Below are positions 1 through 64,000 of a stretch of 64,000 bases of DNA, one piece after another. Both the position numbers and the translations under genes were made by a program. The DNA is from Pseudomonadota bacterium. Its GTDB lineage: Bacteria > Desulfobacterota > Desulfobacteria > Desulfobacterales > RPRI01. Location of the stretch: positions 64,001 through 128,000 of the forward strand of contig JBDRRF010000051.1 of assembly GCA_043825875.1 (NCBI GenBank). The letters are read 5' to 3'. The notes beneath the pieces are model-generated. The model was not told where the DNA came from. It saw only the letters and a list, made by a program, of their open reading frames with translations, and searched no databases. Position 1 is the stretch's first letter, and the number at the start of each line of letters is the position of its first letter.

Positions 1-390
1 GGAATCCCCTTTCTTTACCCCGGCGCAACAGCAATTCCGGGTCTGTTTCTTGCGGAAACACCGGGCATCAATGTTTCAAAGCGTAAAAAAGGCTATGCAG
101 CAGCCATCCAGGCGGCGGCAGTAATGCCAAGAGGTCCCAGGCAAAACAAGGGTTATACAATAGAAATAGATAAAGAGATTTGCAGGGGTTGTGGAAACTG
201 TATGAATGTCTGCCCATATCAGGCAATCAGACTTAATGTAAGCGATAATAACGGATGGCATGCTACCGTGGATGAAGCATTGTGCAAAGGCTGCGGAAGC
301 TGCATATCGGTATGCCCGTCTTCAGCAGCAGACAGCCCGTACCGTAATGAGACTTTTTTGGAACAGGCGCTTAAAGAGTTATTGGCGTAA
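1..390 (+). CDS. C-terminal part of an HdrA-like protein with two 4Fe-4S motifs (starts before the window)
   Basis: Frame 1 is open from base 1; CRGCGNCMNVCP and CKGCGSCISVCP ferredoxin motifs; lies directly upstream of mvhD/hdr genes. Confidence 0.75.
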   Translation, partial: GIPFLYPGATAIPGLFLAETPGINVSKRKKGYAAAIQAAAVMPRGPRQNKGYTIEIDKEICRGCGNCMNVCPYQAIRLNVSDNNGWHATVDEALCKGCGSCISVCPSSAADSPYRNETFLEQALKELLA

Positions 391-410
391 AATATCGGAC
401 TGATAATAAA

Positions 411-1988
411 ATGGATAACTTTAAAATAATACTTTTTTTATGTAACTGGGGTCCTCATGTGGCATTTCAGGATCTACAGGATAAAAGGGCGGATATCCCG
501 GCGGAAATTAAAATGGTCAGGATTCCATGCATCGGAAGAATTAGCAAATCACTGCTATTTAAACCTTTTGAAATGGGAGCAGACGGCGTATTGCTGATAG
601 GATGCAGCCCAGGTTCCTGCAGGTACGGAAGTGGAACGGACATAGCCTTACGAAACACGGAAGATACAAGACAAATCCTTGAGCTTATAGGTTTGAATAA
701 ACAACGTCTTCAGTTAAATACATTTTTACCTGACGAACCTGAGGAATTGCTGCAATTTCTTAAAAATTTCTGTGAAGAAATCAAAGCTATAGGCCCCAGC
801 CCGGTAACTTCCGATAAAGAAGATTTCAAAACGGATCATGCCTCCCTTGCCGAAATTATTTCAGCTCATGATATTTACGCCTGTCAGGATTGCGGGAAAT
901 GCACATCCTCCTGCCCGCTTACATTATCGGGAAAACCTTTTTCTCCGCGTGCTATTGCGAGCTCAATCATTGCAGGAAATATCGAATCCGAATCCGTACG
1001 GGAAGGGGTCTGGTCATGTCTTACTTGCGGCCTTTGTTACGACAGATGCCCATCGGCAGTCAATTTCCCTGATTTCATTAAAGACCTTCGCATATTTTTA
1101 AAACATAAAGATATAAAGGGACATGAATCACACGGCGGTTTTTTTCAATCTTTGATGCGCACAATGACTTCACCGGCAGTAAATACCAAAAGATGGGAAA
1201 ATCTGCCGGAAGATATCCGGATTGACCCCAAAAGTACTACTCTGTTTTTTGGCGGTTGTGCCCCTTATTTTGATAAGTTTTTCAAAAACAGTCTTGGCGT
1301 CAATGTCTCAAATATCAATATGGACAGCATTCGTCTTTTGAATTTCTTTGATATAATACCTTCAGTATTGCCAAACGAGAGATGCTGCGGCCATGATCTT
1401 TTATGGACAGGAGATATAGATAATTTCAAATCCCTCGGCAAGTTAAATGTTGACGCTATTAAGAATCTCGGCATTGAACAAGTAATAACAAGTTGCCCTG
1501 AATGCTACCGCACTTTATCTTATGACTATCCCCAAAATGGAATTGATATACCATTTGAAGTCACGCATATTTATGATTTTCTCGAAACGGAAATCAGCAA
1601 AGGAGCCGTTGATTTCAAGGAAACTGGCAAAAAAATAACATTTCAGGATTCATGCCGTTTAAGCAGGTTTGCAGATCATGCGGATCTTCCCAGAAAACTT
1701 TTACAACGTCTTAAGCCTGATGTATTTACTGAAATGCATGAAACGGGAACTGCCGCCATATGCTGCGGCAATACCGGCTGGACAGGCTGTGATTCGCACA
1801 GTAAAGCTCTTCAGGTAAAAAGGCTGAGGCAGGCCAGGGCAACCGGAAGCAACCTGCTTATAACATCATGTCCTAAATGCCAGATTCACCTCAAATGTGC
1901 AATGCAAGATCCTTTTTGCGGTGATGAACTGAGCATGGATGCCATGGATCTGACCAACATTATCGCCAAAACTATATACTGGAAATAA
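411..1988 (+). CDS. MvhD/FlpD-like domain fused to HdrC/HdrD-like (4Fe-4S plus CCG domains) oxidoreductase
   Basis: N-terminal FLCNW..RIPCIGR..GADGVLLIGC..CRY; CQDCGKCTSSCP and CLTCGLCYDRCP; two CCG motifs with SCPEC and SCPKC. Confidence 0.88.
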   Translation: MDNFKIILFLCNWGPHVAFQDLQDKRADIPAEIKMVRIPCIGRISKSLLFKPFEMGADGVLLIGCSPGSCRYGSGTDIALRNTEDTRQILELIGLNKQRLQLNTFLPDEPEELLQFLKNFCEEIKAIGPSPVTSDKEDFKTDHASLAEIISAHDIYACQDCGKCTSSCPLTLSGKPFSPRAIASSIIAGNIESESVREGVWSCLTCGLCYDRCPSAVNFPDFIKDLRIFLKHKDIKGHESHGGFFQSLMRTMTSPAVNTKRWENLPEDIRIDPKSTTLFFGGCAPYFDKFFKNSLGVNVSNINMDSIRLLNFFDIIPSVLPNERCCGHDLLWTGDIDNFKSLGKLNVDAIKNLGIEQVITSCPECYRTLSYDYPQNGIDIPFEVTHIYDFLETEISKGAVDFKETGKKITFQDSCRLSRFADHADLPRKLLQRLKPDVFTEMHETGTAAICCGNTGWTGCDSHSKALQVKRLRQARATGSNLLITSCPKCQIHLKCAMQDPFCGDELSMDAMDLTNIIAKTIYWK

Positions 1989-2053
1989 TATTTGCACTGC
2001 CGGATACATATAGGAAATATAAAAGTAATAAGATTTAAATATAAGGATTTAAG

Positions 2054-4495
2054 ATGAAAGCACAAACTCTTTCAGATCAATCATTGGCCCAAAAGCCTTC
2101 GGCTCGTATAGGAGTTTATATCTGCCAGTGCGGTTTAAATATCGCACAAACCGTTGATTGCAAACAGGTAGCACAATCCGCCGCAGAGCTTGAAAATGTT
2201 ATTGTGTCAAAAGATCTGGGTTATGCATGCTCAGAGCCCGGCCAGCATGAAATCATAAAAGATATTATCGAGTACGGCCTTGATCGTATAGTAATCGGTT
2301 CTTGCTCACCAAGACTTCATGAGCCTACGTTTCGCCAGATGATGCATGATGCGGGGCTGAATCCCTTTCTACTGGAAATGGCCAATCTCCGGGAGCAGTG
2401 CAGCTGGGTTCATATGAAAGAACCTGATGCGGCTACAAATAAAGCAACAGATCTTGTAAACATGTCTGTTTCCCGCGTCCGCGGACTTTTTCCTTTGTAT
2501 GAAGAAACATTGCCTCTTACAAAGCGCACCCTGATTATAGGAGGAGGCATCGCCGGTATTCAGGCAGCGCTTGATCTGGCCGATAATGGATACGATGTTG
2601 TGCTTGTTGAAAAAAAGCCGTCTATCGGCGGCACAATGGCTCAACTTGACAAGACGTTTCCCACAATGGACTGTTCCATCTGAATCCTCGGTCCCAAGAT
2701 GACGGATGCCGGTCGGCATCCACGCATAAAACTTCTTACCATGAGTGAAGTTGTCAATGTTAAAGGCTATGTCGGAAACTTTGATGTAAAAATCTTAAAA
2801 CGCGCCCGCTATGTAGATGAAAAAGAATGCACAGCCTGCGGGGATTGCGTAAAAGTCTGCCCGGTAGTACGCCCGGATGAATTCAATATGGGCTTGTCTT
2901 CACGAAAAGCTATCTATTCTCCTTTTCCACAGGCAGTTCCTTCAGCGTATGCAATTAATGTCAATGAATGCCTGGGCCATAATCCTGCGGTTTGTTCCAA
3001 ATGTGTTGATGCATGCGAAAAGAAATGTATTAATTTTCATATGTCGGATGAGGAACTTACCGAAAGTGTGGGCTCCATTATTGTCGCTACAGGGCTTGAA
3101 CCATATGATCCCACAGAACTTGACGAATACGGATACACACGGTTTGAAAACGTAGTCACCAGTCTTGAGCTTGAACGCATAATAAATGCAGGCGGCCCTG
3201 CCAAGGGAGAGCTTATAAGCCCCAAAAACCAAAAACGCCCAAAATCCATAGGATTCATTCAGTGTGTGGGATCACGTTCCGCACGAAAAGGAAACAGCTA
3301 TTGTTCAAATATCTGCTGCATGAATACTATTAAAAGCACACTGGCAATTAAAGAACATTATCCTGATATTGATATAAAAGTATTTTACATTGATATCCGC
3401 GCTTTCGGGAAAGGATTTGAAGATTTATATATAAGAAGCCGAAGGCTTGGTGTTCAGTACCTAAGAGGTCTGCCAGGCACTGTTGAAGAACGCCCCGATG
3501 GCGGCTTACATGTTGCTGTGGAAAATACGGCAAGCGGAAAACTGGAATTTCATGATCTGGATATGCTTGTGCTGGCATTAGGCATACAGCCCGCCAAGGG
3601 CACTCAAAAAATTCAGGAAATGCTCGGCCTTCAGTTATCACCCGATGGTTTTTTCCTGGAAGCACACCCCAAGCTTTTGCCGGTAGATGCCGCCACACGC
3701 GGAGTTTTTTATGCCGGATGCGCCGAATCTCCTAAAGACATAAAGGAATCCGTAACCCAGGCTTCCGCCGCTGCAGCACGGGCAATACGCCTTATGCATA
3801 AAGGCACCATAACCACGGAACCGATAACATCCGAGATAATAGAAGAACATTGCAAAGCCTGCGGAAAATGCGCACAAGTATGCCCCTATAATGCCATTAC
3901 TGTCGATGTAAAGAAAAAGACCCCGGCAGTTGTAAATTCAGCGGCCTGCGCCGGGTGCGGCACATGTGCGGCTGAATGTGCTTTCGGGGCAATCATTATG
4001 AACCATTTCACCGATGAGCAGATTACAAGCCAAATCGATGTAATGCTTGATCTAAAACCTCAAGAAAAAATTCTTACTTTCGCCTGCAACTGGTGTTCTT
4101 ATGCAGGTGCGGACTACGCAGGAGTTTCGCGACTTCAGTATCCGCCCAACAGCCGGCTTATTCGCACAATGTGTTCGGGAAGAGTTGATGAGAAATTTAT
4201 ATGGAGGGGATTTGAAAAAGGAGCGCCAATTATATTGGTAAGCGGATGCCATATAGGAGACTGTCACTATATAGACGCTAATCACTGGACAGTTAAACGG
4301 GTTGAAAAAGTCCACAAGAAAATGGAAAAACTCGGCATAAGAAAAGAACGCCTTCAGCTTGAATGGATCAGCGCTGCAGAAGGCATTCGCTTTGCCAATG
4401 TTATGAAAAAAATGGAAACACTAAGACGCAGTGTTTCTCAGGAAGAAATTGAAAAAACCATAGATATATTAAAGAATAAAAACAAGGATGATTAA
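2054..4495 (+). CDS. hdrA: Heterodisulfide reductase subunit A-like flavoprotein with C-terminal MvhD domain; selenoprotein (UGA at 2681-2683 read as Sec)
   Basis: ORFs 2054-2683 and 2699-4495 are in frame; junction reads KTFPTMDCSI-UGA-ILGPKM where HdrA has Cys; GGGIAG FAD motif, CVGSR and CSNICC motifs, C-terminal CNWCSY/CSGR/GCHIGDCHY. Confidence 0.93.
2704..2721 (+). promoter_or_regulatory. Candidate bacterial SECIS hairpin
   Basis: GGATGCC-GGTC-GGCATCC perfect stem with G/U-containing loop about 28 nt after the in-frame UGA. Confidence 0.8.
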
Positions 4496-4510
4496 CCGTT
4501 AATGGTTATT

Positions 4511-4674
4511 AGGTTCAGGGTTCAGGGTTCAGGGTTCAGGGTTCAAGGTTCAAGGTTCAAGGTTCAGGGTTCAAGGTTCAGGGTTCACGGTTCAAAGTTC
4601 ACGGTTCAGGGTTCAGGGTTCAAGGTTCAAGGTTCAGGGTTCAGGGTTCACGGTTCAAAGTTCACGGTTCAAGG
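4511..4674 (+). repeat. 7-bp tandem repeat (GGTTCAG/GGTTCAA/GGTTCAC), about 23 units
   Basis: Directly visible; the same family occurs in reverse orientation at 61467-61553. Confidence 0.95.
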
Positions 4675-4761
4675 TTGGTTGTGTTAAGCCTTTCACAGCT
4701 TCTTAACCGTGGACCGGTATGTTCATGATTAATATTTGCGCCAACTACATAGAAGAAGAAT

Positions 4762-5196
4762 CTAATTTTTTTTGATGATTTTTAGGTCTTTGCCGTCAGC
4801 TTTCGCAAACACAAATGAAAGGCTCCCACCTAATGCCATCATTATATAAACAGCTGCTACGCTTATCAGTATATTAAAAACAATTAAACTTATCAGATTA
4901 AAATTATATCTGAAAGGTGTTAAGAAAGTAATAACAATAACAATAGAAATTATTATACTAAGTGTTACGGCAACTTTATTTAGATGCTTCCATCTGTTAT
5001 ATTCTATCAAACATCCTGAGATACAAAATGCAATTACCCCAAGAAGAATATTAAAAATCAGAAGCACAGGTCTTGACGGATTCGGACCAAAAATAAATGG
5101 CACAGCCAAAAAACCAATGATAGCTATTACTATAAACATGATGGTATCCCTGACAACGGCAGCCCATCCTTTCAATTTTAAGATATAAAACGGCAT
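4762..5196 (-). CDS. Hypothetical membrane protein (about 4 TM segments)
   Basis: 144-aa ORF with hydrophobic segments; AAGG upstream. Confidence 0.6.
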   Translation of the reverse strand: MPFYILKLKGWAAVVRDTIMFIVIAIIGFLAVPFIFGPNPSRPVLLIFNILLGVIAFCISGCLIEYNRWKHLNKVAVTLSIIISIVIVITFLTPFRYNFNLISLIVFNILISVAAVYIMMALGGSLSFVFAKADGKDLKIIKKN

Positions 5197-5221
5197 TTAT
5201 AACCTTTCATAGTGTTATTCT

Positions 5222-5341
5222 AAGGGTTCGGGGATTCGAGGATTCAAGGCTTCAAGTGTTCAAGTGTTTATTTTCCAATGATTTTATCAGAGCTTTTGAG
5301 CATTCCACTTGAACCCTTGACCCCTCGACCCTTGAACCCTT
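5222..5341. repeat. Palindromic element built of 8-mer units (GGATTCAA/GGGTTCGA arm, TTGAACCC arm), copy 1
   Basis: Inverted arms around an AT-rich spacer; relatives at 5941, 37604 and 40062. Confidence 0.85.
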
Positions 5342-5349
5342 TTGTCTTA

Positions 5350-5904
5350 CTACCTCGAATACAAAGCTGTCAGCGTTGCTTTTGCCAGGGCATGTTGGTT
5401 TAAATAAAATCCTACCATTGCTCCTGAAGCATTGGCATCAAGCGGCAGTTTTTCAATATCCAATGCAAATACTGTAAATATATATCTATGCGGTTTATCG
5501 CCGGCAGGAGGGCATGCGCCACCATATCCGGGCTTGCCGTAATCTGTAATACTTTGTATGCTGCCGGCAGGAGCCAAATTTAATGCCGGATCTCCGGCAT
5601 TTTCCTTAAGATTATCAACTGCCACAGGTATATTAAAAATCACCCAGTGCCACCAGCCGCTTCCTGTAGGGGCATCAGGATCATATACTGTTACTGCAAA
5701 ACTTTTTGTATCAGCCGGAGCGCCTGCCCAACTTAAAGCCGGTGATTGATTTTTTCCCGTACAGCCAAAACCCAAAAAGACCTGATCTATGGTAAGATTT
5801 TTACCGGACTCAAGCTGAGGGCTGCTTAACATAAAATCCTGAGCAAAAGAAATACTTGCAATCATTACAGCAAATATAAAAGTTAAAATAAGTTTTTTTA
5901 CCAT
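5350..5904 (-). CDS. YbhB/YbcL family (PEBP/Raf kinase inhibitor-like) periplasmic protein
   Basis: YDPDAPTGSGWWHW and GACPP..HRYIFTVFAL motifs; signal peptide from MVKK. Confidence 0.93.
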   Translation of the reverse strand: MVKKLILTFIFAVMIASISFAQDFMLSSPQLESGKNLTIDQVFLGFGCTGKNQSPALSWAGAPADTKSFAVTVYDPDAPTGSGWWHWVIFNIPVAVDNLKENAGDPALNLAPAGSIQSITDYGKPGYGGACPPAGDKPHRYIFTVFALDIEKLPLDANASGAMVGFYLNQHALAKATLTALYSR

Positions 5905-5940
5905 TTCCTTTGTCCTTTCCAAAGTATTAACATTAAAAAG

Positions 5941-6087
5941 GGGGCAAGGATTCAAGGGGTCGAGGGGTCAAGATATTGTTTTTAAGGGGTATTGGTATTA
6001 ACCGCCGAATACTTAAATCATGCTATATGCTTGGATCATATATCAGCATTTCACTTGAACCCTGGAACCCTGGGACCCTTGAACCCT
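5941..6087. repeat. 8-mer palindromic element, copy 2
   Basis: GGATTCAAGGGGTCGAGGGGTCAAG ... CTTGAACCCTGGAACCCTGGGACCCTTGAACCCT. Confidence 0.85.
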
Positions 6088-6102
6088 CAAGTAGTATCGG
6101 CC

Positions 6103-6873
6103 TCAGCCGGTACCACTTGATTTAATTTTTCCAACAGGTGCAAGATATATGGCAAATTCATCCGTTCCGTCAACACCTAAAAGGCTATCTAATTCTTCCT
6201 GATCATAAGCTCCTATGGCGCAGGTTCCTGCATTTATGGCTTCACAGGCAAGATAAAGATTCTGGCAAACATGACCGGCATCCAACAAAATAACCCTGTG
6301 AGCCGCCAGGTAGTATCTCCACTCCATTCGGTATGGTATGGTAGTCCATACAAATGTAACAGCCCCCCTTGATACATAATTTTGCCCGAAGCAGGCATGG
6401 GTGAGTTGTTGTTCCATATATTCCATTTCGTCAAGAAACAAAAGTTCGTTTTCAACAGGCAGATAACGATAAAGTCCTTTTTTCACACCATCAACATGCA
6501 TTATAAAAAGATATGTCTCGAAACTATGGCGCGCTCCGGCAGAAGGTACTGTACGAAATGAAGGGTTCGAGCCGTCGGATTTTCTTATCCCCTGTGTAGC
6601 CCAAAGCAAAAAAGACAGTTCTTCAATACTCAATTCTTCCAAAGAATAATTCCGCCTGCTTTTCCTGGCAGATATCGCAGAAACCAGTTCTTTCTTTTTT
6701 ATCTTCTCCGGCCATTGGTCAAAAGCTTTTAATGGAATGCGGACGGAAGCGGGATTAAAAGGCTTTTCCACAGGCGGGGCAGGTATTCCCTGACTCTGAT
6801 CCGTATTTCTAAAATTAATAGACTTTCTTATAGTGTCTTTTAAAAAATATCTATACTGTTCTATTGAATTCAT
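6103..6873 (-). CDS. SagB/ThcOx family nitroreductase-like dehydrogenase
   Basis: RKSRR, LLWATQG, RTVPSAGARH, DAGHVCQNLYL motifs. Confidence 0.9.
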   Translation of the reverse strand: MNSIEQYRYFLKDTIRKSINFRNTDQSQGIPAPPVEKPFNPASVRIPLKAFDQWPEKIKKKELVSAISARKSRRNYSLEELSIEELSFLLWATQGIRKSDGSNPSFRTVPSAGARHSFETYLFIMHVDGVKKGLYRYLPVENELLFLDEMEYMEQQLTHACFGQNYVSRGAVTFVWTTIPYRMEWRYYLAAHRVILLDAGHVCQNLYLACEAINAGTCAIGAYDQEELDSLLGVDGTDEFAIYLAPVGKIKSSGTG

Positions 6874-6891
6874 ATGAATATATCCATCAAA

Positions 6892-7479
6892 TCAGCTTTT
6901 GATTACACATTTCCATCCGCTTTTGGCTGGTTTATGCGGTTTAAAAGATGCCCCTTCTATTGAAAGCAACTTTGATTTAGTATCAAGTCCTCCGTAAGCT
7001 GAGAATCCTCCAAGCTTTCCGCCCGCAGCCAGAACCCTATGACAGGGAATGATCAGTATGATTGGATTTTTCCCAAGTGCCTGCCCTACGGCACGGGAGG
7101 CAGAAGGACATTTTAAGGCCTTTGCAAGTTCGCCATATGTTGCCGTTTTTCCTGCCGGAATTTTTCTGGCAGCTCCAAATACCTTTTGCGCAAAGGAACT
7201 TGCTATCGGAAATTCAACGACAACATCCCGAAAATCCTGCAATTCACCATCAAGATGACTGCACACTTTTCTGATAATTTTGGTAATTGCAAGAGGAGGC
7301 AAACTTGATTTGCGCGCACAGGATTTTTCCACTATTTTACATTCCGTTAACTTTCTTGTTGCTTCAGGAAGATGAAGGCAAGTAACAGCAGGAATACTTG
7401 AAGGATCATCATCTTCAACCCAGGAAATTCCGCAAGGGCCAAGCGATGTATCAAAAATACTATATGCTGACAGCTTCAT
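6892..7479 (-). CDS. ogt: Methylated-DNA-protein-cysteine S-methyltransferase
   Basis: TYGELA..RAVGQALGKNP..IPCHRV active-site motif. Confidence 0.92.
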   Translation of the reverse strand: MKLSAYSIFDTSLGPCGISWVEDDDPSSIPAVTCLHLPEATRKLTECKIVEKSCARKSSLPPLAITKIIRKVCSHLDGELQDFRDVVVEFPIASSFAQKVFGAARKIPAGKTATYGELAKALKCPSASRAVGQALGKNPIILIIPCHRVLAAGGKLGGFSAYGGLDTKSKLLSIEGASFKPHKPAKSGWKCVIKS

Positions 7480-7546
7480 TGGGATACCTCCTAACGTTGA
7501 TTAAATATGACCGTTGTATATTTTCATAAACCAAGAAAATATAATA

Positions 7547-8062
7547 TTAGCTCTCAATACCTTTTCTTGCCTGAATTCCATGCTGATAGTAATGCTTGAT
7601 TTCAACCATCTCCGTTACCAGATCAGCTTCGGCTATAACACGCGGATCGGCTCTCCTTCCTGTGATTACAAGCTCAACATCAACAGGTTTTTCATGAATA
7701 AATTTCAAAAGATCATCAACGGAAAAAAGCTTGAAATAGGTAGCGATATTGGCCTCATCAAGTATAATCAGGTTATAAATGCCGCCTGTCATGATATTAT
7801 GAACTTCTTTCAGCCCTTCACGGGCAAGCCTTATATCTTCTTCAGTGGGCGCTTGCTTGATAAAACAGTCACGCCCATACTGTTTTAGCACTATATCATC
7901 AGAAATAGTTTTCAGCGAACTTAATTCGCTATAATCCATTCCTTTTACAAATTGAGCGATGTATACCTTGAGGCCCGCACCGGCCGCCCGAAGCGCCAAA
8001 CCAATGGCTGCTGTTGTTTTTCCCTTGCCGTCTCCAGTATATACCTGAACATATCCCTTCAT
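7547..8062 (-). CDS. cobO: Cob(I)yrinic acid a,c-diamide adenosyltransferase (CobO/BtuR)
   Basis: YTGDGKGKTTAA, QFVKG, LDEA, VITGR, ADLVTEM motifs. Confidence 0.93.
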   Translation of the reverse strand: MKGYVQVYTGDGKGKTTAAIGLALRAAGAGLKVYIAQFVKGMDYSELSSLKTISDDIVLKQYGRDCFIKQAPTEEDIRLAREGLKEVHNIMTGGIYNLIILDEANIATYFKLFSVDDLLKFIHEKPVDVELVITGRRADPRVIAEADLVTEMVEIKHYYQHGIQARKGIES

Positions 8063-8163
8063 ATTAATGCCTCATTTTTTCATTATATTTGCCCCGGCAA
8101 ACAAAAATTATATAAAATCCACTTTGTTTTCCGGCTGTTTCATGGCATATTATTTTGATGCTT

Positions 8164-8305
8164 GAGCCACTTTCAAAACGTTTCAGTTTGGTCAAACTCA
8201 AGGCGGGCGAAAATTTCAACCACAGGAATACATTGAGTATTTCGAGGATTGAAATTTGAGCCCAACGCAGAGATCGGCCAAAATGGGGCGTTTTGAAACT
8301 GGCTT
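8164..8305 (+). mobile_element. 142-bp MITE-like element, copy 1
   Basis: Terminal inverted repeats GAGCCACTTTCAAAACG / CGTTTTGAAACTGGCT; four near-identical copies in the window. Confidence 0.88.
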
Positions 8306-8435
8306 GATTGATTTAATATATCATAAATATTGATAGATGTAACTATTTTCATCATCCGTTGATATCAGGTCTTACCAAAAAGGCTGAGCATTTATACCGG
8401 ATTTAACACAAATGAATAATTAAAGGAGCAAACAT

Positions 8436-9296
8436 TTGGAAATCACAAAAGATATCAATTTATACATCTTGGGTGCAGGCAAAGTGGGCATGAGTATTGT
8501 TCAGGCATTTGCACAAAAAGGTTTTAAGGTTACAGCTATTGATATATCGGAAAACAATCTGAAAGACGGTTTGGACAAAATACAAAATAACCTGGATCAT
8601 TTGATCGGCAAAGGTAAATTTGAAAAGGATCAAAAAGAACTTATTCTGGGAAGAATAAAACAAAGCACAAACTTTGATGATCTTTCAAATGCCGATGTAG
8701 TAATAGAAGCTGTGTTTGAAGATATTGATCTTAAGAAAAAACTTTTTAAACAAATTGATAACTGTGTCATTTCCAAAGAAGCGCTTTTACTTACAAACAC
8801 ATCTTCACTTTCTATATCAGCTATTGCATCAGCAACAAAAAGGCCAGGGTTTGTTGCCGGAATGCATTTTTTCAACCCTGTGCCTGTAATGAAACTGGTT
8901 GAAATCGTAAGAGGTGTCGAAACGTTAGATGATACCGTAAAAAATATTCAAGAGCTTGCCAAGCTTTTAAATAAAACAACAATTATTTCAAAAGACAGCC
9001 CCGGTTTTATTGTTAACAGGCTGCTTAATGCACTGTTTGTAGAGGCATGCAGAATTGTAGAAGAAGGAGTTGGCACACCGCGCGATATTGATACCGGCTT
9101 AAAACTTGGGCTGGGCCATCCCAACGGGCCTTTTGAGTTAATTGATAATCTCGATGCTATCCCTTTAATAATAGAGGTATGTGAACATATGTCGCAAGAA
9201 CTGGGGCCCCGCTTTAAACCGCCTGTTTGGATAAAAAATTATGAAAAGGCGGGAAGAACAGGTAAGAGCAGTGGAAAAGGGATATATGAGTACTAG
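8436..9296 (+). CDS. 3-hydroxyacyl-CoA (3-hydroxybutyryl-CoA) dehydrogenase
   Basis: GAGKVG, VIEAVFE, TNTSSL, GMHFFNP, PGFIVNR; TTG start with AGGAG. Confidence 0.92.
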   Translation: MEITKDINLYILGAGKVGMSIVQAFAQKGFKVTAIDISENNLKDGLDKIQNNLDHLIGKGKFEKDQKELILGRIKQSTNFDDLSNADVVIEAVFEDIDLKKKLFKQIDNCVISKEALLLTNTSSLSISAIASATKRPGFVAGMHFFNPVPVMKLVEIVRGVETLDDTVKNIQELAKLLNKTTIISKDSPGFIVNRLLNALFVEACRIVEEGVGTPRDIDTGLKLGLGHPNGPFELIDNLDAIPLIIEVCEHMSQELGPRFKPPVWIKNYEKAGRTGKSSGKGIYEY

Positions 9297-9429
9297 GCAG
9301 CTTGTAATCGTAAAGCGAATATCTTAAGTTTTTTACGGTTCATATTTTGTACGAATTCCTTCTTTTGAGAAATACCTATGTAGAGGCCGGGTAACAAATG
9401 TACCTCTTTCATTGGGATATTAGTAAAAT

Positions 9430-9870
9430 TTAATTTGCATAATAATACCTTACGATTGCCATACCTAATGCAAAAAGGTAACCGTAAAAAAACGAATCAA
9501 TTCTTATTAAATCTTGCCCTCGTTTTTTTCTAAGTGCTCCTATCACTGACATAGAAATGCCAGCTAAAATGGGAGTAAAAACCAGACTCATTATTCTAAA
9601 GGATTTCTGGTGAATCAAAGAATGCCGGAACAAAAACAAGCTTAGCCCGCCAATTATTGCACCCCATAGAAGATAACCAATTGCAGCTAAGAAAGGATTC
9701 CGCTGCTTATTCCTGTTGAATGATTCAACAAGGCCACGAAAACCGAACTCAAATAGCCCTTCGCCTAATATTTGCAATAATACTTCACCAAATGTTCCAA
9801 CAAGGATTTCAAAAAGAACAGGAACAAATTCTACAATGCATTGTATGACTATTTCGAAAATAATTTCCAT
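9430..9870 (-). CDS. Hypothetical membrane protein (cassette-like)
   Basis: 146-aa hydrophobic ORF. Confidence 0.7.
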   Translation of the reverse strand: MEIIFEIVIQCIVEFVPVLFEILVGTFGEVLLQILGEGLFEFGFRGLVESFNRNKQRNPFLAAIGYLLWGAIIGGLSLFLFRHSLIHQKSFRIMSLVFTPILAGISMSVIGALRKKRGQDLIRIDSFFYGYLFALGMAIVRYYYAN

Positions 9871-9922
9871 TAATATTTAGGTGCTTTGCTTACGTGCATC
9901 GTTTTCGACCAGCGGGTTAGAT
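9868..9922 (-). other. Degenerate attC-like site
   Basis: Minus-strand ATCTAAC (RYYYAAC) 19 nt after the radical SAM stop; the right end is ATTAATG rather than GTTRRRY. Confidence 0.45.
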
Positions 9923-9940
9923 TCCAACACCATCATGATC

Positions 9941-10837
9941 TTACGTCGTACCAACCATGCGGACCACCTGCCACATGGCCGAGGGTTTCAGATCGAGGAT
10001 CTGAGAAACTTCAACGCAATTGGCGTAGCCACATTGCTCACAAACTGATGGGTTAACCACATCTCTACAGCATTGAAAGATTTTGTCTTTTGTGCCAAGT
10101 TCAATTTGAGGAATGGGCCGCTTCCAATCATTATTTCTCAAAGCTTTGTAGGCGGCTCGCGAAAGGACTATGGGATACCCCTCCTTCTTGAGTTGCCATA
10201 TGTTATCCAGGAGGTTTTTCCTTTCTTCTATCGAGATCCCGTGCATCTCCACAATTTCAGGCCAATGAGTCAAGAGATTGAATGAAATCCCTTTAAATAG
10301 TTTTGTATCAGTTACTTCTTTAATAAATCGTTGTAAGTGTTGAACATTGGCTTTGCTAAACGTAATTGATGCAAAAATATTCTTGGTTACAGCATTTCTG
10401 ACATTATTTAGCACAAGATCATATGAATCATTTCTAATCTGATCGTGTATATCTTTTGGGCCGTCAACAGTAACTATATAATTGCAGTTCTTGATTGATA
10501 ATGGTTTCGTTCCATTCGTGAAAATAAAAACTTCAAGAAATCCTGCGTCACGGGCAATACGAACAAGCTCCTCGAGATTATGGCCACCATCTTCCCAAAT
10601 CATAGGCTCTCCGCCCGTGAAATAGAGTGAGCGGTGACCACGGTGATAGGCATCAAGTATTGTTTTATTCGCCTGCTCAAAAGAAAAGTGATAACGGCCA
10701 GAGTTCTTGCTTTCACAATAGAAGCAGTTCAAATTACATTTATCCGTTATGACCATGCCAAAAAGATAAGGTAATTTTTGTCGGAGGATAAATGTTTTAA
10801 AGCCGTACCCTAACCAACTGGCAATTTTGCTGACCAT
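9941..10837 (-). CDS. Radical SAM protein
   Basis: CNLNCFYC, TGGEP, TNGT; C-terminal CC..CEQCGYANC; ATG overlaps the upstream stop (TAATG). Confidence 0.9.
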   Translation of the reverse strand: MVSKIASWLGYGFKTFILRQKLPYLFGMVITDKCNLNCFYCESKNSGRYHFSFEQANKTILDAYHRGHRSLYFTGGEPMIWEDGGHNLEELVRIARDAGFLEVFIFTNGTKPLSIKNCNYIVTVDGPKDIHDQIRNDSYDLVLNNVRNAVTKNIFASITFSKANVQHLQRFIKEVTDTKLFKGISFNLLTHWPEIVEMHGISIEERKNLLDNIWQLKKEGYPIVLSRAAYKALRNNDWKRPIPQIELGTKDKIFQCCRDVVNPSVCEQCGYANCVEVSQILDLKPSAMWQVVRMVGTT

Positions 10838-12123
10838 TAAAGAAACACCTCCAAAGGCCAAGGTTCACGTCGGCAAGAACCCCAAAGCTTATTAATGTAA
10901 TTGAGGCTGTATTCATTCTGAAGGCGATGAATCCAATATGCACCTGATTCTGTGACGTAATAACCGCCATTCTTTTTTCCTATCATGCCCGCCAGTTCAA
11001 GAGGTCTTAATACATTTAAAAAAACCGAATCAAGCGTGAAAGCATTTCCAAAGTGCTCCTGGAAATCGTCATATAGTATCTTCAATTCATAAACCCTCCA
11101 GTATAACCAATATGCCATTTCGACGCGCCTTTCAACCGGCATGGAAAGTACTATTGGTCTTTTATCTGGCAACGATAGCGCATATGCTCGAACATCGAAT
11201 GTATTCACGTAAAAATCAGTTCCAGTCATGGATGCGGCACTTGCTCCAAAGCCGACATAATGGTGCCGGGTTATTGAGCTGAATTTCTTTTTTGCCGGTT
11301 TCAGCCAACTCCATACAGCACATCGGTCATAACCTGACTGATAAGCATGGGACTGTGTAAGATCGAGCATAGATCGAATTGCATGGCTATCGGGCCGCTT
11401 GACTTGTCGTATCCGTAGCGATTGCCCCAGGTCTGAATAGGGGAAAGAGAAAAGTGGATAAGTACTGATCTGATCAACACCTTCTGCGATAACCGCCCTA
11501 AGATCTTTTTCCCAATCTTTGAGTGTTTGCCCAGGCAGGGCAAACATTAAGTCTGCATTGACCGAATCAAAGCCGATTTCTACTGCTCTTTTAAGTGAGT
11601 CGAGTGCTGTTTTACCATCGTGATTTCTGCCTATATTTTTCAAGATATGATCAGAGGTCGATTCAACGCCTACCGACAACATAGTAATGCCGATATCTTT
11701 CAGAGATTTAAGACACTCTGTTTCCATATTGCCGGGGTGCAGTTCAATGCAGATATCACACGATAAAGAAAAAGCGTTTTTAAGATGGTCCAAAATTCGG
11801 AGCAGCCCGTCAAGATTGACTGTTGGCGTACCTCCACCGATATATAAAGAAACAAATTCACAATTGTTCAAAGACTGTCTGTATATTTCAATTTCAGCAT
11901 GTACCGCCTGTTCATACTGTTCAAACAATGACTCATCGTATTCAACCCGGTTGTAAGGACAAAAAGAGCAGAGGTTCTTGCAAAATGGTACGTGCAGATA
12001 AAGTCCTGCTCGTTTGAGATTATCAGGCATTGCCGGCATAATAGAGCGCATGTGGAAACGATTCCATTGTCCGGTCACGATTTTTTGAAGTAGAGGTTTC
12101 CAGATGAACTTAGCAGGTAGCAT
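10837..12123 (-). CDS. HemN-like (coproporphyrinogen III oxidase family) radical SAM protein
   Basis: YLHVPFCKNLCSFCPY, YIGGGTPT, DLMFALPGQT. Confidence 0.9.
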   Translation of the reverse strand: MLPAKFIWKPLLQKIVTGQWNRFHMRSIMPAMPDNLKRAGLYLHVPFCKNLCSFCPYNRVEYDESLFEQYEQAVHAEIEIYRQSLNNCEFVSLYIGGGTPTVNLDGLLRILDHLKNAFSLSCDICIELHPGNMETECLKSLKDIGITMLSVGVESTSDHILKNIGRNHDGKTALDSLKRAVEIGFDSVNADLMFALPGQTLKDWEKDLRAVIAEGVDQISTYPLFSFPYSDLGQSLRIRQVKRPDSHAIRSMLDLTQSHAYQSGYDRCAVWSWLKPAKKKFSSITRHHYVGFGASAASMTGTDFYVNTFDVRAYALSLPDKRPIVLSMPVERRVEMAYWLYWRVYELKILYDDFQEHFGNAFTLDSVFLNVLRPLELAGMIGKKNGGYYVTESGAYWIHRLQNEYSLNYINKLWGSCRREPWPLEVFL

Positions 12124-12136
12124 ATTAACTTTCTAT

Positions 12137-12230
12137 TCTCAACAAGGTTAAATTCAAGCGGGAAAGCAACAAAATGTTGCGAACTTAAAACCGCAATTTC
12201 CCAACTTTCAAGTACAGCTGTTGGTTAAGC
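12137..12230 (-). other. attC-like recombination site
   Basis: Minus strand: R'' GCTTAAC ... R' GTTGAGA, with imperfect internal inverted repeats; lies between a stop codon and the next start. Confidence 0.7.
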
Positions 12231-12245
12231 GAAGATACATAGAGG

Positions 12246-12569
12246 TTACTCAAAAATCATTTCCTTTTCGCCGTTTAATTTCCGGAAAAATGCCCACGTT
12301 GTTTTACCTTTAAGCCATGCTATCCATACCGATGTTTCATTATTTAGCTGATAAACGTCGTAAGCAATACCCGACCCTGCGTGACGAGTTGGCTTTCCAA
12401 CAAGCAAAAAGACTTCTTGCGTGGACATTCCTTTTTTCAATTTCTTAAATACTGATGCATCAATAGAGCATGGCTTGCCTGAAACGAGCTCAGAACTATT
12501 TTCGTCATAAGGTTGAGAATGCCAACAAAGAACAAAGATGCAGATTGCAAAAATTATTACTAATTTCAT
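12246..12569 (-). CDS. Hypothetical exported protein (SmpA/BamE-like KGMSTQEV..GKP motif)
   Basis: Signal-like N-terminus; bounded by attC-like sites. Confidence 0.65.
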   Translation of the reverse strand: MKLVIIFAICIFVLCWHSQPYDENSSELVSGKPCSIDASVFKKLKKGMSTQEVFLLVGKPTRHAGSGIAYDVYQLNNETSVWIAWLKGKTTWAFFRKLNGEKEMIFE

Positions 12570-12578
12570 TTTGAGGTC

Positions 12579-12652
12579 ACTTAAAGCTGGAGCTAAGACG
12601 CGGAAAATATGTCAGCATTTTTCTTGTCGCTTCTCCAGCAACTTTGATTAGT
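12579..12652 (-). other. attC-like hairpin with altered core triplets
   Basis: GCTGGAG/CTCCAGC stem; minus-strand ends read ACTAAT and TTTAAG instead of AAC and GTT. Confidence 0.55.
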
Positions 12653-12672
12653 ATGATTACCATACTTAGTGT

Positions 12673-12909
12673 TTATGCATCTTTTAAGAAATTTTTTATT
12701 GATAGATACAAATATATAATCCCAAAAGATATTGACCCTAACCCGATTAAAACGTGGTATTTGCCAAGATCAACAACATCACGCATAAAGCTATAATATA
12801 ACCTGTCTGTATAAGTAGAAAGTCCAAAAACTATTAATGCTAAACCAATGCATATAGTGATAATGAGATCGTACCAATTATTAGAATATTTATTTCGGCT
12901 AAGTGACAT
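12673..12909 (-). CDS. Small hypothetical membrane protein (2 TM)
   Basis: 78-aa ORF between two attC-like hairpins. Confidence 0.6.
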   Translation of the reverse strand: MSLSRNKYSNNWYDLIITICIGLALIVFGLSTYTDRLYYSFMRDVVDLGKYHVLIGLGSISFGIIYLYLSIKNFLKDA

Positions 12910-12913
12910 ATGG

Positions 12914-12985
12914 AATCAATATATTATTTTGCGGGGTTCGATGAATTCAGCAGATCGAACCCTGAGTGAAAATAACATGATTATT
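12914..12985 (-). other. attC-like hairpin with altered core triplets
   Basis: TTATTTT..GGGTTCGAT / ATCGAACCC..AAAATAA stem; overlaps the GNAT stop codon; ends AAT and ATT. Confidence 0.6.
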
Positions 12986-13250
12986 TAATATTTGGTTTGT
13001 AATGCATTTGAACATGAGGCACCCCGGTACTCTTTGATAGAAATTCACCGCCACTACTTGTGAAGCCTTGTTTCTCGTAAAACTTTGTTGCCGTTGTGCG
13101 AGCATTAAGAATAATCTTTTTGCATCCAAGTTTTTCAGATAGTGCTACTAACTGTTTTAGTATCACTGTTCCGTAGCCTTTTCTTTGTTCTACATATAAT
13201 AATATAGTGAATAGTACTTTTTCAATACCGCAAAAGTCTATGATTATCAA
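12981..13250 (-). pseudogene. 5'-truncated GNAT acetyltransferase
   Basis: QRKGYG, LNART.A..FYEKQGF, VPHVQM C-terminal half only; no convincing N-terminus. Confidence 0.7.
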
Positions 13251-13277
13251 TATATATTCTTAGAAGGTTATGGCAAT

Positions 13278-13311
13278 TGTCATAAATCTATTCCGTTTGT
13301 TCGAAATGACA
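13278..13311. repeat. Internally deleted copy of the TGTCAT...GAAATGACA palindromic repeat
   Basis: Shares termini with 26111-26191 and 61376-61453. Confidence 0.55.
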
Positions 13312-13352
13312 AATACGTAACCAAATTTATGAAGCTATGTACTAAGGTGGTG

Positions 13353-14186
13353 CTAAAAATTAGCAGTAAAAAAGGGGTCTACTGTGGTTGGGTTTTTAAA
13401 ATAGGCTGATGGGCTCAATCCAGTGAAATGTTTAAAATCCATAATCATATGCGCCTGATCATAATAACCGGAGTCCAGTGCTGTTTCCAGCCAGGAACCT
13501 TCAGGGTTTTGAATTTTTCTTGAAAGGGCATTTTTAAATCTAAGATTCCGGCACAGCTGCTTTGGAGACAGACCAACTCTTTCTTTAAACTTTCGCTCCA
13601 GGTGGCGGCAGCTGACACCGACTGTTTTTGCAAGGTAATCTATAGTTATAAATCCTTTGTACAATTCAATAGCCTGAATAGCCGCAGAAACACTATCATC
13701 TTTCCGGTTGTTTTTCTTTAGTTGATGCAAAAAAAAGCGATCAAGATATTCAACCCGATCTTTCGATGTCAGACATGTATTGAAAAAACATTCCACCATA
13801 CTTGCGCCTTTTGCGTCCCACAATTCTTGTGTATCTGCAAGGCAATTGGTCAGTTCATGGGCGGGATAAGGGAAAAATGGGTATGCGCCACCGGGACGAA
13901 AGCACACTCCGAAGAATTCAATCCGGCCTTTTGCCCGCATCTTCATAGGCTTTGTCAACGGCCCGGAAATCGAAACGCTTTCAACTGTTTTCCCTGTTGA
14001 ATCTCCCATAGCGATCTCGATCGGATCTCCCAGATTGAAAGAAAGTTCTATTCCTTCAGTCAAAAATTGTTGGGAAGCATCCGATTGGGAAACATCCTGG
14101 GATGAACCACATGGAACCCTTAGCAACCAATAATAGCGGATGAATGTATCAAGGGCTTTATGAGGTTTGAAAATATCAAAATGCAT
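13353..14186 (-). CDS. AraC family transcriptional regulator (DUF6597-type)
   Basis: RHLERKFKERVGLSPK and GYYDQAHMIMDFKHFTGLSP HTH motifs. Confidence 0.92.
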   Translation of the reverse strand: MHFDIFKPHKALDTFIRYYWLLRVPCGSSQDVSQSDASQQFLTEGIELSFNLGDPIEIAMGDSTGKTVESVSISGPLTKPMKMRAKGRIEFFGVCFRPGGAYPFFPYPAHELTNCLADTQELWDAKGASMVECFFNTCLTSKDRVEYLDRFFLHQLKKNNRKDDSVSAAIQAIELYKGFITIDYLAKTVGVSCRHLERKFKERVGLSPKQLCRNLRFKNALSRKIQNPEGSWLETALDSGYYDQAHMIMDFKHFTGLSPSAYFKNPTTVDPFFTANF

Positions 14187-14228
14187 ACTGCTGTTCTTTT
14201 CCCTTTTTTTAAAAATATTTGGCTGCGA

Positions 14229-14945
14229 TCATGAAGATTTTTGGGTATTTTTCCACATAGTCTTATTTCCCATATTTAACCAGATTGAGCAAATGAATTT
14301 GGGCTCGTGTTTGAATAAGAAATATGAATCAAGATTTTTGTTTAATGCTTCATCAATATTATTGTATTCCCGGGGCTTTCCGGCAACCGATTCCGAATAC
14401 AAAAGCATATCATTTGTTCTATCCCAATCGATTTGCCACGTTACTCCTGCCGGTTTAAAAAATGTCTCATAAGTCCTACGATCCAGTGTCGGATCTATGG
14501 ATACCCAGTGACCGTCTATCAGTACATTAGAAAAGCAATGGTAAAACGGATCTGAAAAGAAAACATATAACGGCCCCACGGATGGCTTTGTAAAAGAATT
14601 CCGAAGCGGATTTCCCATAAACTTTGATCGAACTTTTGCAGCCCTTAACAGGGATATCATCAAAAGATTTTTATTATAGCAAGCACCGTATCCTTTTAAA
14701 AGAGTTTCAGATGCCTTAACCTGCCAGTGGTCTCCTCCAAAAATAATTGTGTCTCTGACAAAAAGAAAAACTTTTTCGATTAGATCGTGTATATCGGTTG
14801 AATCACGAAGGAATTTATTTGAAAGCTCTGCAATGGCCGGGTGCGAATAATCACAATATGTCGTTTCGGCAAGATTATCATTTAGGATTTCATTTCTTTG
14901 CAAAATTTCAGTTTTGTTGATATTTTCAGTATTTTCCAACAACAT
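14229..14945 (-). CDS. Transglutaminase-like domain protein
   Basis: ASETLLKGYGAC, YHCF, WVSIDPT catalytic triad; GGAGGTG RBS before MLLEN. Confidence 0.85.
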   Translation of the reverse strand: MLLENTENINKTEILQRNEILNDNLAETTYCDYSHPAIAELSNKFLRDSTDIHDLIEKVFLFVRDTIIFGGDHWQVKASETLLKGYGACYNKNLLMISLLRAAKVRSKFMGNPLRNSFTKPSVGPLYVFFSDPFYHCFSNVLIDGHWVSIDPTLDRRTYETFFKPAGVTWQIDWDRTNDMLLYSESVAGKPREYNNIDEALNKNLDSYFLFKHEPKFICSIWLNMGNKTMWKNTQKSS

Positions 14946-15175
14946 GACTTCACCTCCTTGTTCAATTGCATAGGCGGGTTTATGAAAAACTATCTTATGT
15001 GATAATTTAGCATACAACACCGGCAATATAGAGGAATGTATAACGGTTGTATTGGAAAAATGCGACAAATACGTATTTCAAGTATTTCTTATAGAAACTT
15101 TACTATATTTATCTATAACTCTACCCGTTAAATCTGAGGTATCAGCAACACGTATTGGATAAATACACTTCAATC

Positions 15176-15424
15176 TTAAGGAAGCTTTGGGAGCTTATTC
15201 AGAGCCTTCACAAATCTTTCCCGGTTAAACGGTTTTTGCTTTTTGAGGACATCAAAAATCTCTGAAGCAACAACACTTCCAATAAGTTTCTTTGCATCTT
15301 CTTCAGAATACCCTTCGGATACCAAACGATCAAAAGTTTGCCGTGTCTCAGGCGGTTCATTAGCTTTAAGCTGATTATCCACAACCTCTAAAATTACTGA
15401 TTGCAAATGAGGATTTTTTTTCAT
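15176..15424 (-). CDS. Small conserved hypothetical protein
   Basis: 82 aa; AAAGGAG RBS. Confidence 0.75.
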   Translation of the reverse strand: MKKNPHLQSVILEVVDNQLKANEPPETRQTFDRLVSEGYSEEDAKKLIGSVVASEIFDVLKKQKPFNRERFVKALNKLPKLP

Positions 15425-15491
15425 ATTTTCTCCTTTCGTCCAATTCCAGGTTAATCGCGCTCTTCAGCCACAACATCCGATGTATTTGGGG

Positions 15492-15986
15492 TTAGTACCC
15501 CTTTTGTTTCTGGCGTAATATCATCCAGAAAAAAATGAGACCACCAACCGTAATAGCAATATCGGCAATGTTGAATATGCCTGTGCGAACAGGACCTATG
15601 CCAACATTTAAGAAATCTACTACCAAACCGCCACGAGTCACACGGTCAAATAGGTTGCCAACTCCACCTGCTAAAAGAAGTGTAACACCCAACAACAAGG
15701 ATGAATGCTGCTGTTTAGATAAAAAAACATAAATCAACACAATGAGCAATAAACAACTAACACCAATTGTGAAAACACCCACCCGCCAAGCCTCCGGCAA
15801 GGAAGATCCCATGCTCAGGAATACACCACGATTATAAACGAGTTGCAACCTTACTGTGTCACATAGATATGACAATGGTTTATCTACTGGCAGATCTGAC
15901 ACGGCTATTGATTTTGTAACTTGATCACAGCCGACACAGGAAACTAATACTACAATAATCAAAATGGCTCGTTTTACTATGCTCAT
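15492..15986 (-). CDS. lspA: Lipoprotein signal peptidase II (accessory copy)
   Basis: DQVTK, NRGVFLS, GGVGNLFDR, VVDFL, FNIAD; the stop lies within TACTAAC. Confidence 0.88.
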   Translation of the reverse strand: MSIVKRAILIIVVLVSCVGCDQVTKSIAVSDLPVDKPLSYLCDTVRLQLVYNRGVFLSMGSSLPEAWRVGVFTIGVSCLLLIVLIYVFLSKQQHSSLLLGVTLLLAGGVGNLFDRVTRGGLVVDFLNVGIGPVRTGIFNIADIAITVGGLIFFWMILRQKQKGY

Positions 15987-16020
15987 AAAATGTATCTTGC
16001 TCCGAAGCACTAATGTCTTT

Positions 16021-17184
16021 TCATTCAGGCAAATGCCCGCAATCCCTCCACCCCAGTACTTGTATTCCTTTGTGCTGATAGGATTCATCTCCAGCGAAAA
16101 TCAACGCGGGTGCGCCGGCTTTGTCTCCGGCCAGGGCGCACCATTTATGAAGTCCGGCAAAGGCTTCATTTGTCAGGGTGCGGCCCGACTTGATCTCAAC
16201 CGGGATCAGCCGGGTTCCCTGCTCAACAAGGAGATCAACCTCGTTGCCGTTGCTGTCCCGCCAGAATGAAAAAACCGGCTTTTCACCTTGGTTCAATTTT
16301 GATTTGATCAGCTCCGATATGATAAATGTCTCAAAAATACTGCCCCGCAAAGGATGGGTTATCATTTGCTCGGTTGTCCGGATTCCCAGAAGCCAGGATA
16401 CCAGGCCCACATCATAGAAATACAGTTTGGGCATCTTTACCATTCGCTTGTTAAAACTGACATGATGGGGGCGTAGAAGAAAGACTAAATAACTGGCTTC
16501 CAGAACAGATATCCATGATTTTGCAGTATTGTGTGTGATACCGCATTCAGTTGCCAGGGAAGACAGATTCAGCAACTGTCCCGTCCTGCCCGCACATAGC
16601 CTGACAAAACGCTGGAACGTTTCCAGATCCTGAATTTTGAGCATTTGCCTGACATCCCGTTCCACATAGGCCGTTACATAAGCGCTGTACCAGGCCGCGG
16701 GCGCCAATCCGCGATCATAGATCGGTGGATAGCAGCCGGTTAGCATCATGGCATCTATGTCATTTGGTAACTTTTTCGCAAGGGCCAGTTCCGGCACGGA
16801 AAAGGGAAGTAATTCCACAAAAGCGGTTCGTCCTGCAAGAGATTGCGTAATACCGGACATCAAACCGAACTGCTGTGACCCTGTCAATATAAACAGACCC
16901 ATTCGGCGATCCTTATCCACCAGGGTTTGAAGATAAGACAAAATTTCCGGACACCGCTGCACTTCATCCAGAACTGCGCCGTCAGGAAACCGTGCGAGAA
17001 AAGAACGGGGGTCTTCATTAGCGGCCTGCCGCAGATCCGGCTCTTCCAGGGACGCATATGGATGATTTCCAAAAACCGCCCTGGCAAGGGTTGTCTTGCC
17101 CGACTGACGTGGTCCTGTCAGGGTAACAATGGGAAATCCACCCAGCAGGTTTTCAATTGTTTCTTTTACATTTCGATGGATCAT
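16021..17184 (-). CDS. AAA_14/DUF4143 ATP-binding protein
   Basis: GPRQSGKTT, LDEVQ, LTGSQ, PKLYFYDVGL, EVDL..PVEIKS. Confidence 0.92.
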   Translation of the reverse strand: MIHRNVKETIENLLGGFPIVTLTGPRQSGKTTLARAVFGNHPYASLEEPDLRQAANEDPRSFLARFPDGAVLDEVQRCPEILSYLQTLVDKDRRMGLFILTGSQQFGLMSGITQSLAGRTAFVELLPFSVPELALAKKLPNDIDAMMLTGCYPPIYDRGLAPAAWYSAYVTAYVERDVRQMLKIQDLETFQRFVRLCAGRTGQLLNLSSLATECGITHNTAKSWISVLEASYLVFLLRPHHVSFNKRMVKMPKLYFYDVGLVSWLLGIRTTEQMITHPLRGSIFETFIISELIKSKLNQGEKPVFSFWRDSNGNEVDLLVEQGTRLIPVEIKSGRTLTNEAFAGLHKWCALAGDKAGAPALIFAGDESYQHKGIQVLGWRDCGHLPE

Positions 17185-17386
17185 GGCAATAGGGTAACAG
17201 AATTTTATGTAAATTGTCAATTACTTTTACAGATTGCATGGAAAATACGTTTAGGTTAAGGTTCACGATTAAATCACCCGGAGCGGTGTATTGATTTTGT
17301 TATGTGATTTATTCATGTCAGAAAAGTTGAGCATGCCAGGCTTCGCGAGGTTATGGGTAGTGTTCTTCGCATTATATCTTTAATAC

Positions 17387-18370
17387 TCATAATATCCTCC
17401 TCGTCTTGACTACTTTGATTATCATCCAATTTCCATCAGGTTTCTGTTTATGTATCTCCAACCATATTGTGGTTTCATCCTCTCTGGGAGCTTCTTTTTC
17501 TATTACCAATTCATCGTTGCCACAGCCGTCAAAATCTAACATACCGTATGTTTCCATATACCCCGCCACTAAATCCCCTTCTTCATAATTTGTTGTCACG
17601 ATATGCATGTTATCTTTTGTTGCACTAAATATTATATGAAAATGATAAGAAGTTTCGGCGCCTTTAAACCCATACTGATATTCACCTATGTACAACTCAT
17701 GGTTTTGATAAGATATTTTATCGAGAATCCATAAATTTTCTTTGAATAATTCCATTTCTCGAATTTTATATTTTGCAAATCCTTTTCTATTTATAAGCAA
17801 CGGTAATAGTTTTTCTTTGGCCAGCTTTGCTATTTTATCTACTTCTTCCTGCGGTATTGCAGTGTAAACGTTTTTCTTTACTTCTTTATATTCTTCCGGT
17901 ACAGCCAGACACTTTGTTGCGCTTGCCAATAGGCGGGGGTACATAATTTCTGGCCAATAATATGCCGGGCCTTCTTTGATGTTCTTTGTGAAATATGCTT
18001 CATCGCAAACAAATGTAGCGTTTTCTTTGTCAAAAGTTATAGCTTTTTTAAATCTTAAATTATATTTTATCCCTATAACTTCCCCACCTAAAATTATTAT
18101 ATTTTTTTTATTACCTCCGGATAACGTGTTTAATTTTGATATCCCAAATTTTTTTACGAAATCTTTAGAACTGTAAATATTTTTATTGTACACGACAAAA
18201 TATTTCATAAATCCAACTCTATCACTTCCATCTTTTAGCCGCCCTATTAACGAAGCATACATATATATCCCGTCAGGAAGTTTTATTTTTACATTTTCAG
18301 CTGCTGATAATGGTATTGTAAATAATACAGACACGGCAAACAGGCCAATTACCAAATATTTTTTTATCAT
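17387..18370 (-). CDS. Hypothetical exported protein
   Basis: Signal peptide; DFDGCGNDE-type motif near the C-terminus; GAGG RBS. Confidence 0.75.
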   Translation of the reverse strand: MIKKYLVIGLFAVSVLFTIPLSAAENVKIKLPDGIYMYASLIGRLKDGSDRVGFMKYFVVYNKNIYSSKDFVKKFGISKLNTLSGGNKKNIIILGGEVIGIKYNLRFKKAITFDKENATFVCDEAYFTKNIKEGPAYYWPEIMYPRLLASATKCLAVPEEYKEVKKNVYTAIPQEEVDKIAKLAKEKLLPLLINRKGFAKYKIREMELFKENLWILDKISYQNHELYIGEYQYGFKGAETSYHFHIIFSATKDNMHIVTTNYEEGDLVAGYMETYGMLDFDGCGNDELVIEKEAPREDETTIWLEIHKQKPDGNWMIIKVVKTRRIL

Positions 18371-18389
18371 ATCAATACCCTCTGGAAAT

Positions 18390-18424
18390 ATAACAAGTTA
18401 TTGAACAGTTTCTGTTCAATTCCG
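18390..18424 (-). other. attI-like cassette-head motif, copy A
   Basis: 30/35 identical to 56608-56642; ends in minus-strand GTTAT 24 nt before a start codon. Confidence 0.55.
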
Positions 18425-18562
18425 ATGATGCCTGTTCCGGTTCCCCTTCTGACGAGGTTTGATACAATTATCAGAAAAAATACCGGAACGATTTACGCTA
18501 TCGTATATAAATAAAAAGAGTAGAAACGGAGAAGATTTATAGCTTCGTTGGAATAACACTTT

Positions 18563-18964
18563 TTATCTATCGCATTCGACATTTACTGTTTCAGGATTAC
18601 ATTCACCATTATAACTCCAGCAATCTATACGCCCTTCCGTACACAACCAATCGGTTAAGATTAATTTCTTACCATCAGATACACTGACTATAAAACCATC
18701 AGCAGTATTTTTAATTATAACCGGATAAGGAAGCAGTCTATCGTACATCGGTTTATAGTTTTCTTTTAATAGGTCTTTATACTCCTTTTCCTGTATGAAT
18801 TCAGGCCGATCTTTGTAGTACTTAACCATAAGATAATCATTGGCTGTCAGAACAGCAGTGCCTACGGGCTGATACTTTTCGTCATAATTTAATTGCATAC
18901 TGCTGCATGAACATATGAAGAGACTCAATAAAATAAATATTATGATTTTTGGATATCTTTTCAT
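18563..18964 (-). CDS. Hypothetical lipoprotein
   Basis: Lipobox-like ICSC after a hydrophobic stretch; starts 1 nt after the upstream stop. Confidence 0.75.
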   Translation of the reverse strand: MKRYPKIIIFILLSLFICSCSSMQLNYDEKYQPVGTAVLTANDYLMVKYYKDRPEFIQEKEYKDLLKENYKPMYDRLLPYPVIIKNTADGFIVSVSDGKKLILTDWLCTEGRIDCWSYNGECNPETVNVECDR

Positions 18965-18965
18965 T

Positions 18966-19883
18966 TCAACTCCAGTATGTTCTTATTTCGGTATCCTGAT
19001 CAATACCGGTGTCAAGATTCCAGTTTGGAATAATATTGGCGATATTTTCTGTTGAAAAAAGTGAACGCTCTATTTTTGACCAGACAGTTACCAGGTTTTT
19101 TACAGCATGATCAAATCCTTGTTCACGAAATGAGCCTGTCTGTCCATTTGGCAGTTGAACGCTTGTATAATATTTTTTTACCAGTTCAGGCGAATTCTTT
19201 TTGATATCGCTGTGTGTGCGATAAACATAATCCAAGCCGAAATGTCGAAATGCTTTTGCAATCGCATTTCCACCTTCGGCTGTGTCTATTTCTTTTACAT
19301 AAGAATCAATAATTTTCTTTGCAGGAAAACTACCTGCCATTGGACAATTTACTTCTGCATGTGCAGCCCAAAAAAAAGCCACTTTTTCAAATGAGGGATG
19401 CTTGATACATGCTTTTAAAACATCCGAATATTCGGCAGCATACAATTCAAGATTCATAACATCTTTTAAGATCATCACATCCTGAATCATTTCACATTGC
19501 CTATGATTGTTACGTGTATCTTTATCAGTATATGGCCCGACAATACTTTCGACAATAGGATGAATTGTGGCATCTGCTACAAGATGACCGACAAAACCCA
19601 ATAGCCAGGCCATTTGATAATTCCATATTTTCCCTTTTGTCTTTGCTGCACTCAATGAATGAAGAGCATTTTTTACAATTCCGTTTGTCTTATGATAGTG
19701 TATTATATCAGCCCAGGCAAAACCTCCCATAGCAAGATGCGCCAGGTAAGGTATATCCGGGCTCACGCTGCCTAATGTTAGAAAATTTTTATTTTCGCGA
19801 AGTATTTTCCCAAACTTTTGATCAACGGCAAATGATTTGATAGCACTTGCCACAATCGCCATATGAGTATATGCGCCAGCCAT
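18966..19883 (-). CDS. Zinc-dependent phospholipase C family protein
   Basis: N-terminal AYTH, GSVSPD, HY, GHLVADATIHP, HRQCE metal-ligand pattern. Confidence 0.82.
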   Translation of the reverse strand: MAGAYTHMAIVASAIKSFAVDQKFGKILRENKNFLTLGSVSPDIPYLAHLAMGGFAWADIIHYHKTNGIVKNALHSLSAAKTKGKIWNYQMAWLLGFVGHLVADATIHPIVESIVGPYTDKDTRNNHRQCEMIQDVMILKDVMNLELYAAEYSDVLKACIKHPSFEKVAFFWAAHAEVNCPMAGSFPAKKIIDSYVKEIDTAEGGNAIAKAFRHFGLDYVYRTHSDIKKNSPELVKKYYTSVQLPNGQTGSFREQGFDHAVKNLVTVWSKIERSLFSTENIANIIPNWNLDTGIDQDTEIRTYWS

Positions 19884-19920
19884 ATTAACCTCTTCTTCTT
19901 ATTTTCTAAACGAATAGCAT

Positions 19921-20385
19921 TTATTCTTCATCTTCTTCATCATAGTCCGGATATTGCGGTGGAGATTCACCAAACGACTTAATCACCTTAAGATGTTTTT
20001 TCTTCGAATTCGTTTCATCAATATTTTGAACTCGAATTCGATGCCACCAATCATCCCCAAAATCGAAGAGGTAGTGAAAGACATCATTTTCATTCAACCC
20101 AATATCGCCAATTCGGGTCTTTGCTGCAGATTTCCTCTGTTTCCCGAAACCCATTATATCCTCAACATTCTGCGGATGAGTTATTTCGGGAGCATTATAT
20201 ATGCTTCTCATATTCTTTGTATCGTTTCCGGTGATAAAAAAGGAATAAAGATGATGATCGTATCTATCGAATGCCCGGAAAATCGCAGCATGAAAATCAT
20301 CAAAAGTGCAATTATCAGATGCCTCAATTATTCGATATAACTTTGGTATGCCCATGATAGAAATTCTGAACTGGTATTTTTTCAT
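19921..20385 (-). CDS. Plasmid pRiA4b ORF-3 family protein
   Basis: HLYSF, YLFDFGDDWWHRI, GESPPQYP. Confidence 0.88.
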   Translation of the reverse strand: MKKYQFRISIMGIPKLYRIIEASDNCTFDDFHAAIFRAFDRYDHHLYSFFITGNDTKNMRSIYNAPEITHPQNVEDIMGFGKQRKSAAKTRIGDIGLNENDVFHYLFDFGDDWWHRIRVQNIDETNSKKKHLKVIKSFGESPPQYPDYDEEDEE

Positions 20386-20587
20386 TTTATTACCCCTAAC
20401 AAGCCTGATCTTAAATACCGGTTTTAAACAAAATCCGTTTTTTGAATAACCTTTTTTACCCTAATATCTATTTAAAATCAAATAATTATTGTTAATAACT
20501 TATATATAATATACTTGTTATCAGTGACAAAATGTATTAAATATAGATAATTTCAGAGTTCAGCTTTCGAATTAAAAGGAGATCTTT

Positions 20588-21682
20588 ATGCCAAAAGGAT
20601 TTAAGATTGCCATTAATATGGGCGGAGGAGACGCACCGGGTCTCAACGCTGTTTTAGAAGCCGTGGTTCGCTCAGCCGCTAACAGAAACTGGGAAGTATA
20701 CGGAATCAAGAACAGTTATGAAGGACTTATCGACACAAATGAAATCATATCCTTAACACCTGACAAGGTGTGGCATATTTCAAGCATTGGAGGAGCTTTT
20801 CTGGGAACCACAAACAAAGCCAATCCTTTTAACATGCCTGTTGCCAATGCAGCAGGCGAAATCGAATACAGAGATGTTTCCGACAAAGTTGTGGAAAACT
20901 TCAAACGCCTGCGGCTGGACTGTCTCATTGCTGTTGGCGGTGATGGAAGCCTTGAGATTGCATACAAACTGTTTAAAAAAGGGATTCCTGTAATCGGTGT
21001 ACCAAAGACCATAGACAATGATCTGGTAAATACAAATATAACTTTCGGTTTCGATACGGCTGTAAGCACTGCCACAGAAGCAATTGACCGTTTGCATTCA
21101 ACCGCCAAATCCCATGACCGTGTTATGGTTGTTGAAGTTATGGGAAGAAACGCCGGATGGATTGCTTTAAACAGCGGCATTTCAGGTTCGGCTGATGTTA
21201 TTTTAATCCCTGAAATTCCATTTGATATAGACAAGGTATGCGATCATATTATGGGAAGAGAACTGCATGGTCAACGCTATGCCATAGTCGTTGTAGCTGA
21301 AGGAGCCGTTCCTGTGGGAGGTAAAACAACTAACAAAGGTAAAGGCGAAGCCGGGCGCCAGGATGTTATACTAGGCGGTATAGGCGAGCGTGTTGCAAAA
21401 GAAATCGCGGAAAAAACTGCCAAAGACAGCCGTTTCATGGTACTGGGACATCTCCAGAGAGGAGGATCGCCTACCACATTTGACAGACTTCTTGCACTTC
21501 GCTTCGGGGCCGGGGCATTAAGACTTGTTGAAGAGAAAAAATTCGGCTCAATGATAGCATTGGAATCGCCAAACATCAAAGCGATCCCTCTTAAAGACAT
21601 TATCGGCAAAATTAAACGGGTTCCGCTTGATGGTGATACTATCCTGACAGCCAGAGAAATAGGGATTTGCGTTGGAGACTGA
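20588..21682 (+). CDS. pfkA: 6-phosphofructokinase (PfkA group III type)
   Basis: GGGDAPGLN, GGDGS, PKTIDND, EVMGR, GHLQRGG. Confidence 0.93.
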   Translation: MPKGFKIAINMGGGDAPGLNAVLEAVVRSAANRNWEVYGIKNSYEGLIDTNEIISLTPDKVWHISSIGGAFLGTTNKANPFNMPVANAAGEIEYRDVSDKVVENFKRLRLDCLIAVGGDGSLEIAYKLFKKGIPVIGVPKTIDNDLVNTNITFGFDTAVSTATEAIDRLHSTAKSHDRVMVVEVMGRNAGWIALNSGISGSADVILIPEIPFDIDKVCDHIMGRELHGQRYAIVVVAEGAVPVGGKTTNKGKGEAGRQDVILGGIGERVAKEIAEKTAKDSRFMVLGHLQRGGSPTTFDRLLALRFGAGALRLVEEKKFGSMIALESPNIKAIPLKDIIGKIKRVPLDGDTILTAREIGICVGD

Positions 21683-22925
21683 AAAGCACTCAGCACTTGA
21701 AATTATATTCCGTTCTCTTAAACATAAAAATTTTCGTCTTTTTTTCGCAGGACAAAGCTTCTCACTTATCGGCACATGGATACAACGAATAGCAATATCC
21801 TGGCTGGTGTATAAACTCACAAATTCCGTATTCTTATTGGGCGTGGTCGGCTTTTGTGACCAGATTTCCACATTTTTACTATCCCCTCTTGCCGGGGTTT
21901 TGACAGACCGGTGGAATCGCTATCATATTTTAATAGCCACTCAGTTTCTGGCGGCATTACAAGCTTTAATCCTGGTGTATATTTATTTCTACGGGAATAT
22001 TAACATCTGGCACATCATCATCTTAAGCATATTTCTTGGTTCTATCAATGCTTTCGACATTCCTGCCCGGCATTCGCTTCTTTTGGAAATGATAGAAAAA
22101 AAAGAAGACCTTGGAAATGCAATCGCCTTAAATTCTTCCATGTTTAACGCAGCACGGCTGTTGGGACCATCAATTGCGGGCATATTAATTGCCACAACAG
22201 GCGAAGGCATATGTTTTATCATAAATGCATTGAGCTATATTGTAATTGTAACTTCATTATTGAAAATGAACATTGCCCCAAGGATAATAAACAAGAAAAC
22301 CACACATGTTTTTACAGAGTTAAAAGAAGGCTTTTCTTATGCTTTTAGTTTCAGACCACTAAAAAATATTATACTTCTTTTCGCCCTGGTAGGTTTAATG
22401 GGAATGCCTTATTCAGTTCTTCTGCCGGCTTTCGCTAAAGAAATACTTCATGGCAGTTCCGATACATACGGATTTCTCATGGGAGCTTCAGGTTTAGGGG
22501 CTTTAATGGGGGCACTTTATCTTGCATCCAAAAACAGCATCCGGGGGCTTTGGAAAATTATTCCTTCTTCTACAAGCATTTTCGGTATTGGTTTGATTTT
22601 ATTTTCTTTTTCACGTTCCTTTTTGCTTTCAATGGCATTAATGGTTTTAATAGGATTTGGCATGATGCTGCAAATGGCCTCAAGCAACACTATTTTACAA
22701 ACTATAGTTGAAGATGATAAACGTGGCCGGGTTCTTAGTATTTATATAATGGCGCTTATGGGCACAGTTCCTTTCGGGAGCCTTTTAGCCGGTGGGACAG
22801 CAAAGTATTTAGGTGTGCCGTTTACTTTGTCAATTGGGGGAATAACATGTGTTTTAGGTGCTCTCATCTTTGCAAAAAAACTTCCCGAACTAAGAGAAAC
22901 AGTCCATAAGTTCGCAAACTTATAG
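21672..22925 (+). CDS. MFS transporter
   Basis: 12-TM pattern; NAIALNSSMFNAARLLGP, DDKRGRV. Confidence 0.92.
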   Translation: METEKHSALEIIFRSLKHKNFRLFFAGQSFSLIGTWIQRIAISWLVYKLTNSVFLLGVVGFCDQISTFLLSPLAGVLTDRWNRYHILIATQFLAALQALILVYIYFYGNINIWHIIILSIFLGSINAFDIPARHSLLLEMIEKKEDLGNAIALNSSMFNAARLLGPSIAGILIATTGEGICFIINALSYIVIVTSLLKMNIAPRIINKKTTHVFTELKEGFSYAFSFRPLKNIILLFALVGLMGMPYSVLLPAFAKEILHGSSDTYGFLMGASGLGALMGALYLASKNSIRGLWKIIPSSTSIFGIGLILFSFSRSFLLSMALMVLIGFGMMLQMASSNTILQTIVEDDKRGRVLSIYIMALMGTVPFGSLLAGGTAKYLGVPFTLSIGGITCVLGALIFAKKLPELRETVHKFANL

Positions 22926-23036
22926 GCTATCAAGCTCCTAATTTTACAAGGAGCCCTTGACCATATATTTTTAATGATGTATCAATATGTTATATTAATT
23001 ATTCAGCAAACCATCAAATTTCAATCAGGAGAAAAA

Positions 23037-23633
23037 ATGAAAAGAAATTATTTATTTGTTTTAATGGGACTTATACTTCTTCTCTCACTCACGGGCTGCG
23101 GATACAACAAAATGCAGGCCAATGAGGAGCGGGTCTTTGCAGCATGGGGGGATGTTGAAGCAAGTTATCAGCGCCGTCTTGACCTGATACCCAATCTTGT
23201 CGAAGTAGTAAAAGGCTATGCAAAACATGAGGCCTCTACATTAACTGCTGTTACCGAAGCAAGGGCTAAAGTTGGCTCGATGCAGCTTTCAAAAGATATG
23301 ATTAATGATCCTGAAGCATTGGGAAAATTTCAGCAGGCTCAGGGCCAGCTTTCAGGTGCCCTTTCGCGACTTATGGTTGTAGTTGAAAGATATCCTGATT
23401 TGAAGGCAAACCAAAATTTTATGGATTTGCAGAATCAGCTTGAAGGAACCGAAAACAGGATAAATGTTGCAAGAGTAAGGTATAACAAGGCTGTGCAGGA
23501 TTTCAATACCAGCATCAGAATTTTCCCCAACTCACTCACAAACTCTCTTATGCTTCATCTTAAACGCAAAGAACCTTTTAAAGCAGATGAAGCAGCAAAA
23601 AGCGCACCCAAAGTTAATTTTTCAATGCAATAA
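23037..23633 (+). CDS. lemA: LemA family protein
   Basis: [30 protein letters not shown]; lipobox LTGC. Confidence 0.93.
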
Positions 23634-23648
23634 AAAAGGAAGTAATAC

Positions 23649-24521
23649 ATGAAATACTGGTTGGTTGCACTTCTATTAATAATTATTCCATATCAAGCCG
23701 AAGCGCTTGATGTTCCGCAACTGAAAGGGAGAGTGAATGACTATGCCGCCATACTCTCTCCTCAAACAATCCAGGTACTGGATGCAAAACTATCAGCGCT
23801 TGAACAAAGCGATTCAACACAGGTAGTGGTGCTTACAATTCCGTCTCTTGAAGGAGAAAGTCTGGAAGAATTTTCCATAAAAGTTGCCGAAACCTGGAAA
23901 ATAGGTCAGAAAAATCTGGATAACGGCGCTATTCTTCTTGTTTCAAAAAATGACCGCAAACTAAGAATTGAAGTGGGACAAGGGCTTGAAGGAAAACTTA
24001 CGGATCTTATGTCCGGCAGGATTATACGCAATGAGATTATTCCCAGATTTAAACAAGGTGATTTTAATGGCGGAATTTTAGCCGGTGCAAATGCCATTGT
24101 GTCTGTAGTTAAAGGCGAATATGTCGCATCAAGATCGAAAACCGGTAAGGAGCAAGGCAAAACACCAATATTTGCGCTACTTATTTTTCTGTTTGTTATA
24201 ACTGCGGCTTTATCAAATATTTCAAAAGTCCTTGGCGGTGTAACTGGCGCTATACTTCTTCCTGTAGTATCTCTTATTTCATTTGGCGGGTTATCCATGT
24301 TATTGCTTGGCCTTCTTGCAATAGGCGGATTTGGTTTCGGTCTTTTTTCAGGAGCTGTTTCAGGTGGAACCGGAAGACATCATCCGGGAGGTTTTATAGG
24401 CGGCGGTTTCGGAGGAGGCGGCTTTGGAGGTGGAGGTTTCGGAGGCGGTGGCTTTGGAGGTGGTGGCTTTGGAGGTGGTGGCGGAGGTTTTGGCGGAGGC
24501 GGATCATCAGGAGGCTGGTAA
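23649..24521 (+). CDS. TPM domain protein (YgcG-like) with Gly-rich tail
   Basis: GRVNDYA, RIEVGQGLEG, (GGGF)n...SSGGW. Confidence 0.92.
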   Translation: MKYWLVALLLIIIPYQAEALDVPQLKGRVNDYAAILSPQTIQVLDAKLSALEQSDSTQVVVLTIPSLEGESLEEFSIKVAETWKIGQKNLDNGAILLVSKNDRKLRIEVGQGLEGKLTDLMSGRIIRNEIIPRFKQGDFNGGILAGANAIVSVVKGEYVASRSKTGKEQGKTPIFALLIFLFVITAALSNISKVLGGVTGAILLPVVSLISFGGLSMLLLGLLAIGGFGFGLFSGAVSGGTGRHHPGGFIGGGFGGGGFGGGGFGGGGFGGGGFGGGGGGFGGGGSSGGW

Positions 24522-24533
24522 AAGGAAATAATT

Positions 24534-25247
24534 ATGACAACTAAAGCATCAGAATTTTTCACACCGGAAGATAAACAGTGTATCTCAAACAGCATTATGG
24601 AAGCTGAAACTAATACTTCCGGTGAAATAGCAATAATGGTTCTGGACTCAAGCGATTCATACAAAGAAGCCGAAATGTTGGGGGCTTTTGTTCTTTCAAG
24701 CTTTTCTGCGCTTATTTTGGAAATTATTAAATCATATTATATTGCAATAAAAGCTGCCGACTGGAGCTATAATTTGTCAGGCTTTTCAGCTCATTTTTTA
24801 GCGGAAGCTTTTGGACATACCAGCATCTGGACTTATATCCCTATATTATTTATCCTGTATTTTCCCGTAAAATTCATATTTTCAAAAACCCCAAAAATGA
24901 AAATACCTTTTTTATCAGGTAAAAGAATTGAAGAGGCGGTAAAAGAACGGGCTGTAAGAGCATTTTATGAAAAAGGATTATATAAAACACGGGATGAAAC
25001 CGGAATTCTTATTTTCATTTCAATATTGGAACACCGGGTATGGATTTTAGGAGATAAAGGGATAAATGAAAAAATAGCGCCAGAATTCTGGAGCAAAATA
25101 GCAAAAAAGCTTTCGGAAGGAATAAAGAAAAAAGAACAGGGAAAAGCTACATGCCATGCCATAGAAGAATGCGGCAAGGAATTAGCAAAGTATTTTCCGA
25201 TCAAACATGATGATACGAATGAGCTTAGTAATGAGGTGATGCTTTAA
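24534..25247 (+). CDS. TPM domain membrane protein
   Basis: AETNTSGEI, TRDETGILIF, DTNELSN. Confidence 0.9.
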   Translation: MTTKASEFFTPEDKQCISNSIMEAETNTSGEIAIMVLDSSDSYKEAEMLGAFVLSSFSALILEIIKSYYIAIKAADWSYNLSGFSAHFLAEAFGHTSIWTYIPILFILYFPVKFIFSKTPKMKIPFLSGKRIEEAVKERAVRAFYEKGLYKTRDETGILIFISILEHRVWILGDKGINEKIAPEFWSKIAKKLSEGIKKKEQGKATCHAIEECGKELAKYFPIKHDDTNELSNEVML

Positions 25248-25255
25248 AGATCATA

Positions 25256-25500
25256 TTAAACTATTGCTTCTGATTGGCTATTCTGGATGGCATTTTGAGC
25301 AGCGTGAACAAGAAAGGAAGATCTTGACATGCCGCGCTTTTTAGCTGCGGCATCAATTTTTTTAAGAATCATTTCAGGAACAGTAATATTTACCCTCACG
25401 GTTCTGGTTTTGGTATCAGGGATCTCAACCACCAAATAAGCCACAGCATCAACAAAATCCGTATCAGCCATAATTTCTTCAAGCTTTGAAGGAGCCAGGC
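25256..25500 (-). pseudogene. C-terminal remnant of a HicB-type antitoxin (ribbon-helix-helix)
   Basis: PSKLEEI..VRVNITVPE..IDAAA..MSRSSFL; the N-terminal HicB domain is replaced by the end of the neighbouring gene. Confidence 0.65.
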
Positions 25501-25523
25501 CGGGGGACGCTGCCTGCTCGATT

Positions 25524-26021
25524 TTACTTCCTGGGTTCTTTTTGCTCCGCTGTGTTTTGCCGTTTAGTATGCCTGTCTCCTGAGGCATTAGCATTCCGTT
25601 GATGGCCCTGTTTATGGCCTCGTCCGATGGTAGGTTTAACCGGGTAGTATACAATTGGCCTGTTTTCAATTTCTTTAATTTTTTCAGAAAGCTCTGCTAT
25701 TTTTTTCTCTAATTTCTCTTTTTCGTCCTTTTGTTTTTCCTCTTCAACCCTTCTGATTTTTTTCTGTTCGATCTCAAGCTTATGTTGGCGAACCTGATTC
25801 TTGGCGTCTTCTACCAGAGCTGTGTAACCAGGGCGGATTTTTTCGGATTCGGGGGAACTTGGTATGGCTTTGGTTTTATCGTATTTTATACCATCATGTG
25901 GTTTTTGGTTACCAAAATGTTTGACGCCTTTATCATCTGTCCATGAGTAGACATTTTCATCCGCAAACACCTGATAGACACACAATATAATTAAAACAAA
26001 TATTATTGTTATTTTTTTCAT
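25524..26021 (-). CDS. DUF4124 domain exported protein
   Basis: Signal peptide, VYSWTDDKGVKHFG; GGAGGGG RBS. Confidence 0.82.
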   Translation of the reverse strand: MKKITIIFVLIILCVYQVFADENVYSWTDDKGVKHFGNQKPHDGIKYDKTKAIPSSPESEKIRPGYTALVEDAKNQVRQHKLEIEQKKIRRVEEEKQKDEKEKLEKKIAELSEKIKEIENRPIVYYPVKPTIGRGHKQGHQRNANASGDRHTKRQNTAEQKEPRK

Positions 26022-26086
26022 TTTATCCCCTCCATCATTTTCAAATATATAATACATTTTTCTTTTCTGCACAAGTTCATGCGAAA

Positions 26087-26215
26087 AGACTGTGCCACAA
26101 TTAGAAAAAATGCCATTCCGAACGTATGTGAGGAATCTTAAAATGCTGAATTTACATAAACCAAGATTTCTCGCTTCGCTTCGAAATGACATAAATATGA
26201 ATTACGATACAGTCT
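26087..26215. repeat. Composite repeat: outer IR AGACTGTG..CAATT / AATT..ACAGTCT enclosing a TG(T/C)CATTCCGAAC...GAAATGACA palindrome (26111-26191)
   Basis: The inner unit matches 61376-61453. Confidence 0.8.
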
Positions 26216-26463
26216 CTAAGGCAGAGCACGAAGTGACACGTAGTGAAGCATAAGCGCTAACAATTTCATTGCTGGATACCGGATCAAGTCCGGTATGACG
26301 GCTTGTGGTGTTTGTACAAAACCCTTAATTCCAAATGCGGTTACCCTGCCCTATCCCTTTGTTCTTGTTGACTTTTGCTGTTGTTACTGTTATTTAAAAT
26401 AAATCTATCATGTTATCATCACAACTTTGTGTTTTACGAAAATACTTTAAACTTTAAACAAAC

Positions 26464-26605
26464 GAGCCACTTTCAAAACGTTTCAGTTTGGTCAAGGTCA
26501 AGGCGGGTTAAAATTTTAACCGCAGGAATACATAGAGTATTTCGAGGATTAAAATTTTAACCCAACGCAGAGATCGGCCATAATGGGACGTTTTGAAAGT
26601 GGCTC
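26464..26605 (+). mobile_element. 142-bp MITE-like element, copy 2
   Basis: Same TIRs and interior as 8164-8305. Confidence 0.88.
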
Positions 26606-26621
26606 ATAGAGATATATTTTT

Positions 26622-27884
26622 ATGCCAGCCGAGTGTACTTCAAAGCCAAATAACTTTTCCGTTTCAATAGAGTCAGGTCTGGATCAATACTGCAAGGCAA
26701 CCCATCCAATCCGTTATGGAAATTATATAAGGATTCGAACACAAGATTATGAATATATTTTTGATTTAAACGGAAAGGTAAAAATAATCAGCGGGAAGCA
26801 ACATAGCAATTGGTCTCGTGAAGACTGGCTGAAACGCACAAAAGGAAATGACTGGGTATTTTATACTGCTGGTATGGGCTACAGCAATGCTTATGCATAT
26901 GAAGGCGAATACTATACAGTATGCCCCGATTATAATTCCAACTCGATTTTCGACTACAAGCCATTTGAAAGCCAATATGTCATAGATGCTCTTGACTCCC
27001 TTCAATTCTTTGTACGTAATTTAAAGGATATTATCGATGAACCGGCTTTTTCGGAAAATAAAATACTGCTTAAAAAAATAATTAATAACAATTCCGGCTT
27101 GTCCGAACCCGATATTCACAGCATCATTAAAAGCTCTATATCTGTGCTTCCGCCTGACACCCGGCATTCGGATTACGATGTGATCCCTGTGATTATCGCA
27201 GATGGATGCATATACAACTGTGATTTTTGTTCGGTCAAATCCAATGAAAAAATCAATATACGAAGCGAAGCGGATATCGCCCGGCAGATAAATGAATTAA
27301 GAGCGTTTTACGGCGAAGATATTATCAACTATAATTCAGTATTTCTCGGCAATCATGATGCTTTGGTTGCCAAGGAAAGTATTATGGCATTTGCAATAAA
27401 CGAATCTTATAAACTCATAAAAAACACCGTGATGCTCGATAATTATCTTTATTTATTCGGCAGCATCTTTTCATTACTTAATGCTGATGAAAAGATTTTC
27501 AGCATACTGGATGACTCCCAGTTTCACACTTATATCAATATCGGCTTTGAATCGTTTGACCAAACAACACTTGATTTAATCGGCAAACCCGTAAAAGCTG
27601 ATGATTCGAAAAAAGCTTTTTTGCGTATGATTGAAATCAACAGAAAATACAGCAGTATTGAAATTACCGGAAATTTGATTATAGGTTCACAACTACCCGA
27701 GTCTCATTTAATTTCCATGCAAGACTTTATAAATAAAAACATTATTGACCGTCCTGCCAAAGGCTGTCTTTATCTTTCTCCATTGTTAGGTGAATATAAT
27801 AATAACGAGATCAAGAGAAAGTTTCACACAATCAAATATAGCATTCAAATGCCGGTGTATATTTACCTCATTCAAAGATTATAG
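26622..27884 (+). CDS. Radical SAM protein of unknown function
   Basis: GCIYNCDFC, NIGFES; long N-terminal extension. Confidence 0.85.
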   Translation: MPAECTSKPNNFSVSIESGLDQYCKATHPIRYGNYIRIRTQDYEYIFDLNGKVKIISGKQHSNWSREDWLKRTKGNDWVFYTAGMGYSNAYAYEGEYYTVCPDYNSNSIFDYKPFESQYVIDALDSLQFFVRNLKDIIDEPAFSENKILLKKIINNNSGLSEPDIHSIIKSSISVLPPDTRHSDYDVIPVIIADGCIYNCDFCSVKSNEKINIRSEADIARQINELRAFYGEDIINYNSVFLGNHDALVAKESIMAFAINESYKLIKNTVMLDNYLYLFGSIFSLLNADEKIFSILDDSQFHTYINIGFESFDQTTLDLIGKPVKADDSKKAFLRMIEINRKYSSIEITGNLIIGSQLPESHLISMQDFINKNIIDRPAKGCLYLSPLLGEYNNNEIKRKFHTIKYSIQMPVYIYLIQRL

Positions 27885-27979
27885 AAATCATACCCATACA
27901 ATGGAACAAAAACGCTCATCAATATACAAGCCGGCAGTTCATCAATTATACTTATAGGCTTAATGGGTTACAAACCATC

Positions 27980-30634
27980 TTATCCAATTGCGCCAATAAC
28001 ATCATAAGCTCCGGCCAGAGCTTCATCCAGTTTTTCCGGAATACTTCCTCCGGCCTGGGCCATATCGGGTCTTCCTCCGCCCCCGCCGCCTACTATCGGT
28101 GAAACCTGTTTTACTATGTTTCCGGCATGATATTTTTTTACAAGATCTTTGGTAACAACAACTATAAGAAATACTTTTGAGTCTGCTGCGCTTCCCAGAA
28201 CTACTATACCGGATTTTATTTTATCCCTGAATTTATCTGCCAAGTCCCTTAAAGCAGCAGGATTTTCTGCGGATACTTTTTTCACAAGAACACTTACCCC
28301 GTTGATTGATTTAATTTCACTATCAATTTCATCAGTTGCATGGGAAGCTATTTTTGCTTTCGTTTTTTCAAGTTCCTTTTCATAGGCTTTTTGCTGGGAT
28401 AGCATTTTTTCTACTTTTTGTGGCAATGCTTCAGGCTTTTCTTTAACAATACGGGCTGTTTCATTCAAAGTCCTAATGCTGTGCTGAACATAAGTTAAAG
28501 CGGCTTCGCCGGTTAAGGCTTCAATACGCCTTACTCCTGATGCAACGCTTGATTCAGCTATAATTTTAAAAAGACCAATATTCCCGGTTTTATCAGTATG
28601 TGTTCCGCCGCAAAGCTCCTTGCTAAATTCTCCAAGAGAAATTACCCTTACAACATCACCGTATTTTTCTTCGAACAGAGCGGTAGCTCCTGTTTTAAAG
28701 GCTTTTTCCGCATCCATCTCTTCTATGCAAGTCAGTGCGTTTTCCCTGATTCTTTCATTTACAAGCATTTCTATTTTATCAAGCGTATCAGAATCAACCT
28801 GTGAAAAATGGGTAAAATCAAAACGAAGTCTTTCGGAAGATACAAATGATCCGGCCTGTTTTACATGATCACCTAAAATCTGTTTTAAAATACTATGCAG
28901 TATATGTGTTGCAGTATGATTAAGCGCTGTAGCATTTCGCCTATTATTATCAACGGTCAGAGTAACGGTTTGGCCTTTTGAAACGCTGCCTGAAAGTATT
29001 TTACCTTTATGAATGATTATTCCCGCGGGGTCTTTTATGGTATCTGCAACTTCAATCTCAAGATTATTTGAGGTTATTAAGCCAGAGTCTCCGGCCTGGC
29101 CGCCCGATTCACCATAAAAAGGAGTTTCTTCGGTAACAATTTCTATGTTTTTGCCGGAAACAGCTTCAGATATTTCCTTTCCATCTTCAACTATTAAAAG
29201 AACTTTGGAATCACATGTTTGCTTATCATAGCCAACAAACTTAGGGATAAGCCGGTTTGCCGAAAGATTTTTATATGCTTGTGTTATCCCGGTAAAACTT
29301 GCAACCGATCTTGACTTTTCCTTCTGGCTATTCATGGCCGCATTAAAACCATCCATATCAAGAAAAAGTTTTTCATCCCTTACAACATCTCTAACTACAT
29401 CTTTTACAATATCAGGTGGAAAACCATAGGTATCATAAAGCTTGAATATGATATCTCCGGAAATAGTATTTAAACCCTTGGCTTTGATTTCCGAAAGTGT
29501 ATCATTTAAAAGTCTTAATCCATTATCAAGTGTTTCCGAAAACCTTGCTTCTTCATTTTTTATAATGTTTGCAATAAATGCCTCTGCTCCACCAAACTCA
29601 GAATAGGCCTCTTTCATATTTTCAATAACAACATTAGAAGTATCATGCAAAAAAGGTTTTACCAGGCCTATGTTACGCCCGTAGCGTATAGCCCTTCTCA
29701 TTATCCTTCGAAGTACATATCCTCTTCCCTCATTAGAAGGAAGAACTCCGTCGCAAATAAGAAAAGCCGTGGCCCGGCTGTGATCGGCAATAACCTTCAT
29801 AGCAACATCCGACGCAGAAGAACTTCCGAACTTTTTTTGTGATAATTCTTCGGTTTTCTTTATGATAGGAAGAATAAGATCCGTGTCATAGTTTGTAGGA
29901 ACATTTTGCACTACTGCTGCAATTCGTTCAAGCCCCATTCCCGTATCAATACTGGGTTTGGGCAAAGGAGTCATTTTTCCGGAAGCATCCCTTTCATACT
30001 GCATGAAAACAAGATTCCATATTTCAAGATAACGATCACATTCACAACCTACTCTGCAATCAGGCTTCCCGCAGCTATATTTTTCCCCCCTGTCAATAAG
30101 TATTTCAGAACATGGACCGCAGGGACCGGTATCTCCCATTGACCAGAAATTGTCTTTATCATCCAATCTTACAATTTTATCTTCCGAAACACCGATATTC
30201 TTATGCCAGATATTATATGCTTCATCATCATCAAGGTAAACAGAAACCCACAGTTTTTCTGCCGGGAGATTATAGCCGTTTATAAGAAGATCCCAGGCTA
30301 ATTCAATAGCCTTTTCTTTAAAATAATCACCAAAGGAAAAATTTCCCAGCATTTCAAAGAAAGTATGATGTCTTGCCGTATAACCTACATTTTCAAGATC
30401 ATTATGCTTTCCGCCGGCACGCACACATTTCTGGGAACTTGCCGCCTTTACGTAGCCTCTTTTCTCTTCTCCAAGAAAAGTCCGTTTAAATGGAACCATT
30501 CCTGCATTTGTAAATAGTAAAGTAGGATCTTCCACCGGAACAAGTGATGAACTTCTTACTATCTGATGATCATGCTTTTTGAAAAACTCCAGAAATTGTC
30601 TGCGAATATCGCTGCCTGTCATTAATAACTCCAT
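27980..30634 (-). CDS. alaS: Alanine-tRNA ligase
   Basis: DPTLLFTNAGM, HHTFFEMLGNFSFGDYFK, HTATH, ELCGGTH, GGGGRPDMAQAG. Confidence 0.99.
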   Translation of the reverse strand: MELLMTGSDIRRQFLEFFKKHDHQIVRSSSLVPVEDPTLLFTNAGMVPFKRTFLGEEKRGYVKAASSQKCVRAGGKHNDLENVGYTARHHTFFEMLGNFSFGDYFKEKAIELAWDLLINGYNLPAEKLWVSVYLDDDEAYNIWHKNIGVSEDKIVRLDDKDNFWSMGDTGPCGPCSEILIDRGEKYSCGKPDCRVGCECDRYLEIWNLVFMQYERDASGKMTPLPKPSIDTGMGLERIAAVVQNVPTNYDTDLILPIIKKTEELSQKKFGSSSASDVAMKVIADHSRATAFLICDGVLPSNEGRGYVLRRIMRRAIRYGRNIGLVKPFLHDTSNVVIENMKEAYSEFGGAEAFIANIIKNEEARFSETLDNGLRLLNDTLSEIKAKGLNTISGDIIFKLYDTYGFPPDIVKDVVRDVVRDEKLFLDMDGFNAAMNSQKEKSRSVASFTGITQAYKNLSANRLIPKFVGYDKQTCDSKVLLIVEDGKEISEAVSGKNIEIVTEETPFYGESGGQAGDSGLITSNNLEIEVADTIKDPAGIIIHKGKILSGSVSKGQTVTLTVDNNRRNATALNHTATHILHSILKQILGDHVKQAGSFVSSERLRFDFTHFSQVDSDTLDKIEMLVNERIRENALTCIEEMDAEKAFKTGATALFEEKYGDVVRVISLGEFSKELCGGTHTDKTGNIGLFKIIAESSVASGVRRIEALTGEAALTYVQHSIRTLNETARIVKEKPEALPQKVEKMLSQQKAYEKELEKTKAKIASHATDEIDSEIKSINGVSVLVKKVSAENPAALRDLADKFRDKIKSGIVVLGSAADSKVFLIVVVTKDLVKKYHAGNIVKQVSPIVGGGGGGRPDMAQAGGSIPEKLDEALAGAYDVIGAIG

Positions 30635-30642
30635 ATAAATAC

Positions 30643-31677
30643 TTACTCTTCCACCTTTACTTCTTCTTTTGCCGGCACAATACCGGCAGCCTCTCTTACC
30701 TTTGCATGCATATTGTTAAAAATATCCGGGTTTTCATTTAAGAATTTTTTTACATTTTCACGGCCCTGCCCTATTCTTTCACCATTATATGAGTACCATG
30801 CACCGCTTTTGTCAACTACTCCCAAATCCACACCAATATCAATGATATCGCCTGTTTTAGATATCCCTTCGTTATACATGATATCAAATTCGGCTTCCCG
30901 AAAAGGCGGAGCCATCTTGTTTTTGACAACACGAACTCTCGTCCTGTTTCCCATAACCTCCTGCCCGTCTTTGATAGATGCAGTTCGACGTATATCAAGC
31001 CTTACGGAAGAATAGAATTTAAGGGCATTTCCTCCTGTGGTTGTTTCAGGATTTCCGAATACAACGCCTATCTTCATCCTTATCTGATTGATAAAAACAA
31101 CGGAAGTCATTGTCTTGCCGATTATTCCGGTCAGCTTTCTCAATGCCTGGGACATGAGTCTTGCCTGAAGCCCCATATGGGAGTCACCCATATCGCCTTC
31201 AATTTCAGCTCTGGGGACTAAAGCTGCAACCGAATCGATTACAATAATATCTATAGCTCCGCTTCTTACCAGCATATCCGCAATTTCAAGGCCCTGCTCA
31301 CCTGTATCAGGTTGGGCTATGAGAAGCTCATCGCAGTTGACTCCTATTACTTTTGCGTAAGCAGTATCAAGGGCATGTTCGGCATCAATATATGCGGCCA
31401 CCCCTCCTTGCTTTTGGGCCTCGGCAACACAACTTAAAGCAAGAGTCGTCTTGCCCGATGATTCCGGACCGAATACTTCTATAACTCTTCCTCTCGGAAG
31501 CCCGCCCACACCAAGCGCTCTATCAAGTGAAAGAGAACCTGTGGGTATTACAGGAATATTAACAACAGGTCTGCTGCCTAGCTTCATGACCGACCCTTTT
31601 CCAAACTGGCGTTCAATCTGCCCTATTGCAGCATCAATCGCTTTTTCCTTATCCATTGCATTGCTTGCATTGCTCAT
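30643..31677 (-). CDS. recA: Recombinase A
   Basis: [23 protein letters not shown]. Confidence 0.99.
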
Positions 31678-32258
31678 AATTTTCCCCTTTCAACCAAAGG
31701 CACATTTAAAAGTTCGGTATATACAGCCCCTTCTGGCTTAAGATTGCTATTAAACAGAATAATCTCTTTAGCTGTAAAAACTTCCGGATCAAAGTTTTGA
31801 TATTTTCTTATTGCTTCAATTAACTTCCCGTTGTTAACTTTACCTTTAAAGCGCCCCATTGTCAGATGCGCTTGAAACGGCCTTTCTTCTATTTTAAAAC
31901 CAAATTCCTCTAATCTTTTTTCAAGAGTATTGTGCAAACTTAATAATAGCGGTATTTCGCCTGAGATACCGGCCCAAATTACTCTTGGACGAGTAATTGA
32001 CGGAAATACACCGATTCCTTTTACAGAAAGATTTATATGAGAAAAACTCTTAACACAATCACCCACAGCAACCTTAATATGCTCCACATCGGACTTATCT
32101 ATATTTCCAAAAAAGTGAAGCGTAAGATGAATATTATCAGGTTTAACCCATCTTACAGGAAAACCAAATTGCTTTAAATCTTTCTGAATATTGTTTATGA
32201 AAGATAAAATGTTTTCCGGAAGCTCAAACGCTATAAAAGCTCTTATGGTATCAGGCAT
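31674..32258 (-). CDS. thpR: RNA 2',3'-cyclic phosphodiesterase
   Basis: Two HLT motifs, RAFIA, PRVIW; adjacent to recA. Confidence 0.93.
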
Positions 32259-32303
32259 GGGATTATAAGGAACAAATCTTATCCGTTTATATCCGTCAGA
32301 TTA

Positions 32304-33476
32304 TCAGCTTTCAGGTAAAGTAAACTGCGGTTCACCCAGAAAGAACTTTCCCTTCAGAATCCATTCTTTTAGTATCTCTGTAATTTCTCTGGCCTTAACA
32401 AGGCTTGAAAGCGGAGTTGCAGGAATTTTTTCACTGCCATAATTTATAAACCCGCTTTTTAGCTGTGCATAGCTGACCTGCCCATAGCTTTTTGAAACTC
32501 CGTTCGGGTAATCATTTCCATAATCAACAATCTGAGTAAATATCTCTTCATCACAAATTCCGGTATACGATGCAATCTCTTCATTTAATACAGGAATAGG
32601 AATACCCAAACCTACCGCAAGAGAACATCCATATCCTTGTATGCTTACACCAACAAGCCATTTAGGAGTCATGTTTTTCAAATCACCCATTACCCAAAGT
32701 GTACCGGCGGGAGTAACCGGAACCCCTTTTTCATTTCTACTGGCCGAAGGCTTATGCTGAGTTCCCTGCCAGGTAACATATCCTGTTGCACCACCCAAAA
32801 ATATTCTTGTACCAAGACCTATTGTTTTATAATAAGGGTCATTCATAAGAGGGCTAAGTTCCCCGGCACAACAATAAGTTGCATTTGCACCCCGTGGTTT
32901 TAATGTGCCCATATAAGTATAAATTGTTTTTTTGGTCAAATTGATTGCACAATTATAATTCTGATAACCGTTTCTCGGATTGCAAAGAGTTGCGCTTGGA
33001 AGAGATGCAAGTGAAATTTCTTTTTCAATCAATCGGCCCGGATAGCATGAAGTGCCATATCCTGTAGCTTTTAGAGACACTTTTTTTCCTGCAACCAGAT
33101 CCTGGATAACATGCCCGCCGCCATAATTAAATTCACCTGGATAAACTTTGTTTAAAGGATCATCCTCGCAGGGCTCTGTAGCTCCTATATAACAATCAAC
33201 TGCTGCAATCCCGGCATATGCCGGAACATTGTTTAACCATACTTTTGAAGCTTTTGTTGTCGGTACCGAATGCCCAAAATTTATGAAAGCACCTGAAGAA
33301 CACATGGGAGCAAAAGTTCCGGTAGTAACAACATCCACATGCTTTGCAGCTTTAACCGGCCCATCGTTTTTTACTATATCGATCATTTCCCCGGCCGTAA
33401 CTACAACAACTTTTCCGGATTTAATTTTCTCATTGATCTCTTTATAGGTTTTATTTACCTTATACTCCTTCATCAT
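32304..33476 (-). CDS. DUF39 homocysteine biosynthesis protein (aspartate-semialdehyde sulfurtransferase-like)
   Basis: VDVVTTGTFAPMCSSG, YGGGHVI, NPRNGYQNY, GIPIPVL. Confidence 0.88.
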   Translation of the reverse strand: MMKEYKVNKTYKEINEKIKSGKVVVVTAGEMIDIVKNDGPVKAAKHVDVVTTGTFAPMCSSGAFINFGHSVPTTKASKVWLNNVPAYAGIAAVDCYIGATEPCEDDPLNKVYPGEFNYGGGHVIQDLVAGKKVSLKATGYGTSCYPGRLIEKEISLASLPSATLCNPRNGYQNYNCAINLTKKTIYTYMGTLKPRGANATYCCAGELSPLMNDPYYKTIGLGTRIFLGGATGYVTWQGTQHKPSASRNEKGVPVTPAGTLWVMGDLKNMTPKWLVGVSIQGYGCSLAVGLGIPIPVLNEEIASYTGICDEEIFTQIVDYGNDYPNGVSKSYGQVSYAQLKSGFINYGSEKIPATPLSSLVKAREITEILKEWILKGKFFLGEPQFTLPES

Positions 33477-33484
33477 TCTTTTTC

Positions 33485-34870
33485 CTAATTGGCGCCTATA
33501 ATTGATTTGGCATCTTTAATTTTGCCGGATATGTTATTTTTTATCCAGGAAGCATCAAGCCACTCTATAGGATTTACAAACACATCATGTACAAGCATGC
33601 TGAAATGCAGGTGGTCTCCGCCGGCAAGACCTGTTTTCCCGGAATGTCCGATTGTATAATTTTTTTCTACAATCTGGCCTTCAGTAACATCGGCACTGCT
33701 CAGATGGCCGTACAAACTATAAAGACCGAAACCATGATCAATAAGAATCATTTTCCCGTAAATTCCGAAATCTCCTACATATTTAATCTTGCCTTTATTT
33801 GCCGCAGGAACCGGCGCACGTGAAAGTGAGGCCAGATCAATTCCAAGATGGGTCTGACTATCTATACGCCTGCCTTTATAAATATAATTTCTTTTGTCGG
33901 CATAAGAAGCTTTGTTTGCAGCATTTGGAAAACTTACAAAAGCACCTTTCCAATATATTTCCTTATCAGGATTTTTTATAAGTTCTTTTAATTTGTTATG
34001 GTTTTCAATTCTTAACTCACGGTTTATTTTGATATACTTATCCAAAAGAGGGTTGTCTGAATCCTGATCAAGGGTTACATCAAATTGAGGCACAACCGCA
34101 TTAAGGAATGAATCAGTAATTTGGATTGAATCTTTATTAAATTTTCGCGCCTTGATATTTACATTAAAACCTCTTTTTGCACTGTTTCCTGCCTCATCAA
34201 CTGCTAAAGCGTATATTTCAGTACCAGGCCCTTTGTCATATTCAAGAGCATAAAAACAGATATAAATATCTTTATCCTTAAAAAATCCACTATAACCTGG
34301 AAAGAAACTGCCTCCGGCATAAACCCCGCTTTTTGAGCATGGTTCGGATAATCTGTAAATTTCAACACCTGACCCACCCTGATTTATATATTGCGTTCCA
34401 CCCAAAACATCTATTTCGGGCCGTTTGGTATCAATATTAATTTCTTTTTCAATAACGGTTATATTTCCGTTCCACCATCTGCGCCAGGAATAGTCCCAGG
34501 CACTTGTTCGCATTAAAGCTTTACCGTCTTTAAGTCCAAGCTTTACAGGCTCGATTGTAATACTTACAGTATCTTTATTTTGACCTGCCCCGAAAAAAGA
34601 TGCCCTGGCATATTCTTTTTCAGTTAAAACAGTTTCTTTACCGTCTTTTACAATCTCCATTTTAATTTTACGCAATCCTCTTTTCTGGTCTGAAAAAGAA
34701 ACGGTAATATCTCTTGAAGCACCTAAGGCGGTTATTTGAGCCGGACTATCAAATTTTATTGCCGGGCTTTCACCTTCCATATTGAAAACTAAAACCCACA
34801 TAGCCGGAATTAAAACCAGGCCAAAACAAACTATTAAAATAATTTTTAAATTGATTTTCTTTTTTTTCAA
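33485..34870 (-). CDS. M23 family metallopeptidase
   Basis: HLGID, YGHL, HLHF motifs; N-terminal TM. Confidence 0.92.
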   Translation of the reverse strand: MKKKKINLKIILIVCFGLVLIPAMWVLVFNMEGESPAIKFDSPAQITALGASRDITVSFSDQKRGLRKIKMEIVKDGKETVLTEKEYARASFFGAGQNKDTVSITIEPVKLGLKDGKALMRTSAWDYSWRRWWNGNITVIEKEINIDTKRPEIDVLGGTQYINQGGSGVEIYRLSEPCSKSGVYAGGSFFPGYSGFFKDKDIYICFYALEYDKGPGTEIYALAVDEAGNSAKRGFNVNIKARKFNKDSIQITDSFLNAVVPQFDVTLDQDSDNPLLDKYIKINRELRIENHNKLKELIKNPDKEIYWKGAFVSFPNAANKASYADKRNYIYKGRRIDSQTHLGIDLASLSRAPVPAANKGKIKYVGDFGIYGKMILIDHGFGLYSLYGHLSSADVTEGQIVEKNYTIGHSGKTGLAGGDHLHFSMLVHDVFVNPIEWLDASWIKNNISGKIKDAKSIIGAN

Positions 34871-35008
34871 TTTAGCACACTAACCTTTCTTTGCAGTAAT
34901 ATATTGAAAGATTTTCAATCTATATTTTTCCTGCTTAAACAAGGCCATAAATTAACATGGAATAAATCAATATGCCAGTCTTATTTTGATTGGATTTAAA
35001 CGAAGCCA

Positions 35009-36259
35009 TTAGTGTTTAAAACTTCTTTGGCCCGTATAAACCATGGCAACTCCGGCCTCATTGCATGCATCTATGGACTGATAGTCGTTTTCGGAACCAC
35101 CAGGCTGGATAACGCAGGAAATTCCTTCCCTTAATCCAACATCAACTCCGTCTCTGAAAGGAAAAAAAGCATCACTGACCATAGCGGCTCCTGTCAAACC
35201 GCCTTTTTCATTTGCAACTCTTTGATCAATTTCCGTTTTTTTATCCTTATCATTAAAATCATTATAAGAAACCCCGTATTGTTCAAAGCAATATCTGTCA
35301 GCAAGCTTTCTGTATGCCTTATCTCTTGCAATCTCTGCAACCCCTACCCTATCCTGCTCACCTGTACCTATCCCGACAGTAACTTTGTCTTTTACATAAA
35401 TAACGGAATTTGAAGTAACGCCTGATTCAACCAACCAGCCGAACAGCATATCCTCGTATTCTTTATCGGTAGGCTCCCTGTTGATTTTATAGTTCTGCCC
35501 TTTATAATTACATTCTGCAAGGCGAAGATCTTTTTTTGAACGCGCCTCTGGCACAAAAGACCACTGGGCTACAATACCTCCGTCAATAAGACTTTTAAAT
35601 TCAACAAATCTTTCACCAACAAAATTATGAAGTTTTTCTATATTTCCTATCTTTATTACTCTTAGGTTTTTCTTTTTTGCAAATATATCCATAACACCTT
35701 CTTCAAACTCAGGAGCTACAACTACCTCTGCATATTGCATGCTGATTGCTTCTGCCGTAGAAATATCAACCGGGCGGTTTAAGGCAATGCAACCGCCGAA
35801 AGCCGCGATCCTGTCTGCTATATTTGCTTTTACATATGCATCGACCAATTTATCGGATAAAGCAACACCACATGGATTATTGTGCTTAACTATTACGGCA
35901 GCTGGCTGATCAACAAAATATCTTAAAATATTTAATGCATTGTCGGCATCGGTTAAGTTTGTTTTGCCAGGATGTTTGCCGGATTGAAGAAGTTCGGCAT
36001 CTGAGACAAGATATTTTCCGGAAAGTATTGTAGCGGTTTCTCCCAAAACAAGATTGCCGTTTACAAGTTTGTAAAGAGCAGCCTCCTGGCCCGGATTCTC
36101 ACCATACCTTAAGCCTTTTCTTATATTATCTATAGTCCATGAAACCTTTTCATAAAACAAAGTTTGTCTTTTATCGCCGTCAACAAAGCTTATTTCCATT
36201 GCAGGCGGGAAGTGGTCATCCATTATGGTTTTATACATTTTTTTCAGATCGTCAGTCAT
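35009..36259 (-). CDS. purH: AICAR transformylase-domain protein (C-terminal half of PurH)
   Basis: LRYGENP, VKHNNPCG, SDAFFPFRDG, QPGGS, RSFKH. Confidence 0.88.
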   Translation of the reverse strand: MTDDLKKMYKTIMDDHFPPAMEISFVDGDKRQTLFYEKVSWTIDNIRKGLRYGENPGQEAALYKLVNGNLVLGETATILSGKYLVSDAELLQSGKHPGKTNLTDADNALNILRYFVDQPAAVIVKHNNPCGVALSDKLVDAYVKANIADRIAAFGGCIALNRPVDISTAEAISMQYAEVVVAPEFEEGVMDIFAKKKNLRVIKIGNIEKLHNFVGERFVEFKSLIDGGIVAQWSFVPEARSKKDLRLAECNYKGQNYKINREPTDKEYEDMLFGWLVESGVTSNSVIYVKDKVTVGIGTGEQDRVGVAEIARDKAYRKLADRYCFEQYGVSYNDFNDKDKKTEIDQRVANEKGGLTGAAMVSDAFFPFRDGVDVGLREGISCVIQPGGSENDYQSIDACNEAGVAMVYTGQRSFKH

Positions 36260-36270
36260 TCATACACCCC

Positions 36271-36945
36271 TTACATTTTGTAGCATATAATCATTTCTTC
36301 AAAAGTTTTTCCTGAAAGAAATCCGGCAATTGTTTTGTCATATTCTGCTGTATGAGCAAATGCTTTTTTTGCAAACTCAAAACGGCTTTTTAAGGATATT
36401 GTATTATTGTTTTCTTTCAGTTCGGTTATTATACTCACATAGTCTTTGGGATCAACTACCGAAGCTACTCTAAGATAGTTCTTGGCAGAAGCCCTTATCA
36501 TACAAGGTCCTCCGATATCTATGTTTCCGCGGGCATCTTCTACCGTAACGCCCTGCTTTGATATTGTTTCTTTAAAAGGGTAAAGATTAACTACAACCAT
36601 ATCTATAGGAACGCCGTTTGTTCTTTTAAGATCTGCCTTATGTGCTTCATTATAAGTTTCTGTAAGAATCCCAAGATATATTTTAAAATCCAAAGTCTTG
36701 ACAAGACCACCCTGTGTTTCGGGCTGGCCGGTATAATCGGAAACCTGTGTAAGACATGTTGCTTTATCTCCGAGAATATCTTTGAGCCTTGCAAATGTAC
36801 CCCCGGTAGAAAAAATATTTATTTCAGGATTTATTTCAACAAGCTTTGGAATAAATGTCTCAAGATTATTTTTATCCGAAACACTTACAAGTACATTATT
36901 TATTTTGACCAGGTCATCTATTTTATCTACTTTATTAATACTCAT
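36271..36945 (-). CDS. IMP cyclohydrolase/MGS-like domain protein (N-terminal half of PurH)
   Basis: SVSDK, STGGT, GGLVKTL, VVNLYPF, IDIGGP..RASAKNY. Confidence 0.9.
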   Translation of the reverse strand: MSINKVDKIDDLVKINNVLVSVSDKNNLETFIPKLVEINPEINIFSTGGTFARLKDILGDKATCLTQVSDYTGQPETQGGLVKTLDFKIYLGILTETYNEAHKADLKRTNGVPIDMVVVNLYPFKETISKQGVTVEDARGNIDIGGPCMIRASAKNYLRVASVVDPKDYVSIITELKENNNTISLKSRFEFAKKAFAHTAEYDKTIAGFLSGKTFEEMIICYKM

Positions 36946-36950
36946 AAGAT

Positions 36951-37589
36951 CTACCTCTTTCCATCATATTCTTCTGTAAAACGTTTAAAAAACTCTTCCA
37001 TGAAAGCATGGCGTTCATCTGCGATTTTTTTGCCTTCACGGGTTAATATTCTTTCTTTTATCCTGCAAAGCTTTACTTTATATTCCCTGTAGCCGGTATC
37101 TTCTATTGTATATGGCTTTGTATCCTCAATCTTAATATCCGGATTATAAAGTCTGGCTCCAACTTCTCCTGCAAATAAAAAAGCTCTTGCAACTCCCACA
37201 GCTCCTATTGCATCAATTTTATCAGCATCAAATAACACTTTAGCCTCGGCGGTTTCGGGCATAAAATTTCCCCTGAAGCGATGAGACCTTATACAATGGA
37301 TAATATTTTCTTTGCGGCTTTGTGAAATAGAAAGCTCTTTTATAATCGGCAATGCCATTTGGGCGCCCTTTTCGGCATGGCATACTGCTCCAAAACTTGC
37401 ATCCTGTTCGGATCTTCCTATATCATGTAAAAAAGCTGCGGCTATCAATACTTCCATATCAGCATTTTCAGCAGGCCCGATACGCTCGCACAAACTACAT
37501 ACCCTTAAAGTATGTTCCCAGTCATGGCTTGATTTTGCTCCATTGAAAAGTTTTTCCGCTTCTATTTTTATGTAATTCTTTATATCCAT
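36951..37589 (-). CDS. HD domain phosphohydrolase
   Basis: HDWEH, LHDIGR, DADKIDAIGA. Confidence 0.92.
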   Translation of the reverse strand: MDIKNYIKIEAEKLFNGAKSSHDWEHTLRVCSLCERIGPAENADMEVLIAAAFLHDIGRSEQDASFGAVCHAEKGAQMALPIIKELSISQSRKENIIHCIRSHRFRGNFMPETAEAKVLFDADKIDAIGAVGVARAFLFAGEVGARLYNPDIKIEDTKPYTIEDTGYREYKVKLCRIKERILTREGKKIADERHAFMEEFFKRFTEEYDGKR

Positions 37590-37603
37590 ATTATTTTAGT
37601 TAA

Positions 37604-37695
37604 AAGGGTTCCGGGGTTCAAAGGTTCGAGGGTTCAAGACTTAAATGCAAGTTAATTTTCACTTGAACCCTTGGCCCCTCGAATCCTTGAATCCT
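37604..37695. repeat. 8-mer palindromic element, copy 3
   Basis: GGGTTCCGGGGTTCAAAGGTTCGAGGGTTCAAG ... CTTGAACCCTTGGCCCCTCGAATCCTTGAATCCT. Confidence 0.85.
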
Positions 37696-37726
37696 GCTAT
37701 AGGCTTCAGCCGATAGCTATTTTTAT

Positions 37727-38425
37727 CTATTCAAAACTCATAAGAGCTTCCCAACGTTCTTCTTCCGTTGAAACGGAAAAACCTTTTTCTTTTAAAACAG
37801 ATATCAATTGAGGATTATTAAATCTCAAATATGTATTAGCCTTGAATTCATCTTCAAGAGTTGAGGCAACATGAAGAGGGTTATATTTTTTCAAAAAAAC
37901 ATTGATATCATCATTTTCCGGTTCAATAACTCTTGCAAACTCCATGGCATACTCATAGTAATCATGACCTGCATATATTACAGTATTTTTTGGTAAAGCC
38001 ATTAGCTTTTTTATTGAATTCAAAAATAATAAATTATCTCCTGTAAAGCAATTGCCTATAGTTCCGTTAAACAAGGTGTCACCGGTAACAAGGAAATCAC
38101 CGGCATGAAAAGATACCGAATCATTGGTATGTCCCGGAGTATGGATTACATTTAATTTCTCGTCTTCCAGCTTGATATATCCGTTCTTAATAAGAGTATC
38201 ATTATCAATATACAAAGCACCGGAACGATCAAGAAGTGATCTCAAACCTACGGTATGGTCAGGATGCGCATGAGTATTTACAACAAATTTAAGACATAAT
38301 GCGTTTTGCTCTGCAAACGAAAGTATTGCATCAACAGCGCCTCCGTCTATGGCAACAGCAGTTTTGTTGTTATAAACAAGATAAGCAAGATTGTCGGATG
38401 AAAAGCGGAATTGTTTGATATTCAT
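37727..38425 (-). CDS. Hydroxyacylglutathione hydrolase-like MBL-fold hydrolase
   Basis: THAHPDH, TPGHT, GDTLF, GHDY. Confidence 0.88.
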   Translation of the reverse strand: MNIKQFRFSSDNLAYLVYNNKTAVAIDGGAVDAILSFAEQNALCLKFVVNTHAHPDHTVGLRSLLDRSGALYIDNDTLIKNGYIKLEDEKLNVIHTPGHTNDSVSFHAGDFLVTGDTLFNGTIGNCFTGDNLLFLNSIKKLMALPKNTVIYAGHDYYEYAMEFARVIEPENDDINVFLKKYNPLHVASTLEDEFKANTYLRFNNPQLISVLKEKGFSVSTEEERWEALMSFE

Positions 38426-39378
38426 TTGTTTGAAGCTATTTTTTCTATTACGCCTGCTGCGATAAGCGGCAGCATGATTTCATGATGACCGGTAAGGCTT
38501 ATGCCTTTTCCTCCCTTAGCAGTTGGCCTGTTTACAACATTTGTCATGGGGCGGTATTGTTTTATAAAATCCATATTTACAGTAGTGAAGTTTTCAAGAT
38601 TATGGCCAAGATTGCGAACCAGAGTTGTAGCTTTAAGAAATACTTCAGGCAAAATAACAGAAGATCCTACATTAAGATATACGCCTTCATTAAGTGTCGA
38701 TACAACAGATGCAAAAGTCATAAAATCCCTGTAGGACGCACTCCCCGCTGCACCAGCATCAAAACCGGGATGCATATGAATTATATCCGTGCCTATTGCA
38801 ACATGAACTGTAACCGGAATACCCGATAAAAAACCTGCTGCAAGCAAACTCTTATCTTTAAAAGGAAGATCGTTTTCAACAATAGCTTTACCAACTGCTT
38901 CACCTAAGCCCAGAGACTCTTTTTGCGCCATCTTTATTGCATTGCTTAAAAATTCTCCGGTTTCCTGTGCCATGCCAAAGGAGCCGTCTCCTATTGAAGC
39001 TTCAACATCTTCAGAAGTTCCTCCGTTTAAGGCGATTTCAAAATCATGAATAATACCTGCTCCGTTCATGGCGATAGCATTTACAATTCCTTTTTGAACA
39101 AGATCAATTATTATCGGATTCAAGCCGACCTTGATAACATGAGCACCCATACCCAAAAAAACGGTTTTTTTATTAAGAAAAGCTTTTGCTATTGAAGATA
39201 TAACGGCCTTCAGATCTTGTACTGCAAGTATATCAGGAAGAGTATCTAAAAAAACCTTTAAAGAATCTCCTGTTTGCCAGGTTGATGAAAAATCATTTAC
39301 AGAAACCTTGCTCTTTCTGCCTGATATCGAATAAGTTTTAAGTTTGTCAGTATTTATAGGTTTAAAAGAATGCGCCAT
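38422..39378 (-). CDS. Deoxyhypusine-synthase-like conserved protein
   Basis: GAHVIKVG, NGAGIIHDFE, GSSVILPEVFLK, GHHEIM. Confidence 0.75.
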   Translation of the reverse strand: MAHSFKPINTDKLKTYSISGRKSKVSVNDFSSTWQTGDSLKVFLDTLPDILAVQDLKAVISSIAKAFLNKKTVFLGMGAHVIKVGLNPIIIDLVQKGIVNAIAMNGAGIIHDFEIALNGGTSEDVEASIGDGSFGMAQETGEFLSNAIKMAQKESLGLGEAVGKAIVENDLPFKDKSLLAAGFLSGIPVTVHVAIGTDIIHMHPGFDAGAAGSASYRDFMTFASVVSTLNEGVYLNVGSSVILPEVFLKATTLVRNLGHNLENFTTVNMDFIKQYRPMTNVVNRPTAKGGKGISLTGHHEIMLPLIAAGVIEKIASNK

Positions 39379-39394
39379 TTCTAAATCTCTCTTT

Positions 39395-39982
39395 TTACGA
39401 AGCCGTCATAAATTGTTCAGGATACAGGTTTCTGTCAACAAGCTCGCAAAAAATATGCCCAAGCAGTATATGAACTTCCTGGATTCTGGCTGTTATATCG
39501 GATTCAACAGAAAATACCATATCCGCCAAAGAAGCGAGTTTGCCGCCACGGCCTGTAAACACAATGGTATATAAGCCGATTCTTTTTGCTGCTTCTACCG
39601 CCTTTATAATGTTTTTAGAATTGCCGCTTGTGCTTATTCCTATGGCAATATCAAATTGTTTGCCAAGCGCAAGAATCTGCTTTGAAAAGATATCATCGAA
39701 ACTATAATCATTTCCTATGCTGGTCAGTATGGAAGTATCGGTTGAAAGAGAAATAGCCGCAAGAGGTGGCCGTTCGATTTTAAACCGGTTTACAAATTCA
39801 GCCGCAATGTGCTGTGCATCTGCTGCGCTGCCTCCGTTTCCAAATATTAAAACTTTATGACCTGATACAATGCAATCCGATATTTTCCCGGCCCCATTGA
39901 TTATAAGATCTAAATTAGATTTTATGAATTTTCTTTTAAGTTCTATGCTTTCTTCAACTATATTTTCAATTATATTTTTCAT
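39395..39982 (-). CDS. gmhA: Phosphoheptose isomerase
   Basis: GNGGSAADAQH, GNDY, STSGNS, RIQEVH. Confidence 0.95.
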   Translation of the reverse strand: MKNIIENIVEESIELKRKFIKSNLDLIINGAGKISDCIVSGHKVLIFGNGGSAADAQHIAAEFVNRFKIERPPLAAISLSTDTSILTSIGNDYSFDDIFSKQILALGKQFDIAIGISTSGNSKNIIKAVEAAKRIGLYTIVFTGRGGKLASLADMVFSVESDITARIQEVHILLGHIFCELVDRNLYPEQFMTAS

Positions 39983-40061
39983 GATTTTTGGTCCTGCTCT
40001 ATGATTAGGATAATAAACAACTAGTTAAGGCAAAGACTTTGTTCAAATTGTTTTTAGCCAA

Positions 40062-40153
40062 AAGGGTCCAAGAGGTCAAGGATTCGAGGGATCAAGCTTT
40101 AAATATAAGTGGTAATTAACTTGAACCCTTGACCCCTTGAATCCTTGAATCCT
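40062..40153. repeat. 8-mer palindromic element, copy 4
   Basis: GGTCAAGGATTCGAGGGATCAAG ... CTTGAACCCTTGACCCCTTGAATCCTTGAATCC. Confidence 0.85.
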
Positions 40154-40166
40154 CAAATTATAAGCT

Positions 40167-41537
40167 TCAGGAAATAGTTGCTGACTTACTTTTTCTTATA
40201 CTTTTAATATACATCCGTGATTCACAGCCAAGCTGTTCAGCCTTTATAAACTCGGACAATGCTTCTTTAATAAGATTCTTCTTTTGATAAAGCCTTCCCA
40301 GTCTTTGCCTGAACAGGCCGTTATCCGGTTCTATCTCGACACTCTGACTGCAAAAAGCAAAAGAAACATCACTGTTTTTATTTTCCGTTTCATATAACCA
40401 GCCAAGAGAAGACAAAGAAGCCGCATCATCAGGATTAATTTTTATTGCTTTTTTATAAGCATCCTCGGCTTCATCCATCATACCTGTTGCAACAAAACTT
40501 TCTCCAAGATAAAATAGTGCAACGCTTGATTCCGGCTTTAAATTTGAGGCTTTTTCCAAATACTTTTTCCCTTCTTCGGTTTTCCCCAATTCAAGTAAAA
40601 GCTTTCCTGTCTGAAAATCAATTTCGAATAACTCTTCTCCAAGATCGCCAGCCTTAAGAAAATATTTTAAAGCTTTTTCACTTTTGCCTTCCAACTGATA
40701 AACAAGGCCTAAATTATAAAGAGGCATTATCTCTTTCGGTGCAAATCTTACCGCTTCCTTAAATTCCTTAATGGCTTTTACAAAATCTCCAAGGACTCCG
40801 TAACATACTCCAAGGCTGTTATGAACATTAACATTATCAGGATCAAACAAAAGAGCAGTCTTAAACTCTTTTATAGCTCCATCGATATCTCCATCCTGAT
40901 AAAGCTTGTCTCCGCTTATATTCAGGCTAACAGCGTCAAATGCTACTATGCTGCCCGGGCCGAAAAAATCTGAATGTGCAAGAGCCTTTTTGGCATTTAT
41001 GATTATGTCGTTTTTCCTGTATATAAAAGCAGGATAAGCTGCAATTCCGGTTGTCACCGAATTTGTTCCCGGTTTTTCAACATTTGCTTTGAATTTAACA
41101 GCATATTTTAAACATTCTGAAGCTTTTACATCGGGGAAATAGCATGCAAACTCAAATCGTGACAACCGCCCCCAAAACCCGTTTTCAGCTTTACAAATTT
41201 CATTAATTTCTCCGGCTATATCTGAAAGCACCTTATCCGTATCCACCGTTTTTTGATTTTGATCCGGCTCTTTAACATCATCAATACGAATTATCATAGT
41301 ACCAAAAGCAAGATATGGAGCAAGCTGTTTCATGGCATACTCCAAAAAAGTTTCTCCGCTTTGCATCTCTGGGAAAAGATTATTTAAAATATCTTTTTCA
41401 TCATCTTTTTCTTTTGTCTCAGCCGTGCGTGTAGATTTTAGCGAAGGTTTTAAATCAGCTTTTGAAAGTAAAAACTCCTTTGAACTGCTTCGGTGTTGAA
41501 ATAAATCGTCTTTTTTACTGATGTCAGTTTTTTTCAT
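40167..41537 (-). CDS. Degenerate GGDEF-like domain plus TPR repeat protein
   Basis: IRIDD..SVTTGIAAYP..AKKAL, then multiple TPRs (HNSLG, YNLG, FYLG). Confidence 0.8.
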   Translation of the reverse strand: MKKTDISKKDDLFQHRSSSKEFLLSKADLKPSLKSTRTAETKEKDDEKDILNNLFPEMQSGETFLEYAMKQLAPYLAFGTMIIRIDDVKEPDQNQKTVDTDKVLSDIAGEINEICKAENGFWGRLSRFEFACYFPDVKASECLKYAVKFKANVEKPGTNSVTTGIAAYPAFIYRKNDIIINAKKALAHSDFFGPGSIVAFDAVSLNISGDKLYQDGDIDGAIKEFKTALLFDPDNVNVHNSLGVCYGVLGDFVKAIKEFKEAVRFAPKEIMPLYNLGLVYQLEGKSEKALKYFLKAGDLGEELFEIDFQTGKLLLELGKTEEGKKYLEKASNLKPESSVALFYLGESFVATGMMDEAEDAYKKAIKINPDDAASLSSLGWLYETENKNSDVSFAFCSQSVEIEPDNGLFRQRLGRLYQKKNLIKEALSEFIKAEQLGCESRMYIKSIRKSKSATIS

Positions 41538-41539
41538 TA

Positions 41540-42961
41540 TTAATTCCTGTTTAAAATTGCGGTAACAGCATCTTTAATAATAACCAACTCATCTTCCTTA
41601 ACAGTTCTTAGATCTATAATAAAATTATCATCCTCAATCCTTCCTATTATTGGCGGTGTATTATTACGCATATTTTTCTCAATAGAATTTACCGACATAC
41701 CGGCAATTTTTATGGCAATACATTTTGAGGGAAGATTAACAAGCGGCAAAGATCCTCCACCTGCTTTAGAATCCATATCAACAGGTTTAATTGAAAGGGC
41801 CAAATTGTTTATACCGGAAAAAAGTTTAATAAGTTTTGCAGCACGTTTTTTTATTAGATTAATTGGAGTTGTCAACATAGAAAGCGTTGGAATAAGCTTT
41901 ACGGCTTTTTCAGGATCTCTATATAATCTGAGAGTGCTTTCAAGAGCAGCAAGAGTCAGTTTATCAATGCGAAGCGCTCTTGTTAAAGGATTCTTCTTAA
42001 TAACATCAATGATATCTTTCTTGCCAACTATGATTCCTGCCTGAGGGCCGCCTAACAATTTGTCTCCGCTAAAAGTTACTATGTCTGCTCCCGCCGATAC
42101 CGATTCCTGGACAGTCGGTTCTTTGGTAAGGCCGTACATTGAAAAATCGATAAAAGTACCGCTGCCCAAATCTTCCATAACAGGAATATTATATTTTGAG
42201 CCTAATAAAATAAGCTCCTTTAAATCAGCACTTTCTGTAAAACCTACAACACTGAAATTACTGGTATGAACCTTAAGCAACAGCCCTGTATCGCTTTCAA
42301 TTGCTTTTTCATAATCCTTAACACGGGTTCTGTTCGTAGTTCCGACTTCCTTTAAAATGGCTCCGCTTTTTGCAATAATATCAGGTATCCGAAACGATCC
42401 ACCAATCTCAACAAGCTCACCTCTTGATACTATTACTGTTTTACTTCTGGCCATTGTTTCAAGACATAACAAGACTGCTGCGGCATTATTGTTGACAGCC
42501 ATAGCAGCTTCTGCGCCGCTTAATTCACATAAAATTTCTTCAACACTGGCGTATCTGGTACCGCGCTCACCTTTATTAAGATCAAATTCAAGGTTCGAAT
42601 AATTTCCTGCAATCAAGCCAAGATTTTTTATGATATCGGCTGCAAGGATAGAACGGCCAAGATTTGTATGAATAACCACACCGGTCGCATTAATAACCTG
42701 CGTAAGATTAGGCGCCATTGACTTATTTGCGGCAAATTTTATTTTTTCCATAATAAGCGAATCGCTCAGATCTGTTTCGGCGGGAAGCTTTGTAACATCT
42801 AAAATTTCATTTCTTAATTTTCCAACAACTTTTCTTATAGATAAAAGAAGAACCGATCTCGGTATGTCATTAAAGGCAGGTTCCGTTTTTGAAAGTTCAA
42901 GAATATAGTCTACGCCGGGAAGCATTTTTAAGAGGTTTTGCTGTTTTTCATTTAATTCCAT
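41540..42961 (-). CDS. selA: L-seryl-tRNA(Sec) selenium transferase
   Basis: INATGVVIHTNLGR, VNNNAAA, EIGGSFR, SGDKLLGGPQAG. Confidence 0.97.
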   Translation of the reverse strand: MELNEKQQNLLKMLPGVDYILELSKTEPAFNDIPRSVLLLSIRKVVGKLRNEILDVTKLPAETDLSDSLIMEKIKFAANKSMAPNLTQVINATGVVIHTNLGRSILAADIIKNLGLIAGNYSNLEFDLNKGERGTRYASVEEILCELSGAEAAMAVNNNAAAVLLCLETMARSKTVIVSRGELVEIGGSFRIPDIIAKSGAILKEVGTTNRTRVKDYEKAIESDTGLLLKVHTSNFSVVGFTESADLKELILLGSKYNIPVMEDLGSGTFIDFSMYGLTKEPTVQESVSAGADIVTFSGDKLLGGPQAGIIVGKKDIIDVIKKNPLTRALRIDKLTLAALESTLRLYRDPEKAVKLIPTLSMLTTPINLIKKRAAKLIKLFSGINNLALSIKPVDMDSKAGGGSLPLVNLPSKCIAIKIAGMSVNSIEKNMRNNTPPIIGRIEDDNFIIDLRTVKEDELVIIKDAVTAILNRN

Positions 42962-43015
42962 ATCGTAATTTCCGATTATAAGCTTTATTTCTCCTTAAAT
43001 TATTATTTGCATGCT

Positions 43016-43516
43016 TCAGCCGCGCGAGGTACGAACGTCAGCTGGAAGCAATTGTTGGAGATTCTTGATTCGATTCATAAGTTCTGAAATCTTTGGGACC
43101 TCTTGATCGATCTCTGATACATGCTTGCCGATTAAAGAACCTCGGTTGATTTGAATTCGGTCGTGAAGAATCTGAAGTGCTCCGATAGGATAGGCTTCTT
43201 TCCTTTCTTCCATATAAGCGACCAATTTTTCAGTCTCGTCAATAGTCAGAGATAAATCCGTCACAAATCCGATCCAATCCTCATCCCTTTCGGAAGTCAG
43301 ATATTTGTCAGCTAATACAAAAATACTGGATTCTGTTTCTTTCTCTTTTAGATAGACTGGTCCTCCGCCGTGCATGCCCGAGTGAGGATAATACTCAACC
43401 CAGATCGTCTCAGATTCCTTTTCATTGTATTCTTTTCGCCAATTTTGCCGATCATCAAAGACTAATTCACAGGATCTCAAGATCCGTTTCTGATCTGACT
43501 GGTTTAGGACATACAT
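43016..43516 (-). CDS. Hypothetical protein (solitary cassette-like insertion)
   Basis: 166-aa ORF; minus-strand GTTGGAG ends 10 nt before the ATG. Confidence 0.65.
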   Translation of the reverse strand: MYVLNQSDQKRILRSCELVFDDRQNWRKEYNEKESETIWVEYYPHSGMHGGGPVYLKEKETESSIFVLADKYLTSERDEDWIGFVTDLSLTIDETEKLVAYMEERKEAYPIGALQILHDRIQINRGSLIGKHVSEIDQEVPKISELMNRIKNLQQLLPADVRTSRG

Positions 43517-43685
43517 TCTTTAGATCTCCAACAAATGTTATTATAATTCATGCCTTTTTTCAGACTTTTTACATACCATTTTATACTCAATTAATTCAAC
43601 ATTTTTCTTTACTGTTGCATATAAAACATAATTTAGTGTATGTAAGATTTAAGGTTATCTATCGGGGTTGGAATCGGGAGTTTAC

Positions 43686-44741
43686 ATGAAAAATATACTT
43701 GTTACAGGCGGATGCGGATTTATCGGATCAAATTTCATACGATATATTTTATCGGAAACCGGATTTGACGGGCGTATTGTAAACGTAGACAAGCTTACAT
43801 ATGCCGGAAACATGGAAAATCTATCGGGCATCAAAGAAGCTTTTCCTGATCGCTATTACTTTTCCAAAACCGATATTTGCGATCTTTCGGAGCTGACCGG
43901 TCTTTTTAAGACATATGATATTGATACAATATGTCATTTTGCCGCAGAATCACATGTTGACAGATCAATAACAAAACCCGGAGATTTTATCCGCACAAAT
44001 ATAGAAGGTACTTTTTGCCTTTTGGAGCTTGCAAGGCAATTTAAAGACAAGCTTGAACTCTTTCATCATGTGAGTACCGACGAAGTCTTTGGTTCACTCG
44101 GTGAATCAGGATACTTCACTGAAACAACACCATATAATCCCAGCAGCCCCTATTCTGCTTCCAAAGCTTCCTCAGACCACCTTGTAAGAGCTTATTCCAT
44201 AACCTACGGGATTCCTGTTACGATATCCAATTGCTCAAATAATTACGGGCCGTATCAATTTCCCGAAAAGCTTATCCCTCTGATGATTTTAAATGCCATA
44301 GGAAATGAACCGCTTCCGGTATATGGCCAAGGTGTTAATGTCCGCGACTGGCTTTATGTAATAGATCATTGCAAAGCCATATGGACGATAATGAAAAACG
44401 GGCGCAGAGGCGATACATATAATATAGGCGGAGACTGTGAAAAACGAAATATTGATGTAGTAAATATCATCTGCGACCTTGTGGATAAGTTGATTCCTTT
44501 AGAAAATACAACACCAAGAAAGAATTTGATAACTTTTGTAAAAGACAGGCCAGGGCATGATCTAAGATACGCAATAGATTTTACAAAACTTAAAAATGAG
44601 CTTGAATGGATACCATCAGAAACATTTGAATCAGGAATTGAAAAAACCATAAAATGGTATATTGATAATACAAATTGGGTGGCAAGGATCAAAAGCGGCG
44701 AATACAAAAAATGGATAAAACAACAATATGAAGACCGGTAA
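43686..44741 (+). CDS. rfbB: dTDP-glucose 4,6-dehydratase
   Basis: GGCGFIG, AAESHVDRS, STDEV, YSASK, DRPGHD. Confidence 0.96.
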   Translation: MKNILVTGGCGFIGSNFIRYILSETGFDGRIVNVDKLTYAGNMENLSGIKEAFPDRYYFSKTDICDLSELTGLFKTYDIDTICHFAAESHVDRSITKPGDFIRTNIEGTFCLLELARQFKDKLELFHHVSTDEVFGSLGESGYFTETTPYNPSSPYSASKASSDHLVRAYSITYGIPVTISNCSNNYGPYQFPEKLIPLMILNAIGNEPLPVYGQGVNVRDWLYVIDHCKAIWTIMKNGRRGDTYNIGGDCEKRNIDVVNIICDLVDKLIPLENTTPRKNLITFVKDRPGHDLRYAIDFTKLKNELEWIPSETFESGIEKTIKWYIDNTNWVARIKSGEYKKWIKQQYEDR

Positions 44742-44762
44742 CAAGATTATAGAGGCCTGAAT

Positions 44763-45482
44763 TTGAAAAGCGCAAAAGATTACATTATATTTCCTCTCGA
44801 TGTCCCATCGGTAAAAGATGCAAAACATTATGTAAAACTTCTTTCCAATCATGTTGGAATGTTTAAAATAGGGCTTGAACTTTTCATAAGGTCAGGACCT
44901 GATGTAGTAAAAATGATTAAAGATATAAGTAATGCAGGTATTTTTCTGGATCTTAAGCTGCATGATATACCAGAAACAGTAAAACGCTCTACAGAAAGCA
45001 TTGCCGATCTTGACGTGGATTTAACTACTGTTCATTGTGCCGAATCAAATGCAATGCTAAAAGCCGCTGTAGCGGGCTGCAAAGGTAAAGTGGCTATTCT
45101 TGGGGTAACCTTATTAACTAGTATATCTTCCAAGGACATCCGGGATGCCGGTTTTGAAAATCAATACTATGCCGATATTTCAAAGCTTGTTTTAAAAAAA
45201 GCTAAGATGGCAAAAGATGCAGGATGTAAAGGGGTAGTCTGCTCCGGGCTTGAAGTTATGATGATAAAAAAATCATTCGGCAAAGAATTTATCGCCGTAA
45301 CACCCGGCATAAGACCTGCATGGAGTTTATCGGAAAAAGACGACCAGAAGCGCGTTACAACACCTGCCGATGCAATAAAAAACGGCTCCGATTATCTTGT
45401 AATAGGAAGACCTGTAAGGGATGCAAAAAATCCTCTTGATGCAGCCATAATGACTGCGGAAGAAATTGAATCCGCACTGTAA
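44763..45482 (+). CDS. pyrF: Orotidine 5'-phosphate decarboxylase
   Basis: FKIGLELF, DLKLHDIPET, TPGIR, DDQKR, VIGR. Confidence 0.96.
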   Translation: MKSAKDYIIFPLDVPSVKDAKHYVKLLSNHVGMFKIGLELFIRSGPDVVKMIKDISNAGIFLDLKLHDIPETVKRSTESIADLDVDLTTVHCAESNAMLKAAVAGCKGKVAILGVTLLTSISSKDIRDAGFENQYYADISKLVLKKAKMAKDAGCKGVVCSGLEVMMIKKSFGKEFIAVTPGIRPAWSLSEKDDQKRVTTPADAIKNGSDYLVIGRPVRDAKNPLDAAIMTAEEIESAL

Positions 45483-45505
45483 TAAAGCAAATTAATTTGC
45501 CAATA

Positions 45506-45647
45506 GAGCCACTTTCAAAACGTTTCAGTTTGGTCAAGCTCAAGGCGGGAGGAAATTTCAACCACAGGAATACATTTAGTATTTCGAGGATTGAAATTTG
45601 AGCCCAACGCAGAGATCGGCCAAAATGGGGCATTTTGAAACTGGCTC
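45506..45647 (+). mobile_element. 142-bp MITE-like element, copy 3 (AATA target duplication)
   Basis: TIRs; AATA on both flanks. Confidence 0.9.
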
Positions 45648-45679
45648 AATATTAATAATCAATGCATGAGGTAGTAAGA

Positions 45680-47515
45680 ATGAATGACTACATTCAATAT
45701 TACGGCCTTTCAGAAAATCCGTTCGATATCTCGCCGGATTCAAAATTCTTCTTTCCTTCAGAAAGTCATAAGGAAGCTTTAGCCTCTTTGCTCTACGTAG
45801 TCAAGGAACGCAAAGGATTCATGCTGCTTATCGGCGAAGAAGGCTCTGGCAAAACCATTCTGGTAAACCACCTGATCAAGAGTTTGGATAATAATGAAAA
45901 TGTAGTCTATTTTTCGGATGGGAATCTTTCATACGAACAGATATTAAAGGAACTTCTGATCAAACTGAAGCTGTCACCTAAAAGAATCAATAAAGCTGCT
46001 ATGCTTTTTGAATTAAATGATTATTTAATACAAAATCTGGCTCTGGGGAAAAATCTGATTCTTATTATCGATGAAGCTCAAAACATTTCCGGGGATGTAT
46101 TGGAAGAACTGCGATTGACATCCAATCTGGAAACCAGCACATCAAAGCTTTTGCAAATAATTTTTGTGGGCAGGCCAAAACTCGAAGCCAAACTTAATAC
46201 CAGAGGCTTAAGGCAGCTAAAACAAAGGATCGGCACAATAGGTCGTATCACTCGTTTAAGCCCTGCGGAATCGATAGAATATATTAATCATCGATTACTG
46301 CATGCAGGATGTGATAGTACTGATATATTTTCATCAAAAGCACTTGCTTTAATTTGCAGGCATTCAGATGGCATCCCTATAAACATTAATCTTCTCTGCC
46401 ACAATGCCTTATTTAAAGGATTTGAATACTCAGAAAAACCAATCTTAGCTAAAACGATAAGAAAGATCCGCAATAAAGGCTATCTTTTAGAAGATAAACA
46501 AACAAAAGACGCTGTAACCGGGCATAAACAAAAACCCCGCTTCACATTCGCAAAACGGAAAGTATGGCTTAAAAGATCTCTTTATTTATGCCTTACTTTC
46601 GGATGCATAATGCTTGCAGTGTTGCTGGGTGAAAAACATCTGAATAACATCCCTGAAATCTCTAAATCATTAACTTATTTCAAACCAACCACTGTAAGTA
46701 AAAAAGTTCCCAAAAAAGTTAAAATAAAAGCCCCCGTTACAAAAAAAGTAATAACCGACGCTACAGTCATCGAGGAGGTTTTAGTACCTGAACCATTACC
46801 GGTTATACCTTTAATGGATAATCAGCCTGAACAAAATACTTCTGACACTTCTAATACTTCTGATACAGCTGACACTTCTGATATATCTGATACTTCTAAT
46901 ACTTCTGATACTTCTGATATTTCTGATATTTCTGATATTTCTGATATAGCTGACACTTCTAATACAGCTGATACAGCTGGCACTTCTGTTATTTCTGATA
47001 CAGCTGATACTTTTAATACAGCTGATACCGCTGATCTGAAAGATCCGCCCAGTGTACCGGAAACAAACGGGTTACGATATGAAAAAATTGTTACTATTAA
47101 TGAAGGAGATACTCTTTACCTCTTAATTCTAAACAATTATAATCTGGCAAACACAACACTGCTGGATATTATCATAGCATTCAACCCGGAAATCCCCAAT
47201 CCTGATCTGATTTTCTTAAATAGTAAAATTCGTATGCCGGAAATTACAGAATCAAATCTGATTGAAATATCATCTGATGGAAGCATCAATGCTCATCTTG
47301 GAACTTTTTCAACCCGCAAAAAAGCTGTAAATTACAAGAGTTTGATCAATATTACTGATAAGGAAATTGCAATTATACCCAAAACAGTACCACCCGACAA
47401 AACATGGTTCAGAGTTATTGCAGGGCCTTTTACTAATGAAGAAGATTGTTTGAAAATGCTTAAGGAATTAAGGCAAAAAGGGCTTCTGCCAGCTTTCGGA
47501 AAAATCTCAAATTGA
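45680..47515 (+). CDS. ExeA/GspA-like AAA ATPase with TM, low-complexity linker, LysM and SPOR domains
   Basis: YGLSENPF..PD, GEEGSGKT, IIDEAQ, GIPININLLC; EGDTL..NPEIPNPDLI; WFRVIAGPF. Confidence 0.88.
   Translation: MNDYIQYYGLSENPFDISPDSKFFFPSESHKEALASLLYVVKERKGFMLLIGEEGSGKTILVNHLIKSLDNNENVVYFSDGNLSYEQILKELLIKLKLSPKRINKAAMLFELNDYLIQNLALGKNLILIIDEAQNISGDVLEELRLTSNLETSTSKLLQIIFVGRPKLEAKLNTRGLRQLKQRIGTIGRITRLSPAESIEYINHRLLHAGCDSTDIFSSKALALICRHSDGIPININLLCHNALFKGFEYSEKPILAKTIRKIRNKGYLLEDKQTKDAVTGHKQKPRFTFAKRKVWLKRSLYLCLTFGCIMLAVLLGEKHLNNIPEISKSLTYFKPTTVSKKVPKKVKIKAPVTKKVITDATVIEEVLVPEPLPVIPLMDNQPEQNTSDTSNTSDTADTSDISDTSNTSDTSDISDISDISDIADTSNTADTAGTSVISDTADTFNTADTADLKDPPSVPETNGLRYEKIVTINEGDTLYLLILNNYNLANTTLLDIIIAFNPEIPNPDLIFLNSKIRMPEITESNLIEISSDGSINAHLGTFSTRKKAVNYKSLINITDKEIAIIPKTVPPDKTWFRVIAGPFTNEEDCLKMLKELRQKGLLPAFGKISN
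46838..47035 (+). repeat. Intragenic 9-bp tandem repeat (about 22 units; TSD/ISD/TAD tripeptides)
   Basis: ACTTCTGAT/ACAGCTGAT/ATTTCTGAT units. Confidence 0.9.
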
Positions 47516-47623
47516 AATAAATTTTCTGTCACAACTTAAAAAGGCCCAATTGAAGAATGGCGAATAGAAAAAAATAACGTTTAATGTGCAAGGACTCTTG
47601 TAACCGAAGTCAGGTTGAAAGGC

Positions 47624-47850
47624 TTAGCCAATTTTATTATACTTTGTCATCCGCCCATTTCTCACTGCTTCTATTTTTTTACTATCAACAAGTTGTTTTA
47701 AATCTCTGCTTTCTGTAACTGTCGATATTCCTTTATTTATCCTCATATATTCTTTTCTATCATTATAACTCCTTATGATTGTATCTATGAATGATAATCT
47801 GCAATTTCCACATTCATTGGCCCATTCCCGGTCCAAATGAAACAAATGCG
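47624..47850 (-). pseudogene. Chimeric remnant: higB 3' end/higA start joined to a Fic-type C-terminal HTH fragment
   Basis: 47761-47850 matches 51740-51829 with 5 mismatches in 90 nt; followed by RKEYMR..ISTVTESRDL..TKY. Confidence 0.65.
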
Positions 47851-47979
47851 CTGGGAAGAATCTTAACAAACAAAATTAAGCAAAAAAAGATTTTGCTTGT
47901 AAACAGGATAAATAAAAGTATGATAATATAATCAAGCCTTTTAAAAATTTATCATCAAGTTACTATCGGAGATACCCAT

Positions 47980-50547
47980 ATGAAAAAAGCCCTTATTACC
48001 ATAGGAATCATTCTGGCTCTTATTCTCTGTGTCATTATTATTCTACCGTTTGTGATTGATATTAACTCTATTGTGGCAAAACAAATTCCAACCATCGAAA
48101 AACAGTTAAACCGGAAAGTTGTTATTGGTGATGTTAAATTAACGATACTTACCGGTTTGGGAGCAGAAATCAAAAATGTCAAAATCTCCAACAGCCCGGA
48201 TTTTAAGCAGCAAGACTTTGTCAGTATAGACAGTTTAAAAGCCACGGTACAAGTTCTGCCACTACTTAAAAAAAAGTTTCTGATTTCTTCCGTATCAATT
48301 AATACTCCTTCAATACTGATTGAAAGAGATGCAAAAGGCAGATTTAATTTTTCCGATATGATCCCAACGAAACCGCCTGAAAAAGCTCCTCCTGCAAAAC
48401 CGCAAAAAAAAGACGAAACAGAAAATCCGCTGGCGGCTCTTGAAAATATTTCCGTATCCAAAATTTCTATAACAGATGGAAATTTTAAATTTATTGACGC
48501 TTACAATACTAAAACTGCCAAAGAAATTGCTTTGGACAAATTCAATCTTACAATGAAAGCAGTTTCATTATCTGAAAAAATCAACATTGATTTTGAAACC
48601 GATGTTTATGCAAGTCCCAAGGCAGGACATGTTTTGCTTTCGGGTGATATTGGCCCCATCGGCCAAAAGCCGGTACCTGAAAATATTCCCGTTGATCTGA
48701 CTTTATCTGTTGATGATGTCAATCTACCCCATCTTATGCAATATATTAAAGGAATTAATATCAAATCCGGCGCTGTTGATGTCAAAATGGATTTAAAAGG
48801 ACGTTTGAGCGATAACCTTCAATGCCGCCTCGGCATTGACTGGGACAAGCTGGACTTAGTACTGGCAGACAACACCAAAGAAGAATCAGCTCCACAGCTC
48901 TTAATGGACGGCTCATGGAAAATCGAGGCCAATATTTTGTCAAAAAGCTTGGCTGAAGATTTAAGCTTTAAAACCGACATGGATGCAACAAAAGGAAAAA
49001 TTGCGTTTGGAAATCTGTTTACAAAGGATGCGGGTATACCCCTATCACTTAATATAAACGGTCTTTATAAAAAAGATATTCTAAAAGTTGATAATCTCGA
49101 ATTTATCTTAAATAAAATAGTACTGACCGGCTTAGCCGATATTTCCAATTTTGCCGATCCGTCTATTAATGGAACCTTAAAGATGGCCCCTGCCCCGCTG
49201 GATTCACTGGCTCCGATTCTGCCCTCATTAAAAGCTTATAAACTCGAAGGAGATCTGGCGCTTTCCGATGTCCGTTTCAAGGGAAAAATCAATAAGCTAA
49301 AAAATCTTACCGGTGTTGCCGCCAGTTTAACCCTTAAAAACGGGAGCGCTACATCCGCCGAACTCGGGAAAAAGATTGAAAGCATTCAGGTAGCTGTAAA
49401 TATAGCTGATAATGCCGTTAAGATACAAAATACATCGCTTCGTATCGGACCTTCTGATCTAAGCCTTAATGCAACCATACGAAACATTATGAAACCGGAC
49501 ATTACATTCAACCTTGCTTCTAATTATCTCGATATTGACACACTGATGCCCGCATCCGCGAAAGAAAAACAAAAAGCTATAAAAAAGGAACCTAAAGCAG
49601 GCGAATCAAAAGCGGCCGAATCAAAAACAAAAACATCCGAAAAGCAAAAAGCCCCGGATTTAAAAGCACAGGGGAAGATCTCTATTAAAAAATGCAAATA
49701 CAATAAATCGGATTTTGAAAATGTTTCAGCTGAAATTCAATATGAAAACGCGGTTGCCACATTAAAAAATATAAGTTTTGACAGCTTCGATGGTAACATA
49801 AAAGCAAATGCAAAAGTAAATCTTAGCGATATGCAATCTCCGAAATGGGATATGGATCTTGCTACAAAAAACATTAATGTGAATAAAGTCCTGAATCAAT
49901 TTACCAGTATACAAGATACACTTTTTGGAAACGTCAACAGCAACTTAAGCATTCAGGGGAAAGGATCGGACTGGAATATAATTTCAAAAAGTCTTGCAGG
50001 AAAAGGTTCTGCCGACATTACCAATGGGAAACTCGCCAATGTAAATATATTGGATGCCGTATCCGAAAGTCTTTTAAAATTTAAAGGATTAAACATGGTA
50101 GCGCAAGCCATCGCACCGGAAAAACAAAAAAGCTTAAACGAAACTGCATTTAAAGACCTTGCAGGAAAATTTAGTATCGAGGCAGGAAAAATCGCACTTG
50201 ATACCATGAAAATATCCGCAAAAGATTTTATACTATCCGGTAAAGGCGCCATTGGCCTTGATAAATCCCTTGATTTGAATACGGCAGTACTTCTTACCAA
50301 ATCCGCATCCGAGCGTTTCCAAAAAGACAAGACATTAAAATACCTTTTAAATAATGATCAGCAACTGGAAATTCCCTGCACCATCAAAGGTGATGTAACA
50401 TCTCCGCAAATCGCGGCAGACGGGAACAGCCTTAACCGCCTGCTTGGAAATGCCGCATCAAAGGTTGTGCAAGAACAGGTTCAAAAAAAGCTTGACGGGA
50501 AAGTGGGAAAAGAACTCGATAATGTTTTAAAAAATATATTCAAATGA
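47980..50547 (+). CDS. AsmA family protein
   Basis: N-terminal TM, LPLL, IERDAKGRFNFSD, C-terminal G.IGLD..IKG..TSP pattern. Confidence 0.88.
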   Translation: MKKALITIGIILALILCVIIILPFVIDINSIVAKQIPTIEKQLNRKVVIGDVKLTILTGLGAEIKNVKISNSPDFKQQDFVSIDSLKATVQVLPLLKKKFLISSVSINTPSILIERDAKGRFNFSDMIPTKPPEKAPPAKPQKKDETENPLAALENISVSKISITDGNFKFIDAYNTKTAKEIALDKFNLTMKAVSLSEKINIDFETDVYASPKAGHVLLSGDIGPIGQKPVPENIPVDLTLSVDDVNLPHLMQYIKGINIKSGAVDVKMDLKGRLSDNLQCRLGIDWDKLDLVLADNTKEESAPQLLMDGSWKIEANILSKSLAEDLSFKTDMDATKGKIAFGNLFTKDAGIPLSLNINGLYKKDILKVDNLEFILNKIVLTGLADISNFADPSINGTLKMAPAPLDSLAPILPSLKAYKLEGDLALSDVRFKGKINKLKNLTGVAASLTLKNGSATSAELGKKIESIQVAVNIADNAVKIQNTSLRIGPSDLSLNATIRNIMKPDITFNLASNYLDIDTLMPASAKEKQKAIKKEPKAGESKAAESKTKTSEKQKAPDLKAQGKISIKKCKYNKSDFENVSAEIQYENAVATLKNISFDSFDGNIKANAKVNLSDMQSPKWDMDLATKNINVNKVLNQFTSIQDTLFGNVNSNLSIQGKGSDWNIISKSLAGKGSADITNGKLANVNILDAVSESLLKFKGLNMVAQAIAPEKQKSLNETAFKDLAGKFSIEAGKIALDTMKISAKDFILSGKGAIGLDKSLDLNTAVLLTKSASERFQKDKTLKYLLNNDQQLEIPCTIKGDVTSPQIAADGNSLNRLLGNAASKVVQEQVQKKLDGKVGKELDNVLKNIFK

Positions 50548-50594
50548 TTTATGGAAATTTGCATTCTATAAATCACAAAAACCGATAGGAAATT

Positions 50595-50626
50595 AAAAGT
50601 CCCCGTTGCAAGCAACGGGGACTTTT
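50595..50626. terminator. Bidirectional intrinsic terminator
   Basis: AAAAGTCCCCGTTGC-AA-GCAACGGGGACTTTT between convergent genes. Confidence 0.85.
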
Positions 50627-50647
50627 ATATTAATCAGGCAAACCACT

Positions 50648-51181
50648 TTAATTAGCATTGATAGGCAATTTGTCGTGATCGACAAATATCAATTTACTAA
50701 TGTCAAACCCCGATGCAGCTGCTTTTTCTATGAGAGTATGTTTTATATCTTCTTTCATTATCGGGCTTCTTGCCAGAATCCATAAATAAGATTTGTCAGG
50801 GCCGCATACTAGTGAATATTGGTAATTCTCATGGTCAAGTCCAAAAACTATGTAAGAACCATAAAAGGGGCCAAAGAAAGAAACTTTCAGGTAACCCTGG
50901 CTAGATCCTTTTACAAAATAAGCCTTTCCTTCGGCTTCTTTCCATGAATCTTCTTTAGCAGAGTAACCGCGATTCAGCACTCTGATACCACCATCATCAC
51001 GCAAACTATAATCTGCTGTTACGTTGTTCAAACCTTTCTCAAACGAATGATCCAATCTCACAATTTCATACCACTTACCCAGATATTTCTCTATCCTGAA
51101 ATTATCAACGGGTTTTACATTTTCAGGTATTCCAACACACCCCATTAAAAATAAACAAAATACTATTGATAGTTTCTTCAT
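50648..51181 (-). CDS. blc: Bacterial lipocalin lipoprotein
   Basis: Lipobox LMGC, YLGKWYEI, LKVSFFGPF, YLWILAR. Confidence 0.93.
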   Translation of the reverse strand: MKKLSIVFCLFLMGCVGIPENVKPVDNFRIEKYLGKWYEIVRLDHSFEKGLNNVTADYSLRDDGGIRVLNRGYSAKEDSWKEAEGKAYFVKGSSQGYLKVSFFGPFYGSYIVFGLDHENYQYSLVCGPDKSYLWILARSPIMKEDIKHTLIEKAAASGFDISKLIFVDHDKLPINAN

Positions 51182-51191
51182 CTCTTTCCTT

Positions 51192-51350
51192 TTATATATT
51201 ACGTTCCGCATAAACGGATGGCAATGGAGCGCGTAATGCCTTGATTATGTATTGCTCAGTATGATTGCTTATTGGGAGAGTCGTGAAGGCAGCTATTGTA
51301 ACCCGGGTAATTGACTCAATGCCTGAAGTAGTTTCTTTTCTTATGAACAT
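51192..51350 (-). pseudogene. N-terminal remnant of a YhbS-like GNAT acetyltransferase, joined to a half attC
   Basis: Manual translation MFIRKETTSGIESITRVTIAAFTTLPISNHTEQYIIKALR; GGAG RBS; stops after 52 aa. Confidence 0.65.
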
Positions 51351-51394
51351 CTAAATCTCCGGTTTATTTTTACTTTGCTGTTCCTGCAAGCCGA

Positions 51395-51742
51395 TCAGGT
51401 AGCGCTATGCTGGGTGCTGGAATTATTCGTATCAAGATTGCCAAGGGGTAACGGCTTAATGTTATTCAGAGCATCTGACTCAGATTTCTTCGCGAAATAA
51501 AGATCCCATCTCAACTGAACATTCATCCAAAAGTCTGCCGACACTCCAAAAACCTTTGCCAGTCTTAATGCTGTACTAGGAGTGATTCCACGCCTCCCAT
51601 TTACTATTTCATTTATTCGTTGATAGGGAACATTTATGGCATTAGCTAAATCTCGCTGGGTTATGCCCATTGGCTTCAAAAACTCCTCCATCAGCATTTC
51701 CCCAGGATGGGTTGGTGTCCTATTTGTAGGTATCCGTATCAT
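51395..51742 (-). CDS. higA: HigA family antitoxin
   Basis: THPGEML.EEFL, RINEIVNGRRGIT..ALRL..FW.N.Q. Confidence 0.93.
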   Translation of the reverse strand: MIRIPTNRTPTHPGEMLMEEFLKPMGITQRDLANAINVPYQRINEIVNGRRGITPSTALRLAKVFGVSADFWMNVQLRWDLYFAKKSESDALNNIKPLPLGNLDTNNSSTQHSAT

Positions 51743-51763
51743 TATAACTCCTTATAATTGTAT

Positions 51764-52060
51764 CTATGAATGGTAATCTGCAATTTCCACATCCATTGGC
51801 CCATTCTCGGCCCAAATGAAACAAATGCGATATTGATCATTTATTCGGATACTGTATTGCCCCTTTCTGTCACCCGACAGCAACTCCAATCTATTTCCGG
51901 GCGGAATTCGCAATTCGTCAAGAGTCAAAACAGAATCCAGTCGATCAAGTTTTCTAAATACAACATTCCAAAGGCTTTGAGGACAAATTTTTCTAGCGGC
52001 TTTTGTCGACTGGCCGTTGAAAATTTCCTCTGTGGCTTTGTTTTTAAAGGATTGTATCCT
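51764..52060 (-). pseudogene. higB: HigB (RelE-like) toxin with start codon ATG>AGG
   Basis: Manual translation xIQSFKNKATEEIFNG...LRIPPGNRLE.L.GDRKGQYSIRINDQYRICF.W....DVEIADYHS; in-frame stop 7 codons upstream. Confidence 0.85.
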
Positions 52061-52068
52061 GAAAATAC

Positions 52069-52083
52069 GATAGCCCGGCTATC
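52069..52083. promoter_or_regulatory. Candidate HigA operator palindrome
   Basis: GATAGC-CCG-GCTATC just upstream of higB. Confidence 0.5.
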
Positions 52084-52206
52084 ATGCTATTTCAAGTTAA
52101 TTTTATTATCGTGGCAGCCCGAATGAAAAGATCTCATGTATAACGTAGCAGAGACGAGAAAACAAAAAAATCAGTCGGAGCGTAACGACCGGTTGGGGAG
52201 GGTATT

Positions 52207-52265
52207 GGGATCAAACCTTGAATAGTTATTTTAGATATTTAATCACTATTCAACGGTTTGATCCC
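52207..52265. repeat. Inverted repeat inside an attC-like site (52138-52333)
   Basis: GGGATCAAACC-TTGAATAGT ... ACTATTCAA-CGGTTTGATCCC. Confidence 0.75.
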
Positions 52266-52344
52266 TTTCGTTTCCATTCGTTTACCCGCAAGCCGGGAGC
52301 GATGCGAGCAAGGTGTCTATACACTTGATAGACCTCTATTCTGT

Positions 52345-52705
52345 CTATTCCACAAGCTCAAATTCATAGTATTTTGAAAATCTAATCAATAATCGATTCG
52401 GATCGGCTGATAATTGGCCAAGATCCTTTCCTGTTAAATTGGAATGATCAAAAATGTCCACACTTCCTTTTAATTCACTACTGCATCCGCTTATAGCAAT
52501 TAATTTACCGAGTTTTTGATGTGCTCCCTGAGCTATAATTTTGGCTTTTTGTAGTGCTTTTTCGAAGGCTTCAGTTGAAAGTTTTTCAAGGTGAATATCC
52601 GAATTTTTCAGGCCAAAGAATATTGCACTGGTGCTTGAGTCATAATCAAAGGAAAACCTCACCGGAACCCTTTGTTTCCATGTGTAGCATCATTATATTT
52701 TTCAT
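52345..52705 (-). pseudogene. Truncated or frameshifted gene, possibly SIMPL-like C-terminus
   Basis: A..KA..KA..IA....KLGKL pattern; no in-frame start with an RBS. Confidence 0.4.
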
Positions 52706-52730
52706 AATTACATTAAGTTTTTTTAGCATG

Positions 52731-53282
52731 CTACCAGTTTTTAAGGTATGCTATTATCATATCTTTTTCTTCCTGTTCATCAAGCCATTGTTTGAATTCA
52801 TCAGCTTTTCCAAAAATTTCTTCGCCAATTCTTTTTTGAATGACCTGTTTTAGCGCCTCCTGGTTTTCTTCTTCTCTTATGTTTTTCTGCCAGCTACGTG
52901 TGAATATTTTGTTTATTTCATCATGCAGATTTTTCGATTTCAGTATTTTCCATTCGTTGTTGTCCAGCCAGAAACCGTTACAGCTTCCACAAAAGTCAAG
53001 TTTGAATGGGATTCCATGGCCCACTTTGTATTTGCTCATTATTCTTCCGCATTCAGGGCAGAGTTTTGCTTTCAGAATATCATCCGATCTCAACGTTATA
53101 TCGTACTCATCTTTTTCCTCGATTATTTCACCTTTGACTTCAAGCCATTCATGATAATCTCTTGAGCATATCCAATGCCCGCCACAATCATCGCAATAAT
53201 AGCCGATAAGTTTTTCCTCAAGTCTTTCCGTTTTCAACAGTACTTTCTTCTTTACGTCACATATCGGACACGACATTTTCAT
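52731..53282 (-). CDS. zf-TFIIB-like zinc ribbon protein
   Basis: CPIC, CDDCGGHW, CPEC, CGSCNGFWLD; AGGAG RBS. Confidence 0.85.
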   Translation of the reverse strand: MKMSCPICDVKKKVLLKTERLEEKLIGYYCDDCGGHWICSRDYHEWLEVKGEIIEEKDEYDITLRSDDILKAKLCPECGRIMSKYKVGHGIPFKLDFCGSCNGFWLDNNEWKILKSKNLHDEINKIFTRSWQKNIREEENQEALKQVIQKRIGEEIFGKADEFKQWLDEQEEKDMIIAYLKNW

Positions 53283-53416
53283 TTTAGTTACTCCTTGCTA
53301 AGTTTTTTCAAAGTTGATTAAAAACACATCTATCAAATCAGAACATAAAGGTAAGAAGGGGCGGTTTAAAACCCGAAAAGCTGAATATTTAATGCAGCTT
53401 GCAAAAGTAATAGAGG

Positions 53417-54070
53417 TCAGTCACCGCAGTTAATAAGCTCCCTGCTCAAACTTTTGTTTAAGAACTTATTTGTTTTTTCGAAGAAATCAGAGCACTCTCC
53501 TGGATGGGTTATTGCTAAAAGATGGCCTGCATCCTTTATCACTTCGCAATCACTTTTCGGACACGTAATTATGTGATCCTTTTTCCCATGAAGGCGGAAA
53601 ACATTATCTGCTGCCCCTCGATACCCAGGCCATGAGGAAACATATCTGCTCATAGAACGAATAAAGTCCGGGTCTGACTCCGAAAACATTTGGCTTACGA
53701 CATCATCAATTCTTCCAGACAGTGTCTGAATAAATGAAAGTGGTGTAATCGATGCTAACGGCGACAATAGGGATATCAGTCTTTTTATTTCTTTTTTGTG
53801 CAAAGCACTTCCCATTAACACCACTGCCTTCGCATTCAATATCATTGCGATTTCAAGGGCAATCATCCCGCCAAGAGACGAACCGCCAATAATATCATTC
53901 GAACTAATTTGATTTTCTGAGATTAATCGTTCTGCAACCTCTTTATAGGTGACTTCTTTCTGGTACTTCGGCCAGTTCAAGAAATTAACCTCGAAACTGA
54001 GATTTCTTCTCAGGGAATCGTACATCTCAGAAGATGCTCCCATCCCTGGCAATATATACCATTTAGTCAT
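53417..54070 (-). CDS. Alpha/beta hydrolase
   Basis: PGMG, GSSLGG, HGKKD, AGH. Confidence 0.88.
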   Translation of the reverse strand: MTKWYILPGMGASSEMYDSLRRNLSFEVNFLNWPKYQKEVTYKEVAERLISENQISSNDIIGGSSLGGMIALEIAMILNAKAVVLMGSALHKKEIKRLISLLSPLASITPLSFIQTLSGRIDDVVSQMFSESDPDFIRSMSRYVSSWPGYRGAADNVFRLHGKKDHIITCPKSDCEVIKDAGHLLAITHPGECSDFFEKTNKFLNKSLSRELINCGD

Positions 54071-54082
54071 GGTCCGTCCGAC

Positions 54083-54144
54083 TCTTAACCGCTGCTCAGT
54101 GGTGGCGCGGTTTTTGCTTTAACCCTTGCAGTAGAAGGTTATAA
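54083..54144 (-). other. attC-like site
   Basis: R'' TTATAAC contains the upstream stop codon; R' GTTAAGA; CTGC/GCAG inner stem. Confidence 0.72.
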
Positions 54145-54543
54145 AGGTTTTATTACAATTTTACTTCTGATAGTATAATTAAATTGTTTTTCAAGATCAG
54201 ACCAATCCGATGGTTCACCATCAGATTGAATTGTTTCATAAGCTTTGAGCATGTATGTTTTGCTTTTATCAATTTTCAAATTTTCAAATACTGGTTCTAC
54301 AACAAGTGGTTCTTGAAGTATTTTACTGTTTATTTCGAAAATTTTTAAATAATAATCAGAGTGGGAAACGTTTTGTGCATAATATGAATTTGGCTTATCA
54401 ATAAATACGGCTTTTATTGTACAGATCTGACCGAACGGAATTCCGAGAATGCTTTTAATTGAGTCTTCAGCCAAACACATTTGGGATATCGATAAAATCA
54501 GAATGAATGGTATAAGTATTTTATTCATTTTATATTTCACCAA
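54139..54543 (-). CDS. Hypothetical exported protein (gene cassette)
   Basis: Signal peptide; exactly bounded by two attC-like sites. Confidence 0.75.
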   Translation of the reverse strand: MVKYKMNKILIPFILILSISQMCLAEDSIKSILGIPFGQICTIKAVFIDKPNSYYAQNVSHSDYYLKIFEINSKILQEPLVVEPVFENLKIDKSKTYMLKAYETIQSDGEPSDWSDLEKQFNYTIRSKIVIKPL

Positions 54544-54551
54544 TTATTAAT

Positions 54552-54613
54552 TTATAACATGGTGTGCCAGGGGCGGTATGCCCCTCGCCGTCCCCTTGAC
54601 ACACTCGTTATGT
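54552..54613 (-). other. attC site (best preserved, 62 bp)
   Basis: R'' ACATAAC, stem GTGTGTCAAGGGGACGG / CCGCCCCTGGCACAC with unpaired bases, R' GTTATAA. Confidence 0.82.
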
Positions 54614-54619
54614 GAAGAT

Positions 54620-54953
54620 TTATTTCATTAGGTCGTTAATTATATTTCCGATTGATAATAGAATGATTACCCCGAAAAATATAACTAAAATAATCTTAAG
54701 GCTCTTAGCACCTAAAAAACCGAAAAATTTATACTCAGCAAATGGGAATTCATTGCTACAATCCGGGCATATAGTTAACACTGCTTCCGATATCTCGTCT
54801 AAACCATTTCTTTTTTTAAAAATAGGCTCCGAGCTTTTCTTGTCCAAAATATGGAAAAAGGAAGATGGACCATCAATTTTATATTTAAATTTTTTTCAGC
54901 ATTAAATTGAAAAAGGCATTTATGGCATTTTATATACGACATTGATATTCCAT
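54620..54953 (-). pseudogene. Frameshifted zinc-ribbon membrane protein
   Basis: CHKC and CPDC lie in different frames across A-runs; C-terminal TM. Confidence 0.5.
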
Positions 54954-55439
54954 CTTATTAGTTGTCACATAACAAGTTATTGTACTGACCAGTATATCAT
55001 GCAAAATTGGATAATAAACTGCTAACAATATAATTCCGGATATTAAGAATATCGGAATACTTAATTTCAAACTTTAACAAATATCTTTCTGAGGAAGATA
55101 TTACTTTAGCCTCTCATAGTTTCTGCGAAAATAAAAAAACAAAAGCCCCGTGCTTCAATTGTCTGAAGATCGGGGCTTGATTGTATCCGGTCACATTAAA
55201 TCCTTTAGAGCGTGTAAAATAATTATATCAGATTATTAATTCCAGAAAATGCTAAAATAATACTATTTGTATAATGAGCAATAATGCATGAGTTTTGTTA
55301 ACACTTTGCATCAATTAATTCAATAAAAAAAGAGAAAGAAGAACACTGTATGGTTTATAGATTGATTTGAGCCAGTAATCTTCTCCCCTATCAGCAAGTA
55401 ATTTATCTTGTTTGCTTGATGCAGAAAATAACTGTGAGG

Positions 55440-55664
55440 TCAGGATTGTTCATCATCAGTAATATACTCCCACATTTTATTTTGATGTAACCAAATTGGA
55501 TCAGCATTCCTGCGGATGAATTCGTCTACATCCATACCATCTGTGGTTATCGGGCGCTTGACCTGCTTCTGCTTTCCATTTATGAATATGGTCATGTACT
55601 CTTTCCGATGGTGCTTTTTTTCAGTCTTTTCAGCAGCAGAGAGTTTTCGTTTTAGCTTTGCCAT
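55440..55664 (-). CDS. Small hypothetical protein
   Basis: 74 aa; FINGKQK..DEFIRRNADPIWLHQN. Confidence 0.7.
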   Translation of the reverse strand: MAKLKRKLSAAEKTEKKHHRKEYMTIFINGKQKQVKRPITTDGMDVDEFIRRNADPIWLHQNKMWEYITDDEQS

Positions 55665-55712
55665 GGTAGGAACCGCTTTATCTATCTTTCTATGCCAATT
55701 TGCGAGATGAGT

Positions 55713-55976
55713 TTACTTCTCAATAATCTTCCAGTACCTTATTCCTGGCTCTCCATTTTGACACTCAGGACACTTTCTCTCGTGCATGTCTGACCCGTTT
55801 GTTCCATAAACATTGCCGCAGTAAGTACATTCAGTCTTGTATGCATATTGCCCATGATCGGTTCCAGGAATTCCGCAATGGCCGCAACATTGCTGGCCAT
55901 TAGGATTGAGATAGCCAATTTCGACACTCTCGCCACTACCTTCCTGCCATTCAATATGAATATCGGTTTCGTTCAT
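55713..55976 (-). CDS. Small Cys-rich (zinc-ribbon) hypothetical protein
   Basis: CTYCG, CPEC; GGAGG RBS. Confidence 0.75.
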   Translation of the reverse strand: MNETDIHIEWQEGSGESVEIGYLNPNGQQCCGHCGIPGTDHGQYAYKTECTYCGNVYGTNGSDMHERKCPECQNGEPGIRYWKIIEK

Positions 55977-55995
55977 ACTTATTTATCCTCCCAAA

Positions 55996-56103
55996 GAGAC
56001 TATTGAAAAAGTCCCAAAACGGTTAATTCAGTTATTTTGTATTTTATAATATCAGACAATTAGAAATGTCAAAATCCAGATTTCAGACTTTTCCGACAGG
56101 CTC
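55996..56103. mobile_element. 108-bp MITE-like element inserted at an attC core site
   Basis: Imperfect TIRs GAGACTATTGAAAAAGTC / GACTTTTCCGACAGGCTC; abuts the GTT of the attC at 56104-56157. Confidence 0.7.
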
Positions 56104-56157
56104 AACATGAAGTTCACCGGGGGGTGATAGCGAAACTACGCAACGAATTTGTTATGT
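56104..56157 (-). other. attC-like site
   Basis: R'' ACATAAC overlaps the toxin stop codon; GTT core at 56106-56104. Confidence 0.72.
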
Positions 56158-56403
56158 TTTTTTATAGCTACCTTTACGATGCAGAACTCGACCAATTTCA
56201 ATCATATCTTTACCAACATCAAATAAAATTCTATAATCCCCAACTCTTGCTCTATAGGCAGGTTCAAAATTTGTTAATCTTTTCAGATTGCTGACATTAG
56301 GAAAGTTTTCCAGTTCCAGAATCTTATCGTGAATACGCTTCTTATCAGTTTCACCAATCTTTTTTAAATCTTTTATAGCGCTTTGTCTGATATTAATCTT
56401 CAT
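56152..56403 (-). CDS. RelE/ParE family toxin
   Basis: SAIKDLKKI, YRARVGDYRILF, RVLHRK. Confidence 0.9.
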   Translation of the reverse strand: MKINIRQSAIKDLKKIGETDKKRIHDKILELENFPNVSNLKRLTNFEPAYRARVGDYRILFDVGKDMIEIGRVLHRKGSYKKT

Positions 56404-56587
56404 TTTTTAAATACTCAGAAAACAGGATACTATCTTCCCCTCTTGTTACTGCTAAAAGTTTTAAATCTTCAATATCTTCCTGTGACACTATCTCAACACC
56501 TTCACTTTCTAAGTGTTTCAAGAACCATATTATCTTATCCCTTATCTCTTTATTCTTTATTGATATAGTAACTGTTTGCATTTTCAT
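56393..56587 (-). CDS. Putative antitoxin
   Basis: Small acidic ORF overlapping the toxin start; GGAG RBS. Confidence 0.75.
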   Translation of the reverse strand: MKMQTVTISIKNKEIRDKIIWFLKHLESEGVEIVSQEDIEDLKLLAVTRGEDSILFSEYLKNED

Positions 56588-56607
56588 TCTCCAAGTATTT
56601 TTAAAAC

Positions 56608-56761
56608 ATAACAATATATTGAACAGTTTCCATTCAATACCGTGAAATTCCAAAAGTGTCGATATCAAAATTTAGTTATAATGATAAATATACTTGATAT
56701 AATTATATTATCAAACTTGCTCAATATTCAATTTGCGTTCTTAGGAGGAAACTGTTCAATA
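56608..56761 (-). other. attI-like cassette-head motif, copy B, with a 15-bp inverted partner
   Basis: TATTGAACAGTTTCC (56617-56631) / GGAAACTGTTCAATA (56747-56761); sits at the 5' head of the array. Confidence 0.55.
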
Positions 56762-57224
56762 CCGATATTTTCTTTTTTTGATTAGATTTGGTAATTTATT
56801 AACATGGTTTGCGTTTAAAATCTATTATTTTTATAGACATGTTCGATATGTCTATTAGGTGAAGCCCCCTGTTCGTCATTCCGATGAAGGATAGAAACCA
56901 GTAATTTCATTTGGTTCTGGATGCCGGAAGTTTTTGTCACTAAGTATTTCCCTAAATACACTTTCGTAAGGCCTCACAATTTTAACGAGGTTTTAGTTGA
57001 TATTCGCTGAGCAGGAAAACCAGCAATAATTGAAGTCAGATAGTAGAAAAACTTGCTTACACTAAAAATAATTGTATAATTATTATATTGCTAAGTGCCC
57101 GTCATGCACCTGATATAGAGAAGATTGTTCATGTGGCTAACAAAAGAGAGCCGGAACTGATATTATTGATGATTTTCATCGGCTTTCTGATAGACTGATA
57201 ATAAAGCAAAATGGGTGTTTCAAT

Positions 57225-59309
57225 ATGTACACATCGTTCTATAATCTATCTGCAAAGCCTTTTCAAATCAACACAGATCCCAGATTTCTTTGGCTTGGGG
57301 AAAAACACAAAGAAGCTTTGGCGGTCTTAAGGATTGGTTTAATAAACCAAAATGGTTTTCTGTTGCTAACAGGAGATGTTGGTACAGGCAAAACCACATT
57401 GGTCAATGCCTTATTAAAAAGTCTTGATAATAATGTTTTGGTTGCGAGTATCACCGACCCAAACCTCGACTTGATGGGCTTTCTCAATCATATCGCACGG
57501 TCTTTTAAAATCCCACAACGATTTGACAGAAAAGAAGACTTTCTCATTGATTTTAAAAATTTTTTAGAAAATACCTGCTTGAATAATGCTAAGCAGGTTT
57601 TACTAATCATTGATGAAGCTCATAAGTTATCAAAAGAGCTTTTAGAACAGGTTCGATTATTGTCGAACATTGAGATGCCGGAAAGAAAGCTTATCAACAT
57701 ATTTCTTGTTGGTCAAAATGAACTAAATCAAACGTTGATATCCAACAATTGTCGCGCCCTCCTGCAGCGAATCACCCAGAATTACAACATCAAGCCGTTA
57801 TCGGAGAATGAAACGCGGGAATACATCAAATACCGTTTAAAAGTAGCTGGAACGGAGTCGCACCTTTTCAGCTTAAAAGCCATCAATGAGATATACCGTT
57901 TTTCCGGCGGTTGTCCGCGTCTAATCAACACAATTTGTGATCGCGCTCTTTTAACAGGGTATGTGATGGGCCAAAAAATGATTACGCCAAACATCATTCT
58001 GGAATGCTCCAAGGAAGTCCTTCTACCTGGCGAAACGAAAATGCGTTCATTTTCCGATCTTTCGCAACCGTTAAGCCCAGAGAACCTGTCCTCATCCGTC
58101 GAGGAAGTCCTATTAACTGATGAAGCGGAATTAAGTCCATTTTCTGATCTTCCGCAACCATTAAGCCCAGAGAACCTGCCCTCATCCGTCGAGGAAGTCC
58201 AACTAACTGATGAAGCGGAATTGGGTTCATTTTCCGATCTTCCGCAACCATTAAGCCCAGAGAACCCGCCCTCACCTGTTGATGAAGTACTTCTACCTGA
58301 CGAAACGGAATATGGAAATATCGGCACTGTTTTTCAGCAAAACGGAAATATGGACCTTCCCTTAAAAGAGCCTGCAACTGTCTGTGAAGGCTTGAACACC
58401 GTAGGAAAAATTGAAGCTGAAGGCAGGTGGAACTCTGCTTTGAGACCTAAGATAAAGGAACTTATAAAAGGGGGTTTGACGGCGATTAACTTTTATGAAC
58501 CCAATAGAAGACGTTTGATATACGGGGTCATGGCTACCTCCTTAATCGTGCTTGCCACAGTCTTTTATTCACTTTTGTTTTCAGGATCAGACCATCAGGC
58601 GCCTATGCCACGCGAGCTTAACGATAGGGCACTGACTAAGGCCCTTCCTTCTGTTGCATCCGTCGGCAAACAGATGGTTGTCACCTCTCCCGAAAAGGAC
58701 ATTACGGCCAAGACCAATGGTGGAGCGAACCCTGGCAAACGATCTTCATTGGATCAGGCAAAGGTGGCGATAAAAGAAAATAAATTCAGTCGCGCAGGGG
58801 AACTTTTGGAAGAGGTCATGGCCCACCAAGAGGGCAATCAGCCAGAAATAAAAGCGCTGTATGTACAAGCATTAATAGGACAGGCGAGACTTCTGCCTGC
58901 CAAAGATACCGACCAAATTGAGAAACTACTTCGTAAAGCCGTTAAAAAAGATCCTCAAAATGCAATAGCATACTATGACCTTGGGAAGCTTTATGCTAAG
59001 AAGAAAGATTACCTCAAGGCCATCGAGGTTTACTCAAAGGCCGCTGAGCTAAATCCCGACTCGGCCAACACTTTATTTAATCTTGGCTTTAGCTATGCTG
59101 CTATCAAAAATTATGTGAATGCCGAAAAAATGTTTCTGCGTGTTAGTGAACTGAAACCCACCTATCTTGACAAAGCGATCTTTAATTTGGCTTTGGTCCA
59201 GTACAAGCAGGGTAAAAAGGAACAATGCCTTAAGAATCTTAAAAAGGCACTAGAAGTGAATCCTGCTAATCAAAGAGCGCGCAAATATTTGGAGCGGTTT
59301 TTAGCTTAA
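57225..59309 (+). CDS. ExeA/GspA-like AAA ATPase with 30-aa repeats, TM and C-terminal TPRs
   Basis: YNLSAKPF..DP, GDVGTGKTT, IIDEAH, GCPRLINTICD; TPR motifs. Confidence 0.9.
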   Translation: MYTSFYNLSAKPFQINTDPRFLWLGEKHKEALAVLRIGLINQNGFLLLTGDVGTGKTTLVNALLKSLDNNVLVASITDPNLDLMGFLNHIARSFKIPQRFDRKEDFLIDFKNFLENTCLNNAKQVLLIIDEAHKLSKELLEQVRLLSNIEMPERKLINIFLVGQNELNQTLISNNCRALLQRITQNYNIKPLSENETREYIKYRLKVAGTESHLFSLKAINEIYRFSGGCPRLINTICDRALLTGYVMGQKMITPNIILECSKEVLLPGETKMRSFSDLSQPLSPENLSSSVEEVLLTDEAELSPFSDLPQPLSPENLPSSVEEVQLTDEAELGSFSDLPQPLSPENPPSPVDEVLLPDETEYGNIGTVFQQNGNMDLPLKEPATVCEGLNTVGKIEAEGRWNSALRPKIKELIKGGLTAINFYEPNRRRLIYGVMATSLIVLATVFYSLLFSGSDHQAPMPRELNDRALTKALPSVASVGKQMVVTSPEKDITAKTNGGANPGKRSSLDQAKVAIKENKFSRAGELLEEVMAHQEGNQPEIKALYVQALIGQARLLPAKDTDQIEKLLRKAVKKDPQNAIAYYDLGKLYAKKKDYLKAIEVYSKAAELNPDSANTLFNLGFSYAAIKNYVNAEKMFLRVSELKPTYLDKAIFNLALVQYKQGKKEQCLKNLKKALEVNPANQRARKYLERFLA
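58011..58310 (+). repeat. Intragenic 90-bp tandem repeat (3 full units plus a partial)
   Basis: EEVLLTDEAELSPFSDLPQPLSPENLPSSV units at 90-nt spacing. Confidence 0.92.
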
Positions 59310-59323
59310 TCAGGAGCAAAACA

Positions 59324-59947
59324 ATGAGACCGACCGGATTGAAAAGAATTATTAAGAAATTATTCCTCATCATACTCATATGGATGCTTACTGGCTGTGC
59401 TTCCTCGCAAAAGCCATATACACCGCTCCCACCTCCCGCTACGCCAATAGTCGAGCCTGAGTTCCCACCTCCGACGGCGCCAATAGTCGTGCCTGAGCCC
59501 GCATCAGAGATTTCAAAAAAAATTCCCGCATCAAAAAAACCTGAGTCCTATATGCACAAAGTTCGCTGGCCTGGAGAAACAATTTCTGTAATTGCTAAAT
59601 GGTATACCGGCAGCCAAAGAAACTGGAAGCTTATAGTAAAGGCAAATCCCGGTTGTGATCCAAAACGGATGCACATTGGCGATAAAATATTAATACCCGC
59701 GGAGATCATAGAGAATAGAGAACCAATGCCACAAAAATATTTGAGAACCTCAGTACCTAAAAGGGGTGAGTTCTCCTCTTCTCGGGCAAAACCTGCAACA
59801 AAATCCGATAAAACAAAAGCCCTTGACTCTCCCGAAAAAGACCAAGGGATAGAAGAATCAGAGAAAATAGAACTATTTGAGCTTCAAGACACAGAAAAGT
59901 CTGTACCGGAATCAGACGAAATCGAGCTATTTGAGACTATAGAATAG
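59324..59947 (+). CDS. LysM domain lipoprotein
   Basis: Lipobox LTGC; HKVRWPGETISVIAKWYTG..W..I..ANP. Confidence 0.87.
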   Translation: MRPTGLKRIIKKLFLIILIWMLTGCASSQKPYTPLPPPATPIVEPEFPPPTAPIVVPEPASEISKKIPASKKPESYMHKVRWPGETISVIAKWYTGSQRNWKLIVKANPGCDPKRMHIGDKILIPAEIIENREPMPQKYLRTSVPKRGEFSSSRAKPATKSDKTKALDSPEKDQGIEESEKIELFELQDTEKSVPESDEIELFETIE

Positions 59948-60087
59948 AAGAAGTAACGTACATCAATTTACTATTTTCAAAGCCGATATTTCTGATATCC
60001 TTTTCGATAATTACACACTTTGGTAATTGCAACATAAGGGAGATATGGGACATATTAAATTTACAAACTTAATTATCGAAAACAAAT

Positions 60088-60229
60088 GAGCCACTTTCAA
60101 AACGTTTCAGTTTGGTCAAGGTCAAGGCGGGTGAAATTTTTAACCGCAGGAATACATGGAGTATTCCGAGGATTAAAATTTTAACCCAACGCAGAGATCG
60201 GCCAAAATGGGACGTTTTGAAACTGGCTC
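60088..60229 (+). mobile_element. 142-bp MITE-like element, copy 4 (AAAT target duplication)
   Basis: TIRs; AAAT on both flanks. Confidence 0.9.
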
Positions 60230-60400
60230 AAATAGTTGTTCTTTTTTGCATGTTTCCCGCCACGTATTTCAGCTTTGCTAACGGCTGTTAACGATAGATT
60301 CAGTCGGCGGGAAAGCGATTTCATTGTTACTCCTATCTCTCTGATTGCCCAATAGCAAAAAAGGCTGCGCACCTGAACAATTCCCCGGAACCTCCCGGCA
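60230..60400 (-). pseudogene. C-terminal HTH remnant of a REP-associated (Y1) transposase-like gene
   Basis: RSLFCYWAIREIG..LSRRLN.S..AVS resembles the C-termini of deltaproteobacterial Y1 transposases (recalled, not searched). Confidence 0.55.
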
Positions 60401-60433
60401 GCCTATACTTTCTCCTTTGAATATAGGTAATTC

Positions 60434-61255
60434 ATGGCAAATAACATAAAAAAACATGCCCGATATTTTCTACCTATTTTTATTTTAATTTTCACTTGTG
60501 GATTACTATCCTGTACATATTATTCCCGTCGTTTGATTTTTCAGCCTTACAAGATATATCCTATTCCGAAATTTTCCGATAGTGTAAAGCATTTGGATCG
60601 GTTCTGGATAAAAACGGAACAGGGCAATGTGGAAGGCTGGATTCTAAAAGGTGATGGTGTCAATGAGAAACAGCCCGGCCCTTCGGTAATTATAGCTCAT
60701 GGCAATCGTGAATTGATAGATTATTATTTGGATCGTGTCAAAGCATATCAACAGATGGGTTATACGGTGCTATTGGGTGAGTACCGTGGCTATGGCCGGA
60801 GTGCCGGATCACCGACAAGAGAAAGGATTGCCGCGGATTATAAGAAATTTTATGATTATCTAGCTTCACTTCCGTTTGTAGATAACAAGCGTATTGTTTT
60901 TCATGGGCGTTCACTGGGAGGCAGCGTTTTAAGTGAGCTTTCAAGAGAAAGAACTGCTGCTGCCATAATTGTGGAATCGTCATTTACATCGATAAAAGAT
61001 ATAAGCGGGGCTCCTGATTTTCTTATTTCAGATAACTATGACACAGTATCGGCTCTTTCTGACTATAAAGGCCCGGTTTTAATCATTCATGGAATTAAAG
61101 ACGATGTGATATCCGTAAAATATGCCCGTGAAATGAATAAAAGTATTCCGCAGGCCAAATTGATCCTTTATGAATTCGGACATAGCGATGGGCCACCGAA
61201 TTGGGAAAAGTACTGGCAGGATATCACTGAATTTCTACAAGCTATCTCAAAATAA
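60434..61255 (+). CDS. Alpha/beta hydrolase (probable lipoprotein)
   Basis: HGN, YRGYGRS, GRSLGG, HGIKDD. Confidence 0.9.
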   Translation: MANNIKKHARYFLPIFILIFTCGLLSCTYYSRRLIFQPYKIYPIPKFSDSVKHLDRFWIKTEQGNVEGWILKGDGVNEKQPGPSVIIAHGNRELIDYYLDRVKAYQQMGYTVLLGEYRGYGRSAGSPTRERIAADYKKFYDYLASLPFVDNKRIVFHGRSLGGSVLSELSRERTAAAIIVESSFTSIKDISGAPDFLISDNYDTVSALSDYKGPVLIIHGIKDDVISVKYAREMNKSIPQAKLILYEFGHSDGPPNWEKYWQDITEFLQAISK

Positions 61256-61375
61256 ATATAACATTCTGTAAACAGCAAGCCCTAAGATAATAATCCCGAT
61301 TATAAGCGATAGTATTAACTGATCAGTGCTGAATCTCATATTTGCCAATTCTTATACCAAATAGCCATCATACCG

Positions 61376-61453
61376 TGTCATTCCGAACGTATGTGAGGAA
61401 TCTTAACATTGATTTTACTGAATCTAAGATTTCTCACTTTGTTCGAAATGACA
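61376..61453. repeat. TGTCATTCCGAAC...GTTCGAAATGACA REP-like palindrome
   Basis: Near-identical ends to 26111-26191. Confidence 0.85.
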
Positions 61454-61466
61454 AATGAGTTTTTAT

Positions 61467-61553
61467 TCCTTGAACCATGAACCGTGAACCGTGAACTTTG
61501 AACCCTTCCCCTTGCACCTTAAACCGTGAACTGTGAACCGTAAACCGTGAACT
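61467..61553 (-). repeat. 7-bp tandem repeat (TGAACCG family), about 12 units
   Basis: Reverse complement of the 4511-4674 family; directly after the lysC stop. Confidence 0.9.
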
Positions 61554-61560
61554 TTTCCTA

Positions 61561-62778
61561 TCATTCCCTATCCAACCCGAATTCCGCATGAAGAACACGA
61601 ACCGCAAGCTCGGCATATTTTTCTTCTATGAGACATGATATTCTGATTTCGGAAGTACTTATCAGAAGTACATTTATATTTTCTCTTGCAAGAACCGAAA
61701 ACATTCTTGCGGCTACACCGGAATGGTTCTTCATTCCAACACCTATTACAGAAACCTTGGCAACATTTTCATCAACTAATACAGCTTCGGCACCTATTTC
61801 ACTTGCAACTTTATTTTCAATCTCTACTGCCTTTTTAAAATCCGATTTGGGAACTGTAAATGTAAGATCAGTCAATTTTGCAGCACGGGTATTTTGTATT
61901 ATCATATCTACAAGTATCCCGGCATCAGCAATCGGAGAAAATATTTTTGCGGCTATACCCGGCTGATCGGGAACTTTTTTCAAAGTAATACGAGCTTCGT
62001 TTTTGCTGTGTGTAACACCGGATACGACAAGTCTTTCCATATCCGCAGATTCATTTACTACCATAGTTCCCTCCTCAAATGAAAATGATGATCTAAGATG
62101 TATAGGCACATCATATTTTTTGGCAAATTCAACGGATCTGATCTGTAAAACCTTTGCCCCAAGGCTAGACATTTCAAGCATCTCGTCATAGGATATCTTA
62201 TCAAGTTTTCTGGCCTTTTTGCATATATTGGGATCAGCAGTATATATTCCATCAACATCGGTATATATTTCGCACATATCGGCTTTAATCGCTGCAGCTA
62301 TAGCTACGGCTGTTGTATCCGAGCCTCCGCGCCCAAGAGTTGTCAGATTTCCATAAGAATCTATACCCTGAAAACCTGCAACTACTACTATCATTTTCTG
62401 ACCAAGATATTTATTGATATTATCAACATCGATTCCGGCGATTCTGGCGCTTCCAAAATCGCTGCTGGTCTTAATTTTAATTTGATGGCCGAGAAGTGAT
62501 ACGGCAGGGTAGTTCATACCCTTTAACATCATGGCAAGAATAGCAACCGTTGTTTGTTCTCCCGTGTTAAGAAGAACATCAAGCTCACGTTTATCAGGAG
62601 AATAAGAGGCCTGATTCGCCAGATTAATAAGATTGTCGGTAACCCCTGACATCGCTGAAAGGATTACTACTACGTCGTTTTTTCCATCAAAGGTCTTTGA
62701 TACGCGCATCGCCACATTGCGTATACGTTCAATATCACCTACCGATGTTCCACCATATTTTTGTACAATTAAACTCAT
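61561..62778 (-). CDS. lysC: Aspartate kinase
   Basis: KYGGTSV, TTLGRGGSD, YTDVDG, two ACT domains, STSEI. Confidence 0.97.
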   Translation of the reverse strand: MSLIVQKYGGTSVGDIERIRNVAMRVSKTFDGKNDVVVILSAMSGVTDNLINLANQASYSPDKRELDVLLNTGEQTTVAILAMMLKGMNYPAVSLLGHQIKIKTSSDFGSARIAGIDVDNINKYLGQKMIVVVAGFQGIDSYGNLTTLGRGGSDTTAVAIAAAIKADMCEIYTDVDGIYTADPNICKKARKLDKISYDEMLEMSSLGAKVLQIRSVEFAKKYDVPIHLRSSFSFEEGTMVVNESADMERLVVSGVTHSKNEARITLKKVPDQPGIAAKIFSPIADAGILVDMIIQNTRAAKLTDLTFTVPKSDFKKAVEIENKVASEIGAEAVLVDENVAKVSVIGVGMKNHSGVAARMFSVLARENINVLLISTSEIRISCLIEEKYAELAVRVLHAEFGLDRE

Positions 62779-62785
62779 TTTATCC

Positions 62786-63265
62786 TCATAAATCGTTTAT
62801 AAGACCGGCGGCATCACCTCCGTGGGCGGTTATATGAATTTTTCTTATATCATCGCCCGTTATTTCAAAGTGAATTGCCAAATATTTATCCAGAAAATCA
62901 TTTTTTAATAAGTCGGGCCATTCAATAGCAAAAACTCCGAATCTGTCAAGTATTTCATAAAGCCCTGTATCAAAAATATCGTCTTCATCTGCTAAGCGGT
63001 ATAAATCAATATGAAAAAGGGGGATACGCCCCGGATATTCATGAATTATAGAGTAAGTCGGGCTTGTAATATAAAATTTATCCGGAACTTCAAGTCCTTT
63101 GGCAAAACCCTGAACAAAAGATGTTTTTCCGCTACCAAGCTCTCCTGTCAATGCAAGTATGATTTTATCTTTAATTTTTTTGCCTATTGTTTCTCCCAGA
63201 TTTTGAGTTTCCTCACAGGAATTTGTAATAGTATCTGCAATCAGATTATCACCGTTCATGTTCAT
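62786..63265 (-). CDS. tsaE: tRNA threonylcarbamoyladenosine biosynthesis ATPase
   Basis: GELGSGKT, TSPTY, HIDLYRL, IEW. Confidence 0.95.
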   Translation of the reverse strand: MNMNGDNLIADTITNSCEETQNLGETIGKKIKDKIILALTGELGSGKTSFVQGFAKGLEVPDKFYITSPTYSIIHEYPGRIPLFHIDLYRLADEDDIFDTGLYEILDRFGVFAIEWPDLLKNDFLDKYLAIHFEITGDDIRKIHITAHGGDAAGLINDL

Positions 63266-63290
63266 ACTGTAGCCTTTTTCATAAATCTTC

Positions 63291-64000
63291 TTAAATTCCT
63301 TTAGTATGAACTCCTATTTGTTCGGGTAGTATTTTTAACATATCGGATGCGATATAACCAAAAGGCCCCATGCTTTCAAAAAGAGCATCTCCGGTAGCCC
63401 CGTGAAGATAAACACCCAACTTTACAGCATCTTTAGCCGAATAATTCTGGGCTAAAAAGCCTGTAATAATACCGGTTAAAATATCTCCCATTCCACCGGA
63501 TGCCATACCCGAATTTCCGGTTGAATTTATAAAAACTCTGCCATCCGGATGTGCAATTACAGTTCCGGCTCCTTTTAATACCAGATGAACGTTAAACTCT
63601 GTAGCAAATTCGCGGGCACAGGCAACCCTGTTTTTCTGAATCTGTGAAACGGTTTTACCTGTGAGTCTTGACATCTCCCCTGGATGAGGAGTTAAAACAA
63701 CCGGAGTCTTAAGTTTTTTAAGTACAGATGTTTCTTTGGCAAGAAGATTAAGAGCGTCCGCATCAATAACAACCGGAACCTCTATTTCATGAAGTAATCT
63801 GATAACAAGTTTTTTGGTAGAAGGATCGGTTCCAAGACCAGGGCCGATAGCAATACATTTCTTACCGGAAATATTGTGCATAACTGCATCAAAGGATGAT
63901 TCGGAAAGAAATCCCTCGGAATTCTCCGAAAGGGCACAGGACATAACTTCAAGAGTTGTGGATTCAATTGCACTATGAAGGCTTTTGGGTACACCGAGAG
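63291..64000 (-). CDS. nnr: NAD(P)H-hydrate dehydratase (Nnr, C-terminal part; continues beyond the window)
   Basis: GPGLG, DADAL, TPHPGEM, LKGAGT, GGMGDIL. Confidence 0.93.
   Translation of the reverse strand, partial: LGVPKSLHSAIESTTLEVMSCALSENSEGFLSESSFDAVMHNISGKKCIAIGPGLGTDPSTKKLVIRLLHEIEVPVVIDADALNLLAKETSVLKKLKTPVVLTPHPGEMSRLTGKTVSQIQKNRVACAREFATEFNVHLVLKGAGTVIAHPDGRVFINSTGNSGMASGGMGDILTGIITGFLAQNYSAKDAVKLGVYLHGATGDALFESMGPFGYIASDMLKILPEQIGVHTKGI

Follow-up and report, generated by a model that had tools for sequence, protein, structure and literature searches.

What kind of element is the run of small minus-strand genes at positions 50648–56761 of the window, the 64,000-nucleotide stretch of a draft genome (99.8% complete, 118 contigs, 4.8 Mb) analysed here? 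An earlier note had read this block, array 2, as one integron-type cassette array lacking an integrase gene. Its inventory of the block was accurate: we counted 12–14 genes or remnants between 50648 and 56581, where about 13 short unrelated ones had been proposed, and both toxin–antitoxin modules were found, higB–higA and a RelE/ParE-family toxin gene with an upstream 62-aa partner inferred to be the antitoxin (92% identical ortholog at L038). None of the nine PF00589 matches of the genome falls in the window, in line with the statement that it holds no tyrosine recombinase gene. As to its structure, array 2 is, as judged from its sequence, two apparent integron heads in tandem, head to tail, each with an attI-type docking site and without an integrase gene.

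Table 1. Features of array 2 and its borders (window positions)
Feature	Position	Strand	Evidence or remark
Conserved 'left motif' abutting head A, at the place expected for intI	56784–56840	−	copies in multiple genomes
Head A: attI-type docking site, upstream promoter region and repeats, reaching the old intI RBS/start	56606–56768	−	
Antitoxin-like gene, 62 aa, first gene of cassette A1	56393–56581	−	no Pfam/NCBIfam match; overlaps relE
RelE/ParE-family toxin gene, stop in R''	56152–56403	−	PF05016, E 9e-12; closure 7/7
attC of cassette A1, hairpin damaged	56104–56157	−	40/54 (74%) identical to L038 ortholog
108-bp MITE with IS1182-type terminal inverted repeats, at attC GTT	55996–56103	−	
87-aa Cys-rich ORF, decayed cassette behind MITE	55713–55976	−	no family match
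74-aa ORF without attC, candidate cassette	55440–55664	−	homolog in L030 likewise without attC behind it
Dispersed 200-bp repeat with terminator-like hairpin, abutting the intI stub of head B	55132–55331	−	hairpin z −3.7
26-codon 5' stub of long-form intI, start codon lost, divergent from cassettes	55040–55117	+	
Head B, second attI-type site	54967–55039	−	crossover between G54973 and T54972
Cassette B1, frameshifted, two-piece gene for a small Zn-ribbon/membrane protein	54620–54942	−	ORFs 54799–54942 and 54620–54847; closure 7/7
attC of B1, only site still folding end to end	54552–54613	−	z −2.4 bottom / −3.2 top
Cassette B2, 129-aa secreted-looking protein, stop in R''	54139–54528	−	no family match; closure 7/7
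attC of B2, degenerate	54083–54144	−	no end-to-end fold; 6.5 bits
Cassette B3, alpha/beta hydrolase reading into its own attC	53417–54070	−	PF12697; closure 6/7
attC of B3, long, degenerate, absent from first reading	53337–53463	−	R''-like and GTT cores visible; folding z −1.2
183-aa double Zn-ribbon protein, own attC lost	52731–53282	−	PF13453
SIMPL-domain gene remnant	52345–52662	−	PF04402 partial, below cut-off
Mosaic of attC remnants	52138–52342	−	split by near-perfect 59-bp palindrome, 52207–52265
higB–higA toxin–antitoxin module, closing attC lost	51395–52054	−	PF05015, TIGR02607
ORF-less old remnant	51229–51400	−	93.5% identical in G008, the closest relative, whose copy starts with an intact GTT
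Blc-like lipocalin cassette	50648–51211	−	PF08212; of its attC only the left arm persists, 50648–50666
Bidirectional terminator-like hairpin, between asmA and array	50594–50627	.	15-bp stem

The cassette boundaries were tested by closure, where the 7-mer opening a cassette is the reverse complement of the R'' of its own closing attC. Closure was exact for three of the four array-2 cassettes that were tested and held at 6/7 positions in the fourth; the R'' words of the three exact cases had background frequencies of 4/40, 4/40 and 1/40. Across the 14 cassettes tested, 12 closed exactly where permutation gave an expectation of 2.2, and none of 20,000 permutations reached this number; of 37 distinct head-A copies the test took the 11 whose first attC could be assigned, and the remainder, among them the other head-A copies of the same genome, did not enter it. 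By closure, at least three boundaries in array 2 are truly attC-derived. The units show what is expected of integron cassettes: complementary core and R'' sequences, an ORF filling the unit and a stop codon near R''. Two stops lie inside R'' itself, as had been proposed (relE, ACATAAC at 56157–56151; the 129-aa gene, TTATAAC at 54144–54138). It is scarcely credible that the block is an AT-rich junk island with chance AAC and GTT words. A heuristic scan for AAC/L-box/GTT would allow it, as the four matches obtained were no better than those in 60 shuffles (1.5 ± 1.0, maximum 4) and the scan was therefore not discriminating, and the covariance-model E-values over the window were not significant; against it stand the three 7/7 closures, orthologs flanked by attC, and heads that end at GTT.

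The boundaries previously drawn as imperfect hairpins between AAC and GTT cores are thus real cassette boundaries, but most no longer fold. Among the four hairpins named, only 54552–54613 folds end to end on the bottom strand; 54083–54144 and 56104–56157 take other structures (bottom-strand z approximately −1.5) and the halves of 52138–52333 give z values of +0.2 and −0.7. The palindrome within the last region is strongly structured (z −8.5), has unstructured flanks and is single-copy in the genome. The L038 ortholog of 56104–56157 folds end to end where the window copy does not, and the R' 7-mer of the latter is now completed by the first four bases of the MITE.

With a covariance model built without window sequence, 54552–54613 reached 16.8/14.1 bits (E 0.15/0.7 over the window); no other array-2 site was found in the window. 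A search of 6.5 kb added one further site, at E 0.3, its ortholog being part of the training set of the model used, and 56104–56157 scored 11.6 bits with model R3, whose training set includes its L038 ortholog. Model R2 (23 rows, one of them a duplicate) and model R3 (40 rows, including the ortholog of 56104–56157 and some duplicates) describe short sites and may score long attC sites too low. None of the 39 matches of a genome-wide model search came from array 2, and the array is therefore mostly decayed. 'Divergent', the earlier description of these sites, understates this: other attC sites of the genome score 22–48 bits and those here 17 or less with the same models. A first attC heuristic found no sites in the window, and Rfam searches in gathering and E-value modes returned nothing relevant. 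Covariance-model searches of the window placed no attC behind the 87-aa ORF, and sequence inspection gave no matching R'' for the Zn-ribbon, higBA, 87-aa and 74-aa units. Among sequencing runs, one DNA set may come from the source and no RNA set was listed; in the contigs of this DNA set a single one runs unchanged over 50859–58175, and the only two joints are both accounted for by paralogous repeats. Such contigs drop rare variants and are silent on activity. Array 2 is likely a largely frozen relic, with most cassette hairpins broken. It looks mostly dead and its cargo ordinary. PADLOC gave no defence match save a weak HTH match on HigA.

Head A (type A, 56606–56768) has its crossover between G56612 and T56611, the 7-mer of the first cassette being 56612–56606, and in an alignment of 24 copies conservation ends directly after GTT. 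An intact long-form IntI of another genome (L108) has an attI region 72.8% identical to it, and the 451-aa IntI begins there at the far edge of the head homolog; 5' pieces of intI, 34–78 codons long, lie at the same edge in L097, L095, L105, L098 and L100. The head has 13 matches in its own genome by one count and 16 by another, is present in 10 of 16 genus relatives and adjoins none of 26 genus intI loci, some of which are cut by contig ends. The coding stub in the window was undetectable as protein (profile −0.5 bits, with 1367 of 3000 random windows equal or better), and 140 of 2000 shuffles were as good at the DNA level. Two sigma-70 matches of 10/12 each lie in the head. Because such matches are at chance level in the region (26 against 23.8 ± 5.1), a Pc promoter is placed here by position alone. 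The span drawn earlier stops at 56761, inside this head, and that reading had overlooked both attI-type heads, the intI 5' stub and the MITE on the attC GTT.

The left motif lies 13–23 nt from the head in many copies across several genomes and also occurs 133–137 nt off or by itself. We considered it as the 3' flank of intI, which was unsupported, the 3' flanks of the L108 and C79 intI genes being without it. In the head tree, 16 of 26 branches were open and the monophyly of left-motif heads was unresolved. We dropped the idea that the attI-like hairpin is one terminus of a MITE with terminal inverted repeats when the same element turned up where an intact intI begins, and a dif-like site was ruled out because the sequence past GTT is not conserved.

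Homology of head B (type B, 54967–55117 with its stub) likewise ends after GTT, and in L175 and L176 this head stands ahead of an IntI N-terminus, the L175 IntI being itself broken. Approximately 58 bp have been deleted from it between two direct repeats, and a 28-mer of the head recurs at C79 and C64. The intI stub scored 13.3 bits against an IntI N-terminus profile (11 sequences, window excluded), which none of 3000 random windows reached; it matches L175 at 9 of 26 residues, and pairwise BLASTP of the two gave no alignment. The neighbouring 200-bp repeat has 12 copies in the genome, six of them followed by an attI-like site within about 280 nt (the window, C64, C109, C91 twice and C97). Both heads have the layout of an attI platform, adjoining a divergent intI 5' end in their homologs, ending sharply at G|TT and followed by cassettes, and they are candidate attI sites for recombination by a cognate IntI. 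The supposed single cluster is instead two tandem arrays, each with its attI head kept, descended from a long-form-IntI integron.

This head homology bears on a rival origin, in which cassettes landed serially at non-classical genomic sites (attG) and there was never an integron here. Such insertion has been demonstrated, and small CALINs have been proposed to arise from it (Loot et al., 10.1101/2022.09.11.507474); in array 2 the lipocalin and higBA units at the tail lack a head belonging to them. Both arrays, however, begin at 160–200-bp heads with homology to DNA linked to intI, and one of these heads has kept an intI stub; the homology appears to have largely refuted attG insertion already, and we regard it as very unlikely.

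Four intact IntI genes are present in the genome, together with 46 attI-head matches in five families, of which 42 have no adjoining integrase. The closest intact intI is 47,181 bp from head A on the same contig, and a complete integron, with an intact intI adjoining attI, is not what array 2 is. A tblastn search with the four IntI proteins returned no remnant in the window at E ≤ 1, the 26-codon stub being found by profile only. Types A and B adjoin none of the four, and no cognate integrase was found in the 99.8%-complete draft; since the draft is in 118 contigs, a cognate intI could be unassembled. Derivation of array 2 by rearrangement from the integron 47 kb away is highly improbable. The two share a contig, and rearrangement is named as a source of CALINs by Cury et al. 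(PMC4889954), but that integron has a short IntI, a type S attI and an array pointing away, where array 2 has its own A and B heads, and in 16 genus genomes no array-2 cassettes were found within a C51-type integron.

Comparison with relatives revealed gain and loss of whole units. In G000 and G008 the same genes flank the head of array 1, and the cassettes differ, one ORF of 327 aa against ORFs of 230, 130 and 171 aa, and three helicase-adjacent heads (L038, L040 and L042) start with three different cassettes. That orthologous integrase-less heads carry different cassettes suggests exchange in trans. The relBE cassette lies in L038 behind another head and beside another neighbour, the lipocalin occurs in other arrays, and G008 has the tail alone at the asmA site. 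Behind each of the four genus homologs of the lipocalin gene that were retrieved lies an attC-shaped hairpin with GTT at its end (judged by eye); among higA homologs of relatives, attC-like flanks were found in L151 and not in three others. Between the window and L038 the relBE cassette is 95.8% identical and the head only 80.0%, and the head tree groups L038 with L040 and L042 (98/94), apart from the window. Non-coding decay alone could explain the 80% identity of the heads, because the relBE attC is just 74% identical to its ortholog. The exeA–TPR region was found in one of five relatives tested, on a contig with just 450 bp upstream. The earlier picture of a decaying array without a neighbouring intI agrees with cassettes that close, content that varies among relatives and the 47-kb distance to the nearest intI. 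Mobilisation in trans, also proposed, gains indirect support, for the past only, from the differing cassettes of relatives; no cognate integrase for either head was found in the draft genome.

These data also allow the view that integrase-less heads are kept on purpose as active satellites that continue to receive cassettes in trans, with the 506-aa C79 IntI as the most plausible enzyme. The attI of this enzyme has the same 7-bp core as head B (TAACTTG), and the enzyme is the closest of the four to that of head A (63% identical to the L108 IntI over the catalytic part, against 44–47%). The crossover sites of both heads are intact, orthologous heads open with different first cassettes, and three orphan heads of C79 type are trailed by 9 of the 39 attC sites with high scores. 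Set against this, at most 2 of the 39 good sites lie behind type A hits (16 in that count) and none behind the six type B hits, the attC sites of array 2 are decayed, head B is internally deleted and cassette B1 is frameshifted. We consider active satellites unlikely.

The MITE sits exactly on the GTT of attC 56104–56157. Two 108-bp copies (C24 and C68) share its ends and are located at attC GTT, as is an 1843-bp IS at C68 with the same terminal ends, which encodes DUF772 and DDE_Tnp_1_6, a domain pair that we take to denote the IS1182 type. GTT directly precedes the left end in five of the seven elements whose left junction was seen; the other two have ATT after an attC-shaped hairpin and a GT|T split by an intron. 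Flanking target copies are GTT/GTT at C24, the IS and L171, and GTT/TTT in the window. Short, non-coding, with terminal inverted repeats shared with the IS and with a target duplication, the element has the features of an IS1182-derived MITE. Related elements at 52–53% identity (L165–L167) have other flanks and no attC.

The reading that we favour, and hold to be probable, is that array 2 is the relic of two tandem integrons whose long-form intI genes were deleted, leaving docking sites and cassettes. The alignments behind it place both heads as homologs of DNA that precedes long-form intI, with homology stopping at G|TT and cassettes closing on their own attC cores. IntI would have put circular cassettes into each attI by attC × attI recombination, after which intI would have been lost from its 3' side, leaving attI, promoter region and 5' stub. 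Cassettes likely continued to be gained and lost for some time by means of an integrase encoded elsewhere and acting in trans; the attC hairpins would then have decayed once types A and B were without a cognate enzyme. The MITE would have inserted later, duplicating GTT and restoring a GTTRRRY core, and would therefore ride with the next cassette. The two toxin–antitoxin pairs probably protect the block from deletion. More tentatively, and short of a view we would favour, this lineage may have a distributed integron network, in which attI/Pc heads are multiplied and scattered, some in tandem, a few integrases serve them in trans, and arrays stay intact only as long as the genome has a cognate enzyme and freeze once it is lost. 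Array 2 would then be a pair of frozen heads of this kind, with an IS1182 MITE that homes to attC and rebuilds the core at its landing site as their parasite.

Dozens of integrase-less docking sites in one genome would explain the origin of many orphan cassette arrays. If orphan heads are served in trans, one bacterium could run many gene-capture sites with few integrases, and integron content would be undercounted. Among the titles and abstracts open to the search, nothing was found on multi-copy orphan attI heads or attC-homing IS1182 elements. IS1111-attC elements also target attC, and IS1272 is placed in the IS1182 family. With these and with group IIC-attC introns the present element shares homing to attC or hairpins; it differs in being of DDE type, in its position at the R' GTT, in its 3-bp duplication and in its cassette orientation. 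Group IIC-attC introns home to attC (PMC7923331), and IS1272 targets inverted repeats and is reported to leave no target duplication (PMC5678879).

Array 2 is probably a variant of the CALIN described by Cury et al. (2016), with co-oriented cassettes, attC-derived boundaries, no nearby intI and IntI elsewhere in the genome; it differs in having kept two attI heads, with an intI 5' stub at one of them, and in that only one site is at E < 1 over the window with our own models. In that survey (PMC4889954), pseudogenes were sought with intI_Cterm and PF00589 at more than 50% coverage, attI was not searchable if unknown, and intI pseudogenes lay near only 15 of 279 CALINs, a scarcity that fed the attG-insertion idea. 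Because of these C-terminal profiles, the coverage cut-off and the unsearchable attI, attI heads and 5' stubs would escape such a survey. Catalytic-domain profiles are blind to both, and the integrase-loss route to CALINs becomes directly visible here when the search includes N-terminal intI stubs and attI heads specific to the lineage. A cheap general test would be to learn the attI of a clade from intI-linked copies and to rescan CALIN heads. Array 2 resembles the attG-derived SALINs and CALINs of Loot et al. in having cassettes far from integrase genes, but its landing sites appear to descend from intI-linked attI, where those use generic chromosomal sites (10.1101/2022.09.11.507474). With the sedentary chromosomal integrons of Xanthomonas it shares integrase loss, frozen arrays, CALINs at conserved loci and proposed mobilisation in trans; in that study intI lies at essentially one locus, ilvD (10.1101/2025.06.18.660453), whereas here the integrase-less heads spread over five attI families, some of them in tandem.

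Array 2 works like an integron array, and historically it is probably a CALIN that arose through loss of its integrase. The about 13 short unrelated minus-strand genes or remnants claimed for it in the earlier note were confirmed as 12–14: lipocalin, higA, higB, a SIMPL remnant, a Zn-ribbon protein, an alpha/beta hydrolase, a 129-aa ORF, a split ORF, 74- and 87-aa ORFs, and relE with its partner.

The opening 7-mer of a cassette that was once circular is complementary to its own R''. This closure is 7/7 in the relBE cassette behind head A (an attI-type docking site without adjacent integrase) and in cassettes B1 and B2 behind the second such site, head B; it is 6/7 in B3. When array 2 cassettes were pooled with first cassettes taken from other genomes, closure was perfect in 12/14, compared with 2.2 by permutation (0/20000). 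The first cassettes numbered 11, being those for which an attC could be assigned out of 37 distinct head-A copies; one of the 11 (L108) has an intact intI. The proposed AAC- and GTT-bounded hairpins thus have real boundaries, but the hairpins themselves are mostly broken, with end-to-end folding only at 54552-54613.

A first covariance model for attC, built from 22 distinct sites all outside the window, scored 54552-54613 at 16.8 bits and detected no further site in array 2. A second model added 56100-56157 at 11.6 bits, its training set including the ortholog of that site. Applied to the whole source genome (G000; 4.77-Mb assembly, 118 contigs, 99.8% complete), the second model gave 39 sites at 22–48 bits, 0/39 of them from array 2. 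The relBE attC folds in the ortholog on the retrieved stretch L038 and not in the window copy. In 4/4 relatives retrieved, a complete attC-shaped hairpin lies behind the lipocalin gene, and the window copy retains the left arm only. Because both sites are whole elsewhere and broken here, 'decayed' is a better description than 'divergent'; both had been offered, and mere divergence fits the broken hairpins and weak model scores less well.

Features of array 2 and related loci (window coordinates unless prefixed, the window being G000:C51:64001-128000; C, contig of G000; L, retrieved stretch)
Feature	Position	Strand	Remark
asmA	47980-50547	+	flanks array 2 on one side
ExeA-like AAA-TPR gene	57225-59309	+	flanks array 2 on the other side
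Head A	56610-56768		5' of first cassette
Head B	54967-54998		second attI-type site, within array 2
intI stub of head B	55040-55117	+	26 codons
200-bp repeat	55132-55331		12 copies; strong terminator-like hairpin, often where intI is cut off
MITE, 108 bp	55996-56103		ends match those of 1843-bp IS at C68
Palindrome, 59 bp	52207-52265		near-perfect, single copy, z -8.5; within attC remnants
93-bp fragment	47758-47850		across asmA; 95% identity to higB/higA junction (51737-51829)
Tandem peptide repeats	57994-58320, 46800-46990		within two ExeA-like AAA proteins bordering the region
REP-like repeats	13296-13349, 56872-56928		two, short, multi-copy
Array 1 heads	about 20417, 18392-18424, 13199		all integrase-less; two type A, one C107-type
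Collapsed type-A head, array 1	one of the array 1 positions above		between two repeats; 18-codon intI stub, 18.4 bits
Short IntI, 327 aa	C51 (47 kb from array 2), C68		two copies
Long-form IntI	C79, C107		two copies; N-terminal extension
Extra N-terminal SAM-like domain in long-form IntI (450-506 aa)	L019:1179-2696, L108:2719-4071, G000:C107:289-1647	-, +, 	two Phage_int_SAM_4 stretches in L108
Group II intron	L018:8700-10470 = G000:C68:64700-66470		RVT_1 + GIIM
Large, well-kept cassette arrays	C109:57900-67300, C25, C102, C75		no adjacent intI

Array 2 is probably the relic of two tandem heads. Head A is a dispersed element: conservation of 24 aligned copies ends immediately past GTT, with unrelated genes beyond. 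Its model matched 13 times in G000, 14 times in the closest relative (G008) and in 10/16 genus relatives, and the motif occurs in Desulfobacterales, Desulfatiglandaceae and related deltaproteobacteria, which makes a sulfate-reducing host within Desulfobacterota likely. In L108 an intact, divergent 451-aa IntI starts at the far edge of a head A with 72.8% identity to the window copy, and in L097, L095, L105, L098 and L100 only 5' intI pieces remain beside it. The window head A retains the ribosome-binding-site region, its coding stub of intI being past recognition. Among 26 intI loci in the genus, several truncated at a contig end, 0 adjoin head A. The type-A heads of L038, L040 and L042 are surrounded by SNF2 helicase, N6-methylase and TA genes, in islands resembling defence islands; past the head lie ORFs that to the eye look TIR-, KAP-NTPase- and DUF262-like.

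For head B, 28-mer copies were found at C79 and C64, and the window head lacks ∼58 bp between two direct repeats relative to full-length copies. In L175 and L176 head B precedes an IntI N-terminus. With a profile of the IntI N-terminus the window stub reached 13.3 bits, exceeding all 3000 random windows; pairwise BLASTP of the stub failed. It terminates at the dispersed 200-bp hairpin repeat, 6/12 copies of which are followed by an attI-like site. Four copies are interrupted by ∼100–175 bp of inserted DNA, and the repeat is possibly a small RNA or a mobile end.

An identical gene order across relatives would tell against a cassette array, but cassettes differ at array 1 and at helicase-adjacent heads, which suggests exchange after the integrase was lost. 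At array 1, G000 and G008 (96% identical in asmA DNA) have the same flanking DNA and a head without intI, yet different cassettes; at three heads that lie next to a helicase and share a left junction, the opening cassette differs each time. The relBE cassettes of the window and L038 are 95.8% identical (third positions 130/142), and their heads, which are not sisters, less so (184/230; Fisher p 0.003). Faster non-coding decay may explain part of this gap, because the relBE attC is just 40/54 identical. At the array 2 site, all that G008 retains is the terminator, the very end of the lipocalin cassette and, starting at an intact GTT, a remnant of 170 bp. Other array fragments lie upstream of asmA in G008.

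The recombinase search of G000 gave zero hits in the window, bearing out the claimed absence of a tyrosine recombinase gene, and the suggested genome search for intI found four IntI above the TIGR02249 cut-off. Five attI-family profiles (three seeded from intI-linked copies only; A seeds include G000 copies) gave 46 matches in G000, part of them partial or weak: A 16, B 6, C79-type 11, short-IntI type 8 and C107-type 5. An intact intI adjoins 4/46; 42/46 are without. Array 1, too, consists of stacked heads, three in its case. Sorted by head, the 39 high-scoring attC sites comprise 8 behind intI-linked heads, 9 behind three orphan C79-type heads (without intI alongside), at most 2 behind A heads, 0 behind B heads, 14 in arrays with the head off contig and 6 without an assigned head. 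attC decay is worst where the cognate integrase was not found, a trend rather than a test; according to PMC2095811, each IntI acts with strict specificity on its own attI. That the heads form a network of docking sites served in trans is a tentative idea. The best candidate for activity in trans is the C109 array, headed by an orphan C79-type attI.

The MITE abuts the attC at 56104-56157. The IS at C68 has transposase domains DUF772 and DDE_Tnp_1_6, which we take to indicate the IS1182 family. Left junctions were seen in seven elements (window, C24, C68 MITE, C68 IS, L169, L170 and L171); the GTT of an attC right arm lies immediately left of 5/7, L170 being an exception with ATT past an attC-shaped hairpin. 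The right flank is GTT in five and TTT or ATT in two. Transposases at 52–53% identity (L165-L167) had no attC flanks. The first bases of the MITE (GAGC) restore a GTTRRRY core, from which it would follow that the MITE travels with the downstream cassette. At the C68 copy of the MITE the R' GTT is interrupted between GT and T: a group II intron sits there in cassette orientation, with the MITE nested directly behind. IIC-attC introns, in contrast, are normally opposite to cassettes, with same-orientation exceptions mentioned in PMC7923331.

In titles and abstracts of the literature searched, we found neither multi-copy orphan attI heads nor an attC-homing IS1182, and the literature searched held no description of the extra SAM-like domain of long-form IntI. 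The CALIN reading of the earlier note probably stands by history; towards the formal two-attC criterion, our own models give one site, 54552-54613, and a possible second, 56100-56157, with the ortholog-trained model. Using catalytic-domain profiles, Cury et al. (PMC4889954) reported intI pseudogenes near 15/279 CALINs and had no means to search for unknown attI. Insertion at attG was proposed as an alternative origin of CALINs (Loot et al., 10.1101/2022.09.11.507474), and in Xanthomonas the integrase was lost at a single locus (10.1101/2025.06.18.660453). To these the present analysis adds a tandem two-head anatomy, a second head family with its stub, a five-family census and an apparent link between attC decay and the missing cognate integrase.
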